From: a virus
Direction: 5' to 3' (one strand)
Virus record (IMG/VR): IMGVR_UViG_3300023174_000078
Location: 57,277 to 121,276 of that record
Length of the DNA stretch: 64,000 nt
Positions 1-64,000 of the stretch are shown here, piece after piece. How positions within the stretch are numbered: position 1 is the first letter of the stretch; every line of letters starts with the position of its first letter. The notes under the pieces were generated by a model, which was not told where the DNA came from, did not search any database, and saw only the letters and a list, made by a program, of their open reading frames with translations. The translations under genes and the position numbers were made by a program.

Positions 1-140
1 AGTATACGGAAGTCCTTGCGAATATTTGCCATTGGAATAAGAAAAGTCACGATACGAGGACGATGGCGAACATTGTTTGTTCGGCCACCGCATCCCAACG
101 CGCCGAAGCATTCCTTAAAACATTAGGGCTTTGGAAATAA
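1..140 (+). CDS. 3' end of a phage hypothetical protein (truncated by window edge)
   Basis: Frame reads ...ATASQRAEAFLKTLGLWK, stop TAA ending at 140. Confidence 0.55.
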   Translation, partial: YTEVLANICHWNKKSHDTRTMANIVCSATASQRAEAFLKTLGLWK

Positions 141-164
141 TAATTAACATACACAGTATCCCCC

Positions 165-539
165 ATGAACGAAACACTAGAACCCTACGTTAAGAAGATG
201 TTAGACGGCGGACTCAAAACCGCTGAAGATGTTGCTAAATTTATTGAAGTACAGACGCCCGAGTTGGGTAAAGAGATCATTGTATGGGGTGCCGCTTCCG
301 AAATGGTGGCACCTATCATCAGCTTAATAGCTATTGGGTTAACGGTGGTTGTGCATTTTAAATACAAGCGTGCTGACTGGTATTGTGACTGGACGGATGA
401 AATGCCGTTTGCCGTTGCTAATGGTATATTGTTTCTGATATCGAACATGATATTCTGGGTAAATATCATGGACGTTGTATACCCGCTTGTGGCACCTCGC
501 CTGTTTATCCTTGAAAAGGTTAGTTCATTAATTAAATAA
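165..539 (+). CDS. Phage membrane protein (2 TM)
   Basis: Two hydrophobic segments; C-terminal APRLFILE resembles the APKVFLLE of the next gene. Confidence 0.7.
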   Translation: MNETLEPYVKKMLDGGLKTAEDVAKFIEVQTPELGKEIIVWGAASEMVAPIISLIAIGLTVVVHFKYKRADWYCDWTDEMPFAVANGILFLISNMIFWVNIMDVVYPLVAPRLFILEKVSSLIK

Positions 540-543
540 GCAC

Positions 544-972
544 ATGGCAAATCAAAATACACCGCCTCCGGCAATGGAATCCATTGATCAATTTGTTAAT
601 TGGGCTGTAGAGACAGCGCAAGTAAAAGGTCCCAAGATTGTGGACTGGCTTTATGCCGAGGTACCAGAAGTTGTTGCGCAATTTCTAGCATGGAGCTTTG
701 CGGAAAGTTTCATATCTTTCATTACAAGTGCATTCTTTATTTTCATTTATCCTATTTTGTATTTTTACATAGTTAAAAAAATCTATGTGCGATGTGAAGT
801 AGGTAAGATGCGGGATCAGTCAAACTTCTGGGGCGGCTGTGGCTTCCTCGGTATCAGTACCTTTGGTATTTCACAAATAGTAAGCTGGAATTCTATTAAT
901 TTGACTTGGTTACAGGTTTGGCTTGCGCCGAAGGTGTTTCTATTGGAAACGTTTGCGAACGTAGTCAAATAA
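544..972 (+). CDS. Phage membrane protein, paralog of 165..539
   Basis: EVPEVVAQFLAW and WLAPKVFLLE motifs match the preceding ORF. Confidence 0.7.
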   Translation: MANQNTPPPAMESIDQFVNWAVETAQVKGPKIVDWLYAEVPEVVAQFLAWSFAESFISFITSAFFIFIYPILYFYIVKKIYVRCEVGKMRDQSNFWGGCGFLGISTFGISQIVSWNSINLTWLQVWLAPKVFLLETFANVVK

Positions 973-973
973 C

Positions 974-1162
974 ATGAGCATATTTCAGAAACTGATATAC
1001 AATATATTTCTTAAGGTATTAAATCCGTACTTCACCAGACATCCCGGGGCGCTCATACCGATTATGTTCTCGCTGCAGGATCAACTTAAGAAAGCTGGAT
1101 TTACTGATGAGGAACTGAGCAGAATAAGGAAAGCATATGACCGCCGAAAAACATACAGGTAA
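974..1162 (+). CDS. Hypothetical protein
   Basis: ATG ORF tightly packed in the operon. Confidence 0.55.
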   Translation: MSIFQKLIYNIFLKVLNPYFTRHPGALIPIMFSLQDQLKKAGFTDEELSRIRKAYDRRKTYR

Positions 1163-1460
1163 AGTGACGAAATTTTTTGTTTCTCTCACTGCATTTTTAA
1201 TTATAACTGCAACAGCGTGTGCTTTTGTTTTTAGTTTGTATTCCGCTGCATACTTGACTGCTCGGCTCAAAGTAAACATCGACACGGGAAGTAAGGAGGA
1301 ACGCTTAGTAAGGGCTATTGAACAACTACCTGATTGCGCGTTAAAAAGTAATTGTTACGTTGTACTAGCCGCTGAATACGGCAAGGACAGTGATGAGTTG
1401 AATGACCTGTTAAACGCATATGCGGAGATGAAATTACAAGATTTGAAAGCGTCACAATGA
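1137..1460 (+). CDS. Hypothetical membrane-anchored protein
   Basis: N-terminal hydrophobic helix. Confidence 0.6.
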   Translation: MTAEKHTGKVTKFFVSLTAFLIITATACAFVFSLYSAAYLTARLKVNIDTGSKEERLVRAIEQLPDCALKSNCYVVLAAEYGKDSDELNDLLNAYAEMKLQDLKASQ

Positions 1461-1466
1461 TGCGGT

Positions 1467-2195
1467 ATGCGTGCTTTAAAGATTGAGTTACGGAATTATT
1501 GTGTTGAGATTGCTATACATGATTTGCCAGTGCCTAAAAAAGCGCAGTATCAAGGTGATATTCATGATGCTATGCACAAACAGATCAAAGGTTGGATGGA
1601 TCCAAATAGGTCCACGCCATGGTATGTGTGTGGTAATGTGGGTTACATACATGGAATATTGTTTGATAGTGATTTAGAGGTTGTTGTACGTAATGAGCGT
1701 GACGAAGTAATAGACAGCTTTAAGGGAGCTGATTGTTTTGAGCAGACATTCACAAAATACATATACTCCGCACAGCCATTTAAGTTACACCGTGGGTACA
1801 CCACAGGTGGAAGAGTTACAGGAATGGAAGTGAGGAAAGAAGGAGTAGCTAATTGCCTCATTAAATTACCCGCATACGCTCCCCCGTATTCCCGGGATAG
1901 CTTGCATTTATTATTAACGAAGGTAAGCAACATAGAGTCAGTTGATGAAAATTCATCTTACTATAAACGTGCCCATGCTTTTGTTGTTGATACGGGTGTG
2001 CTATCCTACAAAGGATCCGAATTTAATAATTACTTGATACCTTACGAAACAGACTTACAGGCGACAGAGCAAAAGCAACAACACCTATTTGCGGGCGCGT
2101 GGTTGCATGTAAAACCAAAGACATACACCGAAGCCAACCCAAAAGACTGTGATAGTTTGCGTAAATTGTATATTTCTAAAAAAGAATTTGTGTGA
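1467..2195 (+). CDS. Hypothetical protein
   Basis: 242-aa ORF. Confidence 0.65.
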   Translation: MRALKIELRNYCVEIAIHDLPVPKKAQYQGDIHDAMHKQIKGWMDPNRSTPWYVCGNVGYIHGILFDSDLEVVVRNERDEVIDSFKGADCFEQTFTKYIYSAQPFKLHRGYTTGGRVTGMEVRKEGVANCLIKLPAYAPPYSRDSLHLLLTKVSNIESVDENSSYYKRAHAFVVDTGVLSYKGSEFNNYLIPYETDLQATEQKQQHLFAGAWLHVKPKTYTEANPKDCDSLRKLYISKKEFV

Positions 2196-2219
2196 ATAGC
2201 AGCTTCAGCATGCGCCTAA

Positions 2220-2255
2220 ATGTCCGGGGGCCGATTAATTTCTGCTCCCGGACAT
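2220..2255 (+). terminator. Hairpin, probable terminator
   Basis: ATGTCCGGGGGC...GCTCCCGGACAT inverted repeat after the operon. Confidence 0.5.
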
Positions 2256-2365
2256 ATAATTTGTTTGCGTGTGTATAATTTGTGTTTACTATGCTTTATT
2301 AATGGATAGCTAAAAAAGAGGCATAAACACTATTAGCGTATAAATATTTAACAGTAATTATTTTA

Positions 2366-3313
2366 ATGTCCGATTCATCTTTTGTTCAATCTTTACAGCA
2401 ACTAGTCCGCAAGAATGAAGGAAGACCTCATTCGCAGGCTGAAGTACTGCGGGAGCTGGATCAGCGTTACTTGGATACATTTAATTTGAGTGTAGAACCA
2501 TTGGGGAAGAAAAACCTGATTTACTTTACTCTTAATTATAATTTAGAGTATATTGATTTATTTATTTATTGTTTGCGTTCTATTGTTAATAAAGACAGAC
2601 CTGATTTATTTGATTTATTGATTATATGTCCTCCTTTGTTTGAAACAACGATTAATGAATTAATTGAGGCGCGTAACATAGACCTGAAAGGATTTAAATT
2701 AATGTTTCATCATGTGGATGAAGCGGTTGATGGTATCGAGGCTTCTATGAATAAACTGAAGATATACCAATTCAAAGATATAAACGCATACGGAAAGATA
2801 TTATTCCTTGATGTTGATATTATGGCTGTAGAACCAGTCAGTAATTTATTCAAACTTGATGTAGACCCGAATAAATTACACGCAGCTATTCATTCTACGA
2901 CCTTGCATTTACATAATACTAAGTACCACAGGCTAGTGGATTATGACGCTGGTAAGATGAATGAATTTAGGGATGCTGGTATATATGCCTTTAATGCTGG
3001 GCAGTTTTTATTTAACAATAGTGCGAGGATGCTGCAGCATATGCGTAATGTGGATTGGTTATCCTCCACATGGCCCGGTGAATATTTCTTCGAACAATCT
3101 TATTTAAACCACTATTTTAATTGGTACGGCATTTCTGATATAGACTTGCTAGATAACTGCGTTAAATTCGAGGCTGTCCATTTAAACAATAAAGTAGGAT
3201 TTAATTGGCAAATTAAATTGAATTACTCTATTATACACTTTGCTGGGCATGCATGTGATGCGGGCAAGAAAATAGAATACATTCGTAACTTTCATCTTGA
3301 ATTAATTAATTAA
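2366..3313 (+). CDS. Glycosyltransferase, GT8-like
   Basis: ILFLDVD (DxD), FNAG, EQSYLN and IIHFAG motifs. Confidence 0.8.
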   Translation: MSDSSFVQSLQQLVRKNEGRPHSQAEVLRELDQRYLDTFNLSVEPLGKKNLIYFTLNYNLEYIDLFIYCLRSIVNKDRPDLFDLLIICPPLFETTINELIEARNIDLKGFKLMFHHVDEAVDGIEASMNKLKIYQFKDINAYGKILFLDVDIMAVEPVSNLFKLDVDPNKLHAAIHSTTLHLHNTKYHRLVDYDAGKMNEFRDAGIYAFNAGQFLFNNSARMLQHMRNVDWLSSTWPGEYFFEQSYLNHYFNWYGISDIDLLDNCVKFEAVHLNNKVGFNWQIKLNYSIIHFAGHACDAGKKIEYIRNFHLELIN

Positions 3314-3319
3314 TTAATT

Positions 3320-3946
3320 ATGTCAAACTACATACTATCCCATTGTAACTTTATCCACATTCCTAAATGTGGAGGTTCAGCATTAAATAATACTTTCCAT
3401 AGGCTAGGTTTAGTTACCGATCCAGATAAACAGATGTTAAAGGAGCCGCATTACGGACATCTATTCCCATGTCAGATGCCTGAGAGCGAGAATCCGTACT
3501 TTGCATTTGTTAGGCATCCTGCTTCGTGGTGGTTGTCTTATTACCACTTCAACATGAACACAGAACATTCGCGGTTTTCAGCTGCGGAACTCTCCACGAC
3601 TTCATTTGATGAATGGGTGCGTGACTACGGTCCTTTTTGGTTGGGATTTTATTCTAAAATAGTGCAGCGCTATTTGGGCCGCGATCCCAATTTTCCGGCG
3701 AGTTCTAAAATAGAGTTAATCGGACGCACTGAGTATTTATTCAGTGATTTACGCCGCATCTTTAATGTTATAGGACAACCATACAATTCAAATGTACTGC
3801 GTGATTTAATTTCTGGTAAACTTAAACTAAATGATAAACAGGCAAACAGGCAGGACTATGATCATACAGACATGTCCCAAGCATCCCGGGAAATAATCTT
3901 TGAGTGTGAACAACCCGTTTACAGGATGTTCAGCTATAAAATGTAA
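3320..3946 (+). CDS. Sulfotransferase family 2 protein
   Basis: FIHIPKCGGS (5'-PSB loop) and FVRHP..W..SYY (3'-PB) motifs. Confidence 0.85.
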   Translation: MSNYILSHCNFIHIPKCGGSALNNTFHRLGLVTDPDKQMLKEPHYGHLFPCQMPESENPYFAFVRHPASWWLSYYHFNMNTEHSRFSAAELSTTSFDEWVRDYGPFWLGFYSKIVQRYLGRDPNFPASSKIELIGRTEYLFSDLRRIFNVIGQPYNSNVLRDLISGKLKLNDKQANRQDYDHTDMSQASREIIFECEQPVYRMFSYKM

Positions 3947-3948
3947 TT

Positions 3949-4677
3949 ATGGAAGCATATGATCCGTTATTAATGGGGAATTGGCATCATGATATTGTCA
4001 TTAATGCTGCTGTTAGAACGCGCGATTTATCGCCAGCATACAATGACAGATCTACAACCAGTAAAGAAGGCTTGGCTAAAGAAATAAAGGACATATACGG
4101 AGAAGCATTAAAAGATAAGAATGTATTGGATATTGCCTGTAATGCGGGCGGTCATTTGTATGCGTTAAACAGATTTGGTATTAATTCCGGGTTTGGCTTT
4201 GATGCGCGGTCCTTATGGATACAGCAAGCGCATTGGTTAAAAAGGAATATAGATATTCCGTGTGATAACCTGACATTCGTGGAAGGTAGCTTTGATGTAC
4301 TGCAAGACTTTGAAGACAGACATTTTCATTTGTCTTTGTTTAACGGGATATTCTATCACTTAGCCGATCCTATAACGCAGCTAGCTAAAGTAGCGGAAAA
4401 GACATCTGAGTTGCTTGTTATTAATACTGCTTATGCGCCTCAGCACTCTGCAGGTCCTCCTGCGTTAATATTCAAAATGGAGGATGCGTCTATTGAAACA
4501 GGTTTAAGTGGTCTGGATGGATTATCTTGGCTTCCTAGTGGTGAATATGTTCTTTACCGTATTCTTAAACATATGGGCTTTCCATATGCGCAGCTCATGT
4601 TCAAAAGTCCTAAGACCAATCGCCTAGCTGTTATTGCGGCACGCGAGGAAGGTTTACTAACTATTGCTGATGTATGA
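3949..4677 (+). CDS. Class I SAM-dependent methyltransferase
   Basis: VLDIACNAG motif I; GIFYHL.DP. Confidence 0.8.
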   Translation: MEAYDPLLMGNWHHDIVINAAVRTRDLSPAYNDRSTTSKEGLAKEIKDIYGEALKDKNVLDIACNAGGHLYALNRFGINSGFGFDARSLWIQQAHWLKRNIDIPCDNLTFVEGSFDVLQDFEDRHFHLSLFNGIFYHLADPITQLAKVAEKTSELLVINTAYAPQHSAGPPALIFKMEDASIETGLSGLDGLSWLPSGEYVLYRILKHMGFPYAQLMFKSPKTNRLAVIAAREEGLLTIADV

Positions 4678-5180
4678 CCCCGCCAGTGCTATGGTTGTAT
4701 GGTTTATCTGGGAGCGGTAAAACGACTGTTTCTCGCTATGCGCAGTATATCATTAACTCGTGGCACGCACCCGTGATTGTATTAGATGCAGATGTATTGA
4801 GAAAAGATTACTGGCCTGAGATAGGATTAACCAAGAGTGCCCGGCTAGAGAATACACGGCGTATCGCTAAATTAGCGAAGACTTATAAAGATCTGAATAT
4901 TGCTGTATTGGTAGCTGCGTGTGCGCCGTTCCAGGAACAAAGAGAGGATGTACTTCGTTTATTACCTGACACTAAGTTTGTTTACATGGACACACCATTA
5001 GACATATGCCGGGAGCGTAAACCTTACACATATAAAGATCCGGCGAGATCAGTTACTTCGGTAGAGCACACACCACCCCCTTGGGCAACTATAGACGGTA
5101 AACAAGATATCGACTCGATTCTTACCGCGACTTCAGTCATCTTAGAGCGATGGCTTCCCTTTCAAATTTCAAGTACCTAG
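4674..5180 (+). CDS. cysC: Adenylyl-sulfate (APS) kinase
   Basis: GLSGSGKTT P-loop, LDAD.LR, R.EN.RR, DTPLDICRER. Confidence 0.8.
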   Translation: MTPPVLWLYGLSGSGKTTVSRYAQYIINSWHAPVIVLDADVLRKDYWPEIGLTKSARLENTRRIAKLAKTYKDLNIAVLVAACAPFQEQREDVLRLLPDTKFVYMDTPLDICRERKPYTYKDPARSVTSVEHTPPPWATIDGKQDIDSILTATSVILERWLPFQISST

Positions 5181-5202
5181 AGGTACGAACAAACAACAAA
5201 TA

Positions 5203-5445
5203 ATGAACTCACTGGTTAACTCTGTACCAGCTTTTAATGGTTGCTTTACGCATCAGATAAAAAGATTTGTATCCTACGGCGTGTTTACGCCTGTAATTCT
5301 AGCTTCATCCGCTGCTGTAACTGGCGATGTTTTAGGAGAGCTGTATAGCAAACTGTTTCAGCTCAGCCCTTTTTTCTCTGAATCACAATTGCAACTGAGA
5401 CATGTTATTAAAACCAAACTGTATGACGACACTGAATACGGGTGA
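5203..5445 (+). CDS. Small protein, probable diverged tetrapeptide-repeat family member
   Basis: Weak 4-residue periodicity (FVSY GVFT PVIL); first gene of the mini-gene cluster. Confidence 0.45.
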   Translation: MNSLVNSVPAFNGCFTHQIKRFVSYGVFTPVILASSAAVTGDVLGELYSKLFQLSPFFSESQLQLRHVIKTKLYDDTEYG

Positions 5446-5665
5446 ACGTCGCGAATTTGCTGCGTATCACCTACTGTACAAGCGGTCTGTATTTAATACA
5501 CAAGACGACGTGATTGACCTGTTTGATATTTTATCAAACTTCACGGATTGCGTGCATGGTGATGTATGGGATGTGATTTTAGTTAATCTACGAACGCCAA
5601 TATATCAAGCGGCAGGTAGCCATATAGCAAATTATGCGTCCGCAATCCTGAATGAGACAATATGA
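5402..5665 (+). CDS. Small protein, diverged tetrapeptide-repeat family (start probably at MTTLN)
   Basis: SVFN...CVHG DVWD VILV; ends LNETI like the array units. Confidence 0.6.
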   Translation: MLLKPNCMTTLNTGERREFAAYHLLYKRSVFNTQDDVIDLFDILSNFTDCVHGDVWDVILVNLRTPIYQAAGSHIANYASAILNETI

Positions 5666-5874
5666 GAAGAAAAAAAGATTACTTAGGTGATTATGTCGCT
5701 GATAGTGTAAACGATATATGTTGGAGTTGTGTGATACACATTATCACGGATATCATTTTTATGGCGACATCTCGTCCTGTTTACAAGGAAATTTATGGAT
5801 TTATAGATACACATGTTTCTGATTCTGTAGGCAATATAGTTCATATAAAAATAAATAATGAATGCGATTTATAA
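5662..5874 (+). CDS. Small protein, diverged tetrapeptide-repeat family
   Basis: YVAD SVND ICWS CVIH...HVSD SVGN IVHI KINNE. Confidence 0.65.
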   Translation: MRRKKDYLGDYVADSVNDICWSCVIHIITDIIFMATSRPVYKEIYGFIDTHVSDSVGNIVHIKINNECDL

Positions 5875-5904
5875 ATCTGTTAACGCTACGTATAGCCGAA
5901 AAAC

Positions 5905-6108
5905 ATGAAAACACTTTCTGATACTGTCTGGTCTCAAACTTGGTATTGTATTCACATTTCTATATGGACCTCGATAGGCCGCGCGACTAATGCTGATACG
6001 GCGGTTTCTACGCACGAATTTGTTTCGGACGCAATTTTTGAACCTGTAGCTAAAGCTACTGGCACGCGTTACGTCGATTCAACAATATATGAAATTGTTA
6101 AATCCTAA
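5905..6108 (+). CDS. Small protein, diverged tetrapeptide-repeat family
   Basis: MKTLSD TVWS QTWY CIHI SIWT SIGR...FVSD AIFE PVAK. Confidence 0.7.
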   Translation: MKTLSDTVWSQTWYCIHISIWTSIGRATNADTAVSTHEFVSDAIFEPVAKATGTRYVDSTIYEIVKS

Positions 6109-6130
6109 AAAACAAATGAGTACACACTAA

Positions 6131-6364
6131 ATGATGAATGATAAAACTCTTTATAACTCTATAACGACGCTAGTGTCTGTTTTTGCGCTCGATGGTTTAG
6201 AAGATCATGTTTTTAGCGTTACTCGCGGCTCCTGCGCAGCTAGGTCTGTGTGGATAACTGTTATGCATCAAGTCTTTGACATTACGCACAGGGCTACAGC
6301 CGATCCTAATTATGGTATTACCTCACGTCTTGCCAAAGTATTAAATAAAAAAATAAATGAGTAA
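6131..6364 (+). CDS. Small protein, diverged tetrapeptide-repeat family
   Basis: LYN SITT...SVWI TVMH QVFD; ends NKKINE with an aataaatgagtaa junction. Confidence 0.65.
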   Translation: MMNDKTLYNSITTLVSVFALDGLEDHVFSVTRGSCAARSVWITVMHQVFDITHRATADPNYGITSRLAKVLNKKINE

Positions 6365-6563
6365 TATTTACTACTCTATTTGGACATCTATTTGCGATAA
6401 TGTCTGTGGTGGCGTGGAGCGCAATGGGCTTGACACTTTATGGGATACAGCGCGCTATTCCGTAGAGGATACTGTTTGGTTTGCTATCAGCGCCAATATC
6501 TTCGGGATTATGCCCGACGCTGTAGAAAAAACTATTTGTAACCATCTTTATGCTAAAACTTGA
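6357..6563 (+). CDS. Small protein, diverged tetrapeptide-repeat family
   Basis: SIWT SICD NVCG GVER...TARY SVED TVWF AISA. Confidence 0.7.
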   Translation: MSNIYYSIWTSICDNVCGGVERNGLDTLWDTARYSVEDTVWFAISANIFGIMPDAVEKTICNHLYAKT

Positions 6564-6978
6564 AAAATCCGTTTCACACTTCGCGCGTATTATGGTTCAG
6601 CCCAATATAATTGACCCCGTTAAACATAATGCGTGGCAGGCTATTAGTGAGCAAGATTGGGAAGACGTATGGCTAATTCCTGCCGAATCGATATATACCG
6701 CCGCACGTAATAACGTGAGTGAGCTGGTCAGGAGTTTTTTGTTACACACACACACAAACCTTATTAAAATGAGTACCGATAATGAATTAAGACGGGCTGT
6801 TAACGAGATTAGCGACGCGCTAGTTTGGAAAAATTTAAGGAGCGCAATATGGTCTCATATGGAAGCTGATAGATGGTGGAGTACCCGTTTTGCGCTGAGT
6901 GACAGCATGACGGCTAAAAATGTATGTACCGCTAACTTCTTCGTTAATTCTTACATGAATCAACAAAAATATGGATAA
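6550..6978 (+). CDS. Double-length tetrapeptide-repeat family protein (two units fused; second ATG at 6769)
   Basis: SVSH..PVKH NAWQ AISE..DVWL, then MSTDNELRR AVNE..LVWK..AIWS. Confidence 0.6.
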   Translation: MLKLEKSVSHFARIMVQPNIIDPVKHNAWQAISEQDWEDVWLIPAESIYTAARNNVSELVRSFLLHTHTNLIKMSTDNELRRAVNEISDALVWKNLRSAIWSHMEADRWWSTRFALSDSMTAKNVCTANFFVNSYMNQQKYG

Positions 6979-7183
6979 TGTTTTATACAGAACTATTTTT
7001 CACAATGTGTGGCGTCCTGTACACCGCTGTGTGTTGTACCGTATACAAGATAGCACAGCAAACGCTTTAATAGGCGATGTGTTTGAATCTGGATGGGTTG
7101 CTATCAGAGATGCTGCTTACATACCTGTGGAGGATATGCTTCATCCGTACGTTTCTTTAAAATTTAATTCAATATGCGTGTAG
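6971..7183 (+). CDS. Small protein, diverged tetrapeptide-repeat family
   Basis: TIFH NVWR PVHR CVLY RIQD...AIRD AAYI PVED. Confidence 0.65.
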   Translation: MDNVLYRTIFHNVWRPVHRCVLYRIQDSTANALIGDVFESGWVAIRDAAYIPVEDMLHPYVSLKFNSICV

Positions 7184-7296
7184 ACAATTCACCACACCCG
7201 GCAGTCATTCGCTGTATTGACGATAAACATAACGCTTCAAATTAGACACCGCCATCGCGGTCGTTTCCCTGCGGTGAAATCCAAATTCTGCACAAC

Positions 7297-7500
7297 ATGA
7301 CAATTCACGATTCTAGCGATACCCAGGTATACTACGCGATCAATAAGTACATCTGGTTCGATATCCGGGCTGCTATAAAGGATTTTATTTGTTACGACGC
7401 GTATCGCTACGTTGAGAACGAAATTTATGATAAAGCAGACAGTGTTACATACTATTCTGTATGCGAATATGTGGAGCTGAGCCTCAAAATTTATAAATGA
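7297..7500 (+). CDS. Small protein, diverged tetrapeptide-repeat family
   Basis: QVYY AINK YIWF DIRA AIKD FICY...SVCE YVEL. Confidence 0.65.
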   Translation: MTIHDSSDTQVYYAINKYIWFDIRAAIKDFICYDAYRYVENEIYDKADSVTYYSVCEYVELSLKIYK

Positions 7501-7706
7501 ATAACCCGACACTTTTTGTTTCAGTCTATAACCCTCCCGGATTAATTCCCCTAGTTGGGCAGTTGCACTTAAGGTGTGCGATGAACTATAGAGACGAAGT
7601 ATGGACGGCTATGTCGAATAACGCCGCCCATATTAGCAAGCGTTTAGGCCATGCGTCTTATCATACTGATCGCAAGATAGCTGAGGATTTACACCAGTAC
7701 ACATAG
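7497..7706 (+). CDS. Small protein, possible diverged family member
   Basis: LFV SVYN...EVWT AMSN; similar size and overlapping start. Confidence 0.5.
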   Translation: MNNPTLFVSVYNPPGLIPLVGQLHLRCAMNYRDEVWTAMSNNAAHISKRLGHASYHTDRKIAEDLHQYT

Positions 7707-7736
7707 CTTATGAATTTATGATACAATACTGAAACT

Positions 7737-8087
7737 ATGAGCACAAATAAAGAAATCAAAGTCACACCAAGAGTCTGGAAAGCTATGCGCTACGCTGGAG
7801 ATGGCTATGACACATACGGTAAACAAAGAGATGGTAAAAATTATTGCGATCTCGAGACCGCAGTGACTCTAGAGACTGAATTACAGGCAGCTACAAAGGA
7901 ATTAAAACTTCTGCAAAAGCAGAACGATAAACTACTAAAAGCGCTGCGGGCCTTTACGCGATTCGGCAGCAGTCCCGGAGCAGGTGGCGGCGGAACTTTA
8001 GATTTATACACGCAAGGACAACGTGTAACCGAAAAGAATGTTCGTGACATAGCAAGGAAAGCACTAAAAGCATATGGCCCTAAATGA
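7737..8087 (+). CDS. Hypothetical coiled-coil protein
   Basis: 116-aa ORF with a heptad-like segment. Confidence 0.6.
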   Translation: MSTNKEIKVTPRVWKAMRYAGDGYDTYGKQRDGKNYCDLETAVTLETELQAATKELKLLQKQNDKLLKALRAFTRFGSSPGAGGGGTLDLYTQGQRVTEKNVRDIARKALKAYGPK

Positions 8088-8331
8088 AGAATTCATAAAG
8101 GTAGAAACAGCATATCACACACCTCCTGGAGGTCAGCAGGTTGGTCCAGTTTCCGCAGGGGTTAAAGTGACACATGAGTTCGGTGGTATATCTGTGACAT
8201 GCGATTTAGGTAGGTCACAGAAACAGAATAAAGATATGGCTTTAGGAGCTATTGAATACTTATTAGTAGAAGCAGGATACACAGACGCCGTGTTATTTAA
8301 AAAAGATGAACATAATTCAAAAAGCAGCTGA
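8074..8331 (+). CDS. Stand-alone peptide chain release factor (GGQ) domain protein
   Basis: PGGQQV..VSAGVKVTH..GISVTC..GRSQKQNKDMAL matches the class I RF catalytic domain consensus. Confidence 0.8.
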   Translation: MALNEEFIKVETAYHTPPGGQQVGPVSAGVKVTHEFGGISVTCDLGRSQKQNKDMALGAIEYLLVEAGYTDAVLFKKDEHNSKSS

Positions 8332-8776
8332 CTACGCGTTATTGGCGCATAATGGTCAGAAACGTAAAAATGGTAAGCCGTACTTCACACATGTTGAAGC
8401 TGTAGCGAACCTTGTGAACGATAACTGGTCCAGATTGATTCCGCCCACAGCGCAAGATAACTGGAACGATTATAAAGACCATGTGGTGGCTGCGGCATAT
8501 CTACATGATGTAATCGAAGATTGCGGTGTGACTAAAGATATGCTTATTGCATGCAGCTTCTCTGTGATGACTGTCGAAATTGTCGAAGCATTATCCAAGA
8601 AGCCCGGCGAGAATTACTTTGATTTCATTATGCGCATTCACGATAGTGGTGCGTTCCGTCCAGGTATAGTTGCAGTTAAACTTTGCGATCTAGAACACAA
8701 TATGAGTGACTTGGATAACGGTTCACTCAAGGATAAATACAGGCTAGCGCATTATATACTTAATTATTTTAACTGA
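8306..8776 (+). CDS. HD-domain (p)ppGpp hydrolase-like protein (SpoT/Mesh1 type)
   Basis: AH.GQ.RK.G.PY..H, AAYLHDVIED, VKLCD..HN. Confidence 0.85.
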   Translation: MNIIQKAADYALLAHNGQKRKNGKPYFTHVEAVANLVNDNWSRLIPPTAQDNWNDYKDHVVAAAYLHDVIEDCGVTKDMLIACSFSVMTVEIVEALSKKPGENYFDFIMRIHDSGAFRPGIVAVKLCDLEHNMSDLDNGSLKDKYRLAHYILNYFN

Positions 8777-8790
8777 GCAGATCAAAAACA

Positions 8791-9135
8791 ATGACAACCG
8801 CTACTACACCTATGCCAAAGACAAGACAAGAACTGAAAAAATCATCGCATAAATCATTGCGTGCGATGTATAAAACTGTGTTGAGAGAATTAGTTCTTAA
8901 AAAGAATTACAGTATCTTTGACGCTGCCTTTAAGTTTGACATGGATGAGATTACCGCTATCGGTATTTTGTTTGATAAAAAACCAACGCAGGCACAAATC
9001 GATTACGCGTTGGAGATTTATAATAAAGGATTGTCTATGACTGTCGCTTGTGTGGCCGCGAGCGTTCCATTCAAGATATTTAAGAAAGCGCACGGCACAG
9101 CCCCCCGGAACGAATACAAACCCAAGCGGTGGTAA
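8791..9135 (+). CDS. Hypothetical basic protein
   Basis: ORF in operon. Confidence 0.6.
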   Translation: MTTATTPMPKTRQELKKSSHKSLRAMYKTVLRELVLKKNYSIFDAAFKFDMDEITAIGILFDKKPTQAQIDYALEIYNKGLSMTVACVAASVPFKIFKKAHGTAPRNEYKPKRW

Positions 9136-9536
9136 TTATGACTCCAAATCGATTTAATGAGATTGTAGTAAATCGCGCCAAAGAGCGTGTGAAAGCTAAA
9201 GTAGCTAAATTTGAAGCTACTATTGCCAAAGCATTTAAGGATTTACATCCTTGCCTGGCGACAAGTAATTATTATAATAGATGGTCCTCAGGACCACAGA
9301 CGAAGCATGCTGTAGCTGTTATGCGCCTTCTATGTGGCGTGAAAGAAGAAAAGAATAAACCCGTTGGGTATCCCGAGGCCTTATGGCGGGACGAAGAAAA
9401 AGCAGTTGAAGAAGAATTGCTTGCTACTATGGATGAAATGGCTAAGGCTTTATTAGCCCCGCAAGATGACGAACCCTCCCCCATTGCAAAATATGACCCC
9501 ACTCCAGACGACTCCTTTATCCCCAGTGGCGTCTAA
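9129..9536 (+). CDS. Hypothetical protein
   Basis: ORF in operon. Confidence 0.6.
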   Translation: MVIMTPNRFNEIVVNRAKERVKAKVAKFEATIAKAFKDLHPCLATSNYYNRWSSGPQTKHAVAVMRLLCGVKEEKNKPVGYPEALWRDEEKAVEEELLATMDEMAKALLAPQDDEPSPIAKYDPTPDDSFIPSGV

Positions 9537-9792
9537 CGAGAAATTTATCAGCTGTGATTGCCATAGCGAATTTATACGGTTGAATTACGACAAAGAAATC
9601 GAATGCTTTGATGTATCCATTTGGACTTTACAGGCAAGTAGTAAACCACACTGGCGCACAAAGCTTCGTTGGTTATGGCGTATTCTGACCAATGACTCAC
9701 CGTATGGTGATCAGGTTATTATTAATGAAGATAAGGCCAAAGAACTGGCTGATTATATACTAGAAAAGTTAGCGAGCAAAAGCGGGGCTTAA
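9466..9792 (+). CDS. Hypothetical phage protein (CxCxxE motif); start uncertain
   Basis: CDCHSE motif; W..KLR..W. Confidence 0.55.
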   Translation: MTNPPPLQNMTPLQTTPLSPVASNEKFISCDCHSEFIRLNYDKEIECFDVSIWTLQASSKPHWRTKLRWLWRILTNDSPYGDQVIINEDKAKELADYILEKLASKSGA

Positions 9793-9825
9793 CGCCCTAG
9801 TAGTACTAGTGCCAAATTCACAGCG

Positions 9826-10335
9826 ATGAAAACAACTGAAGAAATTCAAATTTTGGAATGCCGCACGTGTAAGCATAAGCCTATATTCGTACCTTTGCCT
9901 GCTGCGGAATTTCCTATTTCGTTTGTTTCGTTATGTGGGTGCAATTATGGTTCTCTGCATCATGGTATTCATTCTACGATGCGTGTTAATGCTGATATTA
10001 TAAAGAATAATTCCGTAATACGTAAAGCCTCTTTAACAGCCGCAATCAAAAAGTGGAATCGGCGCGTTGCGACGTATATCAAATCCAAACAAACACGATA
10101 TGACCCTGATTATGTGACCTGTCGTTACTGCAAACGAGACGGTTTGCTGCGCGGTCGTCGTCCTTACATTTCTAGATGGAAACCTTCTTCTAAATTTTTG
10201 TTATACGAAAAAGTTGAACAACCGCCTTCACCTGCTGGATCTTCCAACTGGCCAACGTTTCAGACACACAAATTCAAGATACACAGTTGTTTGTCACGAA
10301 AGAACATCGTATCAGAGAAAATTATAACAGACTAA
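9826..10335 (+). CDS. Zn-finger-like hypothetical protein
   Basis: CRTC, CGC, AIKKWN, CRYC motifs. Confidence 0.55.
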   Translation: MKTTEEIQILECRTCKHKPIFVPLPAAEFPISFVSLCGCNYGSLHHGIHSTMRVNADIIKNNSVIRKASLTAAIKKWNRRVATYIKSKQTRYDPDYVTCRYCKRDGLLRGRRPYISRWKPSSKFLLYEKVEQPPSPAGSSNWPTFQTHKFKIHSCLSRKNIVSEKIITD

Positions 10336-10339
10336 AGTT

Positions 10340-10759
10340 ATGGCTAGAGATAAAACTGATGAAATTCTATGCGTTCTTTTCGATGAAGAATACATAAAGC
10401 GAGCTGCTGAATTCTTTGAATACACTTTACGTGGTTTAGGCAAGGACGATGAGTTTAGAATCGATATACTGTACAGTTACTCGTATGTAACCGAATCAGT
10501 TTATTACGTGGTCTCAGTACCCGGGCTATGTTTACCTGAAAACATCGCGGTCATATTGGATAAGCGATTTGACACCAAGTTGGAGGCTGTGAGGAATCTC
10601 GCACTGTGTGCTTGTATGTTCGCACAGCAACACGCTGAGAAGGAGCTAGCAACTCCTCCAGATGAGCAGGGCTGGATGTCAGAGTCAATGGCCTACTGGC
10701 ATAGGCTAAGAGAGGAAGTTAGCACGTACAAAAATCAATATTTATCCGATTTGACATGA
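10340..10759 (+). CDS. Hypothetical protein
   Basis: ORF in operon. Confidence 0.6.
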   Translation: MARDKTDEILCVLFDEEYIKRAAEFFEYTLRGLGKDDEFRIDILYSYSYVTESVYYVVSVPGLCLPENIAVILDKRFDTKLEAVRNLALCACMFAQQHAEKELATPPDEQGWMSESMAYWHRLREEVSTYKNQYLSDLT

Positions 10760-11010
10760 CAAAAAACACACGAATAGTTTTTGGCGACGATCTGGCGACT
10801 GATCAAAAAAACAGGTTGCGGTATATTAAAGATACTTTAGATAAAGGTAAAGTCGTCCGCTTTACCAATAATATTAATGGCATCACCAAAGATGTTAATA
10901 TCTGGAATTCTGATATCGAGGGAGATTTAACAGCTTTTAGGCATACAGGGCGTTCGCCTTATGTATGTTGGCGGGCAGAACAATACGATGTATCCGAACT
11001 AGATGAGTGA
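10756..11010 (+). CDS. Hypothetical protein
   Basis: ATGA overlap with the upstream gene. Confidence 0.6.
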   Translation: MTKNTRIVFGDDLATDQKNRLRYIKDTLDKGKVVRFTNNINGITKDVNIWNSDIEGDLTAFRHTGRSPYVCWRAEQYDVSELDE

Positions 11011-11485
11011 ACAATCCAATAACCAAGCTCCGCAACCTACTCGGCCCGATGGCTGGGTAGGTTGGTCGAAACACGCACTCGAAAATGAACTTCGGGCGCG
11101 TATGGCTCACTTTTATGGGCAGACGGATGGAACCATGAAATTTCCATCTTCTGCCGAAGGTGATCTATTAAAAATGGTGCATCGTCTTCTCGCGCAGAGT
11201 AATGATGCTCCTATTAAAGAAATAAAAGAAACAGATCCTTTTTATTATGTACTAAATCCCGATAAGGTAGTAACCAACCCAACTTGTGGTTGTCGTGAAT
11301 GTAATCCTAATGCCTGGTGGATGGTTGTGTGCTCTATATGTGGTAACAAACGATGTCCGCATGGTACGAGTCACGAATTCAAATGTACAAATAGCAATGA
11401 GCCGGGGCAACCAGGTAGTGTCTTTTCCCAAAAATTCTATCCGAATATTAAAGGCTCGACTGACAACGAAACACCAACAAAATAG
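11003..11485 (+). CDS. Zn-binding phage protein
   Basis: CGCREC...CSICGNKRCPH...CTNSNEPGQPGS. Confidence 0.65.
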   Translation: MSEQSNNQAPQPTRPDGWVGWSKHALENELRARMAHFYGQTDGTMKFPSSAEGDLLKMVHRLLAQSNDAPIKEIKETDPFYYVLNPDKVVTNPTCGCRECNPNAWWMVVCSICGNKRCPHGTSHEFKCTNSNEPGQPGSVFSQKFYPNIKGSTDNETPTK

Positions 11486-11496
11486 AAATTTACAAT

Positions 11497-12081
11497 ATGG
11501 GTCTTTACGATGATGTCTCTGTACCGATTGAGTTATTAAAAGCACAGGAAGATGAGCGCATAAAGAAATATGCGGCGCTACTAACTGGTGTGAATGTAGA
11601 TTTTCAAACCAAAAGCCTAGACTGCTGCATGCAGGAGTATGTGCTTAAAAAAATTGAAGATAAGTATGTGCTGCATAAAGAAAATGTTGAACGTGAGTGC
11701 GTAGAGTCTCCCGATTCTAAGTCTATATTTAAGTTCCATTTCGTAGAGAAATCCAGAACCACTACCCCGGAGTTAATTACCGCCACGCTGTCAATGTGTG
11801 ATTACTACAATAGCGATACCTTAGATATTTTTATAGATTTGAAAATGGAATTGGTTGCTGGTGTGGTCACGAGCATCGTCTGTGCGCTGTATGAAGAACG
11901 CGATCCAGCACCACGACTTCAAAGGAATAAGGAGATGGTGCAGAAAATGAAAGAGAGCGCTATCTATTACAAAAGCTTTCGGGGTAGAGCTGCGATTGTT
12001 TTAAGACGCGCGTTGTTCGCTATTCACAAAAAGATAGATAAATGCAACGGTTGGTTACAAAGATTGGCTTTTAAATTATGA
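11497..12081 (+). CDS. Hypothetical phage protein
   Basis: MGLYD...FQTKSLDC motif. Confidence 0.65.
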   Translation: MGLYDDVSVPIELLKAQEDERIKKYAALLTGVNVDFQTKSLDCCMQEYVLKKIEDKYVLHKENVERECVESPDSKSIFKFHFVEKSRTTTPELITATLSMCDYYNSDTLDIFIDLKMELVAGVVTSIVCALYEERDPAPRLQRNKEMVQKMKESAIYYKSFRGRAAIVLRRALFAIHKKIDKCNGWLQRLAFKL

Positions 12082-12464
12082 ATATCATTTTTTTAGATGA
12101 TGACTTAAATCGTTGGAAGAGTTTTCGTTCCAAGGTGCCGCAGGCTGTACATGTAGAGACAGCTGCGGCGTGCATTAAACTTATCAAAGACACACCTGTC
12201 ATTGATTGGTTATTTCTAGATCATGATTTAGGCGGTGAAGCTTATGTGAAATCTTATCGCGAAGATTGTGGTATGGAAGTTGTGCGTTATTTGTGTGCGG
12301 AAAATCGCAACCAAACTATACATAATATTGTTGTACATTCGCATAACGCCCCAGCCGCGCAGGAGATGTTTAATAAGTTACAAGATGCTGGCTATAAAAC
12401 GCAGCTATTGCCGTTTTATAGTTTAGTTGACGCAATATCTGTAAATCTTGATGCTACGACTTGA
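12078..12464 (+). CDS. Divergent receiver-like domain protein (cyclic-phosphate-processing REC type)
   Basis: IFLDDD..R, LDHDLG, VHSHN motifs. Confidence 0.7.
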   Translation: MNIIFLDDDLNRWKSFRSKVPQAVHVETAAACIKLIKDTPVIDWLFLDHDLGGEAYVKSYREDCGMEVVRYLCAENRNQTIHNIVVHSHNAPAAQEMFNKLQDAGYKTQLLPFYSLVDAISVNLDATT

Positions 12465-13126
12465 GCATGTTTGGGTCACCTTCATGTTACATCAAAAGTG
12501 CTAAACTTACTGCCTATCTATTAAATAAATTTAATATTACTAAAAGTGAAAACAATCAAGATATAGTTCTTCTGTCTTTATTCGCTAGCGTAAAATCCTT
12601 CAAACTTAACATGTTCTCTCGTTCCTTTACGGCCAAAGAAGTCGCCACAATGATCCTGAATGAAAATGATCCAAAAACAATGGATTATTTTTTTATGAAA
12701 TTACTAGATGTTCAATTAGAGAACACGCAGATTAATTATAGTGGTACTTTGACTGGTACTGTACGAAGTGCAAAGTCTAGAATTACTGAAGCTTTTGGTG
12801 TATTGAGTCGCATACGTAACTTTGCCCGTGGGCAAATCTATTTTGTTATGGATATTCATGAGCATCAGATTTTTCCAAAGTCTAGATCTTTCAGAATTTG
12901 CAGTCGCAGACTAATGCCAAGTAAGGTAATTAATCCTAATGCAGGGCAGAAGAAACAAATTACTTATGGTTCTGGTTATGTCTCGACTTACCTGGAGCCT
13001 AATGAGATTTTGATGTCGAAGCATCTCGTGCTTTACTGTCGAAATGCTTGGGAGCGTAAAGGAGAAGTTAAACCTTCGCGGGCAAACCAGGCTAAGCCTG
13101 TGGTAAATGTTGACGCAACAGCATAG
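12461..13126 (+). CDS. Hypothetical protein
   Basis: 221-aa ORF. Confidence 0.6.
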   Translation: MSMFGSPSCYIKSAKLTAYLLNKFNITKSENNQDIVLLSLFASVKSFKLNMFSRSFTAKEVATMILNENDPKTMDYFFMKLLDVQLENTQINYSGTLTGTVRSAKSRITEAFGVLSRIRNFARGQIYFVMDIHEHQIFPKSRSFRICSRRLMPSKVINPNAGQKKQITYGSGYVSTYLEPNEILMSKHLVLYCRNAWERKGEVKPSRANQAKPVVNVDATA

Positions 13127-13150
13127 GTACTTAGTGTTATATAATCATGT

Positions 13151-13417
13151 ATGGGTAAGTATATCAATCATACTCAAAATGGGCCGCTTCAGCAGAAACA
13201 CAAAGCGGCAGAATTGAATAAGGCAGGTGCAGAACTTCTGTTAGACACGCCTACAACGTGGGAAGAAGGACTGATCTGCGTGGTGAGTAATGGTATATTC
13301 GAAGCGGCGGCGTATGTCCAGGATGCCCGGGATCTCGAAGATTTCTCTGAGTTCGTGTGGGACACCAGGCCGCGTGTATGGCTCAAATGGGATAGGGCTA
13401 AAGAGTTCGCTAAATGA
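13151..13417 (+). CDS. Hypothetical phage protein
   Basis: MGKYIN, VVSNG.FEAAAY, DTRPR.W motifs. Confidence 0.65.
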   Translation: MGKYINHTQNGPLQQKHKAAELNKAGAELLLDTPTTWEEGLICVVSNGIFEAAAYVQDARDLEDFSEFVWDTRPRVWLKWDRAKEFAK

Positions 13418-13989
13418 ACATCTTCGCAATTTACAGATGCCCGGTCACGTCGGCCCGGCATCTTGTAGATTCCCATGTCGTGAAAATGGTATTGGAATCT
13501 GCGCAGATGCTAGCTAATTGCTTTACGCCAGAACAACTTGCTGGTGCTGACTGTCCCAGAACGAAGGCAGGCACAGTACGCAAATATTCATATTACAATC
13601 ATCCATGTAGTAAATGGGTGCGCGTGTCGCAAGAGAATATGCGCTGGTTATGTCGACATGCGCTGGCTATGGACGTTGAAAGAATTCAACGCTCAACAAT
13701 CAGAATACAAGAACAACGACAATTAAGAGACCGTGGCTTACCGTATAGTGAAGCGATAGCGAACAGCACACCTGTTCCGCATCACAGCATTTCTTTTATT
13801 AATTGGGTAGTCGCTAATTTTCCGCGCAGTCTAATACCTGAAGGACCTTTGACAGAATTTGCACAGGCTATGCCAGATGAATTCAAATGTGCAGATTCTG
13901 TTCAAGCCTACCGCAACCTTTATACGATAGGTAAAAAACATTTACATATATGGACGCGCAACAAACCTGACTGGATTAACCTATGCTAG
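13414..13989 (+). CDS. Pyrimidine-dimer DNA glycosylase / endonuclease V-like protein
   Basis: MNIF...D.HVVKMVLESAQML...NHPC..W...QAMPD...AYR. Confidence 0.8.
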   Translation: MNIFAIYRCPVTSARHLVDSHVVKMVLESAQMLANCFTPEQLAGADCPRTKAGTVRKYSYYNHPCSKWVRVSQENMRWLCRHALAMDVERIQRSTIRIQEQRQLRDRGLPYSEAIANSTPVPHHSISFINWVVANFPRSLIPEGPLTEFAQAMPDEFKCADSVQAYRNLYTIGKKHLHIWTRNKPDWINLC

Positions 13990-14028
13990 ACCTTAATGAT
14001 AGTTCACCCCTACTGCCCCGGCGTTTAA

Positions 14029-14241
14029 ATGAAACGATCACTTAATAATTCTGTCTGGCATTCTGTCCGTAATTCTGTCAATGAGTCTGTCCGTAATTCT
14101 GTCAGAAATTCTGCCCTGTATTCTGTCTGGGATTCTGTCTATAATTCTGTCTGGGATTCTGTCCGTAATTCTGTCAGTGGTTCTGTCTATAATTCTGTGT
14201 GGCATTCTGTCAGTAATAAAATAAATGAAACGATCACTTAA
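14029..14241 (+). CDS. SVxx-repeat mini-protein 1 (14 repeats)
   Basis: MKRSLNN-(SVxx)14-KINETIT. Confidence 0.75.
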   Translation: MKRSLNNSVWHSVRNSVNESVRNSVRNSALYSVWDSVYNSVWDSVRNSVSGSVYNSVWHSVSNKINETIT

Positions 14242-14389
14242 TAATTCTGTCTGGCATTCTGTCCGTGATTCTGTCAGTGATTCTGTCTATAATTCTGTCT
14301 GGGATTCTGTCCGTAATTCTGTCAGTGGTTCTGTCTATAATTCTGTGTGGCATTCTGTCAGTAATAAAATAAATGAAACGATCACTTAA
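14225..14389 (+). CDS. SVxx-repeat mini-protein 2 (10 repeats, 54 aa; absent from the ORF track)
   Basis: Manual translation MKRSLNNSVWHSVRDSVSDSVYNSVWDSVRNSVSGSVYNSVWHSVSNKINETIT. Confidence 0.75.
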   Translation: MKRSLNNSVWHSVRDSVSDSVYNSVWDSVRNSVSGSVYNSVWHSVSNKINETIT

Positions 14390-14561
14390 TAATTCTGTCT
14401 GGCATTCTGTCCGTGATTCTGTCAGTGATTCTGTCTGGGATTCTGTCTATAATTCTGTCTGGAATTCTGTCAGTGGTTCTGTCAGGGATTCTGTCTATAA
14501 TCCTGTCAATGAGTCTGTCAGAGATTCTGTCAGTAATAAAATAAATGAAACAAGCACTTAA
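14373..14561 (+). CDS. SVxx-repeat mini-protein 3 (12 repeats)
   Basis: Same architecture, 17-nt overlap with neighbours. Confidence 0.75.
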   Translation: MKRSLNNSVWHSVRDSVSDSVWDSVYNSVWNSVSGSVRDSVYNPVNESVRDSVSNKINETST

Positions 14562-14733
14562 TAATTCTGTCCATAGTTTTGTCAGTGATTCTGTCTTTAG
14601 TTCTGTCCGTAATTCTGTCAGAGATTTTGTCAGTAATTCTGTCCGGTATTCTGTCAGTGATTCTGTCTGGGATTCTGTCTTTAATTCTGTCAATAATTCT
14701 GTCAGTAATAAAATAAATGAAACGATCACTTAG
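14545..14733 (+). CDS. SVxx-repeat mini-protein 4 (12 repeats)
   Basis: Same architecture. Confidence 0.75.
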   Translation: MKQALNNSVHSFVSDSVFSSVRNSVRDFVSNSVRYSVSDSVWDSVFNSVNNSVSNKINETIT

Positions 14734-14905
14734 TAGTTCTGTCCGTAGTTTTGTCAGTAATTCTGTCAGTAATTCTGTCAGTGGTTCTGTCTGGGATTCT
14801 GTCTGGCATTCTGTCCGGTATTCTGTCAGTGATTCTGTCTGGGATTCTGTCTTTAATTCTGTCAATGAGTCTGTCCGTAATAAAATAAATGAAACAATCA
14901 CTTAA
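14717..14905 (+). CDS. SVxx-repeat mini-protein 5 (12 repeats)
   Basis: Same architecture. Confidence 0.75.
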   Translation: MKRSLSSSVRSFVSNSVSNSVSGSVWDSVWHSVRYSVSDSVWDSVFNSVNESVRNKINETIT

Positions 14906-15089
14906 TAATTCTGTCAGTGGTTCTGTCTGGGATTCTGTCAGTAATTCTGTCAGTAATTCTGTCAATAATTCTGTCAGTGATTCTGTCAGTGGTTCTGTCT
15001 GGGATTCTGTCGGTGATTCTATCTGGGATTCTGTCTATGATTCTGTCCGTAATTCTGTCAGTAATAAAATAAATGAAACAATTACTTAA
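14889..15089 (+). CDS. SVxx-repeat mini-protein 6 (13 repeats)
   Basis: Same architecture. Confidence 0.75.
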   Translation: MKQSLNNSVSGSVWDSVSNSVSNSVNNSVSDSVSGSVWDSVGDSIWDSVYDSVRNSVSNKINETIT

Positions 15090-15309
15090 TAATTCTGTCG
15101 ATGATTCTGTCTGGGATTCTGTCAGTAATTCTGTCGACGATTCTGTCTGGGATTCTGTCTGGGATTCTGTCTTTAGTTCTGTCTGGAATTCTGTCTGGGA
15201 TTCTGTCCGTAATTCTGTCAGTGGTTCTGTCTATAATTCTGTGTGGCATTCTGTCCGTGATTCTGTCAGTAATTCTGTCCGTAATAAAATAAATGAAACA
15301 ATCACTTAA
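15073..15309 (+). CDS. SVxx-repeat mini-protein 7 (16 repeats)
   Basis: Same architecture. Confidence 0.75.
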   Translation: MKQLLNNSVDDSVWDSVSNSVDDSVWDSVWDSVFSSVWNSVWDSVRNSVSGSVYNSVWHSVRDSVSNSVRNKINETIT

Positions 15310-15541
15310 TAATTCTGTCAGCAATTCTGTCTGGAATTCTGTCCGTAATTCTGTCAGTGGTTCTGTCTATAATTCTATCAGTGATTCTGTCCGGTATCCT
15401 GTCAGTAATTCTATCAGTGATTCTGTCCGGTATCCTGTCAGTAATTCTGTCAATGATTCTGTCTGGTATTCTGTCTGGGATTCTGTCCGTAGTTTTGTCA
15501 GTAGTTTTGTCAGTAATAAAATAAATGAAACAATCATTTAG
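15293..15541 (+). CDS. SVxx-repeat mini-protein 8 (17 repeats)
   Basis: Same architecture; internal 36-bp duplication (SISD SVRY PVSN x2). Confidence 0.75.
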   Translation: MKQSLNNSVSNSVWNSVRNSVSGSVYNSISDSVRYPVSNSISDSVRYPVSNSVNDSVWYSVWDSVRSFVSSFVSNKINETII

Positions 15542-15773
15542 TGATTCTGTCTGGGATTCTGTCAATAATTCCGTCCGTGATTCTGTCCGTAATTCTGTCC
15601 GTGGTTCTGCATATAATTATGTCGGTGATTCTGTCTGGCATTCTGTCTGGCATTCTGTCCGTGATTCTGTCCGTAGTTTTGTCTGGGATTCTGTCGGTGG
15701 TTTTGTCTGGGATCCTGTCAGTGATTCTGTCAATGAGTCTGTCCGTAATAAAATAAATGAAACAATCACTTAA
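15525..15773 (+). CDS. SVxx-repeat mini-protein 9 (17 repeats)
   Basis: Same architecture. Confidence 0.75.
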   Translation: MKQSFSDSVWDSVNNSVRDSVRNSVRGSAYNYVGDSVWHSVWHSVRDSVRSFVWDSVGGFVWDPVSDSVNESVRNKINETIT

Positions 15774-16017
15774 TAATTCTGTCAGTGGTTCTGTCTGGGA
15801 TTCTGTCAGTAATTCTGTCAGTAATTCTGTCAATAATTCTGTCAGTGATTCTGTCAGTGGTTCTGTCTGGGATTCTGTCTGTAATTCTGTCTGGGATTCT
15901 GTCTGGAATTTTGTCTATAATTCTGTCTGGAATTCTGTCAGTGGTTCTGTCAGGGATTCTGTCTGGCATTCTGTCTGGGCTTCTGTCAGTAATAAAATAA
16001 ATGAAACAATCACTTAA
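15757..16017 (+). CDS. SVxx-repeat mini-protein 10 (18 repeats)
   Basis: Same architecture. Confidence 0.75.
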   Translation: MKQSLNNSVSGSVWDSVSNSVSNSVNNSVSDSVSGSVWDSVCNSVWDSVWNFVYNSVWNSVSGSVRDSVWHSVWASVSNKINETIT

Positions 16018-16150
16018 TAATTCTGTCCATAGTTTTGTCAGAGATTCTGTCAGAGATTCTGTCTGGGATTCTGTCTGTCATTCTGTCTATAATTCTGTCC
16101 GTAATAAAATAAATGAAACTACACGATTACAAATTAGAACCTCAAAATGA
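16001..16150 (+). CDS. SVxx-repeat mini-protein 11 (7 repeats, 49 aa; absent from the ORF track)
   Basis: Manual translation MKQSLNNSVHSFVRDSVRDSVWDSVCHSVYNSVRNKINETTRLQIRTSK. Confidence 0.7.
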   Translation: MKQSLNNSVHSFVRDSVRDSVWDSVCHSVYNSVRNKINETTRLQIRTSK

Positions 16151-16541
16151 AACATTAGCTGTACTACGTAAACATGGTTTCAATTTGTCGCGCATGATTG
16201 CCTACAGCAAATCTACATACTTATCAATGCATCCGGAGCATCAAGTAGTGTTCAATGCCAATATTTTTACTCCGCAAGGTAAAGCTTGGTGGGGTGACTT
16301 GGATCTAACGAAAGATTCAGAAAATCTACAGCTTGCAGCTGCCGATATCGGTTCCACTTTATACGTGCTACGTGAATCGGATGGTCGCTTTGGCAATGAG
16401 CAGCGTACTGTGTCAGAATTAGAAAAATTAGCCGTCAAGAAATTTGAAGTTAAGTCAAAACAAAAAAAATCAATTCAAACATGTCTACAATCTTTAGCAT
16501 CCAAGGTAACACAATTTTTCTCCGCGACCCGGAGGCGATGA
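16113..16541 (+). CDS. Hypothetical phage protein, coupled to the array
   Basis: ATG sits in the same AATAAAATAAATGAAAC junction; SKSTY, FNANI, WWGDLDL, YVLRESDGRF motifs. Confidence 0.75.
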   Translation: MKLHDYKLEPQNETLAVLRKHGFNLSRMIAYSKSTYLSMHPEHQVVFNANIFTPQGKAWWGDLDLTKDSENLQLAAADIGSTLYVLRESDGRFGNEQRTVSELEKLAVKKFEVKSKQKKSIQTCLQSLASKVTQFFSATRRR

Positions 16542-17581
16542 ATTTCCACGATAAGCTTCCACCGGAAGTTTACGCGATTAAAGAGCACCCTATCACTGAG
16601 GAGTTGTTTTTAGATAAGATTGATTGTTTTAATATACCGCACAAGAGATACGGTAATAATGACAGGTACGCCCAACGTATCTTGAACAGCTTCAAGCTAC
16701 GCAATCAAGCGACCGGTGTTCTCTTGTGTGGGGAGAAGGGGTCCGGTAAGTCGCTACTTGCCAAAACTCTAGCCAATATCGCGCAAGCAGAGGGGTTGCC
16801 AGTTATCGTGGTTAACACACCACGCACTGGTGACGCTTTCTTCCAGCTTATTCAGCGGATTGAGCAGCCCGCTATTATTCTCTTTGATGAGTTCGAGAAG
16901 GTGTACGACTCAGACAAACAGAAAGAAGTTCTGACGCTGCTTGACGGCATCTATCCGTCCAATAAATTGTATGTCTTCACGGTCAACGATAAGTGGAAGC
17001 TGGATGTGAACATGCGCAACCGCCCCGGACGTATTTTCTATTCCATTGACTACAAAGGCATCGAAGAAAAGTTTATTCGTGAGTACTGCGAAGACAATTT
17101 GAATGATAAGTCGCAGGTCGACCATATCGTTCGTATCAACACACTGTTCAGTGCGTTTAATTTTGATATGCTGCAGGCTTTGGTTGAGGAAATGAATCGT
17201 TATAATGAAGATCCATTTGAGGCGATTCAGTTGCTGAATATCAAACCCGAGTACGAAGATGCCACAACCTTCACTACGTTTATTTCCGTCGATGGTACGC
17301 CTGATTCGCATATCACATGTGACCGGGACTTTAATGGTAAGCCTTTGGGCGACCGTGTGAAAATCTATTACCATAAGTATAGGCGTCTGGATATTTCCAA
17401 GGAACACTGTGATAACGAAGCCGACTGGCTGTCCGCTGAGTTTGTTCCAACGGATTTGGTTTCCGTCAGTAAGGACGGTAAAACTTTCTTGTTTAAGAAT
17501 AGCAAAGGCGAATCTGTTACGCTGCAAGCTAAAAAGAGTGATACCGCATTCGATTACCGCACTTTCGCTTACGCGAGCTAG
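16481..17581 (+). CDS. AAA+ ATPase
   Basis: Walker A GEKGSGKS, Walker B ILFDEFEK, LLDG, RPGR arginine finger. Confidence 0.9.
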   Translation: MSTIFSIQGNTIFLRDPEAMNFHDKLPPEVYAIKEHPITEELFLDKIDCFNIPHKRYGNNDRYAQRILNSFKLRNQATGVLLCGEKGSGKSLLAKTLANIAQAEGLPVIVVNTPRTGDAFFQLIQRIEQPAIILFDEFEKVYDSDKQKEVLTLLDGIYPSNKLYVFTVNDKWKLDVNMRNRPGRIFYSIDYKGIEEKFIREYCEDNLNDKSQVDHIVRINTLFSAFNFDMLQALVEEMNRYNEDPFEAIQLLNIKPEYEDATTFTTFISVDGTPDSHITCDRDFNGKPLGDRVKIYYHKYRRLDISKEHCDNEADWLSAEFVPTDLVSVSKDGKTFLFKNSKGESVTLQAKKSDTAFDYRTFAYAS

Positions 17582-17628
17582 TGTGCATTAAAAACAAATC
17601 AAACAAATTAAACAAAAGTCATACAATC

Positions 17629-18666
17629 ATGGACGCGAAACAGCAAAAAGAAAAGATCTCCGAACTCACTCCTGAGCAAAAGGCTAAGATGCCAGAATAT
17701 GTTAAGAAGTGGATTGCTATCGGCAACGACACTTCCCGGTTGAATTATGATCGTACTGTCGACATCATTCATGCGGTTCAGAAGCACATCCTGAAGAAAG
17801 AACCTACTCCGGTTTTGATCTTTGATAACCCCATGGAGGCCTGGGTAGCGTGTAACTATGCCGCACACGGTCACAAGGTTAATGAACTCAAGAACTGTGT
17901 GGAGGAGTTCTTCAGTGGAAAGAAACCCAAGTGGAAACTTGGTCAGTATGTTTCACCCTATCTCAATGGGTCATTCGCAGCACCAACGTTCGCCTTCTAC
18001 GACTTTTTCAAGTTCGAGTTGGGCGTTTCGTTTGACACTACCGGTACGCCAGTCGCAGCTGCGCAAGACAACAGCGCGCTTAGCGTGGATGAACTGTATG
18101 AGATCTGGAAGAGCACCACAGAGCTTGGACTGATCTATCCAATTCACGACGTCCAAGGTGCAGCACAGGATATGTGTATCGTGTCTCAAAAACCATCGCG
18201 GGTAAAAGTTAATGAAGCCGGTGTCGTACACTGCGATGGCGCTGTTGCCATTGAGTACGAGGGGCATGGCGATATCAAGATTTATGCGCTCAATGGTGTG
18301 ACTGTTCCTGATTGGTTGGCTTTGACGCCAGCCCAGAACATCCCCGTCGAGCGGATACACGAAATTAAAAATGCAGACATTAAAGCCGAGTTTGTTCGCA
18401 AGATCGGTGTTGAGCGTTTGCTTGACATGGGAAGCAAAGTGGACTCTTATGAGGCTCATTCTGATGAGTGGTGGCACAAGTCGCAATACGAGCTTTGGGA
18501 TATGCACAACCTGTTTCCTAATGTTGAGTACGCCCCACACCTCAAGATGCTGAATCAGACGACCAAAATCTGGCACGTTGAGGCTGTATCTCCTAGTTGC
18601 AGAACAATCGAAGATGCGTTGAAAGACCGGTATGGTCGCAATGTTGACATCATTGAAATCGCCTAA
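17629..18666 (+). CDS. DUF6745-like protein (ATG at 17629 preferred over GTG at 17581)
   Basis: LTPEQ...Y..KW..IG N-terminus; FYDFF; G.VHCDGAVAIEY...YALNGVTVP; I.NAD..AE..RKIG. Confidence 0.7.
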   Translation: MDAKQQKEKISELTPEQKAKMPEYVKKWIAIGNDTSRLNYDRTVDIIHAVQKHILKKEPTPVLIFDNPMEAWVACNYAAHGHKVNELKNCVEEFFSGKKPKWKLGQYVSPYLNGSFAAPTFAFYDFFKFELGVSFDTTGTPVAAAQDNSALSVDELYEIWKSTTELGLIYPIHDVQGAAQDMCIVSQKPSRVKVNEAGVVHCDGAVAIEYEGHGDIKIYALNGVTVPDWLALTPAQNIPVERIHEIKNADIKAEFVRKIGVERLLDMGSKVDSYEAHSDEWWHKSQYELWDMHNLFPNVEYAPHLKMLNQTTKIWHVEAVSPSCRTIEDALKDRYGRNVDIIEIA

Positions 18667-18676
18667 ATAAATTACG

Positions 18677-18700
18677 GGGCAATAAATAAACCTATTGCCC
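18677..18700 (+). promoter_or_regulatory. Intergenic hairpin
   Basis: GGGCAATA-N8-TATTGCCC. Confidence 0.35.
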
Positions 18701-18746
18701 TATTTAAAAAAACAAAGCACCGTAACACAAATCAGACGCTAACAAC

Positions 18747-19115
18747 ATGTCAAAATCCAAAGCAACCAAGTCCAAAGTCAATTCCAACGCCGCGCGCGCA
18801 ATCCTTCACGGCGAGTGCGGTATCGTACAATCCCCCATCCCCGAGGATGCCACCGCCGTCAAGATCAAGGACAACTGCTTGATCCTGGCCGACTCCGAAA
18901 CCACGGGTAACCACCACGTTCTCGACGTCTTGCCGGGCGTTGAAGTCCTGGAGAAGGAAGGGAAGCGTTTTATGCGCAATTCCGTCCCCGCCCAGGTCCG
19001 CTGCTTACACACGGACCGGCACGATGCCCTCGTCGTACCCCCCGGTGAATGGGAGTTCATCATCGCTCAGGAGTTCGACTACTTCGAAATGAGCAAGCGC
19101 AATGTCCGCGACTAA
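18747..19115 (+). CDS. His-motif beta-rich phage protein (ETTGNHH); probable partner of the DUF6745-like gene
   Basis: HGE, LADSETTGNHHVL, H..H..L.VPPG.W...Q.E.D.....R.VRD; visibly GC-rich codons. Confidence 0.7.
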   Translation: MSKSKATKSKVNSNAARAILHGECGIVQSPIPEDATAVKIKDNCLILADSETTGNHHVLDVLPGVEVLEKEGKRFMRNSVPAQVRCLHTDRHDALVVPPGEWEFIIAQEFDYFEMSKRNVRD

Positions 19116-19282
19116 GCTCCTGGACTCGCTCTTGCTCGAGCTTGAGGATACTTGGGGATATACCCGGGAAGAACTCAGTGATATTCAAGATAAGCTGCTA
19201 GTGTTTGCTAGCACTGTTTCTATTAGTACGACTATGTCCGAAGAAGTGCAGAAATTAGCTGAAGACTTATAATTGATTATGC

Positions 19283-19314
19283 GCCCAGGTGTTGTGTAAA
19301 TGCAGCACCTGGGC
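19283..19314 (+). terminator. Hairpin, probable terminator
   Basis: GCCCAGGTGTTG...CAGCACCTGGGC. Confidence 0.45.
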
Positions 19315-19329
19315 CTTATCAAATAGTGC

Positions 19330-19635
19330 TTGCGTCTATTTTTTTATTTATTAGCAGCCTTCTGTTCCGTTATGAGTAGTAATGTAATCAAAAAAGAAAC
19401 TAAATTTGCGTACAGACACAGGCCCACAGGTAATTGGGTAGTGTTTGATTTTTTTATTTTTAATGAACCATACCTCTTTTTGGTTGATGAATTTGTTCCG
19501 GCGGCTGCTTACAGCGCGAGGAATGTCATCGAAGAAGACTTTGATCGTAGCATATTACGCGCGCTTACGTTACAATCCAAAAATAAAGAAGATTTTGACT
19601 TGTTAGAGATCGAAGTTCAATATACTATTAATTGA
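19330..19635 (+). CDS. Hypothetical protein (start probably at MSSNV)
   Basis: ORF. Confidence 0.5.
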   Translation: MRLFFYLLAAFCSVMSSNVIKKETKFAYRHRPTGNWVVFDFFIFNEPYLFLVDEFVPAAAYSARNVIEEDFDRSILRALTLQSKNKEDFDLLEIEVQYTIN

Positions 19636-19636
19636 T

Positions 19637-19970
19637 ATGACTGAAAAAGAATTCATTGTGTGGTTGCATGGCTATTTAGAAATTAGTGGTGCAAAGACCT
19701 TAGGCGAAAAAGAATTACAGGTGATTCGAGATCATCTGGATAAATTCTTTGTTAAAGTTACACCTGACCGCAGTACCCCAACGGATATCCCAGATTCCCC
19801 CGGTATTAATTTACCGCATGTTACGTGGCCGCAACCTTCGACTACACCGTTACCTTATATTTACACCGTTACCTTATATTCCAACTCTGCCTTTCCAACC
19901 TTGGCCTTGGGCTGATCCGACAAAAATTATTTGCACGACCGCAACTGACGGGACTCAAACCTATTGTTGA
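19637..19970 (+). pseudogene. Phage protein frameshifted by a 19-bp tandem duplication
   Basis: WLHGYLE..I.DHL..F.KVTP N-terminus; TACACCGTTACCTTATATT at 19843-19861 repeated at 19862-19880. Confidence 0.65.
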
Positions 19971-19984
19971 TTTGTATCTAGCGT

Positions 19985-20875
19985 ATGGCCATTGTTTTTT
20001 ACATCAGAGGGTTGTTTCATGAGAACAACCTCACGACTCATTCTGGTGTAGATAACAAAATATATTATGATATCTTTAATAAGATATACAACTACGATAT
20101 TCTGCAGTACAGAAGAGAAGTAAATGAAATACAAAGAATAAATTTAGCGCAAATTGGATGCCGTGTTATCGTGAACGCACATCCGTATGCGCCTCAGCCA
20201 TTGGCGCAGCGTCCGTCTTATGTCGTGATTCCGAGTTATGTGCATGACCAGCTCATGTCATTAGCTGACGATGATATACTCATTCCTTTAGATGATGACG
20301 ATTGGATTTCGCCTGCTATCCTAGATTATCCTTTTGACGTTGACGCGCTTAATATTTGGGGTGCTGGTTGTGTAATGAAAAAAGCGCCACATTACAGCCC
20401 TATATCTATTTGTGATCCTTTAAGTGTCGATGCTGATTTGCGGGATCCTGAAAACATAAAAATATGTCGCAGTCTTTTATCTAATTGTTACGGTGTACCG
20501 GCCAAATTCATTAAATCTCTAATTACAAATACACATATTCGTGAACGTAATTACAGATTGAAAGAGATACTACAGCGGCATTCATTGGTGCGGTCAACTA
20601 TCCGCACGCATAAAATTATCAGTAAAGAAAATATACAGCCTGTTCATTTGGCTGTATATGTGCGCCACCTTGGTAACATCACATCATTAAAACAGTGGGT
20701 AACATTGGGTACAGACATTGATCAGATAAAAGCTTTGGTTACTGCTCAACTCGGTAAGCATATACTTAATACAGTGACTGATAGCAGTCTGTGGTTTTCC
20801 GAATATCAGAATAAACTAATTGATTTGAACACGTATGTAATAAACAATATGCGAAACAATATGCGCCTGTCATAA
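19985..20875 (+). CDS. Putative glycosyltransferase-like protein
   Basis: LIPLDDDDW acidic motif; YVRH.GN. Confidence 0.45.
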   Translation: MAIVFYIRGLFHENNLTTHSGVDNKIYYDIFNKIYNYDILQYRREVNEIQRINLAQIGCRVIVNAHPYAPQPLAQRPSYVVIPSYVHDQLMSLADDDILIPLDDDDWISPAILDYPFDVDALNIWGAGCVMKKAPHYSPISICDPLSVDADLRDPENIKICRSLLSNCYGVPAKFIKSLITNTHIRERNYRLKEILQRHSLVRSTIRTHKIISKENIQPVHLAVYVRHLGNITSLKQWVTLGTDIDQIKALVTAQLGKHILNTVTDSSLWFSEYQNKLIDLNTYVINNMRNNMRLS

Positions 20876-20880
20876 TAATT

Positions 20881-20955
20881 GCCTTCGTAGCTCAGTGGTA
20901 GAGCGGCTACTTTGTAAGTAGCGGGTCGGGGGTTCGAATCCCTCCGCAGGCTCCA
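20881..20955 (+). tRNA. tRNA-Thr(UGU)
   Basis: GCTAC-TT-TGT-AA-GTAGC anticodon arm, GGTTCGAATCC T-arm, CCA end. Confidence 0.92.
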
Positions 20956-20956
20956 T

Positions 20957-21031
20957 GCTCCGGTAGCTCAATGGTAGAGCAGTACCCTTTTAAGGTATTT
21001 GTTGCAGGTTCGAGCCCTTCCCGGAGTACCA
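20957..21031 (+). tRNA. tRNA-Lys(UUU)
   Basis: GTACC-CT-TTT-AA-GGTAT anticodon arm, T-loop TTCGAGC, CCA end. Confidence 0.88.
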
Positions 21032-21074
21032 TTTTTCATTGGCGTATCGCCAAGAACAAAGTAGAGTAACATAT

Positions 21075-21149
21075 TCCCGGGTAGCTCAGCGGTAGAGCGA
21101 ACGGCTGTTAACCGTTAAGTCGTAGGTTCAAGCCCTACCCTGGGAGCCA
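21075..21149 (+). tRNA. tRNA-Asn(GUU)
   Basis: AACGG-CT-GTT-AA-CCGTT anticodon arm; TCCCGGG/CCTGGGA acceptor; G73, CCA. Confidence 0.92.
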
Positions 21150-21167
21150 ATAATTTATTTTAATTTT

Positions 21168-21629
21168 ATGCCTGCAATCAAAACATACGATAGAAACCAT
21201 GTATTAAAGACCATTGGCGCGCACGGTATTAGGTTAAATGGTGTTTGCTTAATGGACGCCGAATATGTTTACCTGGATGCAAACAAAGTGGAGCAATTTT
21301 TTTGGGAGTTATCCATGCAGGTGATTTCTACGTTGCAAAGCTGGCAGGAAAACTACCGAGATTGCGACAAGTATTCTCGTGTCGTGCAGGCATTAGGACA
21401 AATGTCCCACGCATTACAATGGGGCGATAAACAGAGTAAACCAGCCGGACTAGCGTTGGGTGTGTTTAACTATGTAGATAAAAAAATAGGCCCGCACTCC
21501 ATTAATTGTGCCATTGTCAAAACGCCCGACAAAGATGAATTTAAATTAAAGTTTTTCGAACCACAATCCGCTAAAGAGATAGCGCTGACACCCGCAGAAA
21601 TTCAAAGCACCTTTTTAATTTTGTTATGA
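21168..21629 (+). CDS. Putative papain/transglutaminase-like protein (agglutinin C-terminal type)
   Basis: DCDKYS...HSINC...FFEPQ Cys-His-Glu pattern. Confidence 0.55.
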   Translation: MPAIKTYDRNHVLKTIGAHGIRLNGVCLMDAEYVYLDANKVEQFFWELSMQVISTLQSWQENYRDCDKYSRVVQALGQMSHALQWGDKQSKPAGLALGVFNYVDKKIGPHSINCAIVKTPDKDEFKLKFFEPQSAKEIALTPAEIQSTFLILL

Positions 21630-21752
21630 AAAAGTATATCATTTCCTTGTTGTGTTTATTTACCGTCGCATCCTGCGTGCAGAGAGAAGAGGTTAAGTTC
21701 AAGTTACCTAATGTTCCTTACGCTATATCCGGAAAAGCAGCTATGAGTAAAC

Positions 21753-22199
21753 ATGAGTTTACGTTTCCGGTTGTACCTTATGCCAAATAAAAATAATAAA
21801 GAGCTGATACAAGATTTAAGTATGCAAGTGCAGCAGTTGCTTGCTGCGTTAAATGAGAGCCGCCGCTATGCGGATAAGTTAGTTGAACACATTCCTTACT
21901 TACCGGCGGACATAGAAAATTTGAGGGCTGCTAATTTACAGTTTTCCAACGAGCTAGCCGATCTAAAAAAAGAAAATGAAGAGCTTTGTCTTTTAATTAA
22001 GCCCGCACTGGAAGTAGCCAGGCAGTTTACATTATCAGACGAGTTTCCCGGGCCCTATAGGTTGGAGATCACGCCTACAATTTATCAGATATACAGTCAG
22101 TCCGGTGATATTGTAGCCTCCACGCGTTATTCTGATTTTGCTACGTTCATTTTGAACATGCTGAATGCGGTGGACAAACATATCGCTTTAGGCGATTAG
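21753..22199 (+). CDS. Hypothetical coiled-coil protein
   Basis: ORF. Confidence 0.55.
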   Translation: MSLRFRLYLMPNKNNKELIQDLSMQVQQLLAALNESRRYADKLVEHIPYLPADIENLRAANLQFSNELADLKKENEELCLLIKPALEVARQFTLSDEFPGPYRLEITPTIYQIYSQSGDIVASTRYSDFATFILNMLNAVDKHIALGD

Positions 22200-22406
22200 T
22201 ACACCACATCTCGGTAGGCCTCTCCAAGACGCCCACTTTATCGGGTCCTTTAAAAATAGGGTAAGCTACAAATAAACAAAAAGCTGAACCGCCTCGCATT
22301 TATATATTCCCTGCGGCCTGATCAACCGAATACAGTATATGCTTGCGAGGTTTTTTATTTTTGCTCTTTACAAGGTCTGACTTTTCTCTATAGAAGGTAA
22401 GACCTT

Positions 22407-24161
22407 ATGAGCTATAAAATATCCCTCTTACATGCGACGCGTGGTCGCGCCCTGCAAGCTAAAGAATGTCGTGATGCGTGGATGAGCGCCGCAAAGCATC
22501 CTGAAGACATTGAGCATATCTTTGGTATAGACGATGATGACATCGACAGTCTAACCAACATTAATACGCAAAGAGTTATTGCGGAACGCGGTAAGGGCTG
22601 CGTCGCAGCTTGGAACGCTTGCGCGAAAGCCAGTAAGGGTGATATCCTAATTCAGTTGTCGGATGACTGGGAACCCACAAAGAATTGGGATGTGGATATT
22701 CTGCGCGAATTTGAGGATGCTAAGGGGGAGCGTGTGCTAGCCATATCGGACGGGCATCGTACTGATGACCTGCTGTGTATGGCAATACTGAATAGGGCGC
22801 GGTACGAAAAGCAGGGATACCTGTTTCACCCTGAATTCTTCAGTGTTTACAGCGATAATTATTTTACTTGGGCGGCTACCAAGGACGGTGTCATAAAAGA
22901 TTCTAGACATATTGTTTTCGAGCACAAACATCCTGTGTTCAACAAGGCAGAATGGGATCCTACATATTTAGCAAGTAACGCGCAGCAAAATTATGTGCAG
23001 GGGCATGGTAAATTCTTGGAACTTACACGCCCGGCAGGATCTAAGATTTGCTTGGCGATGATTGTAAAGAATGAAATGCATAACATGCGTAAGTGTTTGG
23101 AGTCTGTTAAAGACGTCATTAATTACTGGGTAATTTGCGATACAGGATCTACAGATGGTACACAGCAATTCATTAAAGATCTGATGACCGAATGGAATAT
23201 TCCGGGGGAGCTTCATGAGAGACCCTGGGTAGACTTCGCAACGAACAGAACAGAATCTTTGCAGCTCGCCCGCGATAAGGGCGATTACACACTGGTAATG
23301 GACGCTGATGATTATCTGGAAGTACAGGGGGACATAAGTGCACTGCGTAATTTAAAGTTTGATCAGTATCACCTCAAGATCACGCATGGTGCGCTTGCGT
23401 ACAGCCGCGTGCAGCTAGTACGTAACGAATATGAATGGAAGTATGTAGGTGTGCTGCATGAGTATCTAGACGGTCCTAAAGACATTAAGCTGTTTCCTGC
23501 TGTTGTTCTTAACAATGTTATTATTCGTGCGTCGGCATCTGATACCAGGAACGGATTTTCAGGGTCTAAAAAGTATATTAGTGATGCTTTAATTTTAGAG
23601 AAAGCATTACTCGATGACTCCATTGACCCCGGTCTCCGCTCACGTTATTTCTTTTACTTAGCGCAAAGTTACAGAGACGCGGGCGCGCATGAGCGTGCTA
23701 TTGTAGCGTATAAGCAGCGCGTAGATCTGGGTGGTTGGGATGAAGAGGTATACTACTCTAATTACATGATTGCGCGTCTTAAGGTTTTAATGAATTATAA
23801 GGAGGAAGAAATCATCAACTCTTTCTTGAAGGCCTGGGAAAGCCGACCTGGTCGCGTAGACGCTTTATTTGACCTGATAATTTATTTAAGAGGACAAGAG
23901 CGATTCGCGCTTGCGTGGGCGCTTGTTTCCATAGGTGTTAAAATTCCGCCGACCAACGACAATTTATTCGTGCGATTTGAGATTCAACAATGGAGAATGT
24001 TAGATGAGTATTCTATTTTAGCCGCGCGTACAGGAAATAAGGAAGAGGCAATTCGTGCCGCTAAAACCTTGCTAGAAAGTCCGTTGTCTGCCAAGCTAAT
24101 TCCAGAGAATGAAAGAGAAAGAATAGATAAGAACTTAATAGAGTTTAACAAACTACCATGA
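22407..24161 (+). CDS. Fused double GT2 glycosyltransferase with TPR tail
   Basis: Domain 1 HATRGR..QLSDDW..YSDN; domain 2 MIVKNE..DTGSTDGT..DADD..GVLHE; TPR YLAQSYRD. Confidence 0.85.
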   Translation: MSYKISLLHATRGRALQAKECRDAWMSAAKHPEDIEHIFGIDDDDIDSLTNINTQRVIAERGKGCVAAWNACAKASKGDILIQLSDDWEPTKNWDVDILREFEDAKGERVLAISDGHRTDDLLCMAILNRARYEKQGYLFHPEFFSVYSDNYFTWAATKDGVIKDSRHIVFEHKHPVFNKAEWDPTYLASNAQQNYVQGHGKFLELTRPAGSKICLAMIVKNEMHNMRKCLESVKDVINYWVICDTGSTDGTQQFIKDLMTEWNIPGELHERPWVDFATNRTESLQLARDKGDYTLVMDADDYLEVQGDISALRNLKFDQYHLKITHGALAYSRVQLVRNEYEWKYVGVLHEYLDGPKDIKLFPAVVLNNVIIRASASDTRNGFSGSKKYISDALILEKALLDDSIDPGLRSRYFFYLAQSYRDAGAHERAIVAYKQRVDLGGWDEEVYYSNYMIARLKVLMNYKEEEIINSFLKAWESRPGRVDALFDLIIYLRGQERFALAWALVSIGVKIPPTNDNLFVRFEIQQWRMLDEYSILAARTGNKEEAIRAAKTLLESPLSAKLIPENERERIDKNLIEFNKLP

Positions 24162-24799
24162 CAAAACAGGACATTCACAAAATTCGCAAGTGCGTAGGTA
24201 TCTACGATAAATTAATTAAGTATTTAGAAATCAAAGGTTTGTTGTACAAGCGCCCAGAAGCTGAAACGCTAAAAGGGTGGCGCAGCTGGAAGAGTAAAGT
24301 TAAGGCCCAGTATCCCATTCAATACTTCATCCGCGAATCATTTGATTCTGTGAAGTATTATATTGCACACAGGTTTACAAATATAAAATACTATGTGAGA
24401 ACTTTTTTGTTTCCAGAGAATCAGATGATCCGAAAAACCATCCCTAAGCGGGGACATGATTTAGTATACTTAATTCCTCTGATGAATTTCGCGGCTATTA
24501 CGCAGTTCAAAGAAGAAGCGGATAAGTCATGCGTAGATTGGGATGCGCATGAGGAGCATAGGGAATTTAAACAATGGTTAGACGCCTCTGCTTTATGGAT
24601 TCAAGAAGGCAAAAACAGACTAGAAAAAGAATTATCTGCCGCGTATCCTGAAATGGATATAGATAAAATTTTCTCAGGCGAAGTAATCAATTACGAAGAG
24701 ACTTACCGCGAAGTAAATCGCATAGAAGCTGTAATTGCGCAGACTGAAGAAGATATTCTTTTGCAGATGGTGAAGTACAGAAATTACTTCTGGACTTAA
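24158..24799 (+). CDS. Hypothetical phage protein
   Basis: 213-aa ORF ending YFWT. Confidence 0.65.
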   Translation: MTKQDIHKIRKCVGIYDKLIKYLEIKGLLYKRPEAETLKGWRSWKSKVKAQYPIQYFIRESFDSVKYYIAHRFTNIKYYVRTFLFPENQMIRKTIPKRGHDLVYLIPLMNFAAITQFKEEADKSCVDWDAHEEHREFKQWLDASALWIQEGKNRLEKELSAAYPEMDIDKIFSGEVINYEETYREVNRIEAVIAQTEEDILLQMVKYRNYFWT

Positions 24800-25039
24800 T
24801 TATTTGAAAGACAGCCGCACCTCCAATTCCCGGTAGCGACGATCAGAGTGCCATACTTCATCTTTCTCCGCTGTATACAGCCCTTCTTTAGTCAGAACTT
24901 TTGTTCCTGCTCGTATAGCTAAAATAGGTGGCTGATGCACGCTCCCAAGCACGTTCCCTCTCTTGAAGTGCGAGCAGGAGACCATCGGCACGATCTGTAG
25001 CAACAGTAGTAGCCTGGTTACGTAATTGTGTGATTTCAT
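24800..25039 (-). CDS. Putative o-spanin (Rz1-like lipoprotein)
   Basis: Hydrophobic leader plus MVSC lipobox; overlaps the 3' end of the i-spanin gene in another frame. Confidence 0.55.
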   Translation of the reverse strand: MKSHNYVTRLLLLLQIVPMVSCSHFKRGNVLGSVHQPPILAIRAGTKVLTKEGLYTAEKDEVWHSDRRYRELEVRLSFK

Positions 25040-25196
25040 AGCGTGTCTTGTCTTTGTACTCTAAATGTTTCGCAGTAGCTTCTAGGAAATTGGTTTCTCT
25101 TTTTAATTCTAGGAACGCTACGACGGCTTTGAGTGTGTACTTTAACAGATCAATTATAGATATGATCGCATTCATTTCTTTGGAGCTATTGCGCAA
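24888..25196 (-). CDS. Putative i-spanin (Rz-like)
   Basis: N-terminal hydrophobic segment plus coiled coil, immediately after the endolysin. Confidence 0.55.
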   Translation of the reverse strand: MRNSSKEMNAIISIIDLLKYTLKAVVAFLELKRETNFLEATAKHLEYKDKTRYEITQLRNQATTVATDRADGLLLALQERERAWERASATYFSYTSRNKSSD

Positions 25197-25942
25197 AGTT
25201 CTTTGATCGGGGCTACGGTAGCTTTCTGCGTATTATCGTAATAAGCATTTTCCAGCCACTCTGTACCGAAATAGAATAAGTTGTCTTCATCTTTTTTTAG
25301 TAATTTCGTGATGTCCTCAGAACTATAATGTTTAACATCCTGAAGATACTCAGCAACTTTGACGAATTGCATTTCAAGTACTGGGTTTTGAACTGGCTTA
25401 ATATCTAGCGTCTTTGTATCAGCGGCGCGTATAAGATCTAGAACCCAAGGCTTTTGCACCTGCCTTCCAGGGCAAGTCTTTGATGTTTTTGGATCATCTC
25501 TATGAAATAGAACTGTATTGTAATTCGGTTCCAGATTTAACCAGCGCAGGATTTTTGCAGTAGCTGCTGCAGTAGTTTTCCAGCATTCTAGCCCGCGTCC
25601 TTTGTTAGGCAATTCTGTATCGTAATCTCCAAGCACTTCTATGCCTATAGTGCTGCGATTGAATGAAACAGCATGAACGCCTTTTAGATTAGGTGGCGTC
25701 ATACCGAAAATTTCATTTTCATCAATAAAGAAATGAGGACCTGCGCTCCACTCTTTATTTTTGTAAAAAGCTTCTATGTTGCGGATATGCTGGCCGAGTA
25801 ACCCCTGGGGTCGCATAGATAATGAAGGGGCCGCAGTATGATGCAGGCATACGCCTTTACACCAGCTAGGCTTCTCGACACTGTTTAAGTAAGCATCAAA
25901 ACTCTCTAACGACCACACTTTACCTACATTCGCGTAACTCAT
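25172..25942 (-). CDS. Endolysin, N-acetylmuramoyl-L-alanine amidase (Amidase_2)
   Basis: LHHT, GPHFFID, GVHA..N..IGIE, FHRD...KTCPG. Confidence 0.88.
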   Translation of the reverse strand: MSYANVGKVWSLESFDAYLNSVEKPSWCKGVCLHHTAAPSLSMRPQGLLGQHIRNIEAFYKNKEWSAGPHFFIDENEIFGMTPPNLKGVHAVSFNRSTIGIEVLGDYDTELPNKGRGLECWKTTAAATAKILRWLNLEPNYNTVLFHRDDPKTSKTCPGRQVQKPWVLDLIRAADTKTLDIKPVQNPVLEMQFVKVAEYLQDVKHYSSEDITKLLKKDEDNLFYFGTEWLENAYYDNTQKATVAPIKELCAIAPKK

Positions 25943-25980
25943 ATAGCCGCTAATTTACATCTGCGTCGGTGTGTGTAAAC

Positions 25981-26014
25981 AAAAAAGCTGCGTCACCTTT
26001 CGATGACGCAGCTT
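25981..26014 (-). terminator. Intrinsic terminator between holin and endolysin genes
   Basis: AAGCTGCGTCA/TGACGCAGCTT stem followed by a T-run on the minus strand. Confidence 0.7.
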
Positions 26015-26030
26015 GTGGATATTTTGTATC

Positions 26031-26225
26031 TTATTTACCGGTCTGTTTAGCTTTGCCGATATTCAGCGCGAGAAAGTCGATGACGGCATAGAATTTGGCC
26101 CATACGGTCCCGGCTTTAGGGGTAGGCGTAACAGCTGCGATAGCAGAAGCCAGCGTGACAACAGCAGTAGCCACTTTGACCCAAGAATTATCGATATAAG
26201 GAGTGAGTAAGGTTATGAAGTCCAT
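26031..26225 (-). CDS. Putative holin
   Basis: VVTLASAIAAVTPTP...Y.VIDFLALNIGKAK; sits upstream of the amidase. Confidence 0.7.
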   Translation of the reverse strand: MDFITLLTPYIDNSWVKVATAVVTLASAIAAVTPTPKAGTVWAKFYAVIDFLALNIGKAKQTGK

Positions 26226-26261
26226 AATATTTCAGGTTGACAAAAACATTGTATTCATTTA

Positions 26262-26921
26262 ATGCGTGAATGCAAGCAAATAAACATATACAATTGTATG
26301 AACGTCAAAAAAGTATTGATCAACAAAAACGACGCCGGGTTCGGGCTATCTAAAGAAGCTCATGAGTTATTTCTAAAGAAGGCCAACATACCTTTTAACA
26401 AAAGAATTGAAAATTTTAAAACTATACTAATTAAAAGCAGCGAACTAGACTATGTCGCAGCAGTTAACAACGCCAAAGGTAGTGCGGATTTAGAAGAAAT
26501 TAGGAAAACACACATTCACCACAGCTGCGAAATTCCCCGGGATCATCCTGCTTTGTGGGAAGTGGCTGATCTTCTTGGTATGGAGCGCATGAATGATCGT
26601 TTTTCCAAGCTAGAATTTGCTGAGGTTCCCGAAGACAAGCAGTGGAGTATCAAACAAATTAACGGAGTTGAGTATATTTCTATAAATCCTAATACAATTG
26701 CTAAATTTAATGGGAAATGCGAGCATTGGTACGCTTCTGATTTTCGCCCGCCTTGGATGGAGGACACAAAAGATATCGTTGTTGTCGCGGGTATTGACAA
26801 AAACGACACTGTAACTTGCATGATTTGTGCTTGGGGTGCTATTTCAGCACACACCTCGGATTGGGCAACTTATAAGTGGTATCCTCTCACCAAACTTTGT
26901 TCTTTCTACACCACAAAATAA
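26262..26921 (+). CDS. Hypothetical phage protein (start probably at MNVKK)
   Basis: KVLIN....GFGLS, RDHP.L, G.EY motifs. Confidence 0.6.
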   Translation: MRECKQINIYNCMNVKKVLINKNDAGFGLSKEAHELFLKKANIPFNKRIENFKTILIKSSELDYVAAVNNAKGSADLEEIRKTHIHHSCEIPRDHPALWEVADLLGMERMNDRFSKLEFAEVPEDKQWSIKQINGVEYISINPNTIAKFNGKCEHWYASDFRPPWMEDTKDIVVVAGIDKNDTVTCMICAWGAISAHTSDWATYKWYPLTKLCSFYTTK

Positions 26922-26977
26922 GCAATAAATGCTTGCGCATGCCTACATGCTATCGGATAGCATGAAGTTACGCACAA

Positions 26978-27190
26978 ATGAAATCAAAAAAGAATCTAGA
27001 AACATCTATAGGGTTCTTGGATAACCTATTAAGTCAGATAAGTCCAGAACATCCGAGTTACGACAACTACATAAAAGCGGTAAATACAGCCGTAGCAGCT
27101 ATAAAAGCGTTTCGTGCGCTGGAATTAAAGAAACAAAACAAACACAGATTAACAAAAATCGAAAAAACCAAATCAACTGATGCAGACTGA
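26978..27190 (+). CDS. Hypothetical protein
   Basis: ORF. Confidence 0.5.
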   Translation: MKSKKNLETSIGFLDNLLSQISPEHPSYDNYIKAVNTAVAAIKAFRALELKKQNKHRLTKIEKTKSTDAD

Positions 27191-27755
27191 ACACGATACG
27201 TTTATTATTTCAGATACGCATTTCTCGCACGAGAATATTTTGAAATTTGACCGCGATGACGGCCAAAAAGTACGTCCCGGGTTCTCGTGTTTCGAGGAAA
27301 TGGACGAATATATTGTAAATAAATGGAATTCCGTCGTTAAACCAAACGATAAAGTTTATCATTTAGGTGACGTTGTGATGAAAAAGCGCTACATAGACGT
27401 TGTTAAGCGACTTAACGGTAAAAAGCGGCTAATTATGGGTAACCATGACATATTTGGCTTCCAATTTTATGCCGATTACTTTGACGAAGTGTACGCAATG
27501 CGTATTTTACCGAAAGAAAGGGTTATGATGACCCATATTCCGTTACATTTGAATTCCATCAAACGTGGATTCATCAATATACACGGGCATATTCACGAAA
27601 GAATCATCGGACAAGACACTCAGATGGTTTTAGGGCATATTTCTGACCAACATCCATTTTATTTCAATGCTTGCGTTGAGCATCACGACTACACACCCGT
27701 AGCTATGGACATCATTTGCGATAAAATCAAAAATCTAGACCAAATTAGTACTTAA
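27180..27755 (+). CDS. Calcineurin-like metallophosphoesterase
   Basis: SDTHF.H, LGD, GNHD, THIP, HGHIH. Confidence 0.9.
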   Translation: MQTEHDTFIISDTHFSHENILKFDRDDGQKVRPGFSCFEEMDEYIVNKWNSVVKPNDKVYHLGDVVMKKRYIDVVKRLNGKKRLIMGNHDIFGFQFYADYFDEVYAMRILPKERVMMTHIPLHLNSIKRGFINIHGHIHERIIGQDTQMVLGHISDQHPFYFNACVEHHDYTPVAMDIICDKIKNLDQIST

Positions 27756-27870
27756 TATGTGGAAATATGTAGATAAACTGCTTTGTTACATAGGATGCCA
27801 CAATTGGCGCAATGGCCCCGGCACACCTTGCGCTAGTTGTGGTAAAGAAGACGATTTTTGGAGCTAATTT

Positions 27871-28836
27871 ATGCCTGAACTCACTTGGTATTTTATAGGG
27901 CCTGATAAAACTGGGTTCAATTGCACGGATTGCTGCGCTGGATTTTCTTTCTCTGGCGAATCTTGCTTACCTTACGCTTGTCCCACTTCTCCTTCAAAGT
28001 TCAGAAAATATCTGTGTCCAAATTCAGAGTTTCCTACTCCGCATCATATGTATAAGTGGAATGGTAATCCTGATTCAAGTGCGACTATTGCTGTAAATCC
28101 AATAGTGTGTCCTAATTCGTCTACGACATGTTGGAGCTACACACCTTCCGGTGGTTTAAACGCGGCGGGACGTATTGGCTCTAATTGTTCGCAATCATAT
28201 GTTACGTCTAGCAACATATGTATGACTTCTATTACACCATGCACGCCAGGCCCCTGCGCAATGGTCTCGGGAAATATTTTCTATCCTAAGAGCTGCATCA
28301 CCACCGCTTCGGGATGTATTTGTTCTTCAGGTTCTTCTTATAACACTTGCACGGCTACCTGTGATGATTCTGATCCAGAATGCGATCCATGTGAAAGATG
28401 TTACCATACATGTCCTTCCGGGGAGATAGTAGAATACGATTGTGGTTATAGTTATGAATGTTCGTGTGATTCTGCATCGGAACCCACATGTCCTGGCGGT
28501 TGCAGTCCTGACTGCGACGGAAACGGAAACTGGTTTTGCCCTCCTGTTTCTTGTACGCCTGCCTGTTCTTCGGGTTATTCCTGCAACTGCGGCATATGTT
28601 CATGCGTCGAACAAGCGTGCTGTAGCGGCATCTCTGCGGGCTGGACTTGGAACTCGGGACTTAATACGTGTGAGCCTTGTTACCAGGGGTATTGGTCGAG
28701 GTCAGATTGCTGCTATAAACGTTATAAACAAAAACACTGCTCAAATGAAAATGATACATGCTGCAATGACGGGCGTTGTTACTCGCAAAGTACCGTACTT
28801 TGTCAAATTCCAACTGGCAATCAACCTCCTCCGTAA
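27871..28836 (+). CDS. Cysteine-rich protein (45 Cys in 321 aa)
   Basis: Manual count; rich in S/T/G/P/C. Confidence 0.75.
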   Translation: MPELTWYFIGPDKTGFNCTDCCAGFSFSGESCLPYACPTSPSKFRKYLCPNSEFPTPHHMYKWNGNPDSSATIAVNPIVCPNSSTTCWSYTPSGGLNAAGRIGSNCSQSYVTSSNICMTSITPCTPGPCAMVSGNIFYPKSCITTASGCICSSGSSYNTCTATCDDSDPECDPCERCYHTCPSGEIVEYDCGYSYECSCDSASEPTCPGGCSPDCDGNGNWFCPPVSCTPACSSGYSCNCGICSCVEQACCSGISAGWTWNSGLNTCEPCYQGYWSRSDCCYKRYKQKHCSNENDTCCNDGRCYSQSTVLCQIPTGNQPPP

Positions 28837-28847
28837 TATATAGGCAT

Positions 28848-29060
28848 ATGAACAGACCCGTCCCATCTAATAACGCCGAATTGAGAAAGGCGGTTGATGT
28901 CGCTAATAATATCTTTGAGAATATAGCGTCTATGCCTGAAACCTTTGAAATGTATCCTTTTTTACTAGCGAGCTACAATAGTCTGTGTAAAGGATGTACA
29001 GATCCTCGCGCCTTTAATTATGACCCAAATGCGGAAGTAGACGATAATTCTTGTTTATGA
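28848..29060 (+). CDS. Small protein with a GCTD..A.NY...A..DD.SC motif
   Basis: ATG at 28848; C-terminal GCTDPRAFNYDPNAEVDDNSC. Confidence 0.6.
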   Translation: MNRPVPSNNAELRKAVDVANNIFENIASMPETFEMYPFLLASYNSLCKGCTDPRAFNYDPNAEVDDNSCL

Positions 29061-30667
29061 ACTTACCCTTCAAGAAAAGTTTATTCCTGGAACTGATACG
29101 CTATCCGCTGTTCGTTGATTTCGTCCGAAACACGGCAGCATTGGATATTCCTGATAATATTGAAGATAAGCATTTCCGAGGCCACAATCTGAAAAATTAT
29201 AAGGCTTATTTACAAAGCAACATAACTGTAGTTGAAGACTTACTGACGTTGTTTTTAGAGAGCTATCCTGTTTTTTGGGGGGTGGTTTTTACCATAAACG
29301 CAATGGCGGCGGAATATAGTATCTGGCAAGCGAGTGACGTGCGCAAAGCATCGCGCAGGCAGGATCATGCTATTGCAAAAATATATATTATTATTGATTG
29401 TGTTTTCCAGGCTAAGCTAGGCGACTACGACGCTGCTCGGCTGCATCACAGAATCGATAAATTAGTTCTTGGTGCTTTGACTAGTTTCGATTTTAAGCAG
29501 CATTTGAAAGACAAGATAGGCACGTACAAAGACCAAACCCTAAGTAATTTATATAATTATGTGGTGAGTATTACTTATAGATTTGTGCCGACCGTTAAAG
29601 ACTATATTATGCAAAAATTAGATTCCATTATGAGTGCTGACGATGTATTAAAGAATTATTTTGATCGTGTTGTTGTTATCAACTTAGATCGTCGGACAGA
29701 CAGATGGGAGGCGATACAAGAAAAGTTCGCTAAGATTAATTGGCCATTCAAGGAGCCTGAGCGGTTCTCTGCTTACGACGGGGACAGGTTACCAGAGCCT
29801 ATTGGTTGGACACACGGCAGAGGCACATGGGGTTGTCTGCTGTCCCACAGAGAGGTACTGAGTCGCGCGATACAAGACGGACTCAATAGCGTGTTAATTT
29901 TAGAAGACGACATTTTCTTCGCGCCAGACTTTGAAACTCGAGTCATTAATTTCATCCAGGGGCTACCTGTAAATTGGGATCAGATAATGCTGGGCGGTCA
30001 ATTTTTCGATAACTCTAAAGCATACGACATTTCCCCGGAAGTAAGGAAGGTCTCTCTTTGCCACCGGTCGCACGCGTACGCCGTTAAGGGAGCATTCATG
30101 CATTACATGTATTCTAAACTGTGTGCATCTTATGGGCACGTAGACCACATCATGAACACGTTTCAGGAGCGATTTAATGTGTACACGCCAAGACACTTTC
30201 TGATAGGACAAGACGGATCTCCTAGCGACATATCCGGGGCGCAGGGTAGCCCGGATCTGCTGCGAAATCCGCCGGATAAAGATACGCCTGTGTTCGTGAT
30301 AGCTCCAGATCTTGATTTGCATAAGCAAGTATTTGAATCAGATTTGCCGTTACACTTCGGTACCCTTGCACCGTCTGGAGCAAACGCACAGTTACAACAT
30401 TTTGTGGACCATCCAGTTCCTAATCTAAAATTCGCGATTTTTGAATTTTTGAATTCTAGTATCTGGTACGCTAGATCTGTGTACCCTTCTAAATACAGCA
30501 CCATATTAAATCCGGAAGGATTGTTAATGGATGAGGTAATGCAGGCCAAAGGAAATCTTAATTTGATATACATTGAATCGATGGCGCAACTGCAAGAAGC
30601 GATTGCTAAATATCCCTTTGGTGAGGATTTACCATCCCAGTTTCCAGAAGACAAACGTGAAATTTAA
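29051..30667 (+). CDS. Glycosyltransferase family 25 domain protein
   Basis: VINLDRRTDRW, GCLLSH, LILEDD, HAYAV, HVD. Confidence 0.85.
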   Translation: MFMNLPFKKSLFLELIRYPLFVDFVRNTAALDIPDNIEDKHFRGHNLKNYKAYLQSNITVVEDLLTLFLESYPVFWGVVFTINAMAAEYSIWQASDVRKASRRQDHAIAKIYIIIDCVFQAKLGDYDAARLHHRIDKLVLGALTSFDFKQHLKDKIGTYKDQTLSNLYNYVVSITYRFVPTVKDYIMQKLDSIMSADDVLKNYFDRVVVINLDRRTDRWEAIQEKFAKINWPFKEPERFSAYDGDRLPEPIGWTHGRGTWGCLLSHREVLSRAIQDGLNSVLILEDDIFFAPDFETRVINFIQGLPVNWDQIMLGGQFFDNSKAYDISPEVRKVSLCHRSHAYAVKGAFMHYMYSKLCASYGHVDHIMNTFQERFNVYTPRHFLIGQDGSPSDISGAQGSPDLLRNPPDKDTPVFVIAPDLDLHKQVFESDLPLHFGTLAPSGANAQLQHFVDHPVPNLKFAIFEFLNSSIWYARSVYPSKYSTILNPEGLLMDEVMQAKGNLNLIYIESMAQLQEAIAKYPFGEDLPSQFPEDKREI

Positions 30668-30672
30668 ATGCT

Positions 30673-30903
30673 ATGAATGGAGAAGCAGGCAAAGGTTCAG
30701 CTATTCGCCAGTCCTCGGACTGGAAAAAATATGAGTCAAACTATGACCAGATATTTAAAAAAGAGACTACGATAACTGACGGGCACACTACATGGAATAG
30801 ATGTGATAGAAAACATTGTGATCTGCATGTGGTGAGGCCGGGTAAAGTGCAATGCTGGTGTGACGAGCTGAAGGACCATTACACAAATGAAAGCCTTAAT
30901 TAA
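30673..30903 (+). CDS. Small phage protein
   Basis: AGKGS..R...YESNYDQIF. Confidence 0.6.
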   Translation: MNGEAGKGSAIRQSSDWKKYESNYDQIFKKETTITDGHTTWNRCDRKHCDLHVVRPGKVQCWCDELKDHYTNESLN

Positions 30904-31020
30904 ATTTTTATATCGCTGGGTAATAAATAAACTTTATTTTTCTACCTGTAAAAAGAAAATGAATAGTGCTAGGCGGCGATACCAGCGAGCCAAAGAAAAA
31001 CTTAATAGCGATATGTTTAC

Positions 31021-31230
31021 ATGAGTGCCGCCTTACCCCCTAGTTCAGCCATCATTTCCCGGATCACGCAGTATCTCATGACAGGTGGTAATTTTAATCC
31101 CGAATTAGCAGATCACATCGCTGTCAGAGATTTATTGATTGATTGTCGTGATGTTTTGATTGCAATACAAAAACGCGACGGTAAATACTCAAGTCCGTCA
31201 TTACCACTTGTACCGAATGAGCGGCTATAA
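31021..31230 (+). CDS. Hypothetical phage protein
   Basis: YL..GG.FNPEL..H..VRDLLIDCR. Confidence 0.55.
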   Translation: MSAALPPSSAIISRITQYLMTGGNFNPELADHIAVRDLLIDCRDVLIAIQKRDGKYSSPSLPLVPNERL

Positions 31231-31254
31231 TCCCGCAATCGTACCCGATAATTT

Positions 31255-32010
31255 ATGCGCATAATTCATACCCATAACGGGTTAAGACTTGGGGATAACT
31301 TAATACAACTGAATTTTCTCAGACGAGCAAGTCAGATAAATAAGGATGTGCAGTTCATTCATTACTACAATCCGCATTTTTGTAATGGTGCGGAGCTTCT
31401 ACCTTTTGTTGAGGGCTTTGAAACGCAGATTACAATTTCGCCAGCTTCCCCGCCAGCGCACAGTATAGATTCTTGGCGCGGACCTATGTGGTATTCGCAC
31501 GCGGATAGATTAGACTTTGCGAAGTTTCATTTATTCTGGTTCGCTCATTTGGCGGCAGTAATGCAGATTGTAAATCCAATTAATGACACAGAGCATTTAC
31601 TTATCGACTACCCGTTACTGTACAATAATGACGTACCGTCTTTTGACGCAGTAATCATTAATTCCCCTGCGCTGTCAGGACAGTATCATGCTTATAACGA
31701 GGACGACTACAGGCATCTTATTATTGCGTTGCTCGCTCGCGGTTACTCTGTGCTGACTACAAAGCCTACAGATTTATGTCCTTCTGCGGTAGGGCATAAC
31801 GTGGCCTGGATTGGCGCTGTAGCGGCAAATGCCAAATTGATTATAGGTACTAGCACCGGACCTAGCTGGCCTTGTTTGAATGTGAGAAATAGAGATGCTA
31901 AACACATTTTATGTCTAGATACTGAAAATGTTATCTTGACACCACGAGGTAGCGTGGCTAGGAATGTGCCGCAAGTTATCGATATTTTGGCTAAAGAAAA
32001 TTTTTTATGA
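31255..32010 (+). CDS. Glycosyltransferase-like protein (GT-B / GT9-like)
   Basis: RLGDNL N-terminal motif; IGTSTGPSW. Confidence 0.55.
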   Translation: MRIIHTHNGLRLGDNLIQLNFLRRASQINKDVQFIHYYNPHFCNGAELLPFVEGFETQITISPASPPAHSIDSWRGPMWYSHADRLDFAKFHLFWFAHLAAVMQIVNPINDTEHLLIDYPLLYNNDVPSFDAVIINSPALSGQYHAYNEDDYRHLIIALLARGYSVLTTKPTDLCPSAVGHNVAWIGAVAANAKLIIGTSTGPSWPCLNVRNRDAKHILCLDTENVILTPRGSVARNVPQVIDILAKENFL

Positions 32011-33098
32011 AGCAGAACAAATATAGTGATTTTAAGATATTTGCTTTTCCTGAGAAAGTGCAAAGTTTCAGAGATAACGTCTTAACTGCGCCCATTTATG
32101 TACGCATTAAGCCTATTAATCGTTGTAATCATGCTTGTCACTGGTGCGTGTATTCGGATGGTACACTACGACCTAAGGATCGCCCAGACAAGCATTTGAA
32201 AGCGGGTATGCACGAGACCATGCGCGAGCAGGACATCATGCCTACGGATGCCGCGCTCGGCCTCATCGATGACCTGGCTGATATTGGTACTAAAGCCGTG
32301 ACATTCTCTGGCGGTGGAGAACCTCTACTTCATAAAGACATAGCTTCTATCATGCAGAGAACTTTGGATAAGAATGTAGCATTATCCATCATTACCAACG
32401 GGCAGTTACTTCAAGGGGCCCGCGCAGAGACTTTAGCGCACGCCAAATGGGTTCGTATTTCTATGGATTACACTAGCGAGAAGCAGATGGTGGAATCGCG
32501 TAATGTACCGGGGCGCTTCTTTACTGGTGTGCTGGATAATATTAAGACCTTCGCTAAAATCAAAGATAGCAATTGTGATCTGGGCATTAATTTTATTATT
32601 ACTAGAGACAATTATGAAGGTATTGTAGACTTTGCAAAACAGCTAAAGGATTGCGGCGTCGAGAACATTCGGTTCAGTCCTGTTTATGTTAGCGGTTTCA
32701 AAGAGTATCACACACCTATCGCTGCGCGCGTTGTTGAGCAGCTTTTAGAATGTCAGACTTTTTGTGATGCCAATTTTTCTATCAATACTACATACGATTT
32801 AGACAGCCCATCCAAGTCCCCGGTCAGACCGTTTAACCGTTGCTTATATGCGCAGACAACATGTGTCGTTGGTGCTGATCTGAATATCTACGCCTGCCAC
32901 AATACCGCATATAGTAAGCACGGACTGATCGCGGGTATGCAGAATAGAAAGTTTTCAGAGGCGTGGTTCTCTGATGAAGTTAAGGAGTGGCACGCCAAGT
33001 TTAGACCTTGCAACGTGTGTCACCATGAGTGCGCTAATCATAACAAGGTTGCGCTATACGAACAATTAGCGACAGATAGTGTAGATTCATTTGTATAA
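32007..33098 (+). CDS. Radical SAM / SPASM protein
   Basis: CNHACHWC, SGGGEPLLH, ITNG, C-terminal Cys cluster. Confidence 0.9.
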   Translation: MKQNKYSDFKIFAFPEKVQSFRDNVLTAPIYVRIKPINRCNHACHWCVYSDGTLRPKDRPDKHLKAGMHETMREQDIMPTDAALGLIDDLADIGTKAVTFSGGGEPLLHKDIASIMQRTLDKNVALSIITNGQLLQGARAETLAHAKWVRISMDYTSEKQMVESRNVPGRFFTGVLDNIKTFAKIKDSNCDLGINFIITRDNYEGIVDFAKQLKDCGVENIRFSPVYVSGFKEYHTPIAARVVEQLLECQTFCDANFSINTTYDLDSPSKSPVRPFNRCLYAQTTCVVGADLNIYACHNTAYSKHGLIAGMQNRKFSEAWFSDEVKEWHAKFRPCNVCHHECANHNKVALYEQLATDSVDSFV

Positions 33099-33104
33099 AT
33101 TTTT

Positions 33105-33911
33105 ATGAGTAAACAAACAAACAGCATGCCTAGAGTTGCATTTACAATTATATTTAATGGATTAAGACATTTAATCCATAATGACTACTATAAATTTATG
33201 GTCGAAAATTTCGACCTGTGGGTTATAGCTGAAGGGGTCTCTAAAAATACAGGGTCTACAGCTTGGTGTAATGTGTTACCTGACACTATCCATGATAATT
33301 TTCTATCTAAAGACGGAACGACTCAGTTTTTAGATGAGTTAGCAAAACAACATTCTAATGTTAAAATAGTTAGAAGTCCTACACGATATTGGCCTAACAA
33401 GGATCATCAAGTAAATGCGGCAATCGAGGAGATTAAGAAGCATTATAGTAACTGTCTATTATGGGAAGTTGATATAGATGAGCAGTGGAATAAAGAAAGT
33501 TTGGAAAAATCAGAATCTGAGCTAATAGAAAGTAACGCTAAAACTGGTTGTTTTTTAGCCAACTATTACGTAGGTAAAGATTTAGTAGCCCGTGGTGTTT
33601 GGGGTGAAGGCAGTCATACACCATATATGCGTTTGTGGAATTGGAATGGCGAACTATTCAGTACGCACGAACCTCCAAATTTAGCCGGGGGAAACGGACA
33701 TACAGTATTATTGACCCCTAGGTTCAATCATTATTCATACTTTTTTGAAGAAGATGTTCTTTTTAAAGAGTTATATTATGGTGGTTACACGGGATTACAT
33801 AGCAGGTGGAGTGCCGTGCAAACATCACCGACATTCCCTATTCATATTAGGAGTCTGCTTGGTAACAATACAGGATGGGCCAATACAGATACGTTTATTC
33901 ACAAGATTTAA
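33105..33911 (+). CDS. Glycosyltransferase-like protein (GT-A)
   Basis: S.DGT..FL, WEVDIDEQW (DxD), HYSY. Confidence 0.6.
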   Translation: MSKQTNSMPRVAFTIIFNGLRHLIHNDYYKFMVENFDLWVIAEGVSKNTGSTAWCNVLPDTIHDNFLSKDGTTQFLDELAKQHSNVKIVRSPTRYWPNKDHQVNAAIEEIKKHYSNCLLWEVDIDEQWNKESLEKSESELIESNAKTGCFLANYYVGKDLVARGVWGEGSHTPYMRLWNWNGELFSTHEPPNLAGGNGHTVLLTPRFNHYSYFFEEDVLFKELYYGGYTGLHSRWSAVQTSPTFPIHIRSLLGNNTGWANTDTFIHKI

Positions 33912-34576
33912 TTAAGCATATGCAAAGTGAAATACATCTAGGAGAAGAATTCGGACAAATGATACACAGGTATGTTAGTCTGTATAAGTTGAGAAATAAT
34001 CTTGAGATAGGTTCTTGGGATGGCGCGGGTTCCACGCGCTGCTTTGTTGATGCGCAGCAGGCCCTAGACGGGCCTAAAAGGTTGATATGTGTGGAAGCGC
34101 TAAAAGACAGGTATGATGTCCTGGTAGATAGGTATAAGGACGTAGATTGGGTGGATTGCAGGCATTGCACAAGTTTGTCCTATGATCAATTAATCTATAA
34201 AGATTTTGAAGATATATGGACATCGCCTTATAACAAAATATCAGGGTACAGTAAAGCTCTCGTTAAGAGCTGGTTTGATAATGGTGTGGAGTTGATAAAG
34301 AATTCCGTCTCACTACAATTGGAGACACTGGGTCCGTTTGACTCAGTCCTACTGGATGGGTGTGAGTTCTCTGGCTACTCTGAGTTTGTCCTTTTGAAAG
34401 ACAAGACTAACGTGTTCTTCCTAGACGATGTACACTCCGCCTTCAAATGTTACCAAGTATACGAAGAGTTAAAAAACAATACGGATTGGGTGCTGACAGC
34501 GGAAAACGCGAGTACCAGAAATGGCTACGCTATATTCGTTAGACGTCATTTGCACCTTTGCAACGCAACGCTATAA
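33875..34576 (+). CDS. SAM-dependent methyltransferase-like protein (start probably at MQSEI)
   Basis: LEIGSWDG.GST, VLLDG.EF, FLDD, RNG. Confidence 0.65.
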   Translation: MGQYRYVYSQDLIKHMQSEIHLGEEFGQMIHRYVSLYKLRNNLEIGSWDGAGSTRCFVDAQQALDGPKRLICVEALKDRYDVLVDRYKDVDWVDCRHCTSLSYDQLIYKDFEDIWTSPYNKISGYSKALVKSWFDNGVELIKNSVSLQLETLGPFDSVLLDGCEFSGYSEFVLLKDKTNVFFLDDVHSAFKCYQVYEELKNNTDWVLTAENASTRNGYAIFVRRHLHLCNATL

Positions 34577-34590
34577 CCAGTAAATAATTC

Positions 34591-35796
34591 ATGAGCAAAA
34601 CAGCACTAACAAAAGAGGATCTTATATCGTTTGAAAAACGTATTTGTGATTTGTACTTAGATAACAAACTTCCATTCCTATTCCATTTGTCTGGTGGTAA
34701 TGAAGACCAGTTGCTCGATATTTTTAGCAATATAGAAAAGGATGATTATGTGTTGTCTAATCACAGAAGTCATTATCATGCCTTACTGCACGGTATTCCA
34801 CCGGCTGAGCTGGAACAGAAGATCCTTGATGGGCAGAGTATGTTTATATACGACCGCGCCCGTAATTTCTTTTGTTCGGCTATTATTGGCGGTACGCCAG
34901 GCATTGCCGTTGGGATTGCGTGGGCATTGAAACAAAAAGGATCCAAACAAAAGGTATGGTGTTTTGTTGGTGACGGTACAGAAGATTCTGGACATTTGTT
35001 TGAGGCCGTGCGTTACGCAGAAGGGCTGGAGCTTCCATGTACTTTTGTAATTGAGAATAATAACCGCTCGGTGGAAACGCCTAATGAAGAGCGTTGGGGT
35101 TCTACGGGCGACATCACTTGGGAATCTCCCAGTGTGCTAAAGTATTACTACGACATCACATATCCCCACGCGCGTATGCCTGGTAAGATTGATCTCAGTA
35201 AAGCGGTCAAGAAAACTGACGAGGAGTATTTCCCACTTCTTCAAAATCCGGATTACGTGGATAGAACACAAGCGGATGAAATGAATTTATCTTATAAGGA
35301 TGCTGTGGCTCTTGCCATGAAAGAAATATCCACGCATAACGCAGTCTTTATTGGTTACAATGTGCGCAGAGGGGATGCGATGGGCACGTTGAAAGATGTG
35401 CCTATGTCTCAGAAGCTGGAGACGCCCGTGGCAGAGAACTTGATGGCGGGCTTAGCGATTGGTATGTCTTTTGAAGGTTTTATACCTGTGCTTTACTATG
35501 AACGGCATGACTTCATGCTTGTAGCCATGGACGCGATTGTTAATCATATTGATAAGATTGAGAGAATTTCGCACGGGCAATATAAAGTACCTGTTATTAT
35601 TCGCGCAGTTGTCGCGGATGGTGGGCCTTTCTACTCAGGGCCTACACATTCACAGGACTTTACTAGCGCCTTCAAATCCCTCGTCTCATTCCCGGTGCTG
35701 GATCCTGTTACAGGTAAAGATGTTTTGAATGCTTTCCGCAACGCACTAGCTAGTGGTAAACCTGCTATGATTGTAGAACGTAAAAGCAGATATTAA
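34591..35796 (+). CDS. Fused TPP-dependent E1-alpha/E1-beta (transketolase-like) enzyme
   Basis: HLS.GNE, SNHRSHYH, GDG..(x~25)..NN TPP motif; second half ETPVAENLMAG.AIG, GPTHSQ. Confidence 0.85.
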   Translation: MSKTALTKEDLISFEKRICDLYLDNKLPFLFHLSGGNEDQLLDIFSNIEKDDYVLSNHRSHYHALLHGIPPAELEQKILDGQSMFIYDRARNFFCSAIIGGTPGIAVGIAWALKQKGSKQKVWCFVGDGTEDSGHLFEAVRYAEGLELPCTFVIENNNRSVETPNEERWGSTGDITWESPSVLKYYYDITYPHARMPGKIDLSKAVKKTDEEYFPLLQNPDYVDRTQADEMNLSYKDAVALAMKEISTHNAVFIGYNVRRGDAMGTLKDVPMSQKLETPVAENLMAGLAIGMSFEGFIPVLYYERHDFMLVAMDAIVNHIDKIERISHGQYKVPVIIRAVVADGGPFYSGPTHSQDFTSAFKSLVSFPVLDPVTGKDVLNAFRNALASGKPAMIVERKSRY

Positions 35797-35824
35797 CGCA
35801 ATGAAAATTTTGAGAGATAGTTTA
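35794..35824 (+). repeat. 31-bp direct repeat, left copy
   Basis: TAACGCAATGAAAATTTTGAGAGATAGTTTA. Confidence 0.9.
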
Positions 35825-35862
35825 TCTGTATTATGCTTAAATAATTACGGAATATTCGAAAC

Positions 35863-36603
35863 ATGATAACAAGTGTATACAGCGGAGGTCTAGGCAATCA
35901 GTTATTTCAAGTAGTAGCTGGTTATTTTTTAGCAAAAGACAACAACGATGAGTACGGTATAAACCCGGATCTAAGTAAAGGCCTGGGGCAAGGAAGCGCT
36001 ATCACCGCTTATACAGATTCGATATTTAAAAATGTAAAGAAAACAAAGCACGCAGGATTAAATCTTTACACAGAACCGCAGTTTAACTACACGGCTATAG
36101 AATATTCAGAAGATTTATTATTAGAAGGCTACTTTCAATCTGAAAAATACTTCTTAAATAAGCGAGACGCGATAAACGAATTATTAGATTTCCGATGCGA
36201 CGAAGCGCCGACAAATGTTTGTGTCATTCATGTAAGGACGGGTGATTATTTGAATCGCACAGAGTTTGATGTAGTTACACCTCGATATTTTCAAAATGCA
36301 ATAAATTACGTTTTATCTATTAATCCGGCTGTAGTATTTAAAGTTGTGGCTGACAACGATAGTCACGCGTTGAGATATATACCTTCGGATATCAAATATG
36401 AATTTGTTTCATCGGATGATGAGCTGCGAGACTTAAGAACTATTTCACAATGTGATTACTCTATAATCTCCAATAGCTCGTTTGCTTGGTGGGGTAGCTA
36501 TTTAGGTAAAGGTAAAATGACACTAGCTCCCAGTACATGGTTTAATGTGAACTATAGTGTTGCGGATGTATATCGGAACGATATGATACAAATAGAAATA
36601 TGA
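35863..36603 (+). CDS. Alpha-1,2-fucosyltransferase-like (GT11)
   Basis: GGLGNQLFQ, GYFQSEKYF, HVRTGDY, SNSSFAWW. Confidence 0.9.
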   Translation: MITSVYSGGLGNQLFQVVAGYFLAKDNNDEYGINPDLSKGLGQGSAITAYTDSIFKNVKKTKHAGLNLYTEPQFNYTAIEYSEDLLLEGYFQSEKYFLNKRDAINELLDFRCDEAPTNVCVIHVRTGDYLNRTEFDVVTPRYFQNAINYVLSINPAVVFKVVADNDSHALRYIPSDIKYEFVSSDDELRDLRTISQCDYSIISNSSFAWWGSYLGKGKMTLAPSTWFNVNYSVADVYRNDMIQIEI

Positions 36604-37217
36604 TATTTGATTTCAAACATCTAATAACTAAATACAATATGAATTTACGTAATGTTATTCATATTGGCGGACATCACGGACATGAAGTGAAATTGTATAA
36701 AGAAATTAATCCTAATTGCACAGTTGAAATTTTTGAACCGCATCCTAATACGTTTTCGATAATGAAGAATAACGTGGCGTCATTCGCACAAATAAACTGT
36801 CATAATGTGGCATTAGGACCCCGGGAAACGGTTATGGAGCTTTACGTAGAAACGGATAATCAAGGACAGAGTAATTCCCTCTTAAAACCCAAATATCATG
36901 TTGAGCAGTATCCGTATATAAGATTTCAAAATGTAATTGAAGTGCCGGTTAAAACATTAGATAGCTTCCAATTAGATGAAAGCTACAATTTTATATCAAT
37001 TGATGTTCAAGGTTTTGAATTAGAGGTACTGAAAGGAGCAGTTTCTACGCTTAAAAATATAGAATATTTAATAGCCGAAGTTAACAATAAGGAGTTGTAT
37101 GAAGGCTGTTGTTTGGTTGAAGAATTGGATCAATTTTTAGAACAATTTAATTTACATCGTGTAGAAACAAATTGGGAGGGCGGAACCTGGGGAGACGGTT
37201 TTTATATAACGCAATGA
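36600..37217 (+). CDS. FkbM-family methyltransferase
   Basis: IHIGGH.G, FEP, SNSLL.P, IDVQGFELEVLKG, WGD..Y. Confidence 0.9.
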   Translation: MIFDFKHLITKYNMNLRNVIHIGGHHGHEVKLYKEINPNCTVEIFEPHPNTFSIMKNNVASFAQINCHNVALGPRETVMELYVETDNQGQSNSLLKPKYHVEQYPYIRFQNVIEVPVKTLDSFQLDESYNFISIDVQGFELEVLKGAVSTLKNIEYLIAEVNNKELYEGCCLVEELDQFLEQFNLHRVETNWEGGTWGDGFYITQ

Positions 37218-37237
37218 AAATTTCGAGAGATAGTTTA
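37207..37237 (+). repeat. 31-bp direct repeat, right copy (1 mismatch), overlapping a tRNA 5' end
   Basis: TAACGCAATGAAAATTTCGAGAGATAGTTTA. Confidence 0.9.
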
Positions 37238-37298
37238 AGTGGTCAGAACACGAGCAGACGTGCTGCAGGTCCAGGTTCGAGTCCTGGTCTCTCGACCA
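37224..37298 (+). tRNA. tRNA-like gene with a Pro-type acceptor (C1-G72, A73) and an aberrant anticodon arm
   Basis: CGAGAGA/TCTCTCG acceptor plus ACCA, intact D and T arms (CCAGG TTCGAGT CCTGG); anticodon arm AGCA-GACG-TGCT has only a 4-nt loop. Confidence 0.7.
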
Positions 37299-37484
37299 AA
37301 TCTAAAACAAAGCTTTGGCAAAAATTGCGAAAGCTCGACGCGTTATGCGCAAAGCATAAAGTTTTATACTTTAGCGACATCCCTTTTTGTATGTCGCTTA
37401 GGTCTTTAAGCAATACAGAAAAACACGAGCGCGCATTCGCTAAGTATGACAAACAAAGAAAAGATGTTCGACAGCAATTAAAGG

Positions 37485-38507
37485 CTATCGCAGCGCCATG
37501 CTCATGAGCATTTGTCGTTGTAAGTCTCTGTCTTGATTTTTTTGAATTAATGGATCGGCTTCGTAATCTCGAAGTGTAGCACCGCGAGGTAATCTACGCA
37601 TAATTTCTTCGATATTAGAATTCTCTTGTGAACGCTTTAAATAAGCTATGAGTGCGGCTATACCGCCCACGCCTAAACCTCCAATTAGTGAGCCTGCTGT
37701 TTCATTACCTTTTAGCTTGCCTATGGCTTTGCCCGCTAGAGCACCGCCAGCACCACCCAGCGCTCCTGCGGCTAACGCAGGCATCAAAGGGCTATACATG
37801 TTAGCTGCAGGCGAATCCGAATAGTTAGGGAAGAAAGTAGGTAGTAAAGCTCTCTTTCTTTTTTCGACAGCTTTAGCCTCATCCTCTCCCAGTTCCCGGC
37901 GAGGATTTTGACCCATAAACTGCTGAATATTCATGAGCTGTTTAGCCATCTCTGCTTCGTCGGCTTTTTTAACTGCGTCGGCTTTACCGGCGCTAATAGG
38001 ACGGCAACTACCTTTAGACTTTGGCTTTTTACCGGGAACTGGTTCATAGCCTTTCCAGCAGCGTCCAGCCGCTTCCTTTTCGGATTCTTTAGTAACTTTC
38101 TTCCACTGCTTCGCGTCTGGAAAATCAGCATCTCCGGGTTTAGCTGGAGTTTCTCCGCGTTCGCGTTTCGCATGAATATTCGCCCACAAACCCTTTCTTT
38201 TTGCGGCAGCTTCTTTTATTTCGCTCATGTCGAACGAGCACTTCCACTTACGAAGTGACTTGTTAATACGTGAATCAGGATCTCTGGCAGTTTCTGCGCT
38301 AGTCAGTTTAGCCTTCATACCTTTCATACGCGCGCAGAATGAATCTCTTCTGCTGCCACCTTCAGGTTGTGGACGTTTGAGATTTCCGCCTGTTTCTCTG
38401 TTGTAAGCCTTACGTCCAGCTTCGCTAAGTCCTCCTTCTGGATTTTTGTGTTTAGCTTTAAATTGAAAGTCTTCTTTTGCTCTCTTGTTGCTGGAAACTA
38501 GATTCAT
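37485..38507 (-). CDS. Modular phage (virion-associated?) protein with a DUF6321-like domain
   Basis: GGLSEAGR..YNRETG..LK...R.SFCARM...SRINKSLRKWKC; GLWANIHAKR; RCWKGY; Gly-zipper segment. Confidence 0.7.
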   Translation of the reverse strand: MNLVSSNKRAKEDFQFKAKHKNPEGGLSEAGRKAYNRETGGNLKRPQPEGGSRRDSFCARMKGMKAKLTSAETARDPDSRINKSLRKWKCSFDMSEIKEAAAKRKGLWANIHAKRERGETPAKPGDADFPDAKQWKKVTKESEKEAAGRCWKGYEPVPGKKPKSKGSCRPISAGKADAVKKADEAEMAKQLMNIQQFMGQNPRRELGEDEAKAVEKRKRALLPTFFPNYSDSPAANMYSPLMPALAAGALGGAGGALAGKAIGKLKGNETAGSLIGGLGVGGIAALIAYLKRSQENSNIEEIMRRLPRGATLRDYEADPLIQKNQDRDLQRQMLMSMALR

Positions 38508-38558
38508 AATTTAGCAAGCGGGTATGTTTGTGTGTTATATAATAATGAGGAGTTAAGC

Positions 38559-39050
38559 TTATTTCTTGCTAGTAAGAAGCTTAAACACTGTAGCCTTACT
38601 TTTATCTGTTGCTTCTTTAGTTTCTGAAGCAGCCTCGGCAGAAGAGGACTTACTAATACGTTGCTTGAGTTTGTATTGGCGTGTTTCTGAATCGTTGCAC
38701 ATAGCCTGCAGCAGGTCTTGTGTTCCGAGTGACGCGCCTTCATTAGCTTCTGATATAAGCTTACATAAATCCTCCTCACAAGTCAGGACAGCAGAAAAAG
38801 CAGCGTTGAATGCTGTTGGCGTTGTTTCGCCTTCTAGCATTTTAACAGCCTCGCTTTGAACTTTTATTAGGTCTACAGCTTGACCTAACCCAATCATACG
38901 CTCAATTACATTGTCGTATAGCCCCTCATAAACACCGTAAAGAGCACCAAGCTCTTCGTGGTCAGAATAAAAGGTTTCACCCTTACATGCGTTGTGTGCG
39001 TTGTGCGCGTAGAACTGCATGTAACGCAACTTTGTGGCTAATTTAGTCAT
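38559..39050 (-). CDS. Ferritin/Dps-like four-helix protein
   Basis: HNAH..CKG..F..DH..L..LY......D...E pattern. Confidence 0.7.
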   Translation of the reverse strand: MTKLATKLRYMQFYAHNAHNACKGETFYSDHEELGALYGVYEGLYDNVIERMIGLGQAVDLIKVQSEAVKMLEGETTPTAFNAAFSAVLTCEEDLCKLISEANEGASLGTQDLLQAMCNDSETRQYKLKQRISKSSSAEAASETKEATDKSKATVFKLLTSKK

Positions 39051-39083
39051 AATTTGATAATTCTATGTACCGAATAACTTAAT

Positions 39084-39749
39084 ATGCAAATACAATTACT
39101 TCAAGACAAACACGTGGAATATATTGATAATATTCTACTAAAAGACGGCGAATTGCAAGTTTTACCTGCAGTTGAGCTTTTACAAATCAATAATTACGAT
39201 CTTCGTCTTTGGTGTCATCACAAAGGCATATATGGTATTCCTTCTCAGGAACTTATAGACATTATTAATTCGCACTTGGTTGCGTATAAAAGTATAGAAG
39301 TCGGCGCTGGTTGCGGGGTATTTGGTCGTGCGCTGAATATACCTAGCACTGATTCCATGATTCAGAGCAATCCGGCAGTCGCTGCCTATTACGCGGCGCT
39401 GCAACAGCCTGTTGTTTCGTACGGTAAAGATGTCATAGAATTGGAAGCTTCAGCTGCGATTAACAAGTTTAAAGCTGATGTAGTATTTGGATCCTGGGTA
39501 ACACAGTATCACTCGTCGTTAGATACTGAAACGCTGGTTGGTGGCGGCTCTGTGCATGGCCTCCGGGAATCGGAGTTTATGCCGCGTATCAAGAAATATA
39601 TTGTTTATGGTAACGATCTCATTCACGGACAAAAAGAAATATTTATGAACCCTAAATACAAAGTCGAACGCATTTACAATGTACAAGACTTCTTTTCCCG
39701 GGCATCCAAACCGGAATTGAATTGTCTGTACATTGTCACACACGCTTAA
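39084..39749 (+). CDS. Methyltransferase-like protein
   Basis: IEVGAGCG motif I. Confidence 0.55.
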   Translation: MQIQLLQDKHVEYIDNILLKDGELQVLPAVELLQINNYDLRLWCHHKGIYGIPSQELIDIINSHLVAYKSIEVGAGCGVFGRALNIPSTDSMIQSNPAVAAYYAALQQPVVSYGKDVIELEASAAINKFKADVVFGSWVTQYHSSLDTETLVGGGSVHGLRESEFMPRIKKYIVYGNDLIHGQKEIFMNPKYKVERIYNVQDFFSRASKPELNCLYIVTHA

Positions 39750-40369
39750 ATAACAATATGGAAGAAGATTTTGAATCACTATTGATGCGCAGTTATCCTG
39801 CTTTGTTTGCTAAAAATGGAAAAGGCGAGTCCTATTGTATATGCGGGGCGGACGTACCTAAAGGTTGGCGCTCCATAGTTTTCGAACTGTGTGGCGCTAT
39901 TGATTATTATATCAAGAGCACGTATGTATTGAAATTTCAAGCGACCAGTAAGAAATACTACTTCTGGCACTTCCTACAATCAGCTACGCAAACGTTGCAT
40001 CACTTTATAATTAAGACGCTTTGTAAAAAGCTAAACAAACATGAATTCAATAAACCCTGGTTTGAATTGAATCGCAAATTAATAGGGCAAGTGACGCGGT
40101 ATGTCAAATATGACAGAATCCATCCGCCAGAAATTAATATTGAACAAATCAAACAAAAATTTGGCGGCCTAAGATTTTATTATTCTGGAGGTGATACGAC
40201 TGTAGCTGGTATGATTTATTTCGCTGAGCACCTTTGTAAGCAAACTTGCGAAGTATCTGGCGAAAAAGGAGAATTACATCGCAGAGCAGCGTGGTATAAA
40301 ACTTTGTCGCATACCGTAGCGAATACCATGCCTCATGTCGGTTACACACCAGTTAAACCAAATGAATAA
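39722..40369 (+). CDS. Conserved phage hypothetical protein (start probably at MEEDF)
   Basis: GW..I...L, QIKQKFGGLRFY, TCEVSG. Confidence 0.7.
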   Translation: MSVHCHTRLNNNMEEDFESLLMRSYPALFAKNGKGESYCICGADVPKGWRSIVFELCGAIDYYIKSTYVLKFQATSKKYYFWHFLQSATQTLHHFIIKTLCKKLNKHEFNKPWFELNRKLIGQVTRYVKYDRIHPPEINIEQIKQKFGGLRFYYSGGDTTVAGMIYFAEHLCKQTCEVSGEKGELHRRAAWYKTLSHTVANTMPHVGYTPVKPNE

Positions 40370-40727
40370 GAACAGAGCAATTCTAATTGACGCAGAAAAT
40401 CGTATTATTAAAGAAGTTGAAATTGGCGCGGGACTTGAAGACATTTACAAAAACATAGGATGTGATCTTTTCACCGTGGCCGGTAATTTCAATGAGGATG
40501 TTAACGCTAATTTACTCGATTCATTGCTAGTCGATGATGAAGGGTTACTAACACCAGGCAAACCTATATTCTCATTCAATCCGCCCGGATGGGACATGCA
40601 AACAGAGTTTGCCGGTAACGGATTGATTACTGGTGTTGATTATAATAACGGAGAAACTATTTCTTGTAGAATTCCATTGTATGATCTAGCGACATATGTG
40701 GACTGGACTAATAAATTAACAAATTAA
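40335..40727 (+). CDS. DUF3846-like protein (start probably at MNKNR)
   Basis: L..IY..IGC, VDDEGLL, FAGNGLITG. Confidence 0.65.
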   Translation: MSVTHQLNQMNKNRAILIDAENRIIKEVEIGAGLEDIYKNIGCDLFTVAGNFNEDVNANLLDSLLVDDEGLLTPGKPIFSFNPPGWDMQTEFAGNGLITGVDYNNGETISCRIPLYDLATYVDWTNKLTN

Positions 40728-40744
40728 TCTTTACAAAATTTAAT

Positions 40745-41080
40745 ATGGCTAATAAAAAATATCCTATACGCTTAAAACGCGTCGGCGTTTCTGAAATATT
40801 TAAGATCAGCGCAACACAAATAATTGTGACGCATTCGCCTGATAAATGTAAAGGACATTTCTGTTGTCTTCATAACCCTTCTAAGCATCATATGCGGGAT
40901 TGGACGCTAGTTTGGCGCGACGATAAGGGTGTGATGGAGCGCCTGTGTCCTGAGCATGGCGTAGGACACCCCGATCCTGATGATGCTGCGTATAACGAAA
41001 GAATAGGTAAAGCCTACAACAACATCCATGGTTGCTGTGGTTGTTGTCATGAACAACCGGTTAAACTTGTTGAAGCTTAA
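40745..41080 (+). CDS. His/Cys-rich metal-binding phage protein
   Basis: CCLHNPS.HHM..W, ERLCPEHGVGHPDPD, HGCCGCC. Confidence 0.7.
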   Translation: MANKKYPIRLKRVGVSEIFKISATQIIVTHSPDKCKGHFCCLHNPSKHHMRDWTLVWRDDKGVMERLCPEHGVGHPDPDDAAYNERIGKAYNNIHGCCGCCHEQPVKLVEA

Positions 41081-41409
41081 TTGGATTTTTCTAACCACTT
41101 CATTCCTAGCTGGACTAGAAATGTAAGTGCTGTTGATATGAGTGACGCAGCTACGCCGATCTTATACTTAATTAGTGTAATGTCCGTAGCCTGCGTTACA
41201 GAGCTTTGCTCAAATTGTTTTATTTGTTTAGATAATTCTTTGATAGACTCTGTGTTTTGATTTAACACTGCTGACATGTTGGCCACTAGCAAACGAAGGT
41301 CGGTCAGGTCTTTTGAGAGCTGATCTTGCTTTTCTTCGTGTCTTTCAAGTTCGGATAATACCATTTTTTGGTAGTGTGTCCAAGAATCTGGAATTGGCGT
41401 GTCAGGCAT
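41077..41409 (-). CDS. Coiled-coil protein with a C-terminal TM anchor
   Basis: W..Y.K.VL.ELER; heptads; C-terminal hydrophobic helix. Confidence 0.65.
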   Translation of the reverse strand: MPDTPIPDSWTHYQKMVLSELERHEEKQDQLSKDLTDLRLLVANMSAVLNQNTESIKELSKQIKQFEQSSVTQATDITLIKYKIGVAASLISTALTFLVQLGMKWLEKSN

Positions 41410-41872
41410 TTTGTGTTAAGAAGGGACAGTCGTTACATTTTTTGAGTAATGGCCACCCCGTACAGAATATGGAGTCGGAGCCCGAGTCATAAGATAAACT
41501 CATATGTATGAAGGTCCACTCATCTTTTTCGTAATGCTTGCATCTTGCGATGACTGTTTGTGTTTTATTGATTGTTTTAAGTTGAGTTAGGACAGTACTG
41601 ATTTTTTCTTTGTCCTGCTCGTGTATTAATTCGCATAGCTCTTTGTGTTCGATATGCTCTTGCGAATAGCCAAAATATTCTTCCCAAGCTGGATTAATTC
41701 GAGATATTCGATTGTCTCTTATTAGTACCAGTAATGCAGGATTCAGTTTCCAAAATAGAATCATGTCGGACTCAACTTCTTCTAGTCGTTTAGAAAGCGC
41801 ACGGAGCTCAGGTAAGAGACTTCGTTTTTCTTTCTTGACTGGGCGGCAATTCTCTTCAAGTATAGCAGGCAT
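41402..41872 (-). CDS. PAS-domain protein
   Basis: INPAWEEYFGYS..E.....ELIHEQD PAS signature. Confidence 0.75.
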   Translation of the reverse strand: MPAILEENCRPVKKEKRSLLPELRALSKRLEEVESDMILFWKLNPALLVLIRDNRISRINPAWEEYFGYSQEHIEHKELCELIHEQDKEKISTVLTQLKTINKTQTVIARCKHYEKDEWTFIHMSLSYDSGSDSIFCTGWPLLKKCNDCPFLTQNA

Positions 41873-41917
41873 GGCGGAGCTTCGGTAGTAACGTCATTAA
41901 CTTATATCATTAAATCT

Positions 41918-42391
41918 ATGTATTGGCAAAGTCCTAATCACATCGTTCTGGGCGGTAACATCACTTTTGATCCTTCGATCAGAGAAGTTAAAGTTTCAGA
42001 AGGTACTTCTAAGGTAATTGATTTTTCAATTGCTAACAACTTAAAATCTTCAGGTTCTCCTGCTGGAAAAGCACATTTTTTTAAATGTGAAGCCTGGGGC
42101 AAAACTGCGGAACTCATTAACGAATATTTTAAGAAGGGAGACCCTATCACTGTAGTGGGCTCGCTGCATTGGCATTCGTGGGAAGACAGCAAAACAAATG
42201 AGAAGCGGGAAGCCGTAAAGGTGCGTGTGGAATCTTTCTATTTCCCCGCATCCGCTTCGCGCAAAGGAGCAGATGAGCGCGCCGCTGCGCCCGTCATTAA
42301 TAATCGCCCACCACCACTACCAACACCAGCACCAGCGCAGAAGGGCGTGTCGCTATACCAAGGCACTAGCACCGATGACATCCCTTTTTAA
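41918..42391 (+). CDS. ssb: Single-stranded DNA-binding protein
   Basis: GNIT.DP, FSIA.N, C.AWGKTAE, KGD.I.V.G.L, C-terminal DDIPF. Confidence 0.93.
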   Translation: MYWQSPNHIVLGGNITFDPSIREVKVSEGTSKVIDFSIANNLKSSGSPAGKAHFFKCEAWGKTAELINEYFKKGDPITVVGSLHWHSWEDSKTNEKREAVKVRVESFYFPASASRKGADERAAAPVINNRPPPLPTPAPAQKGVSLYQGTSTDDIPF

Positions 42392-42513
42392 TTGACCCGC
42401 GCTAAATTTCGCGTGTCAAAGATTGTTACACGGTTACACAAACGTAGTTGTCTGCTATGGGCTAGTTTCTTGTGTTATATAAATTTGATACGCCTATCAA
42501 AGGCTGTCACATG

Positions 42514-42540
42514 AACACCCGGAGTAATGTCCGGGTGTTT
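42514..42540 (+). terminator. Hairpin
   Basis: AACACCCGGA-GTAATG-TCCGGGTGTT. Confidence 0.5.
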
Positions 42541-42621
42541 CGTGTTAGTGTTATTTATTATAAGCAGCAAAAGCAAAAGAAATAGAATCAGTTACAAATC
42601 CACACAAACGCAAACAAAACA

Positions 42622-43005
42622 ATGGCTAAAGTTATTATTACTATCAACGACGGTGAAGAATCAGGCAGTATCCACGTAGACTACGTTTTCGATCCCGAAA
42701 TTCCTCGCACAGCTACTGAGGCTGAAGCCTCAGAAATTCCTCTAACTCCCGCGCAAACTATGGCGTTGCATTTATATAACCAAATACAGGAAGCGGCCCA
42801 GGCTGTTATTGACGAAGATTATGAAGAACAAACAACCTCAGGCGAAGCTGAAGGCGAAAAAGATGAAGATACCTGCTGTGGTGGTAATTGTCACGCATCC
42901 GCAGCCGTTATTTCTGAGATCGAGCAAGACGATCCATTCGCAGGAGAAACGCTTACGCCGCGCCCGTGCAGCGTAGAAGACCCCAGCTGTGATTCATGTC
43001 AGTAA
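42622..43005 (+). CDS. Acidic protein with a Cys-rich C-terminus
   Basis: CCGGNC and CSVEDPSCDSCQ. Confidence 0.6.
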   Translation: MAKVIITINDGEESGSIHVDYVFDPEIPRTATEAEASEIPLTPAQTMALHLYNQIQEAAQAVIDEDYEEQTTSGEAEGEKDEDTCCGGNCHASAAVISEIEQDDPFAGETLTPRPCSVEDPSCDSCQ

Positions 43006-43011
43006 GCTGCT

Positions 43012-43269
43012 ATGACTGGTGCTTATTTGCGCGCAAAAAGAAATGGTAAGTGGGATAATGTAGAAGTTGAGCATCTCACTGAAGAAGAGTTAATAGCTAA
43101 ATTTATTACCCGCCCTCCTGAGGAGCTGGTAAATTGGATGTCCATGCTTTGTGCTAAACTGCGGCAGATTGAACCTGTCCTGAACGGTTTAGTTGCAGAT
43201 GGTATTCTTGTGTTAGCTGATCCGTGTAGTGCTACGAACGACAATTCTGAAAATGAGAACGAATCCTGA
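43012..43269 (+). CDS. Hypothetical protein
   Basis: ORF in operon. Confidence 0.6.
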   Translation: MTGAYLRAKRNGKWDNVEVEHLTEEELIAKFITRPPEELVNWMSMLCAKLRQIEPVLNGLVADGILVLADPCSATNDNSENENES

Positions 43270-43822
43270 TTACTGTTCTGCCATTAATTTTGCAGAACCA
43301 AAGGCCGCACCTACGGCACCTGTCCCTGAAGCACAATATTTAAGCCTTATAATTGAATTTACTAAGGTAGTATTTATGCATAAGCATACTATTGTGCCTG
43401 TTTTTATTTATGAAAAAGATGGGAACCTTCAGCACGTAAATATTCCGGCGTCCTTAATGGAGCCAGGCAGTAAAGAAGATCTGTACGGGTTGATTGGTTC
43501 TGCGGTGCAGGCGTTCCAACCTGATAGCTACTGCTTTGTTGCAGAGGCTTGGGCGTATAAGATGGATAATTTTACAAACGCCGAAGCAACCGCAAAAGCT
43601 CTTTCTGATTTTAAGAAAGGTATGCCAGATACCGGTATTACGCGCGAAGAGGTTGTTTCGTTGACGTTTACTAAAGTTAATGCCGACAAAAGCGTAGAAC
43701 GCTGGACCGGTACTGTACCGTTCTCGCGCGACGATGATGACGCAATAAACAGTTTTGGTTCTGAAAGATGGATCAAAGAAACTGCAAGTATGAAATTCAA
43801 AGGAGGCTTGGTAGTTCCATGA
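43229..43822 (+). CDS. Hypothetical protein
   Basis: EAW...REEV motif. Confidence 0.6.
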   Translation: MLRTTILKMRTNPDYCSAINFAEPKAAPTAPVPEAQYLSLIIEFTKVVFMHKHTIVPVFIYEKDGNLQHVNIPASLMEPGSKEDLYGLIGSAVQAFQPDSYCFVAEAWAYKMDNFTNAEATAKALSDFKKGMPDTGITREEVVSLTFTKVNADKSVERWTGTVPFSRDDDDAINSFGSERWIKETASMKFKGGLVVP

Positions 43823-44448
43823 CGGAGACAAAAACAAGTGAAAACCATGCGTTTGAAATCTTAGCGCAAGAAGTAGATAAAGTGTTCAGCGACATGCCTC
43901 CTAATAGGATCAAGCTCGCCGCTAACGCTTTGAATTTTTTAAACAAAAATGGTGGTAATGTCACTGAGGCGGCTAAAAAGTTTAAAATTACACGCCCTGC
44001 ACTAACAGCCTGGGTTAACTGGTTTAATGCTAAAGCGGACAGCGCGCACCATGTGGCGGTTAAAAAGAGAAATAATTATAGCGCTGTGTTTATGCGCAAA
44101 GTTGTAGACGCGTATAATAACGGCACCCCCGTAGATACCTTAAGTGTAGATTTTGGAGTCCCGGCGGCTTCTGTTTATAACTGGATAAGAGCCAGTAATA
44201 ACGGAAAACCGCAGAAGCGTGGTCGTAAACCAGGCGTTCCCAATTCTTTAGTGCGGCGTGTTATGCAGGATATTAAACACGAATATGATACTGAACAATC
44301 ATACAGTCTCGCAACCGATTTCACCGCTACCCCGGCAATATCGAAACCAGAGGCTAATACAGAATTAAATTTCTGTCCTTGCTGCGGTACCAATATCAAA
44401 GCGGTACGTGTAGCATTAGAAACGTGTCAGGAAATGAGCATCTCGTAG
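43768..44448 (+). CDS. Tandem HTH DNA-binding protein with AT-hook-like RGRKP and a CPCC element (start probably at 43819)
   Basis: VTEAAKKFKITRPALTAW and LSVDFGVPAASVYNW helix-turn-helix patterns. Confidence 0.7.
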   Translation: MDQRNCKYEIQRRLGSSMTETKTSENHAFEILAQEVDKVFSDMPPNRIKLAANALNFLNKNGGNVTEAAKKFKITRPALTAWVNWFNAKADSAHHVAVKKRNNYSAVFMRKVVDAYNNGTPVDTLSVDFGVPAASVYNWIRASNNGKPQKRGRKPGVPNSLVRRVMQDIKHEYDTEQSYSLATDFTATPAISKPEANTELNFCPCCGTNIKAVRVALETCQEMSIS

Positions 44449-44822
44449 ATATGCAAAAAAGCAAATTAACACTACCGATTGTGCGCGTGAGATCAACCGG
44501 TCTCACAGACAACTACACTTCGAAGGAAGATAGTTATATTAACTATGAAGTTATTAGATTAATATTATACGGCTTCGCAACGACAGCTGTTGCGCATAGA
44601 ACAGGCTTGACGTTTTCGCAGGTTCAAAACCGTGTGCGGATGTATAACCTGCAGGGTATGCGATCTATGTTTCGTATGGGTCATACGGAGCACTCGCAAC
44701 AAGTCATGAAATTGGCTATGCGCGTCCCTGCGCAGCGGGTAAACCAAGAGAAGGACTTGTATCAGACCATTCGTAATGGTGTACTAGAAACCTTTAGACA
44801 AAGAAAACAGCATCACCAATGA
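44379..44822 (+). CDS. HTH-like protein (start probably at MQKSK)
   Basis: GF.T.AVAHRTGLT.SQV..R. Confidence 0.55.
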   Translation: MLRYQYQSGTCSIRNVSGNEHLVDMQKSKLTLPIVRVRSTGLTDNYTSKEDSYINYEVIRLILYGFATTAVAHRTGLTFSQVQNRVRMYNLQGMRSMFRMGHTEHSQQVMKLAMRVPAQRVNQEKDLYQTIRNGVLETFRQRKQHHQ

Positions 44823-45181
44823 GTACAGCTGTTTATGATGATATATATGATCGTATTAACGATCTAATCGACAGAGAGAAAAGTCTGAAAGCTGAAATTG
44901 CTGCTGTTCGTAATGAACGCTCGCGGCTTAAATCACAGCTAAACTTTTCCGATGCGTCAAAGCCTAAGTGGGTATCAGAATTACCTAAAGAATTCTGGTA
45001 TCCTTCGTTTTATACATCTAAAGTAATTAATGACTTGTATCCCAACTTGGAATACAGGAATGTGCCGCCTGACCTTGAAGACTGGGCGAAAGGAGGAGGA
45101 GTGAAAGAATTCATTATAAACACAGCGCTAGGTATTGGTGTTGTGATCATAGCGCTGCAGTTATTTTTCTTTTTGTTGTGA
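44819..45181 (+). CDS. Coiled-coil protein with a C-terminal TM
   Basis: Sequence composition. Confidence 0.6.
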   Translation: MSTAVYDDIYDRINDLIDREKSLKAEIAAVRNERSRLKSQLNFSDASKPKWVSELPKEFWYPSFYTSKVINDLYPNLEYRNVPPDLEDWAKGGGVKEFIINTALGIGVVIIALQLFFFLL

Positions 45182-45717
45182 ATACTGCGTCTACGGCATT
45201 GACTGATTTTGTCAGCGCTATAGCGAAATGTCGCCGTGGTATGTGTAGTGTATCGGGGGAAGAAATTCCCCCGATATCTATGTCTACGCCGCTGCAGGAA
45301 GTAGCAAAAGAGCGAGGACTAGAGGCGTTGTATGTGCCGTTTGATAAAATAAATCACACGCACAAGTATAAAGGTAAATTGGGATTCTGCTACCGGGAAG
45401 CTTATAAGCTAGCCATAGGCGACCCAATTTTTATTTATTGCGAAGGCTACGCTACCAGTGAAAAACTGAGTATTCCGTTGATGCATGCTTGGTGCGTTAA
45501 TAGAGAAACCCAAGAAGTCTATGACCCGGTGTGGAATACTAAAAGGATTCGAGGTAGCGCGTATTGTGGGTTACCTTTGAGCTTGGACTTTGTGAACAAG
45601 GTTATGCTACAGCGAGAATGTTACGGAGTAATAGATCAATTATGGCTGTGTAAAAACCTTTTTGATGTATCATTCAGTGCCGTAATTCATCCAGACTATC
45701 ACACCATAATCTTATGA
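45178..45717 (+). CDS. Papain-like/transglutaminase-fold phage protein
   Basis: CY.EA, YCEGYA, HAWC, YDP.W (Cys-His-Asp). Confidence 0.6.
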   Translation: MNTASTALTDFVSAIAKCRRGMCSVSGEEIPPISMSTPLQEVAKERGLEALYVPFDKINHTHKYKGKLGFCYREAYKLAIGDPIFIYCEGYATSEKLSIPLMHAWCVNRETQEVYDPVWNTKRIRGSAYCGLPLSLDFVNKVMLQRECYGVIDQLWLCKNLFDVSFSAVIHPDYHTIIL

Positions 45718-46088
45718 TTGATTTTGATAACGAAAACTTCATTAGCTACAAAACTCAGCTTAAAGACAATTTTATGTTTTTTCGTATGTTTCTTGCGGAT
45801 GACGTGGACGCTATCATAACTTATTTTATTTCGACGGGCGAAATTAGCTATACGGATTTATCTAAAATTTATGAAGGATTGTACCAGGCGCTTGTGCAGC
45901 TTATGGCGGCATATCCAAATAAAACTGCTAAATCACTTGATTCTATTCTTAAACTACCAAAAGGTAAGAACATTAATACTTGCGACACATTTAATTACCA
46001 TATAGTATTTAGATTATCACAAGTGCTGATGCATCTTTTAGCTGAAACCTCTTATATATTATCCGGAATAGATCCTGATGCTCCTTAA
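45714..46088 (+). CDS. Hypothetical protein
   Basis: ORF in operon. Confidence 0.55.
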   Translation: MIDFDNENFISYKTQLKDNFMFFRMFLADDVDAIITYFISTGEISYTDLSKIYEGLYQALVQLMAAYPNKTAKSLDSILKLPKGKNINTCDTFNYHIVFRLSQVLMHLLAETSYILSGIDPDAP

Positions 46089-46662
46089 CTCTATAATCTG
46101 TGCAGACTGCGAAGAGATCATGGCCGTATACGAGCTGCATGACTTCTACTGCGAGAAGAGTAAGTTAGTGTTACAGATCGAAGAGCGTTTATGTTTGCAA
46201 TGCAGTAGCGCTGTATGGCAAATAGTTAATGTGTTTCCAGCCGATCATAACTTAGAGGTGGGGCGCAGCGAATCATTGGAAGTCAGCCTGACAAGTGACA
46301 GAGTCTCGCGCGCGCTTTCCGCTGCGCAGATAAACAGTCTGACCAAAGTATACTTCTTGGAAAAACTGAAAAATCTATGCCTAAATAAAAAAAATCACAT
46401 TTGGTACGACAAATTTGAAATAGAATTATGGGAGTCGCTATTAGGATTATCTGATAGTATTGAATTAGCTAAAGAAGAAATTTTCTTTTTAAAAAGCATA
46501 AGCGAGAGCCTTAATGTATGGGGGATTAACCCATCAAATTGGGCGGGCTTGGAAAAACAGCCCAGTCCACTTATAAATTTAAAAGCTTGGAAAGAGCTTT
46601 ACAACAACAGAAAACAACTCTTCAAAAAATCATTCTTGCATGAGCCGCAATCCAGTTCTTGA
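46078..46662 (+). CDS. Hypothetical Zn-ribbon protein
   Basis: CADC...CLQC. Confidence 0.55.
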   Translation: MLLNSIICADCEEIMAVYELHDFYCEKSKLVLQIEERLCLQCSSAVWQIVNVFPADHNLEVGRSESLEVSLTSDRVSRALSAAQINSLTKVYFLEKLKNLCLNKKNHIWYDKFEIELWESLLGLSDSIELAKEEIFFLKSISESLNVWGINPSNWAGLEKQPSPLINLKAWKELYNNRKQLFKKSFLHEPQSSS

Positions 46663-47791
46663 AACACTAAGGAAAACACCGGATCTTAAAAATAAGATCA
46701 ATAGCATTCTCAAAAATAAATTTGTATATACAGAGCCTATCGCTGACATCTTGGCGTCGGCAATCTACAGCAAGCAAAACGTCATTCTTTATGGGCCTGG
46801 CGGGCATGGTAAGTCTGAGATGGTCGAGGAGGTTCTTTGCGGTCTCGGTCTGTGGGATCGTCACAATCCTGTTAATTCCGCAACTTTGATTCAATCCTTC
46901 GGTGAAGGTTTGACGGAAGATGCACTCTGGGGCGGTATTGATTTCCGCAAACTCAACTCTCCCACAGATCCGGAGATGTGGTTTAACGTTGAGAATAGTT
47001 TCCTCAAATACCCGGTTGCGGTATTCGAAGAATTATTTGACGCTCCAGCATTTTGTTTGTTGCCGCTGAAGCACACCATTCAGGCCGGGTTCCTGGCAAA
47101 GAACGGTAAGTCTTATCCCATGCAGACGGAGCTGATCATCGCTTGTACGAACCGTGATCCTTCCGAGATTGCCGAGATGGGCGAGACCTATCGCGCACTT
47201 CTGGAACGTTTTGTTCTGCGGCAAGAGGTAGCCTGGCCTGAATACAGCGCTGATACTTACTACAATCTGCTGGGTAAACATCCAAAAGTCCAGGAGCGCA
47301 TGAGCGACGAAACCCGTGGTGCGCTCGCCGGTATCTTGCAGGAATGCTTTGAGAATGGCGATTTCGTTTCTCCGCGTACCGCGATGAAGTGTGTCGATAT
47401 TATTTATGGTGCGGCAATCTCTCGTGGCTCTGACAGGATCGAGCCGCAAGATTTTCACGCCCTGCGCAATGTGGCTGGCTTCGGACAGACTGCGGATAAA
47501 TTCCAGGAAGATATCGAACGGCGTGTCGCGGAATCTGCCGCACAGCAGGCGCTTGCGGCGTACACGACTGAAATCATGGCGGAGATTAATAAAATCAAAC
47601 AAGGTACCATCAGTAAAGTTATCGACTGGTGTATACTGTCTCGGCGGTTGCTGGATCTTAAAGCTAAAGTTGGCGATGTCAGCGTGCCTGATTCGTTGTT
47701 TAATAAGCGAGATACCTTGATGGCTAACGCAGACGAGTTTTCGACAAAATGCTTGTTCGCGGCACGAGACGCAGTTCGACTTTCAAATTAA
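46640..47791 (+). CDS. MoxR/RavA-like AAA+ ATPase
   Basis: GPGGHGKS, VFEELFD, CTN, ALLERF, VSPR. Confidence 0.85.
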   Translation: MSRNPVLETLRKTPDLKNKINSILKNKFVYTEPIADILASAIYSKQNVILYGPGGHGKSEMVEEVLCGLGLWDRHNPVNSATLIQSFGEGLTEDALWGGIDFRKLNSPTDPEMWFNVENSFLKYPVAVFEELFDAPAFCLLPLKHTIQAGFLAKNGKSYPMQTELIIACTNRDPSEIAEMGETYRALLERFVLRQEVAWPEYSADTYYNLLGKHPKVQERMSDETRGALAGILQECFENGDFVSPRTAMKCVDIIYGAAISRGSDRIEPQDFHALRNVAGFGQTADKFQEDIERRVAESAAQQALAAYTTEIMAEINKIKQGTISKVIDWCILSRRLLDLKAKVGDVSVPDSLFNKRDTLMANADEFSTKCLFAARDAVRLSN

Positions 47792-47792
47792 A

Positions 47793-49232
47793 ATGCAAAT
47801 CACAGTAGCTCCCGGCTACTTGCCGCCGTCTGATCGCGAGATTCAGACGGCGGCAGATACAGCCGAGTTAAAACTTAAGGTGCCTAGCTTTGTTAGGGAC
47901 GTATGTAATATAGCGGCAGGCGGTCAGTTTTTGTCGCAAGCAGAAATAGCGGGTAGCATCCAAGAAGAGTGGATGTCTACTAAAATAAAGAAAGATTACT
48001 GCAACGGGCAACACAAATTCATAAGAGGCGATAACAATAAAGCTTATACTAATTTTGCGGCAGCAAGATCTGATTTCTTTAAAGACAAAGAAAAATTGGC
48101 ACGCCGCACGCAAGATTCTATTAATGCCATGCCGCGTCTAGATGTTCCCGGGAATACTCCGTTGGAGCGGTCGGTAAATCTTATTAACCTGCTGGTGCGG
48201 CAACGTTATGGTAAGAAAGGCCCACCTGCTAACGGTCATTCTGATGACATACTGCGAGACTTGTTGTCGCAAGAAAACGTTGCTAAAGCCAAGCAAAATT
48301 TGGATACTGCTCGTAATCTGTCTGACGATGAGCAGGACTTACTTAGCCAGATAGCAGATCTTAAAAATAAACCAGAGCCAGAAGAAGGGCAAGATCCTAA
48401 TAGCGGCAAATTCGGTACTGGTATATCCGCCGGTACTGACACTAATTTTACAGCCAAGGGTAAACGTATCCTCGAGAACGCTATGCACCTTACCGACTCG
48501 CGACTCGCTGAGATTCTTGCTGTCAGCAGGAAAATGAAATCGTTTTCTAAATTACGGACATCTAAAATTCAGGAATTTACGCCAGATGTCGAAGGTAGTC
48601 AGGTGCGTAATCGCGCCATGCAGAATTATGGCGAATTAGCCAGAATGAAAGCATCGCAGTACGCTGATAAAGTCTATACTCCTCATCTATTTAATTATAG
48701 ATCTGTAACTCAGCAATACATGATTCGTGAGCGTGGTCGTTTCCTTGAAAAGAAACAACTGCTATACTTGTTGGTTGATTGCTCTGGCTCTATGACGGAA
48801 GACGATTCTTCTCGTATTAACATGGCGGCAGGTATTTTGATAAACAGACTTATGGCTGTTACTAAAGGTGACGCCAATGTTTACTGGCGTTTCTTCGATA
48901 CTGTAGCGCATGATGTTACTTTTGTGGATGATAAATTTAAGGCGCAAGCGTCTATCTCTAAGATCCTCGAGCAGGGACAGTACGAGGGCGGTGGGACAAA
49001 TTTTGATAACGCTATCCTTAGTGCCGTCGAGCATATTGAGAGTCTTAAGGAAACTATGAAATACGCTAAACCAGAAATCTTCATGGTTACTGATGGCGGC
49101 TGTCATTGTTCTCTCAGCCGTAAGGACCTGAAGGGTACTAAGCTGCATGTGGGTGTCGTGGCCGCCGAGCAGCCGCACCAGCTAAAAGCTTTAGCTGGTG
49201 CTACTGGTGGTGCGTATATTGATTTTTGTTAA
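47793..49232 (+). CDS. vWA-domain protein (ViaA-like partner)
   Basis: MIDAS DCSGSM, GGGTNF, VTDG. Confidence 0.85.
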   Translation: MQITVAPGYLPPSDREIQTAADTAELKLKVPSFVRDVCNIAAGGQFLSQAEIAGSIQEEWMSTKIKKDYCNGQHKFIRGDNNKAYTNFAAARSDFFKDKEKLARRTQDSINAMPRLDVPGNTPLERSVNLINLLVRQRYGKKGPPANGHSDDILRDLLSQENVAKAKQNLDTARNLSDDEQDLLSQIADLKNKPEPEEGQDPNSGKFGTGISAGTDTNFTAKGKRILENAMHLTDSRLAEILAVSRKMKSFSKLRTSKIQEFTPDVEGSQVRNRAMQNYGELARMKASQYADKVYTPHLFNYRSVTQQYMIRERGRFLEKKQLLYLLVDCSGSMTEDDSSRINMAAGILINRLMAVTKGDANVYWRFFDTVAHDVTFVDDKFKAQASISKILEQGQYEGGGTNFDNAILSAVEHIESLKETMKYAKPEIFMVTDGGCHCSLSRKDLKGTKLHVGVVAAEQPHQLKALAGATGGAYIDFC

Positions 49233-49248
49233 TCCTCGTGGTATGTGT

Positions 49249-49291
49249 ATTAAGGTGGTGGTATAGTCAAATACCACCACCTTAATTTTTT
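49249..49291 (+). terminator. Intrinsic terminator
   Basis: Perfect 16-bp stem ATTAAGGTGGTGGTAT/ATACCACCACCTTAAT followed by a T-run. Confidence 0.8.
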
Positions 49292-49315
49292 ATTAGTTAG
49301 CGCTAGTTAAATAAT

Positions 49316-49396
49316 GCGGGTATGCGCAGAGAGGCCGAATGCACCTGTGTTACATACAGGAAATCACCGTTGGTTCGAATCCAACTACCCGTACCA
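49316..49396 (+). tRNA. tRNA with UAC anticodon (Val), atypical body
   Basis: GCGGGTA/TACCCGT acceptor plus ACCA; CCTGT-GT-TAC-AT-ACAGG; GTTGG TTCGAAT CCAAC. Confidence 0.7.
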
Positions 49397-49411
49397 TTTT
49401 AGAATTACAAC

Positions 49412-49651
49412 ATGAGAAAACCCAAGTTGACATACATACATGTCAATCAGCATAAGATTCGCGCTAATAAAACTAAGGGCGCGAATGAACCTGTTATTAC
49501 CGTCAAGCAAGGTAGAAAAAATACATATTGCTACAGAGTAAAAATTCACGGACCTAGTGAAGTTGTTTACTCTGGAAACGATACTACTTTACTGGCTTGC
49601 GGTGCTAGAGTAGCTATCGTAACAGAAAGTGCAGTTGAGATTTTAGAGTAA
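49412..49651 (+). CDS. Conserved small phage protein
   Basis: IHVNQH.I..N...G..EPVITVK...I.GPS.VVY...CGARV. Confidence 0.7.
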   Translation: MRKPKLTYIHVNQHKIRANKTKGANEPVITVKQGRKNTYCYRVKIHGPSEVVYSGNDTTLLACGARVAIVTESAVEILE

Positions 49652-49699
49652 GTTTTTATTTAGCTTATACGGCGTACACAATCTTTTTGTAAAAACAAT

Positions 49700-50017
49700 A
49701 TGAGTAAAAAAACACAGACTGATATTAGCGAAATGGTGGCGGTCAATCGCGTAGGTTGGGAGGCTATCAGACATAAAGATGGTTGGTGGGTTGGTACTGA
49801 CAAAGGTGTAACTTGCTACGGCGATCACCAAATTGCCCGGATGGCCCTAACTATGATTTGGCAACGTGATGGTGGTGGTCCGCTAAAGTTTAAGATTGAA
49901 AAATATACACATGTAGCCGATAAGCAAGCAACGCCTGATTACGTGCCAAAATATGGCGCTGTTGAAGCTTTACGTAATTACGAGCGACGGAAGACACGTA
50001 CGCGCGTTAAATCATGA
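49700..50017 (+). CDS. Hypothetical protein
   Basis: ORF. Confidence 0.6.
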   Translation: MSKKTQTDISEMVAVNRVGWEAIRHKDGWWVGTDKGVTCYGDHQIARMALTMIWQRDGGGPLKFKIEKYTHVADKQATPDYVPKYGAVEALRNYERRKTRTRVKS

Positions 50018-50220
50018 TACATGAATTTAATAATCCTATTCTGGCGCATACGCCTCTCGGCGTAGGGTATGTTTGGTATGTGCGAGATACAGGCATGCAT
50101 GAAAATGATCAGTTCGCTGTTATTTTAAAAGATGGTGGTAAGATTGTGCACTTATTAAGTCATCAAATCCGAATTCATTCTAATAATACGTTTGACATTA
50201 CCAAAGACGAGTCTAATTGA
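50014..50220 (+). CDS. Small phage protein
   Basis: TPLG.G...N.TF motif; ATGA overlap. Confidence 0.6.
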   Translation: MIHEFNNPILAHTPLGVGYVWYVRDTGMHENDQFAVILKDGGKIVHLLSHQIRIHSNNTFDITKDESN

Positions 50221-50226
50221 TAATAT

Positions 50227-50314
50227 GGGAAGGTGGTAGAGCGGTTTATTGCACTGGTCTTGAAAACCGGAGTGCTGCAAGGCACCGTGGGTTCGAATCC
50301 CACCCTTCCCGCCA
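50227..50314 (+). tRNA. tRNA-Ser(UGA)
   Basis: CTGGT-CT-TGA-AA-ACCGG, long variable arm, G73, CCA. Confidence 0.93.
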
Positions 50315-50323
50315 ATTTTAAAT

Positions 50324-50399
50324 CACAGGGTGGACAAGTGGTTAAGTCGCTTGGCTCATAACCAAGAGATCGAGGGTTCGACTCCCTCCCCTGTAACCA
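50324..50399 (+). tRNA. tRNA-Met(CAU), initiator-like (C1:A72 mismatch)
   Basis: CTTGG-CT-CAT-AA-CCAAG; CACAGGG/CCCTGTA; ACCA. Confidence 0.88.
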
Positions 50400-50407
50400 A
50401 TTCAAGT

Positions 50408-50830
50408 ATGAGCGAAAAAGAAACACATCCACCATATCCCCCTTATGAAATTCTTCCGATAGATCCGGAAAAAAATCCGCCCGAAACAATTGAAGAATTA
50501 GAAATTCTTATAGATAAGCTGCAGGGTAAGTCTGCAAGTATTAAGCAGCAATTAGAAGTGATTGCGATTCGCGAGAAGCAGGGGCTAGCAGTAGACTATT
50601 CCAGAGTAAAACGCGCGATGTTTGCCAGGACGCAGACTAACAGATCGATTGCAGCTTTACAACGTATTGTTAAAAACAAGCGCCAGCAAGCAGCGCTTAA
50701 GTCAGGAAGCCCGTTCGAGAAATTCTTTTTCGAGGTTGCAAAGGCAAAACTTTCGGCGGATATGCTGACTGCCCTTATGGACGATGCGTTCCTTAAAATG
50801 CGAGAAGCCGAAAGATCAAACAGCGATTAA
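50408..50830 (+). CDS. Hypothetical coiled-coil protein (true start after the tRNA)
   Basis: ATG at 50408; the ORF-track start at 50330 lies inside tRNA-Met. Confidence 0.65.
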   Translation: MSEKETHPPYPPYEILPIDPEKNPPETIEELEILIDKLQGKSASIKQQLEVIAIREKQGLAVDYSRVKRAMFARTQTNRSIAALQRIVKNKRQQAALKSGSPFEKFFFEVAKAKLSADMLTALMDDAFLKMREAERSNSD

Positions 50831-50947
50831 TTATTCTTTTGTGCTATATAATTATGTTGACAAAACTTATTAATCAGATATTTTTATAAGTCTGAAAGTT
50901 TTACGTTGACAAGTTGTTTAATTAATTAACTATTAAGAAATATAACC

Positions 50948-51238
50948 ATGCACACAGAACTCATCGCACAATCCCTTGTGGCACGGCTTCATGCCGATGG
51001 CCTGAAAATTCAACAAGTCGAGCAAAGTGAAGTCGACGGTAACCTGGAAATTACCATCACTACACAACAACTCAATGGCTTAAAATCGCTAACGGTCCGT
51101 ATGCAAGAGGTTGAGGTTTCTCATCCGCTGACTGCAGACTTTGGTTTACTAGGTCCTGATGAGGGCTTTGTAGATCATGAAGACCACAGCCCAGATCAAC
51201 TTAGAGAGCTGGCGCTGGCGGCAGACGAAGAAATGTGA
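50948..51238 (+). CDS. Hypothetical acidic protein
   Basis: ORF after an AT-rich promoter region containing TTGACA boxes. Confidence 0.6.
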   Translation: MHTELIAQSLVARLHADGLKIQQVEQSEVDGNLEITITTQQLNGLKSLTVRMQEVEVSHPLTADFGLLGPDEGFVDHEDHSPDQLRELALAADEEM

Positions 51239-51736
51239 TTGTCAGTCGCCCATACCTGTGTAACATACAGTATGGGCGACGATCAATTCTCTAGATTAAA
51301 AGGTAGAAGTTTAGTTAACTCGCTAAACGCGCATATTATTTTCAGCTTATTTTTAGCTGGTATAAGCATAGCAATCGCAGCTATTTCTTTCATAGGCTTA
51401 CTATTCAGCCCTGCTTTTATTTTACTTATTGTATTATTCACAGGCATAAGTTTGCAGCTTTTCAGACATTTGAAAAAAGTCAGCGAGGCGCGGCAAAAGT
51501 TAAGTAGAGCTCTTTATACCATAGACGACAAAGCGTACGTCTGGGACTTAGAAAACGTCAGAGATAAACTGATGGCGCGAATTATTCAAGAAGGCAAGTG
51601 TCCCTGGAACGAAGGACTTTGCAATTCGCCTAACCCATGTTTTTGTACCCAGCAAAAAGAGCATCTAAAGGATATGAATTTAGATACCGACAAAAAACAA
51701 AAGATACTATTGAATGAGTACGACGCAGGAACGTGA
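51239..51736 (+). CDS. Membrane protein (2 TM)
   Basis: Hydrophobic hairpin. Confidence 0.6.
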   Translation: MSVAHTCVTYSMGDDQFSRLKGRSLVNSLNAHIIFSLFLAGISIAIAAISFIGLLFSPAFILLIVLFTGISLQLFRHLKKVSEARQKLSRALYTIDDKAYVWDLENVRDKLMARIIQEGKCPWNEGLCNSPNPCFCTQQKEHLKDMNLDTDKKQKILLNEYDAGT

Positions 51737-52973
51737 CAGGGAGTTTCAACAGCAAGTTACCGCTTTGCTAAAGTGTTTTAAATACCTAGAGCTTTATGAA
51801 AAAACGCAGATTGATTCCACAGGATTTTTCATCAAGCAATTAAATAGGCGAGTTACCATCCAAAGAAAAACAAACATTACCCCGGATAATAAATCGGATG
51901 TAATAATTAAAAATAAATTACAATTAGTACCTGCTGTTTTAGATTTAGCTTTTACTACTGATAGTGCTAAAGATTTTAAGAGTGCATTATTTTCTTGTCC
52001 GTTTGATTCCGATGTCTTAAACAACGTGGAAGCCAGAATTTCTGGAGTAGATTTAGATGATACTATGGGCGTGTGGTATCAGAATAAAGAAAGAGGGCAA
52101 CAGACTTACGATCTATTAAACGCCGATCAAAAGGTTGCGCGTACATCGCTACAGCAGCTGCGCTGGAAAGCGTATCATTCTAAAAATGAGCACGAAGATA
52201 TTATTTACGTACATTTTCCCGGAAACGATTCTTGGTTAGCTGTGTACTTTGCTTCTTTATCAAGTGATTCGGACGCAATACAAATTCTGGATAAGCACAA
52301 TGGTTTTATTGTTGATACACACGATTTAAAATATGATAGGTATGCGGAAACTTTTTCTTCTGAGTACTCCATAAGCTCTACAACTTATAGTATTGAGCCG
52401 TCTCTAGATAAAGATTCTTTCTTTGACTTGTCGGAAATGGCGTGTGCTTTAGATTTTGTAGCAGATGCGTTCAAAGAAGATCAAGACGATCCGTATATTG
52501 ATGCTGATCTGTTAGATTCTGAGGCGTTAAACTTCTTGAGCGGATCGGAAGATGAGCTTGAGAGGTTATTAATTTTAATTTGTCACGCAGCAATACCTAT
52601 GCAGCATTGGGACGAGCTAGAGCCGTTTGAGATTCTCGCGGATAGTGCGATGAATGATGGCGAATCCGCGTCTATAAATTATGATTCAATGAGTTATGAC
52701 ACCTGGGCGCATGTAAAAGATCGCTTGGGTGATAAGCTAGTATTTGTAGAACGCGCCTTTGACGCTGCGTTAGATCAAAATCAACCATGCGGCCATACAT
52801 GGGAGTACAACGATGGACCTTATGACAGGCGGTCTGGGTATGACTGCAGCCCGTGCCGCTTAAGTTTTCAGATACCTGCTCCATCTGCGCACGAACAGAT
52901 TTGTGCAAAAATTGAAATTAAGAAGCTAGCGCACATACTAAGCAAAGACACAATTGATGGATTGTTAAAATAG
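51714..52973 (+). CDS. Hypothetical protein
   Basis: 419-aa ORF; C-terminal PAPSAHEQICAK. Confidence 0.7.
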   Translation: MSTTQERDREFQQQVTALLKCFKYLELYEKTQIDSTGFFIKQLNRRVTIQRKTNITPDNKSDVIIKNKLQLVPAVLDLAFTTDSAKDFKSALFSCPFDSDVLNNVEARISGVDLDDTMGVWYQNKERGQQTYDLLNADQKVARTSLQQLRWKAYHSKNEHEDIIYVHFPGNDSWLAVYFASLSSDSDAIQILDKHNGFIVDTHDLKYDRYAETFSSEYSISSTTYSIEPSLDKDSFFDLSEMACALDFVADAFKEDQDDPYIDADLLDSEALNFLSGSEDELERLLILICHAAIPMQHWDELEPFEILADSAMNDGESASINYDSMSYDTWAHVKDRLGDKLVFVERAFDAALDQNQPCGHTWEYNDGPYDRRSGYDCSPCRLSFQIPAPSAHEQICAKIEIKKLAHILSKDTIDGLLK

Positions 52974-52986
52974 AAATATACAAACA

Positions 52987-53460
52987 ATGAATGGTTACGA
53001 GGACACAGAAGCTCTAAAATATAATAAAGAATTATCTAATCTGGCTGCCCCTACATTGGAGGAGCGGGAAGAGTTTATTAAATGGCTAGACTACATTCAG
53101 ACTGTTTGTATGAATGTATTTTATGCTACGGCTCCCGCTACACTGTGGGAGTCTAACGATGTATTTAACTTTGTATTAGTCGGGCAAACCGATAAACGTA
53201 ATACAGAAATTGCTAGAGGGTTATACTGCATCGATTTGCATTCTGCATTTGATGAAACATTTAGAAATCCTATTGCTTTAGCTTTTGCACATCTAGCTAA
53301 AGCGCCAGAGCATTTTACGTATGTGCCTAGCATTCTAAGTGTGGTTTTACCAAAGCCTACTGCGCATGAGATTTTCTCGGCCAAAATGTTTTTTAGAAAA
53401 CTGATTAATGATAATGTAGAAAATCAAGAATTGTGCGACTGGGCCTCTAAACTTAAATAA
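52987..53460 (+). CDS. Hypothetical protein
   Basis: C-terminal PKPTAHEIFSAK resembles the preceding gene. Confidence 0.65.
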   Translation: MNGYEDTEALKYNKELSNLAAPTLEEREEFIKWLDYIQTVCMNVFYATAPATLWESNDVFNFVLVGQTDKRNTEIARGLYCIDLHSAFDETFRNPIALAFAHLAKAPEHFTYVPSILSVVLPKPTAHEIFSAKMFFRKLINDNVENQELCDWASKLK

Positions 53461-53462
53461 AA

Positions 53463-54572
53463 ATGTCAAACCTAAACATCGACTCTGTGAGCCCCAAGCG
53501 GGCATATGACCTAGCAAATGAAATGGTTAAACTACGGACGATTCCGTTCTTTTTCCACGGCAGACCTGGAATTGGTAAATCTGATATTGTGGAGCAGTTG
53601 GCGCAGGCCAACAATATGAAATTGGAAATTCTGATGTTAACACAGATCGATTCACAAGATCTGCGTGGTATTCAGTATCCAGACGCAGCCAGCAAACGAA
53701 TGGTCTACTATCCTCCAGAATTTCTGCCGGGGCCTGAATCGCCGCCGACTCTTCTGTTTCTGGATGAGTTGACCGGCGCGGAGCCGCGTTTGCAAGTTTC
53801 AGCGTACCAGCTCCTCCTATCCCGGCGAATTGGTAGTTACCATCTGCCAGATAACTGCTATGTTTGTGCTGCGGGTAATGGACCTGCTGACGGGGCGATT
53901 GCTTACGAAATGGGTACTGCCTTAGCTTCCCGCTTGCTGCACATTGCCGTGCAAGCAGAACCTCGTTCGTGGATTGCGTGGGCATTAGCCAATAATATTC
54001 ACAGTAGTATTATTACGTTGATTCAACTTAAGGGCGACCTGTTGGAGCAAACAGATTCGCAACTTGATCGTGGCGATTTAATTGGTCCCAACCCTCGGGC
54101 TTGGGCTCGTGCTTCTTCTATTATGCATAGTGTGGGTGCGCAAAACCGTTCTATCGCTGAGCCTCTCATCGAGGGCTTAGTCGGCAAATCGGCGGCAGCT
54201 GATCTTTTTCTCACTGCTGAGGAAATGAAAGACTTACCGTCTCCGGAAAAAATTCTAGCAATGGATGAGAAGGAATTTGGCAAGATTGTGCCTAAATCCA
54301 TTCCCAGCCTTTACGGGCTGACATACTCGCTTGTAGCGTACGCCTCTGATTTGGCGGATATGCGCAAAGCTATTAAATTCTTAGACATAACGGTTGAACG
54401 TGCCAAGGATTTACCTGCCGCAGACTGTATGTCATTGGGCATGGAACTTCTGATGGAGAAAGCCATAAAATCACGTCTTGATAATGAGCTCATGGAAAGT
54501 AAAGAATTCATTGATAATTACGACAGGGTCAAAGATGTGTATTCTGTTTCATCCAACGGTAAAGACAAATAA
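53463..54572 (+). CDS. MoxR-like AAA+ ATPase
   Basis: GRPGIGKS, DLRG, LFLDEL, AAGN, ALASR, PRAW. Confidence 0.9.
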   Translation: MSNLNIDSVSPKRAYDLANEMVKLRTIPFFFHGRPGIGKSDIVEQLAQANNMKLEILMLTQIDSQDLRGIQYPDAASKRMVYYPPEFLPGPESPPTLLFLDELTGAEPRLQVSAYQLLLSRRIGSYHLPDNCYVCAAGNGPADGAIAYEMGTALASRLLHIAVQAEPRSWIAWALANNIHSSIITLIQLKGDLLEQTDSQLDRGDLIGPNPRAWARASSIMHSVGAQNRSIAEPLIEGLVGKSAAADLFLTAEEMKDLPSPEKILAMDEKEFGKIVPKSIPSLYGLTYSLVAYASDLADMRKAIKFLDITVERAKDLPAADCMSLGMELLMEKAIKSRLDNELMESKEFIDNYDRVKDVYSVSSNGKDK

Positions 54573-55915
54573 TGTCTGTAAAAACACTCACTACGGGACA
54601 TAAGCTGTATACGGATCTAGACCGTGTTAGAAAATACTGCATTACCAAAAGTCCCGGTTTTGCTGGTGTAGCGCTGTTACCGCAATATTACATAGTCGAT
54701 CCAAAGGACCAGCACGGTAAGGAATTTGGCTTTACTGATGGTAAATCAATCTGGCTGGGTACTAGACTTTTCAAGGAAAGTCCAAAGGCTCAAGCATTTG
54801 TGTTAATCCATGAAGTTCTCCACGTTGCGTTGCGTCATCCGCAACGTGGCTTGGCACTGCGTAAGGCCAGACAAGCTGCCGGGTTACCTTGGTCTGGTGA
54901 GGTATTTAATTGGGCTGCTGATGCAATTATTCATTTCAGTATGGAAAACTTGCAGTCATGGGTCAATAAACCTGACATAGGTATTATAACATTTAGTAAT
55001 CTATTGAAAGCAGAAACGCTTGCCGTCAAACCGCCACACAAGTGGAATGTGGAAAGTCTATTTGCGCATTTGATGGATAATGAGATTATGCCCGCTATCG
55101 CTAACGGTACAATAAGCTCAATAGACGCATTCGGGGAAGGCTTACCACGTAACGGTAAAGGTATGCTGGACATCGAGTTACCAGAAAAACCTGGAGCTGC
55201 TACCAGCGGTAAAGACCCCATCAAACCAGATACTCGCGAAGAAACGCGCAACTGGGAAAACAGAGTTAAGCGTGCTGCGGCTGGTGATAGGCCTGGCGGT
55301 ATCATGAAAGAGATTCTGTTTGATATTCCAGTAACGCGCACGCCTTGGCAGCATATATTACGTAGGTTTATTAGTGATGCCGTTATGCCTGTGACGCATG
55401 TACAACCATATAGACCATCCAGACATTCTATAATTTTAGACTCTTTCTACAAGGAAACTTGTAGTGACTGTCCAGTTCCATTCTTCCCTGCATTCCGCCC
55501 TAAGCCCGGGATCAGGAAAATTGTGGTTGTCATAGATACTTCCGGTTCTATTGATGACGCTATGTGTGAGTATTTTGCAGGTGAGATTCAAACAATCCGC
55601 AAAAAGGTGGGTTGTGATCTGACGCTAATTACATGCGACACAGAGGTACATCAAACGATTGACGTCCGTCCTTTTGATAATTTCCATTCCGTGATTAAAC
55701 GTAGTGGTGGTTTTAAAGGGAGGGGTGGGACAGATTTTGTCCCAGGTGTAGCTGCTGCGGAGAAAGTTCCTGGTGCTGCAGTCATCATTTATTTGACTGA
55801 CATGATGGGTCCATATCCTAGTAAGTGTCGTTTGCCTCTTTTGTGGGCATCGACATCTACAGATTATCAGAAGCCACCAGTTGGTAAAGTGTTTGTACTG
55901 AAAAAAGACGACTAA
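54572..55915 (+). CDS. Metallopeptidase + vWA protein (DUF2201-like)
   Basis: TDG, HEVLH zincin motif, N.AAD; DTSGSI, GRGGTDF, YLTD. Confidence 0.88.
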   Translation: MSVKTLTTGHKLYTDLDRVRKYCITKSPGFAGVALLPQYYIVDPKDQHGKEFGFTDGKSIWLGTRLFKESPKAQAFVLIHEVLHVALRHPQRGLALRKARQAAGLPWSGEVFNWAADAIIHFSMENLQSWVNKPDIGIITFSNLLKAETLAVKPPHKWNVESLFAHLMDNEIMPAIANGTISSIDAFGEGLPRNGKGMLDIELPEKPGAATSGKDPIKPDTREETRNWENRVKRAAAGDRPGGIMKEILFDIPVTRTPWQHILRRFISDAVMPVTHVQPYRPSRHSIILDSFYKETCSDCPVPFFPAFRPKPGIRKIVVVIDTSGSIDDAMCEYFAGEIQTIRKKVGCDLTLITCDTEVHQTIDVRPFDNFHSVIKRSGGFKGRGGTDFVPGVAAAEKVPGAAVIIYLTDMMGPYPSKCRLPLLWASTSTDYQKPPVGKVFVLKKDD

Positions 55916-56515
55916 ATGGGAGATCCACTTCAACACAGCAAATCGTCTGCGGCACGTTTCGGCGGCACCGCAGACGATTATCTGCACATTCATACAGTCA
56001 TGGACAGCTCTAAATTATTTCTGGCTGACTGGCGACATCGTGCATTATTGCATAACACTTTCGGCATCCATGTATTTGAGCAACTTATGGGTTCATCGTT
56101 CAGGCGTAAGTCTGACGGAATCGATGTTTGCACTAGAACGGTTATCACGCAGCATATCATGGAAGATTTGGGAGCAGTTCCAACTCCGGGTGAATTTCTG
56201 CGTGAGATGCCTATCAGATACTGGATGTCCGGAATTAAAGAAAAAGATAAACAGAGGATGCAGACACTGACAATTGAGGGAGACAGTAATAAAGAAGCTT
56301 ATATTACCTCTTCTCTTCGGTGGGTCTTATATAAAAATGATAAGCCAGAAAAAGATGGCTACTACATCGTGACTGTAGAAAACGCTACTGAGCCAGCTGT
56401 TTTATACTACGACACCCGTAAAAAAGAATGGCTGGACACAGGGAAAATATTTGTTATTAGCGACATCCGTTTTCAATATTGGGCTGAATTACCAATTAAC
56501 CCGGTGGAGAAATAA
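55916..56515 (+). CDS. DUF6915-like His-rich protein with a C-terminal DUF551-like segment
   Basis: P..HSKSSA.RFGG...DY..IH..MDSSK....D.RHRALLH..FG; H..ED. Confidence 0.7.
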   Translation: MGDPLQHSKSSAARFGGTADDYLHIHTVMDSSKLFLADWRHRALLHNTFGIHVFEQLMGSSFRRKSDGIDVCTRTVITQHIMEDLGAVPTPGEFLREMPIRYWMSGIKEKDKQRMQTLTIEGDSNKEAYITSSLRWVLYKNDKPEKDGYYIVTVENATEPAVLYYDTRKKEWLDTGKIFVISDIRFQYWAELPINPVEK

Positions 56516-56729
56516 TATGAATGTGATTGATATAATAGAACAAAGAAATAAATACTTAGACGAAGTAGCTCAGTTTTTGATTAAGCACGTGCCTGATTAC
56601 ACTGAGTTGCCTGATGATAGCATCCGTGCGCTAGAGCATGTTTGGCTTGCGATTGGTGATAACAGAATGGAGTTTATTTCCATTCTAAATAATCTGCGTA
56701 AAGCGCGTAAAAAAAAGAGTTGCGCCTAA
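56451..56729 (+). CDS. Hypothetical protein (start probably at MNVID)
   Basis: ORF. Confidence 0.5.
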   Translation: MLLATSVFNIGLNYQLTRWRNNMNVIDIIEQRNKYLDEVAQFLIKHVPDYTELPDDSIRALEHVWLAIGDNRMEFISILNNLRKARKKKSCA

Positions 56730-56763
56730 GCCCTGATTCTATTAGTCTGGCGCACATTAATTT

Positions 56764-57096
56764 ATGCAATTTGAATCAGATCCCGAGTACCGCCTTTATG
56801 TTGGTAACTTAAGTTTTAAAATAACTGAAGAAGACGTGCGCAGCATGTTTAGTACTACGGGAAAAGTGATAGATGTGTATTTACCACGAATTTACAAAAC
56901 TACAAAGCATAAAGGTTTTGGTTTTGTAGAAATGGAAAGCTATGAAGACGCGAAAAATAGTATTGCGCAACTTCACGAGCGTCCTGATTTGTTTGGTAGA
57001 AACATGGTCGTTCGATTTGCGGATGCGCGACGCTCCAGCGAAGAACAAGCGGAGCGGCGTAAAAGGTCATATCAAATTAATAAAGACAATGAGTAA
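56764..57096 (+). CDS. RNA recognition motif (RRM) protein
   Basis: RNP2 LYVGNL and RNP1 KGFGFVEM. Confidence 0.92.
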   Translation: MQFESDPEYRLYVGNLSFKITEEDVRSMFSTTGKVIDVYLPRIYKTTKHKGFGFVEMESYEDAKNSIAQLHERPDLFGRNMVVRFADARRSSEEQAERRKRSYQINKDNE

Positions 57097-57466
57097 TCCT
57101 TCTCCTGTAAAAAGAAAACAAGTTTTAGCGGGTTCGGCAGCAGCGCAGCCGTGGCGCGTACTTCTTCAAGTGCGCCCGAGTCTACTTGCGACTGACTTAG
57201 TTCCCGTAATTTATTATGTTAGAGGGCGCGTGGATGAGGTAGGTAACATTGCTTACTTAATGTGGAAACGCTGGGAGAAAAACGATATTGGTTTAGGCGA
57301 CCAGCAATATCCTGATATTGAAGAAAACGGAGTCATTGAGTGTATTGATGAGGACGACTTCAAGAAAGCTTACGCGGCGGCAAAAAAGTATAAGTTACCG
57401 CACGCAGTTGCTGGCGACCCAAAAAATCCTACTGTGTTTACATGTTTTAAACGTACTAATTTATAA
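56942..57466 (+). CDS. Hypothetical protein (start probably at MSNPS, 57089)
   Basis: ORF. Confidence 0.55.
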   Translation: MKTRKIVLRNFTSVLICLVETWSFDLRMRDAPAKNKRSGVKGHIKLIKTMSNPSPVKRKQVLAGSAAAQPWRVLLQVRPSLLATDLVPVIYYVRGRVDEVGNIAYLMWKRWEKNDIGLGDQQYPDIEENGVIECIDEDDFKKAYAAAKKYKLPHAVAGDPKNPTVFTCFKRTNL

Positions 57467-57729
57467 TGCAGACAAGCTTTGATTTTATCGCTACGCAGCC
57501 GGATGCTTTGACAGTATTGGCTGCTCTGTGTTTGTACGAAGATAAGTGCGCTACGCGTGCACAACTTGAGAATAGATTAACATTAGATACTGACGCTATC
57601 GAAGACGCCTTGTCATTCCTAAAAGAACACGAGTACGTAATTGAGAATATTAATTCAGTATTATATATAATGCAAAAAGGAGTAGACTGCGTTAATCAAC
57701 AAACATACTCAGATTTTAAACTAATATGA
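57466..57729 (+). CDS. Winged-helix-like protein
   Basis: AT.AQL...L.......I.DAL..L....Y...Y.I..KG pattern. Confidence 0.55.
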   Translation: MQTSFDFIATQPDALTVLAALCLYEDKCATRAQLENRLTLDTDAIEDALSFLKEHEYVIENINSVLYIMQKGVDCVNQQTYSDFKLI

Positions 57730-58112
57730 ATATCAGCGACACTGCTTCCGAAATAGTAGATCTTGTTCAGACAGAACTATCAAACAAGACAAATGTCGGT
57801 AAAATAAACAGGCAGGTCGCTAATATACTATCTAAGATAGTTCGTAATTTTTCAGACGCCGAGGATGACGCTAGTTATGTGGTAGTGATGAATCTTTTCC
57901 AGGGTGTTCCTGAGTCAGTCGTATCCAATCACCCCGGGTTAAGTGGGGCGTTGGTTGTATGCACTGATAGTATAACTGTAGCGGATGATGAAGAAAATGC
58001 TGTAATAGTTCATGATGATGTCATCGTTATAGCCGTTTCCCAAGTGGAAGCCCATGATGACATGGCGCAGCATGTAAAAGCTGCGCGAAAGTTCGAAAGA
58101 CTTAATTCGTAA
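57726..58112 (+). CDS. Hypothetical protein
   Basis: ORF in operon. Confidence 0.6.
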   Translation: MNISDTASEIVDLVQTELSNKTNVGKINRQVANILSKIVRNFSDAEDDASYVVVMNLFQGVPESVVSNHPGLSGALVVCTDSITVADDEENAVIVHDDVIVIAVSQVEAHDDMAQHVKAARKFERLNS

Positions 58113-58142
58113 ATAAATCTTGTTTGAGTAAAGTTATTTGTA

Positions 58143-58952
58143 ATGGAACCAAATCAAAGCGGAACCTTAGAGGCCGCACAAGTGGAAAGCACGTCTGCAG
58201 ACGCATATAACATTGACGTTATTAGCACTGAAGAAACAACTGATATACCAGAAATTCATAGAGGAACCGTAGATAATCCATTTTTATATGATGCGGGTAT
58301 TCCTGAACTGGAGAAGTTCATTCTAGTTAATATGTTTGTGGCTGGTAAAAATGCCAGCATTCAGCAGCTTAAGCTAGACCAATTTGTAGACCGCGTGCGT
58401 CGCGATTTAGGCGACTACGTCGTTGATACGTTAGGCGTTCTTAGCGCTATTAATAACTGCCTAACTAGCGCCACACTTAATGACACAGTGCTGGGTTGGT
58501 TAAAAGAAGTTAAGGCAGGACAATACACAAGATTAACTACCGGTATTATCCAGCTAGCCGAGTATATAGGTGCTGGTAAGATCGATCTAAAAAAGTGTAC
58601 GCGAAACGACCTTGTTCGCGTGAAAGGTATTGGCTGGAAAACAGCCTCTATGTTCCTGCTGTACACAAGACGTAATGCAAAGACAGCGTGTTTAGATACG
58701 CACATTTTGAAATATCTCAGAGAAGAAGCAGCAATTCCTGATGTGCCTCTTACGACGCCTACTGTTAAAAATGATTATCTACGGCTGGAAGCAGCTTTCA
58801 TAGAAATCGTGCGTTTGTCTGGCAAGACGGTTGCGGAGTTTGACTTCGAGATTTGGAGTCGGTATAGACAAAAGGTTGATAACGCCGATACTACTAGTGT
58901 TCAGAAATCTACTGTGGTTATTACTGAAGAAGTAGCCACAGCTTCAGCGTAA
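58143..58952 (+). CDS. HhH-GPD DNA glycosylase-like protein (Ogg type)
   Basis: L..VKGIGWKTASMFL HhH motif; LDTHIL; Y..LE; D..IW. Confidence 0.75.
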   Translation: MEPNQSGTLEAAQVESTSADAYNIDVISTEETTDIPEIHRGTVDNPFLYDAGIPELEKFILVNMFVAGKNASIQQLKLDQFVDRVRRDLGDYVVDTLGVLSAINNCLTSATLNDTVLGWLKEVKAGQYTRLTTGIIQLAEYIGAGKIDLKKCTRNDLVRVKGIGWKTASMFLLYTRRNAKTACLDTHILKYLREEAAIPDVPLTTPTVKNDYLRLEAAFIEIVRLSGKTVAEFDFEIWSRYRQKVDNADTTSVQKSTVVITEEVATASA

Positions 58953-59133
58953 ACTTAATCTAATGCTACGTCGCGTATGTTGTTTAGCCATAGTTCCGCT
59001 GGGAATCTTAATTAGCATTAATTCATTTTTTAGGAACTGGAATAATGGACGTATATGGTGGCAACTATGGCGCGATTTGTGGTTTGATAAACAGCCATCT
59101 GTTTGTTATAGATTTGATGAGTAAAACCTGATC

Positions 59134-59439
59134 ATGAATAGAATCCCTGTATACGCCGAGGATAAACCGCATCGTCGTTTCCTGCATGAAATCAGGAAGT
59201 GGTTGAAGGATCGTGGAATAAAAGCTTCAGCTCTATTGGTGTCAAAATCCAATCTTGTTATAGCCATTATCCCGGGTATACATGGATCGTCATTAATATG
59301 TTTTTACATACAAAAATTATGCTCGTTAGGCACTGGAGGTATCATTGTATACTACGATCTGCACGCGATGAGTACTAGATTAAGAATGAATGTTGAAAAT
59401 ACCTTTACTAACTGGTTAGCACAAAACGCATTTGTATAG
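59134..59439 (+). CDS. Hypothetical protein
   Basis: ORF. Confidence 0.5.
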   Translation: MNRIPVYAEDKPHRRFLHEIRKWLKDRGIKASALLVSKSNLVIAIIPGIHGSSLICFYIQKLCSLGTGGIIVYYDLHAMSTRLRMNVENTFTNWLAQNAFV

Positions 59440-59457
59440 AGCAGTACACATTTTTAA

Positions 59458-60204
59458 ATGTCCGAACCCGAAACCCGTCCATTGTTAAAATTTAACTTTG
59501 GAGGAAACGCAAAACTATCGAAAGAGATAGTTACATTTTCTTTACCCTCAGGATATTCTTGTCCAGGAGCCAAAGATTGTTTAGCCAAAGCAGATAGAGA
59601 AACCGGTAAGATCATTGACGGAAAGCATCAAAAGTTTCGATGTTTTTCAGCTGTCAGCGAAACACGCCCGGCAGTTCGTTTGCAGCGTTGGCATAATTAC
59701 GCACTTCTAAAGCAGGCTAAGACTAAAGCCGGAATGGAAGAATTAATTACAGAATCATTTCCACGCGGAGCTAAAATATTAAGGCTGCATGTGGGTGGTG
59801 ACTTTTTCAGTCAGGCGTATTTTGACGCCTGGGCTGCCGTAGCTAAAAGATTCTATCATTGTATCATATACGCTTACACCAAAAGCATTCATTATGTAAA
59901 AGCGCATAAAGATAAACTTCCTGATAACTTTAGAATCACTCTTAGCAAAGGCGGTAAGTATGATCATCTTATTGAAGAATCAGACGATGAGGATGCTGTT
60001 CAGTACGGGATTGCTGAAGTACTTGGACATCCTGAAGAAGCCGAAGCATTAGAATTAGAAGTTGATCATGATGATTCACATGCTATAGCTGGTAAGCAGC
60101 ACTTTGCATTACTTCTACATAGTATGCAGCCCGCCGGATCGGAAGCTGCAGAAAAAGTAAAGCGCATGCGCAAAGAAGGCGTTAAATTCTCATACCCTAG
60201 TTAG
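59458..60204 (+). CDS. GP88-like (radical-SAM-related) phage protein
   Basis: GN.KL, FSLP.G.SCPGA..C, RLHVGGDF, YAYTKS. Confidence 0.75.
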   Translation: MSEPETRPLLKFNFGGNAKLSKEIVTFSLPSGYSCPGAKDCLAKADRETGKIIDGKHQKFRCFSAVSETRPAVRLQRWHNYALLKQAKTKAGMEELITESFPRGAKILRLHVGGDFFSQAYFDAWAAVAKRFYHCIIYAYTKSIHYVKAHKDKLPDNFRITLSKGGKYDHLIEESDDEDAVQYGIAEVLGHPEEAEALELEVDHDDSHAIAGKQHFALLLHSMQPAGSEAAEKVKRMRKEGVKFSYPS

Positions 60205-60208
60205 TAAT

Positions 60209-60574
60209 ATGGCAAGACCTAAAAAGAATACAGACACGACGGAAGAGCCAGTTGTGGAAGAAGTTCAAACTATTCCAGCAGCTGAGGCGGCTACCGAAAC
60301 AAAAGTTATAGAAAATCCTCCAGCGCCATCGCCAGAAGTAATTCTTCCGGAAGCTGATAGGATTGAAATGGATAGGTATTTTTGTGTTATAAATACTAGT
60401 AACCAAGCTAGTCGTATCTCCCAAGCAATATCGCATCAACGAGACCTGCAGATGTGGGGAGTACATCAATACGATAACAACACTAGTCGCAATTCTTTCT
60501 CTCGGAGTTTTTACTTCAAGAATAGAGATAATGCGGTGAAGGCGCTTGAACACGCAAATAGTCTGCTAGGCTAG
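60209..60574 (+). CDS. Hypothetical protein
   Basis: MARPKK start; P/E-rich linker. Confidence 0.6.
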   Translation: MARPKKNTDTTEEPVVEEVQTIPAAEAATETKVIENPPAPSPEVILPEADRIEMDRYFCVINTSNQASRISQAISHQRDLQMWGVHQYDNNTSRNSFSRSFYFKNRDNAVKALEHANSLLG

Positions 60575-60674
60575 TCTGCTTAGCGTGCTACATGAAAAGA
60601 TACGGCAGCGCCGAGGTTCCCCGCCTCGGCGCTGCTCTTTTAACAACACTCCGGGGATAAGAAAAATAAAGCAA

Positions 60675-61568
60675 ATGAAAAAGAATACTGAAATTCAGAA
60701 CGGCATCTTCGGTGGCTCCGCCGCCGCCCAGCTGCAGAAGTTGGTCATTAAAGACAGTCGCATCAGACTCTGCTCTTCTCTGATGACCGCGAGTCGGGAA
60801 ATCGTTCCCATCGCAGAAGCGTTGGTGGCGTACGACACGCGGACGGACTTGATTGTCAAGTTCATCTCGGCGTTCATTCCGCCGCCCCTGGACGGGAAGC
60901 ACAAGGGTATCAAGTACCTCATTTCAAAAGACCACAAAACCGGCGAGCACAAGCCGGTGGTGATCGCATGGAACGGGCAGAAAAAGGAGGGGGCCTTCTG
61001 GAACCCTCACTTCCTGACCGGGTTTCTGGACTACTCCAAGCTCCCCATGACATGCGAACATGCGGAATTCCGCGTGCTCCGCGCCTATCGTGCCGGACTG
61101 CGCGCTCCCGCGCGGTTTGAGCTCCTGTCGTTCGAAACTCCTGCCGCAGGGCAGGATGTTGACAAGCACACGATGGCGGTCGAGTGCCCATTCAATTCTG
61201 TGCCGCCAATCCAACTCGCCCGGTGCTACAAGCACCTGTTCTGGTGGCAGAAACAGATCGTTAACGAACTCGGCCTCTTTTCAGGGGTCGATCTCATGGC
61301 AGCTCTCGGTCTCGGCATCAAGCGGAAGCTTGACCAGGCCGTCGCGGAGGGGACCATGTCCCCGGCCATGGAGGAGGAGATCCTCCACGACCACTCGGAA
61401 GATCCAGTGGAAATGGAAGAGCCACTGGGCGTTTCCTTCGACCTCCCGGCAGAACACATGATAAAAGCGGAGGATGGCAAGGACTTCTATGTCCCGCCCA
61501 ATCCTCTGGCGCAGACCATGCCGGAAGCGGAAGTGACCGAAGAAGAGACGGTAGAGCTCTTCGACTAA
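60675..61568 (+). CDS. Hypothetical protein with GC-rich codon usage (ATG at 60675 preferred)
   Basis: A-rich leader before ATG; acidic C-terminus; followed by a terminator. Confidence 0.7.
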   Translation: MKKNTEIQNGIFGGSAAAQLQKLVIKDSRIRLCSSLMTASREIVPIAEALVAYDTRTDLIVKFISAFIPPPLDGKHKGIKYLISKDHKTGEHKPVVIAWNGQKKEGAFWNPHFLTGFLDYSKLPMTCEHAEFRVLRAYRAGLRAPARFELLSFETPAAGQDVDKHTMAVECPFNSVPPIQLARCYKHLFWWQKQIVNELGLFSGVDLMAALGLGIKRKLDQAVAEGTMSPAMEEEILHDHSEDPVEMEEPLGVSFDLPAEHMIKAEDGKDFYVPPNPLAQTMPEAEVTEEETVELFD

Positions 61569-61574
61569 AGAATC

Positions 61575-61611
61575 AGGCAAGGCGCAGTAAAATGCGCCTT
61601 GTCTTTTTTTT
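61575..61611 (+). terminator. Intrinsic terminator
   Basis: AGGCAAGGCGCA-GTAAAA-TGCGCCTTGTCT followed by a T-run. Confidence 0.85.
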
Positions 61612-61662
61612 AGCTATCGGGCACTTGAAAACATGTTATATTGATGATTATATTACTTAATT

Positions 61663-62826
61663 ATGTTCACGGTCGAAAAAGTTCAGTTTATTAAGGCTGC
61701 GCATGAAACAGCGACTTCTATTAATTTGGAAGCTCGACGGGAATGTGAAGATATCATGAAAAAGATTTATGAAGAAAATCCTTCATTCTGGCCTTATGGC
61801 TTGGACATGGCCGCACATGACGGCGGTGTGTATATGATTAGAGAAGCCAGCACTAAAAAACCAATAGGTTTTACTGGCTGGCAGGAAAGAATGGATGGTA
61901 CTACCAAAGTCGGTTTTTATTCTATAGGCATTCTACCAGAGTATAGACATAACGGTTATGCTAAGCAGGCTGTAGCGAAATTAATTTCTATTAAAGCAGC
62001 TAATGTGGATCGTGTACAAGCGCTGGTGATGAAGCATAATAAACCTTCTTTAGCTTTGGCTGATGCATTACATATTCCTGTTGTGAAAGCGGGGTCAGAA
62101 AAGAAGGCTTCATCTGCTAAACAGTTATTGAAAATGTTAGCAGGCGGTGCAGGAGCAGCGGGCTTTATGGATGCCTACACTTATGGGCGCGATAAAAGTC
62201 TAGATGAGTATTTAAATACTCCATTTAGTATGAGTCGCGGAGCTCAAGCTCTTGCTAATACAATATTTGGTGGTGCTGCCGCAGCTGCTCCTTCTTTTGC
62301 TTCCGCCTTACCCGCTTTAGCTGCTATACCCGCTAAGGATGTTGCGGTAGCTGCAATTCCCGCGATTCCTTCTATAACTGAAAGCGTAAAAGCTATTTCG
62401 GAAAATAAAAGCAGAAGTATGGCTGACTTGTTGAGCGCGCTGAGCCCTACTCAAAAAGCTTTAGGTGTTGGAGCTGGCGCTGCAGGTTTATTAGGCGGTG
62501 GTTATTTGGGTTACAAGGCTATAAAAGCTATGCGTGAAATGGCCAAAGCGCAGGAACAATCTGCCCGGGGTAAAGTACGTGTAGCTCTTCCTACTAAAGA
62601 TCCAAATGACCAAGAAACTATTATTGAGTTACCTATAGATGATCTTGACGTGTCGAGATCTCAATTTGAAAAATTACAAAGAGATCTGAGACGTAGAATT
62701 CGTAGAGAAACAAAAGAACGTACTGTTCAACGCACGCTAGGCGGTTTAATGGAACCTAAAGAAGCTTCTGTTAAAACAGGATCGTTACAGAAAGTAAACT
62801 ATTTACTTAATATTTTAAATGCATAA
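61663..62826 (+). CDS. GNAT acetyltransferase domain fused to a Gly/Ala-rich (virion-like) region
   Basis: IGILPEYRHNGYAK acetyl-CoA motif, N.PS..LA; Gly-zipper segments. Confidence 0.75.
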   Translation: MFTVEKVQFIKAAHETATSINLEARRECEDIMKKIYEENPSFWPYGLDMAAHDGGVYMIREASTKKPIGFTGWQERMDGTTKVGFYSIGILPEYRHNGYAKQAVAKLISIKAANVDRVQALVMKHNKPSLALADALHIPVVKAGSEKKASSAKQLLKMLAGGAGAAGFMDAYTYGRDKSLDEYLNTPFSMSRGAQALANTIFGGAAAAAPSFASALPALAAIPAKDVAVAAIPAIPSITESVKAISENKSRSMADLLSALSPTQKALGVGAGAAGLLGGGYLGYKAIKAMREMAKAQEQSARGKVRVALPTKDPNDQETIIELPIDDLDVSRSQFEKLQRDLRRRIRRETKERTVQRTLGGLMEPKEASVKTGSLQKVNYLLNILNA

Positions 62827-64000
62827 TTCTGCTTATAAACTTTTAAAGCATATTAAAAATGCTGCAGCTATGGGTTCTGGATCTTTTATGCCTCCAGAGC
62901 CCTTGCCCAATTCTGTCAAAGCCAACCAGATAGAACAGCAAGAACTAGCAGAGCAACAAGGCGCTGCCTCTGCGGGAGCAGGCAATGAGCAAATGATGCA
63001 GATGCAAAAGGCTCAAGAGGATGCTGTTAATGAATTACAGCAAACGAAGCAACAGTTAGCGCAGATGCAAGGTGAATTGCAGAATGTTCAAGCGCAAGCG
63101 CAGCAGCAGCAACAAGCTATGCAAATGAGCGCGCAACAAGAAATTCAAAAAGCACAGATGGACGCGCAATATGAGCTTCAATCTGAGAAGATTAAGAATC
63201 AGCAAAAGTTGCTTAGTGTGCAAGAGAAGTCTATGCGCACTGCAGGCAAAGCAAAGCCTGACCAAAATCATATTCTTTCTAATCAACTCAAACGTGTCGT
63301 TAGGAAAGTTAATAGTTTAAAGTCAGCTAGTGCGCCTCCGATCATTGACGCCGCGACTGGTAAAGTTATTGGCAGCACCGCAAACACGGCATTATCTACC
63401 GCTACTCGTGCAGCTCCTCAGGCTGGTCTTAAAGCGACAGGCATGGCTGCGGGCAAGGGCTTAAGTCGGGCTATACCATTTGCGGGTGCTGCAATTAGCG
63501 GCGGTCTCGCTCTTAATAATTTAAGAAAAGGCAATTATCTTTCTGCGGGTGTGGACGTTGCGGGTGGTGTACTAAGTCAAATTCCTTTAGTTGGTATTCC
63601 TTTGGCGGTCGGCTCGAGTTTCTTATCTTCAGCTCTCGAAAATAAACCAAAGCAACCTACGCAGGCTGCGACTCCTACGCAGTATCCAGATATGAATACA
63701 GAACAAAGTCCTAACCAGTCTGTAGTTGGCGGCTCATCATTTCCTGGTGGTTTTTATGCGCCACAACCACAACAACAAAGATGGGATGCCGGTTTAAGCC
63801 CCTCAGAAAGATTTTCAGTTATGAACCAGGCGATGGGCAAACGGGGATCTGAGTTCAATCCCCTGGCGGCAGGAGGTCCTCAGCTTTATCAACAATGGAC
63901 ACCTGATGCGTTAGATGGTATTAAAAAACGCATGCCGCAGCTTCCTCCTAATTTCAATCCCCTGGCGGCAGGAGGTCCTCAGCTTTATCAAAAGATGCGC
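62819..64000 (+). CDS. Gln-rich / Gly-zipper protein, runs off the window end
   Basis: Manual translation MHNSAYKLLKHIKNAAAMGSG...; no stop seen before the window end; not in the ORF track. Confidence 0.7.
   Translation, partial: MHNSAYKLLKHIKNAAAMGSGSFMPPEPLPNSVKANQIEQQELAEQQGAASAGAGNEQMMQMQKAQEDAVNELQQTKQQLAQMQGELQNVQAQAQQQQQAMQMSAQQEIQKAQMDAQYELQSEKIKNQQKLLSVQEKSMRTAGKAKPDQNHILSNQLKRVVRKVNSLKSASAPPIIDAATGKVIGSTANTALSTATRAAPQAGLKATGMAAGKGLSRAIPFAGAAISGGLALNNLRKGNYLSAGVDVAGGVLSQIPLVGIPLAVGSSFLSSALENKPKQPTQAATPTQYPDMNTEQSPNQSVVGGSSFPGGFYAPQPQQQRWDAGLSPSERFSVMNQAMGKRGSEFNPLAAGGPQLYQQWTPDALDGIKKRMPQLPPNFNPLAAGGPQLYQKMR
63854..63991 (+). repeat. 39-bp direct repeat, period 99 bp (FNPLAAGGPQLYQ x2)
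   Basis: TTCAATCCCCTGGCGGCAGGAGGTCCTCAGCTTTATCAA at 63854 and 63953. Confidence 0.85.

Follow-up and report, generated by a model that had tools for sequence, protein, structure and literature searches.

Tetrapeptide-repeat proteins of phages

Among described phage proteins with tetrapeptide repeats, Tweety gp54, Che8 gp57 and PMC gp51 carry 15-48 repeats between unique N- and C-terminal parts, with the first two residues of each repeat fixed and the last two variable (PMC2884959). The number of repeats is reported to be altered in mutants that overcome the Phrann gp29/gp30 defence, which is termed a tunable counter-defence (PMC9262239). In the literature searched, gp54 is also the only tetrapeptide-tract phage protein found with a tested role. 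The relevant papers on tetrapeptide-repeat phage proteins were Tweety-related only, and the search gave no published account of DUF6745 or of detached mini-gene arrays. The locus described here comes from an uncultured freshwater phage and lies in a window of 64,000 nt (the whole stretch analysed, positions 57,277 to 121,276 of the IMG/VR virus record IMGVR_UViG_3300023174_000078) and differs from gp54 both in the repeat, which is Ala-Ala-x-x in Tweety, and in that the Tweety tract is internal and single-copy whereas the window holds a detached multi-gene array. Tweety gp54 was ruled out as a homolog (hhalign probability 0.15% against A1, the alignment of repeat-less relatives of the window protein; gp54 has no Pfam family), and its neighbour gp55 was rejected as a relative of the His-motif protein described below. 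Three matches in Tweety to A3, a profile of the Ser-Val (SV) repeat type, are artefacts of an alternative frame, all three mapping to the opposite strand from gene 54.

Closer systems are found within DUF6745 itself, a widespread family of phages and prophages. A hypothetical protein of a Mycobacterium abscessus prophage, prophiGD102-1 gp38, is a PF20530 protein with an internal tract, like P0228 and P0137, and is matched by A1 at an hhalign probability of 96.5% (E 7.5e-10). Such fused DUF6745 proteins share with the window copy the KW..IG helix, the FYDF helix and the H..GPA..Y..G..Y.LNG..VP C-terminal domain, and the residues of their tract match those of the window's mini-proteins; the fused relatives keep 25-80 units (SV, QV, NI, KV, QL) in the gene, whereas the window has 11 separate mini-genes. 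Downstream of gp38, gp39 was compared as a possible His-motif relative and rejected. In the cultured Microcystis phage Ma-LMM01, gp174 and gp175, both annotated as hypothetical, comprise a repeat-less DUF6745 protein and an adjacent His-motif relative (hhalign probability 98.9%, E 2.6e-17 for the latter). There the partner gene lies upstream of the DUF6745 gene, unlike in the window, and the DUF6745 protein has, in place of the tract, a longer segment with no relation to that of the window protein. The SV-type profile found no mini-protein match in the whole 162-kb genome of Ma-LMM01.

The array and its neighbouring genes

The window carries, in unbroken order and orientation, the mini-gene array, a 142-aa hypothetical gene, an AAA+ ATPase gene, a DUF6745-like gene and a gene for a small His-motif protein (Table 1). 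This order, as given in the original prediction, was confirmed by the open reading frames. Megablast of positions 13400-19200 against a cultured-phage collection gave no match.

Table 1. Features of the locus in window coordinates.
Feature	Position	Strand	Basis
Array of 11 overlapping mini-genes, 49-86 aa each	14029..16150	+	ORFs, TRF
142-aa hypothetical gene	16113..16541	+	array-type junction sequence at start
AAA+ ATPase, 366 aa	16481..17581	+	PF00004, phrog_2376
Repeat-less DUF6745-family protein, 345 aa	17629..18666	+	PF20530 relatives, fold match
ETTGNHH-motif (His-motif) partner, 122 aa, all-beta	18747..19115	+	adjacency, alignment A2
Second, diverged ORF cluster, 67-142 aa	5662..7500	+	weak A3-profile similarity

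Within the array, each successive mini-ORF starts 17 nt inside the preceding one and one frame on, and the underlying DNA has a 12-nt period with 159 copies (TRF). In each mini-protein an MK(R/Q)SLNN cap precedes 8-19 Ser-Val-x-x tetrapeptides, and NKINETIT forms the tail. The 121-kb record of the window has 69 SV-pattern matches, all of them inside the array and less than 10 kb from the DUF6745 gene. With a mini-protein as query, 739 matches were obtained among longer proteins; of the 120 listed, the majority belong to PF20530 and are 380-600 aa long. Judged from sequence, the mini-genes are stand-alone versions of the tract found inside fused DUF6745 relatives. The identical tract type is also found in a DUF7666 N-domain, in DUF551, in proteins of up to 1943 aa and in giant-virus contigs, and since these other architectures carry it as well, the tetrapeptide tract is not tied to DUF6745 alone. 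In the second, diverged cluster, six ORFs match the A3 profile weakly (E 1.6e-6 to 2.3e-4, the search being confined to ORFs of the window), and V/I runs of 5-7 at period 4 occur; on this weak evidence the cluster could be an earlier-formed group of detached repeat genes.

The DUF6745-like gene, for which a GTG at 17581 offers an alternative start, encodes a protein with 264 homologs. Against PF20530 the window protein itself reaches only 19.4 bits (E 6.8e-4), short of the gathering score of 27 bits, but the family is matched at E <= 1e-3 (best 1.5e-12) by 36 of the 40 relatives in its alignment, which are 46-82% identical to it. In a Foldseek search of BFVD, the AF2 model (pLDDT 90.7) had its top match in a protein of Microcystis phage LMM01 annotated as 'DUF6745 domain-containing protein' (E 7.9e-16, probability 1.00, TM 0.50/0.46). 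By these profile and fold matches the window protein is DUF6745-related, as had been predicted. Foldseek searches of the PDB with the models of the core, i.e. the DUF6745-like protein, and of its partner returned no match at E <= 1e-3. A wide fold search with VIA gave no clear fold (core, best Z 4.0; partner, 3.0), and PDB sequence profiles yielded one chance-level row at E 0.01 for A1 and none for A2. In the cultured-phage collection, tblastn with the DUF6745-like protein found nothing at E <= 1e-5, and only the fused query P0137 gave matches, in 11 records. Related loci were found with alignment A1, a single DUF6745-like protein as query having returned none.

Many DUF6745 proteins of 380-600 aa contain tetrapeptides of the SVxx, QVxx, NIxx, KVxx or QLxx type, placed after the KW..IG helix and before the FYDF helix, in agreement with the earlier claim that DUF6745 proteins often have such a tract before the FYDF region. 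Few protein segments in the genomes seen vary as much as this internal tract. The claim that the window copy lacks it also held: no tetrapeptide tract is present in the protein or in its 40 aligned close relatives, and period-4 V/I runs in repeat-less copies stay below eight. An HMM of A1 aligns with most fused proteins as two pieces (E down to 1.2e-87), with positions 1-~65 preceding the tract and ~100-310 following it, which places the tract at the position that corresponds to residues ~80-113 of the window protein. A short helix and a loop take this position in the window protein, and the segment is conserved and well folded in the repeat-less form, not a gap.

The partner gene encodes a protein with the motifs ..SETTGNHH.. 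and ..RH.. (AF2 pLDDT 87.8), in which G22, H57, H92 and D122 are invariant across the 38 sequences of alignment A2. It adjoins the DUF6745 gene in 52/53 loci, which matches the association of DUF6745 with a GE.TGH.H-type protein given in the original prediction, and follows it at a median distance of 15 nt in 57/64 loci. The His-motif protein is the sole conserved neighbour of DUF6745 genes, fused or repeat-less; none of the other neighbours recurs in more than 8 loci. Searches with the partner gave no Pfam family and no PDB sequence or fold match, the ESM Atlas returned unnamed viral clusters only, and 14 matches to longer proteins containing the partner domain revealed no recurring fused domain.

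The AAA+ ATPase is assigned by PF00004 (39.2 bits, cut-off 21.2) and by phrog_2376 'ATPase' (3e-89), and its translation contains GEKGSGKS (Walker A-like) and ILFDEFE (Walker B-like). The 142-aa protein has no Pfam or PHROG match, and the start of its gene is the junction sequence common to the array units.

Distribution of arrays and fused tracts

A strict scan for mini-ORFs (at least 8 consecutive V/I at period 4, ORF of 35-170 aa, same strand) returned 158, compared with 0.05 per replicate in residue-shuffled ORFs. With arrays defined as at least two mini-ORFs within 10 kb, and lineages as clusters at 90% identity, stand-alone arrays were found near repeat-less DUF6745 genes in 24/46 loci and 17/30 lineages. 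By comparison, none was found at the 7 loci with fused DUF6745 genes nor, among the matches listed, at 9 further fused loci from a pattern scan of viral contigs, which covered at least 119 stretches with uneven locus flanks. Fisher's test of 17/30 against 0/7, which ignores kinship of lineages, gave p = 0.009. Arrays and fused tracts are distributed in a complementary manner, and the anticipated co-occurrence of repeat-less DUF6745 genes with stand-alone arrays is borne out. One apparent mini-gene at the fused locus L052 was discarded as an alternative frame of its fused tract. Across 15 whole records (the scans leaving out L011, L013, L014 and L052-L054), 606 of 667 SV-pattern matches lay less than 10 kb from a DUF6745 gene. 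The array itself varies in position, being found upstream, between the two genes, or right after either one.

Arrays were not seen in the available DNA of 13/30 repeat-less lineages, and three 100%-complete records with the repeat-less pair (230, 297 and 56 kb) contain no SV-pattern or A3-profile match, A3 being a profile of the SV type that other repeat types may escape. A DUF6745 match is lacking in the records of three independently found tandem arrays, but these records are only 23-48% complete. Fused forms branch at the base of a tree of 48 C-terminal domains and also inside the split clade, so that the distribution of fused and split forms needs 4 changes, at least 2 of them forced. In this tree the fused-QV lineage L039 is sister to the QV-array lineages L035 and L036 (SH-aLRT 89).

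Predicted docking and possible function of the mini-proteins

A three-chain co-fold of core, partner and mini-protein, run with three controls, gave ipSAE values of 0.52, 0.75 and 0.76. The median was 0.75, against 0.01 for the best control and 0.00 for the control in which the core was replaced. In a benchmark, this mark was reached by 58/80 solved complexes and 2/110 mismatched pairs, counts that apply only roughly here because own alignments and three chains were used. The runs agreed in at least 56% of contacts, with a partner pLDDT of at least 68. In the model, the contacts of lowest error connect V33, V37, V41 and V45 of the peptide with core residues 21-32 and 118-126, including the near-invariant Y24, W28 and G32, and the valine stripe sits in a groove formed by the KW..IG and FYDF helices. 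Taken with its controls, the co-fold, a single structure model, favours docking of the mini-protein on the DUF6745 core. An amphipathic helix may dock easily in any groove, although the replaced core gave no such score.

Based on these observations, we consider it moderately probable that the locus represents a two-gene module whose tract has been split off, kept nearby as mini-genes and supplied in trans to the core. The conserved unit consists of the DUF6745-family protein and the small His-motif beta protein, and most members of the family have, from the Y..KW..IG helix to the FYDF helix, a long, fast-changing x-(V/I/L)-x-x tract. In the clade of the window phage this tract would have departed from the gene and survived as a nearby tandem array. 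The prediction is that each mini-protein forms a helix and lays its valine stripe in the groove of the two conserved helices, so that a single core could receive, in trans, any one of several different variable surfaces. Binding to the core is suggested by the modelling, and the mini-proteins may be exchangeable on it. The original prediction had likewise proposed that the tract was split off and supplied in trans. Tract homology, co-occurrence, the switches in the tree and the modelled docking speak for this, while the 13/30 repeat-less lineages with no array in the available DNA, the three complete records and Ma-LMM01 with the pair but no mini-protein match, the arrays in records without a DUF6745 match, the tract's presence in other architectures and the folded segment in its place speak against it.

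Alternatively, the link could be one of descent only, the mini-genes having arisen by fission and duplication of the tract and now acting alone on a target of their own without binding the core, possibly as decoys for a host factor that recognises the tract. Tetrapeptide tracts do work in several unrelated protein contexts, arrays exist in records without a DUF6745 match, complete genomes hold the repeat-less pair and no array, and the core model is well folded with no peptide present (pLDDT 90.7). Yet arrays stay near the module despite their shifting position relative to it, they occur at zero fused loci, and the co-fold passes with its controls through the most conserved N-terminal motifs of the family; a purely historical link is considered rather unlikely. 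A further alternative is that the array has no coding function and represents a DNA-level repeat, an array of binding sites or an assembly artefact, with the open frames as a by-product. All three forward-type frames and one reverse frame are indeed open across the repeat, codons are homogenised within a lineage, and in two other runs the short-read assemblies are interrupted at either edge of the array, which makes unit order and number less certain than the flanks. Against this, Ser-Val is retained across lineages although synonymous codons differ, and the same residue pattern is kept inside bona fide proteins. With conserved N- and C-caps particular to each lineage, regular start-stop junctions and recurrence in at least 17 independent lineages, a non-coding array seems extremely improbable.

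The contiguity of the genes could also point to a four-part machine of array, AAA+ ATPase, DUF6745 and His-motif protein, in which the ATPase would load or exchange the peptides. The genes are contiguous and co-oriented both in the window and in its nearest relative, L002. However, homologs of the ATPase and the 142-aa gene were found among 172 other loci only at L002/L161 (two loci on one contig), both genes are absent from 52/53 DUF6745 loci, and the His-motif gene alone recurs in more than 8 loci, so that such a machine is very unlikely. Since a single other contig has them together with the module, the ATPase and the 142-aa gene lie outside the module and are lineage-specific insertions between it and the array; of the gene block originally proposed, the order stands but these two members were not found beyond that contig.

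If the mini-proteins are indeed supplied in trans, perhaps the array serves as a germline specificity library in which one core takes up any of a dozen or more helices in a fixed groove, each loaded form being tuned to a different variant of a host defence or target, and which is renewed by recombination and slippage. We regard this extension as speculative and rather unlikely as it stands; if true, phages would here achieve with many gene copies, in trans, what Tweety gp54 does by tuning its repeat number. By analogy with gp54, the module may play a role in phage-host conflict. The detached tract and its predicted docking would give DUF6745 a specific binding surface, a natural set of ligands and a prediction of exchangeable subunits, through which the family becomes testable. 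Should the analogy to Tweety gp54 be correct, this would be a common route by which phages retune a counter-defence protein.

The mini-gene array and its conserved neighbours

The window covers the right half of its viral source record (121 kb, rated 67% complete), and the stretch was also present in two lake/freshwater runs (0.87 and 0.81 of sampled words). The original observation that an array of tetrapeptide mini-genes is followed by a hypothetical gene, an AAA+ ATPase, a DUF6745-like gene and a His-motif gene was confirmed from the window ORFs.

Features of the array region, in window coordinates
Feature	Position	Strand	Remarks
Small-ORF cluster	5662-7500	+	Six weak matches to the mini-protein profile, E 1.6e-6 to 2.3e-4 (window ORFs searched); short period-4 V/I runs
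Cyclic-phosphate-processing receiver domain protein	12078-12464	+	PF20274, 1.2e-17; upstream of array; also in nearest related locus
Pyrimidine-dimer glycosylase-like protein	13414-13989	+	PF03013, 6.4e-6; phrog_624, 1e-38; just before array; also in nearest related locus
Mini-gene array	14029-16150	+	11 mini-ORFs
Repeat with two more open frames	14038-16013		Hydrophobic ..ILSV.. (+) and ..DRIT.. (-)
142-aa ORF	16113-16541		Directly after array; no family match; start (16101-16125) is the junction sequence common to all array units
AAA+ ATPase	16481-17581		PF00004, 39.2 bits; phrog_2376, 3e-89
345-aa DUF6745-like protein	17629-18666
122-aa His-motif protein	18747-19115		..ETTGNHH.. motif
tRNA genes (six, in two groups)	20881-21149 and 49316-50399	+	Thr, Lys, Asn / Val, Ser, Met

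Every mini-ORF opens 17 nt before the preceding stop, in the next frame, and encodes a fixed MK(R/Q)SLNN cap, Ser-Val-x-x units and an NKINETIT tail, with a 12-nt period present in about 159 copies (TRF). The 142-aa gene looks like the final array unit with a different body, the additional open frames look like by-products of the repeat rather than genes, and the small-ORF cluster may be an older, decayed array. Assemblies of two other short-read sequencing runs match the flanks exactly but are reduced to fragments of about 100 nt from breaks at 14055 and 16012 (within 13400-16200); as these breaks lie at the array edges, the order and number of units in the window may depend on the assembler. 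Around 50 gene starts checked in the window lacked a Shine-Dalgarno-like motif, and leaders are A/T-rich throughout, the A-rich mini-gene leader being typical of the phage. Together this hints at a host that makes little use of such motifs.

The DUF6745 and His-motif genes form a conserved pair. Among 53 viral loci encoding a relative of the 345-aa protein, the His-motif protein adjoins the DUF6745 gene in 52, in line with the original account, and it is the sole recurring neighbour (57 of 64 loci, median 15 nt downstream; the runner-up occurs in eight). Its model is all-beta (pLDDT 87.8), and no Pfam, PDB or fold relatives were found. The ATPase had been grouped with this block; among the 172 other loci compared, it and the 142-aa gene turned up in the nearest relative's contig alone, and both were therefore left out of the system, the ATPase being rejected as a component.

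Internal tracts and detached arrays

The 345-aa protein itself scores 19.4 bits against PF20530, under the 27-bit cut-off. Its presumed relation to DUF6745 is nevertheless upheld by its relatives, 36 of 40 of which (46-82% identical) match this family at E <= 1e-3, and by its AF2 model (pLDDT 90.7), which, compared with predicted viral structures, comes closest to the DUF6745 protein of Microcystis phage LMM01 (E 7.9e-16). No solved structure resembling this core was found with Foldseek at E <= 1e-3 (best VIA Z 4.0).

An 86-aa mini-protein searched against longer proteins gave 739 matches; the 120 that were listed are mainly PF20530 proteins, 380-600 aa long, which bear out the internal tetrapeptide tract originally described for the family. 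In these fused proteins, an ..LT.EQ..KW..IG.. helix, common also to the window protein, leads into 25-80 tetrapeptides, an ..FY.YF.. helix and an H..GPA..Y..G..Y.LNG..VP domain; in other lineages the fixed pair is Gln-Val, Asn-Ile, Lys-Val or Gln-Leu. A profile of relatives without a tract (repeat-less) aligns to fused proteins as two pieces flanking the tract, which thus stands in for residues about 80-113 of the window protein. Fused genes are likewise adjoined by the His-motif protein. Ser-Val-x-x tracts also occur within unrelated architectures (proteins P0147, P0187 and P0208; loci L119, L138 and L140), among them DUF551, proteins of 756-1943 aa and a DUF7666-like N-domain whose shared C-terminal part reads ..KW.YIDH..G.NPF..; giant-virus contigs carry such tracts as well.

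Arrays were sought in the 53 loci as at least two same-strand ORFs of 35-170 aa with at least eight consecutive V/I at period 4 and polar variable positions, which yielded 158 mini-ORFs versus 0.05 per replicate in residue-shuffled ORFs. The predicted co-occurrence of repeat-less genes with stand-alone arrays was recovered in 24 of 46 repeat-less loci, or 17 of 30 lineages clustered at 90% identity, and arrays were present at none of the seven fused loci (Fisher p = 0.009, uncorrected for phylogeny) or nine further ones from a pattern scan. Arrays are of Ser-Val, Asn-Val, Lys/Glu-Val or Gln-Val type and lie upstream of the two-gene module, between its genes or right after either, so linkage survives rearrangement. 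Of 667 Ser-Val pattern matches in 15 complete record sequences, 606 are no more than 10 kb away from the DUF6745 gene (69 of 69 for the record that contains the window).

In a tree built from 48 C-terminal domains, fused forms branch off at the base and recur inside the split clade, requiring four changes, at least two of them forced by well-supported branches; a prior tree, in which all fused forms were of Ser-Val type, required a single change. One fused protein of Gln-Val type, L039, clusters with a pair of lineages that carry Gln-Val arrays (SH-aLRT 89). Synonymous codons for Ser-Val differ between lineages and are uniform inside each, indicating selection on the protein and arrays that evolve in concert. 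Between two phage contigs that are otherwise nearly identical, one mini-gene differs by a single tetrapeptide (81 aa in L008, 16023-16268; 77 aa in L009, 16023-16256) and the adjoining unit differs in length, so repeat number changes on a short time scale.

A predicted docking site and competing readings

Co-folding of the core, its His-motif partner and a 62-aa mini-protein, each with its own alignment, gave ipSAE values of 0.52, 0.75 and 0.76 (median 0.75), compared with 0.01 for the best of three controls, one with the core replaced. In the benchmark, 58 of 80 solved complexes attain this mark, as do 2 of 110 mismatched pairs; these counts are only a rough guide here because own alignments and three chains were used. 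The runs share at least 56% of contacts, with partner pLDDT of at least 68, and the confident mini-protein contacts are exclusively to the core. Peptide valines 33, 37, 41 and 45 face core residues 21-32 and 118-126, including near-invariant Y24, W28 and G32, in the KW..IG and FYDF helices, between which fused relatives carry their tract. The model supports, as a prediction, binding of the mini-protein to the DUF6745 core.

Of the readings compared, the strongest support goes to the original proposal of a tract that was split off from the DUF6745 gene and is supplied in trans, which is somewhat more likely than not to be correct: distribution, homology of the tracts and docking favour it, the docking being a prediction. 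An obligate link, however, is argued against by the 13 of 30 repeat-less lineages in which no array was found in the DNA examined, by three complete repeat-less genomes and Ma-LMM01, all without a mini-protein match in searches for the Ser-Val type, and by three independently found arrays whose records, all fragmentary, gave no match to DUF6745. Alternatively, the mini-genes could be related to the tracts by descent but act alone, or as decoys; we consider this main rival unlikely.

Known relatives and analogues

Our literature search found no paper on DUF6745 or detached arrays. The only studied protein found with a similar build is Tweety gp54, which has Ala-Ala-x-x repeats flanked by unique ends (PMC2884959) and a repeat number altered in defence-escape mutants (review PMC9262239). 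No homology to it was detected, and the likeness is one of analogy, not a family link. The nearest named relatives are gp38 of prophiGD102-1, an M. abscessus prophage, a fused form whose tract is of Gln-Leu type, and gp174/gp175 of Ma-LMM01, a repeat-less pair like that of the window, in which the partner gp175 lies directly upstream of gp174 amid replication genes (L176, 4006-5537). As a cultured cyanophage, Ma-LMM01 could serve as a laboratory system for the repeat-less pair.
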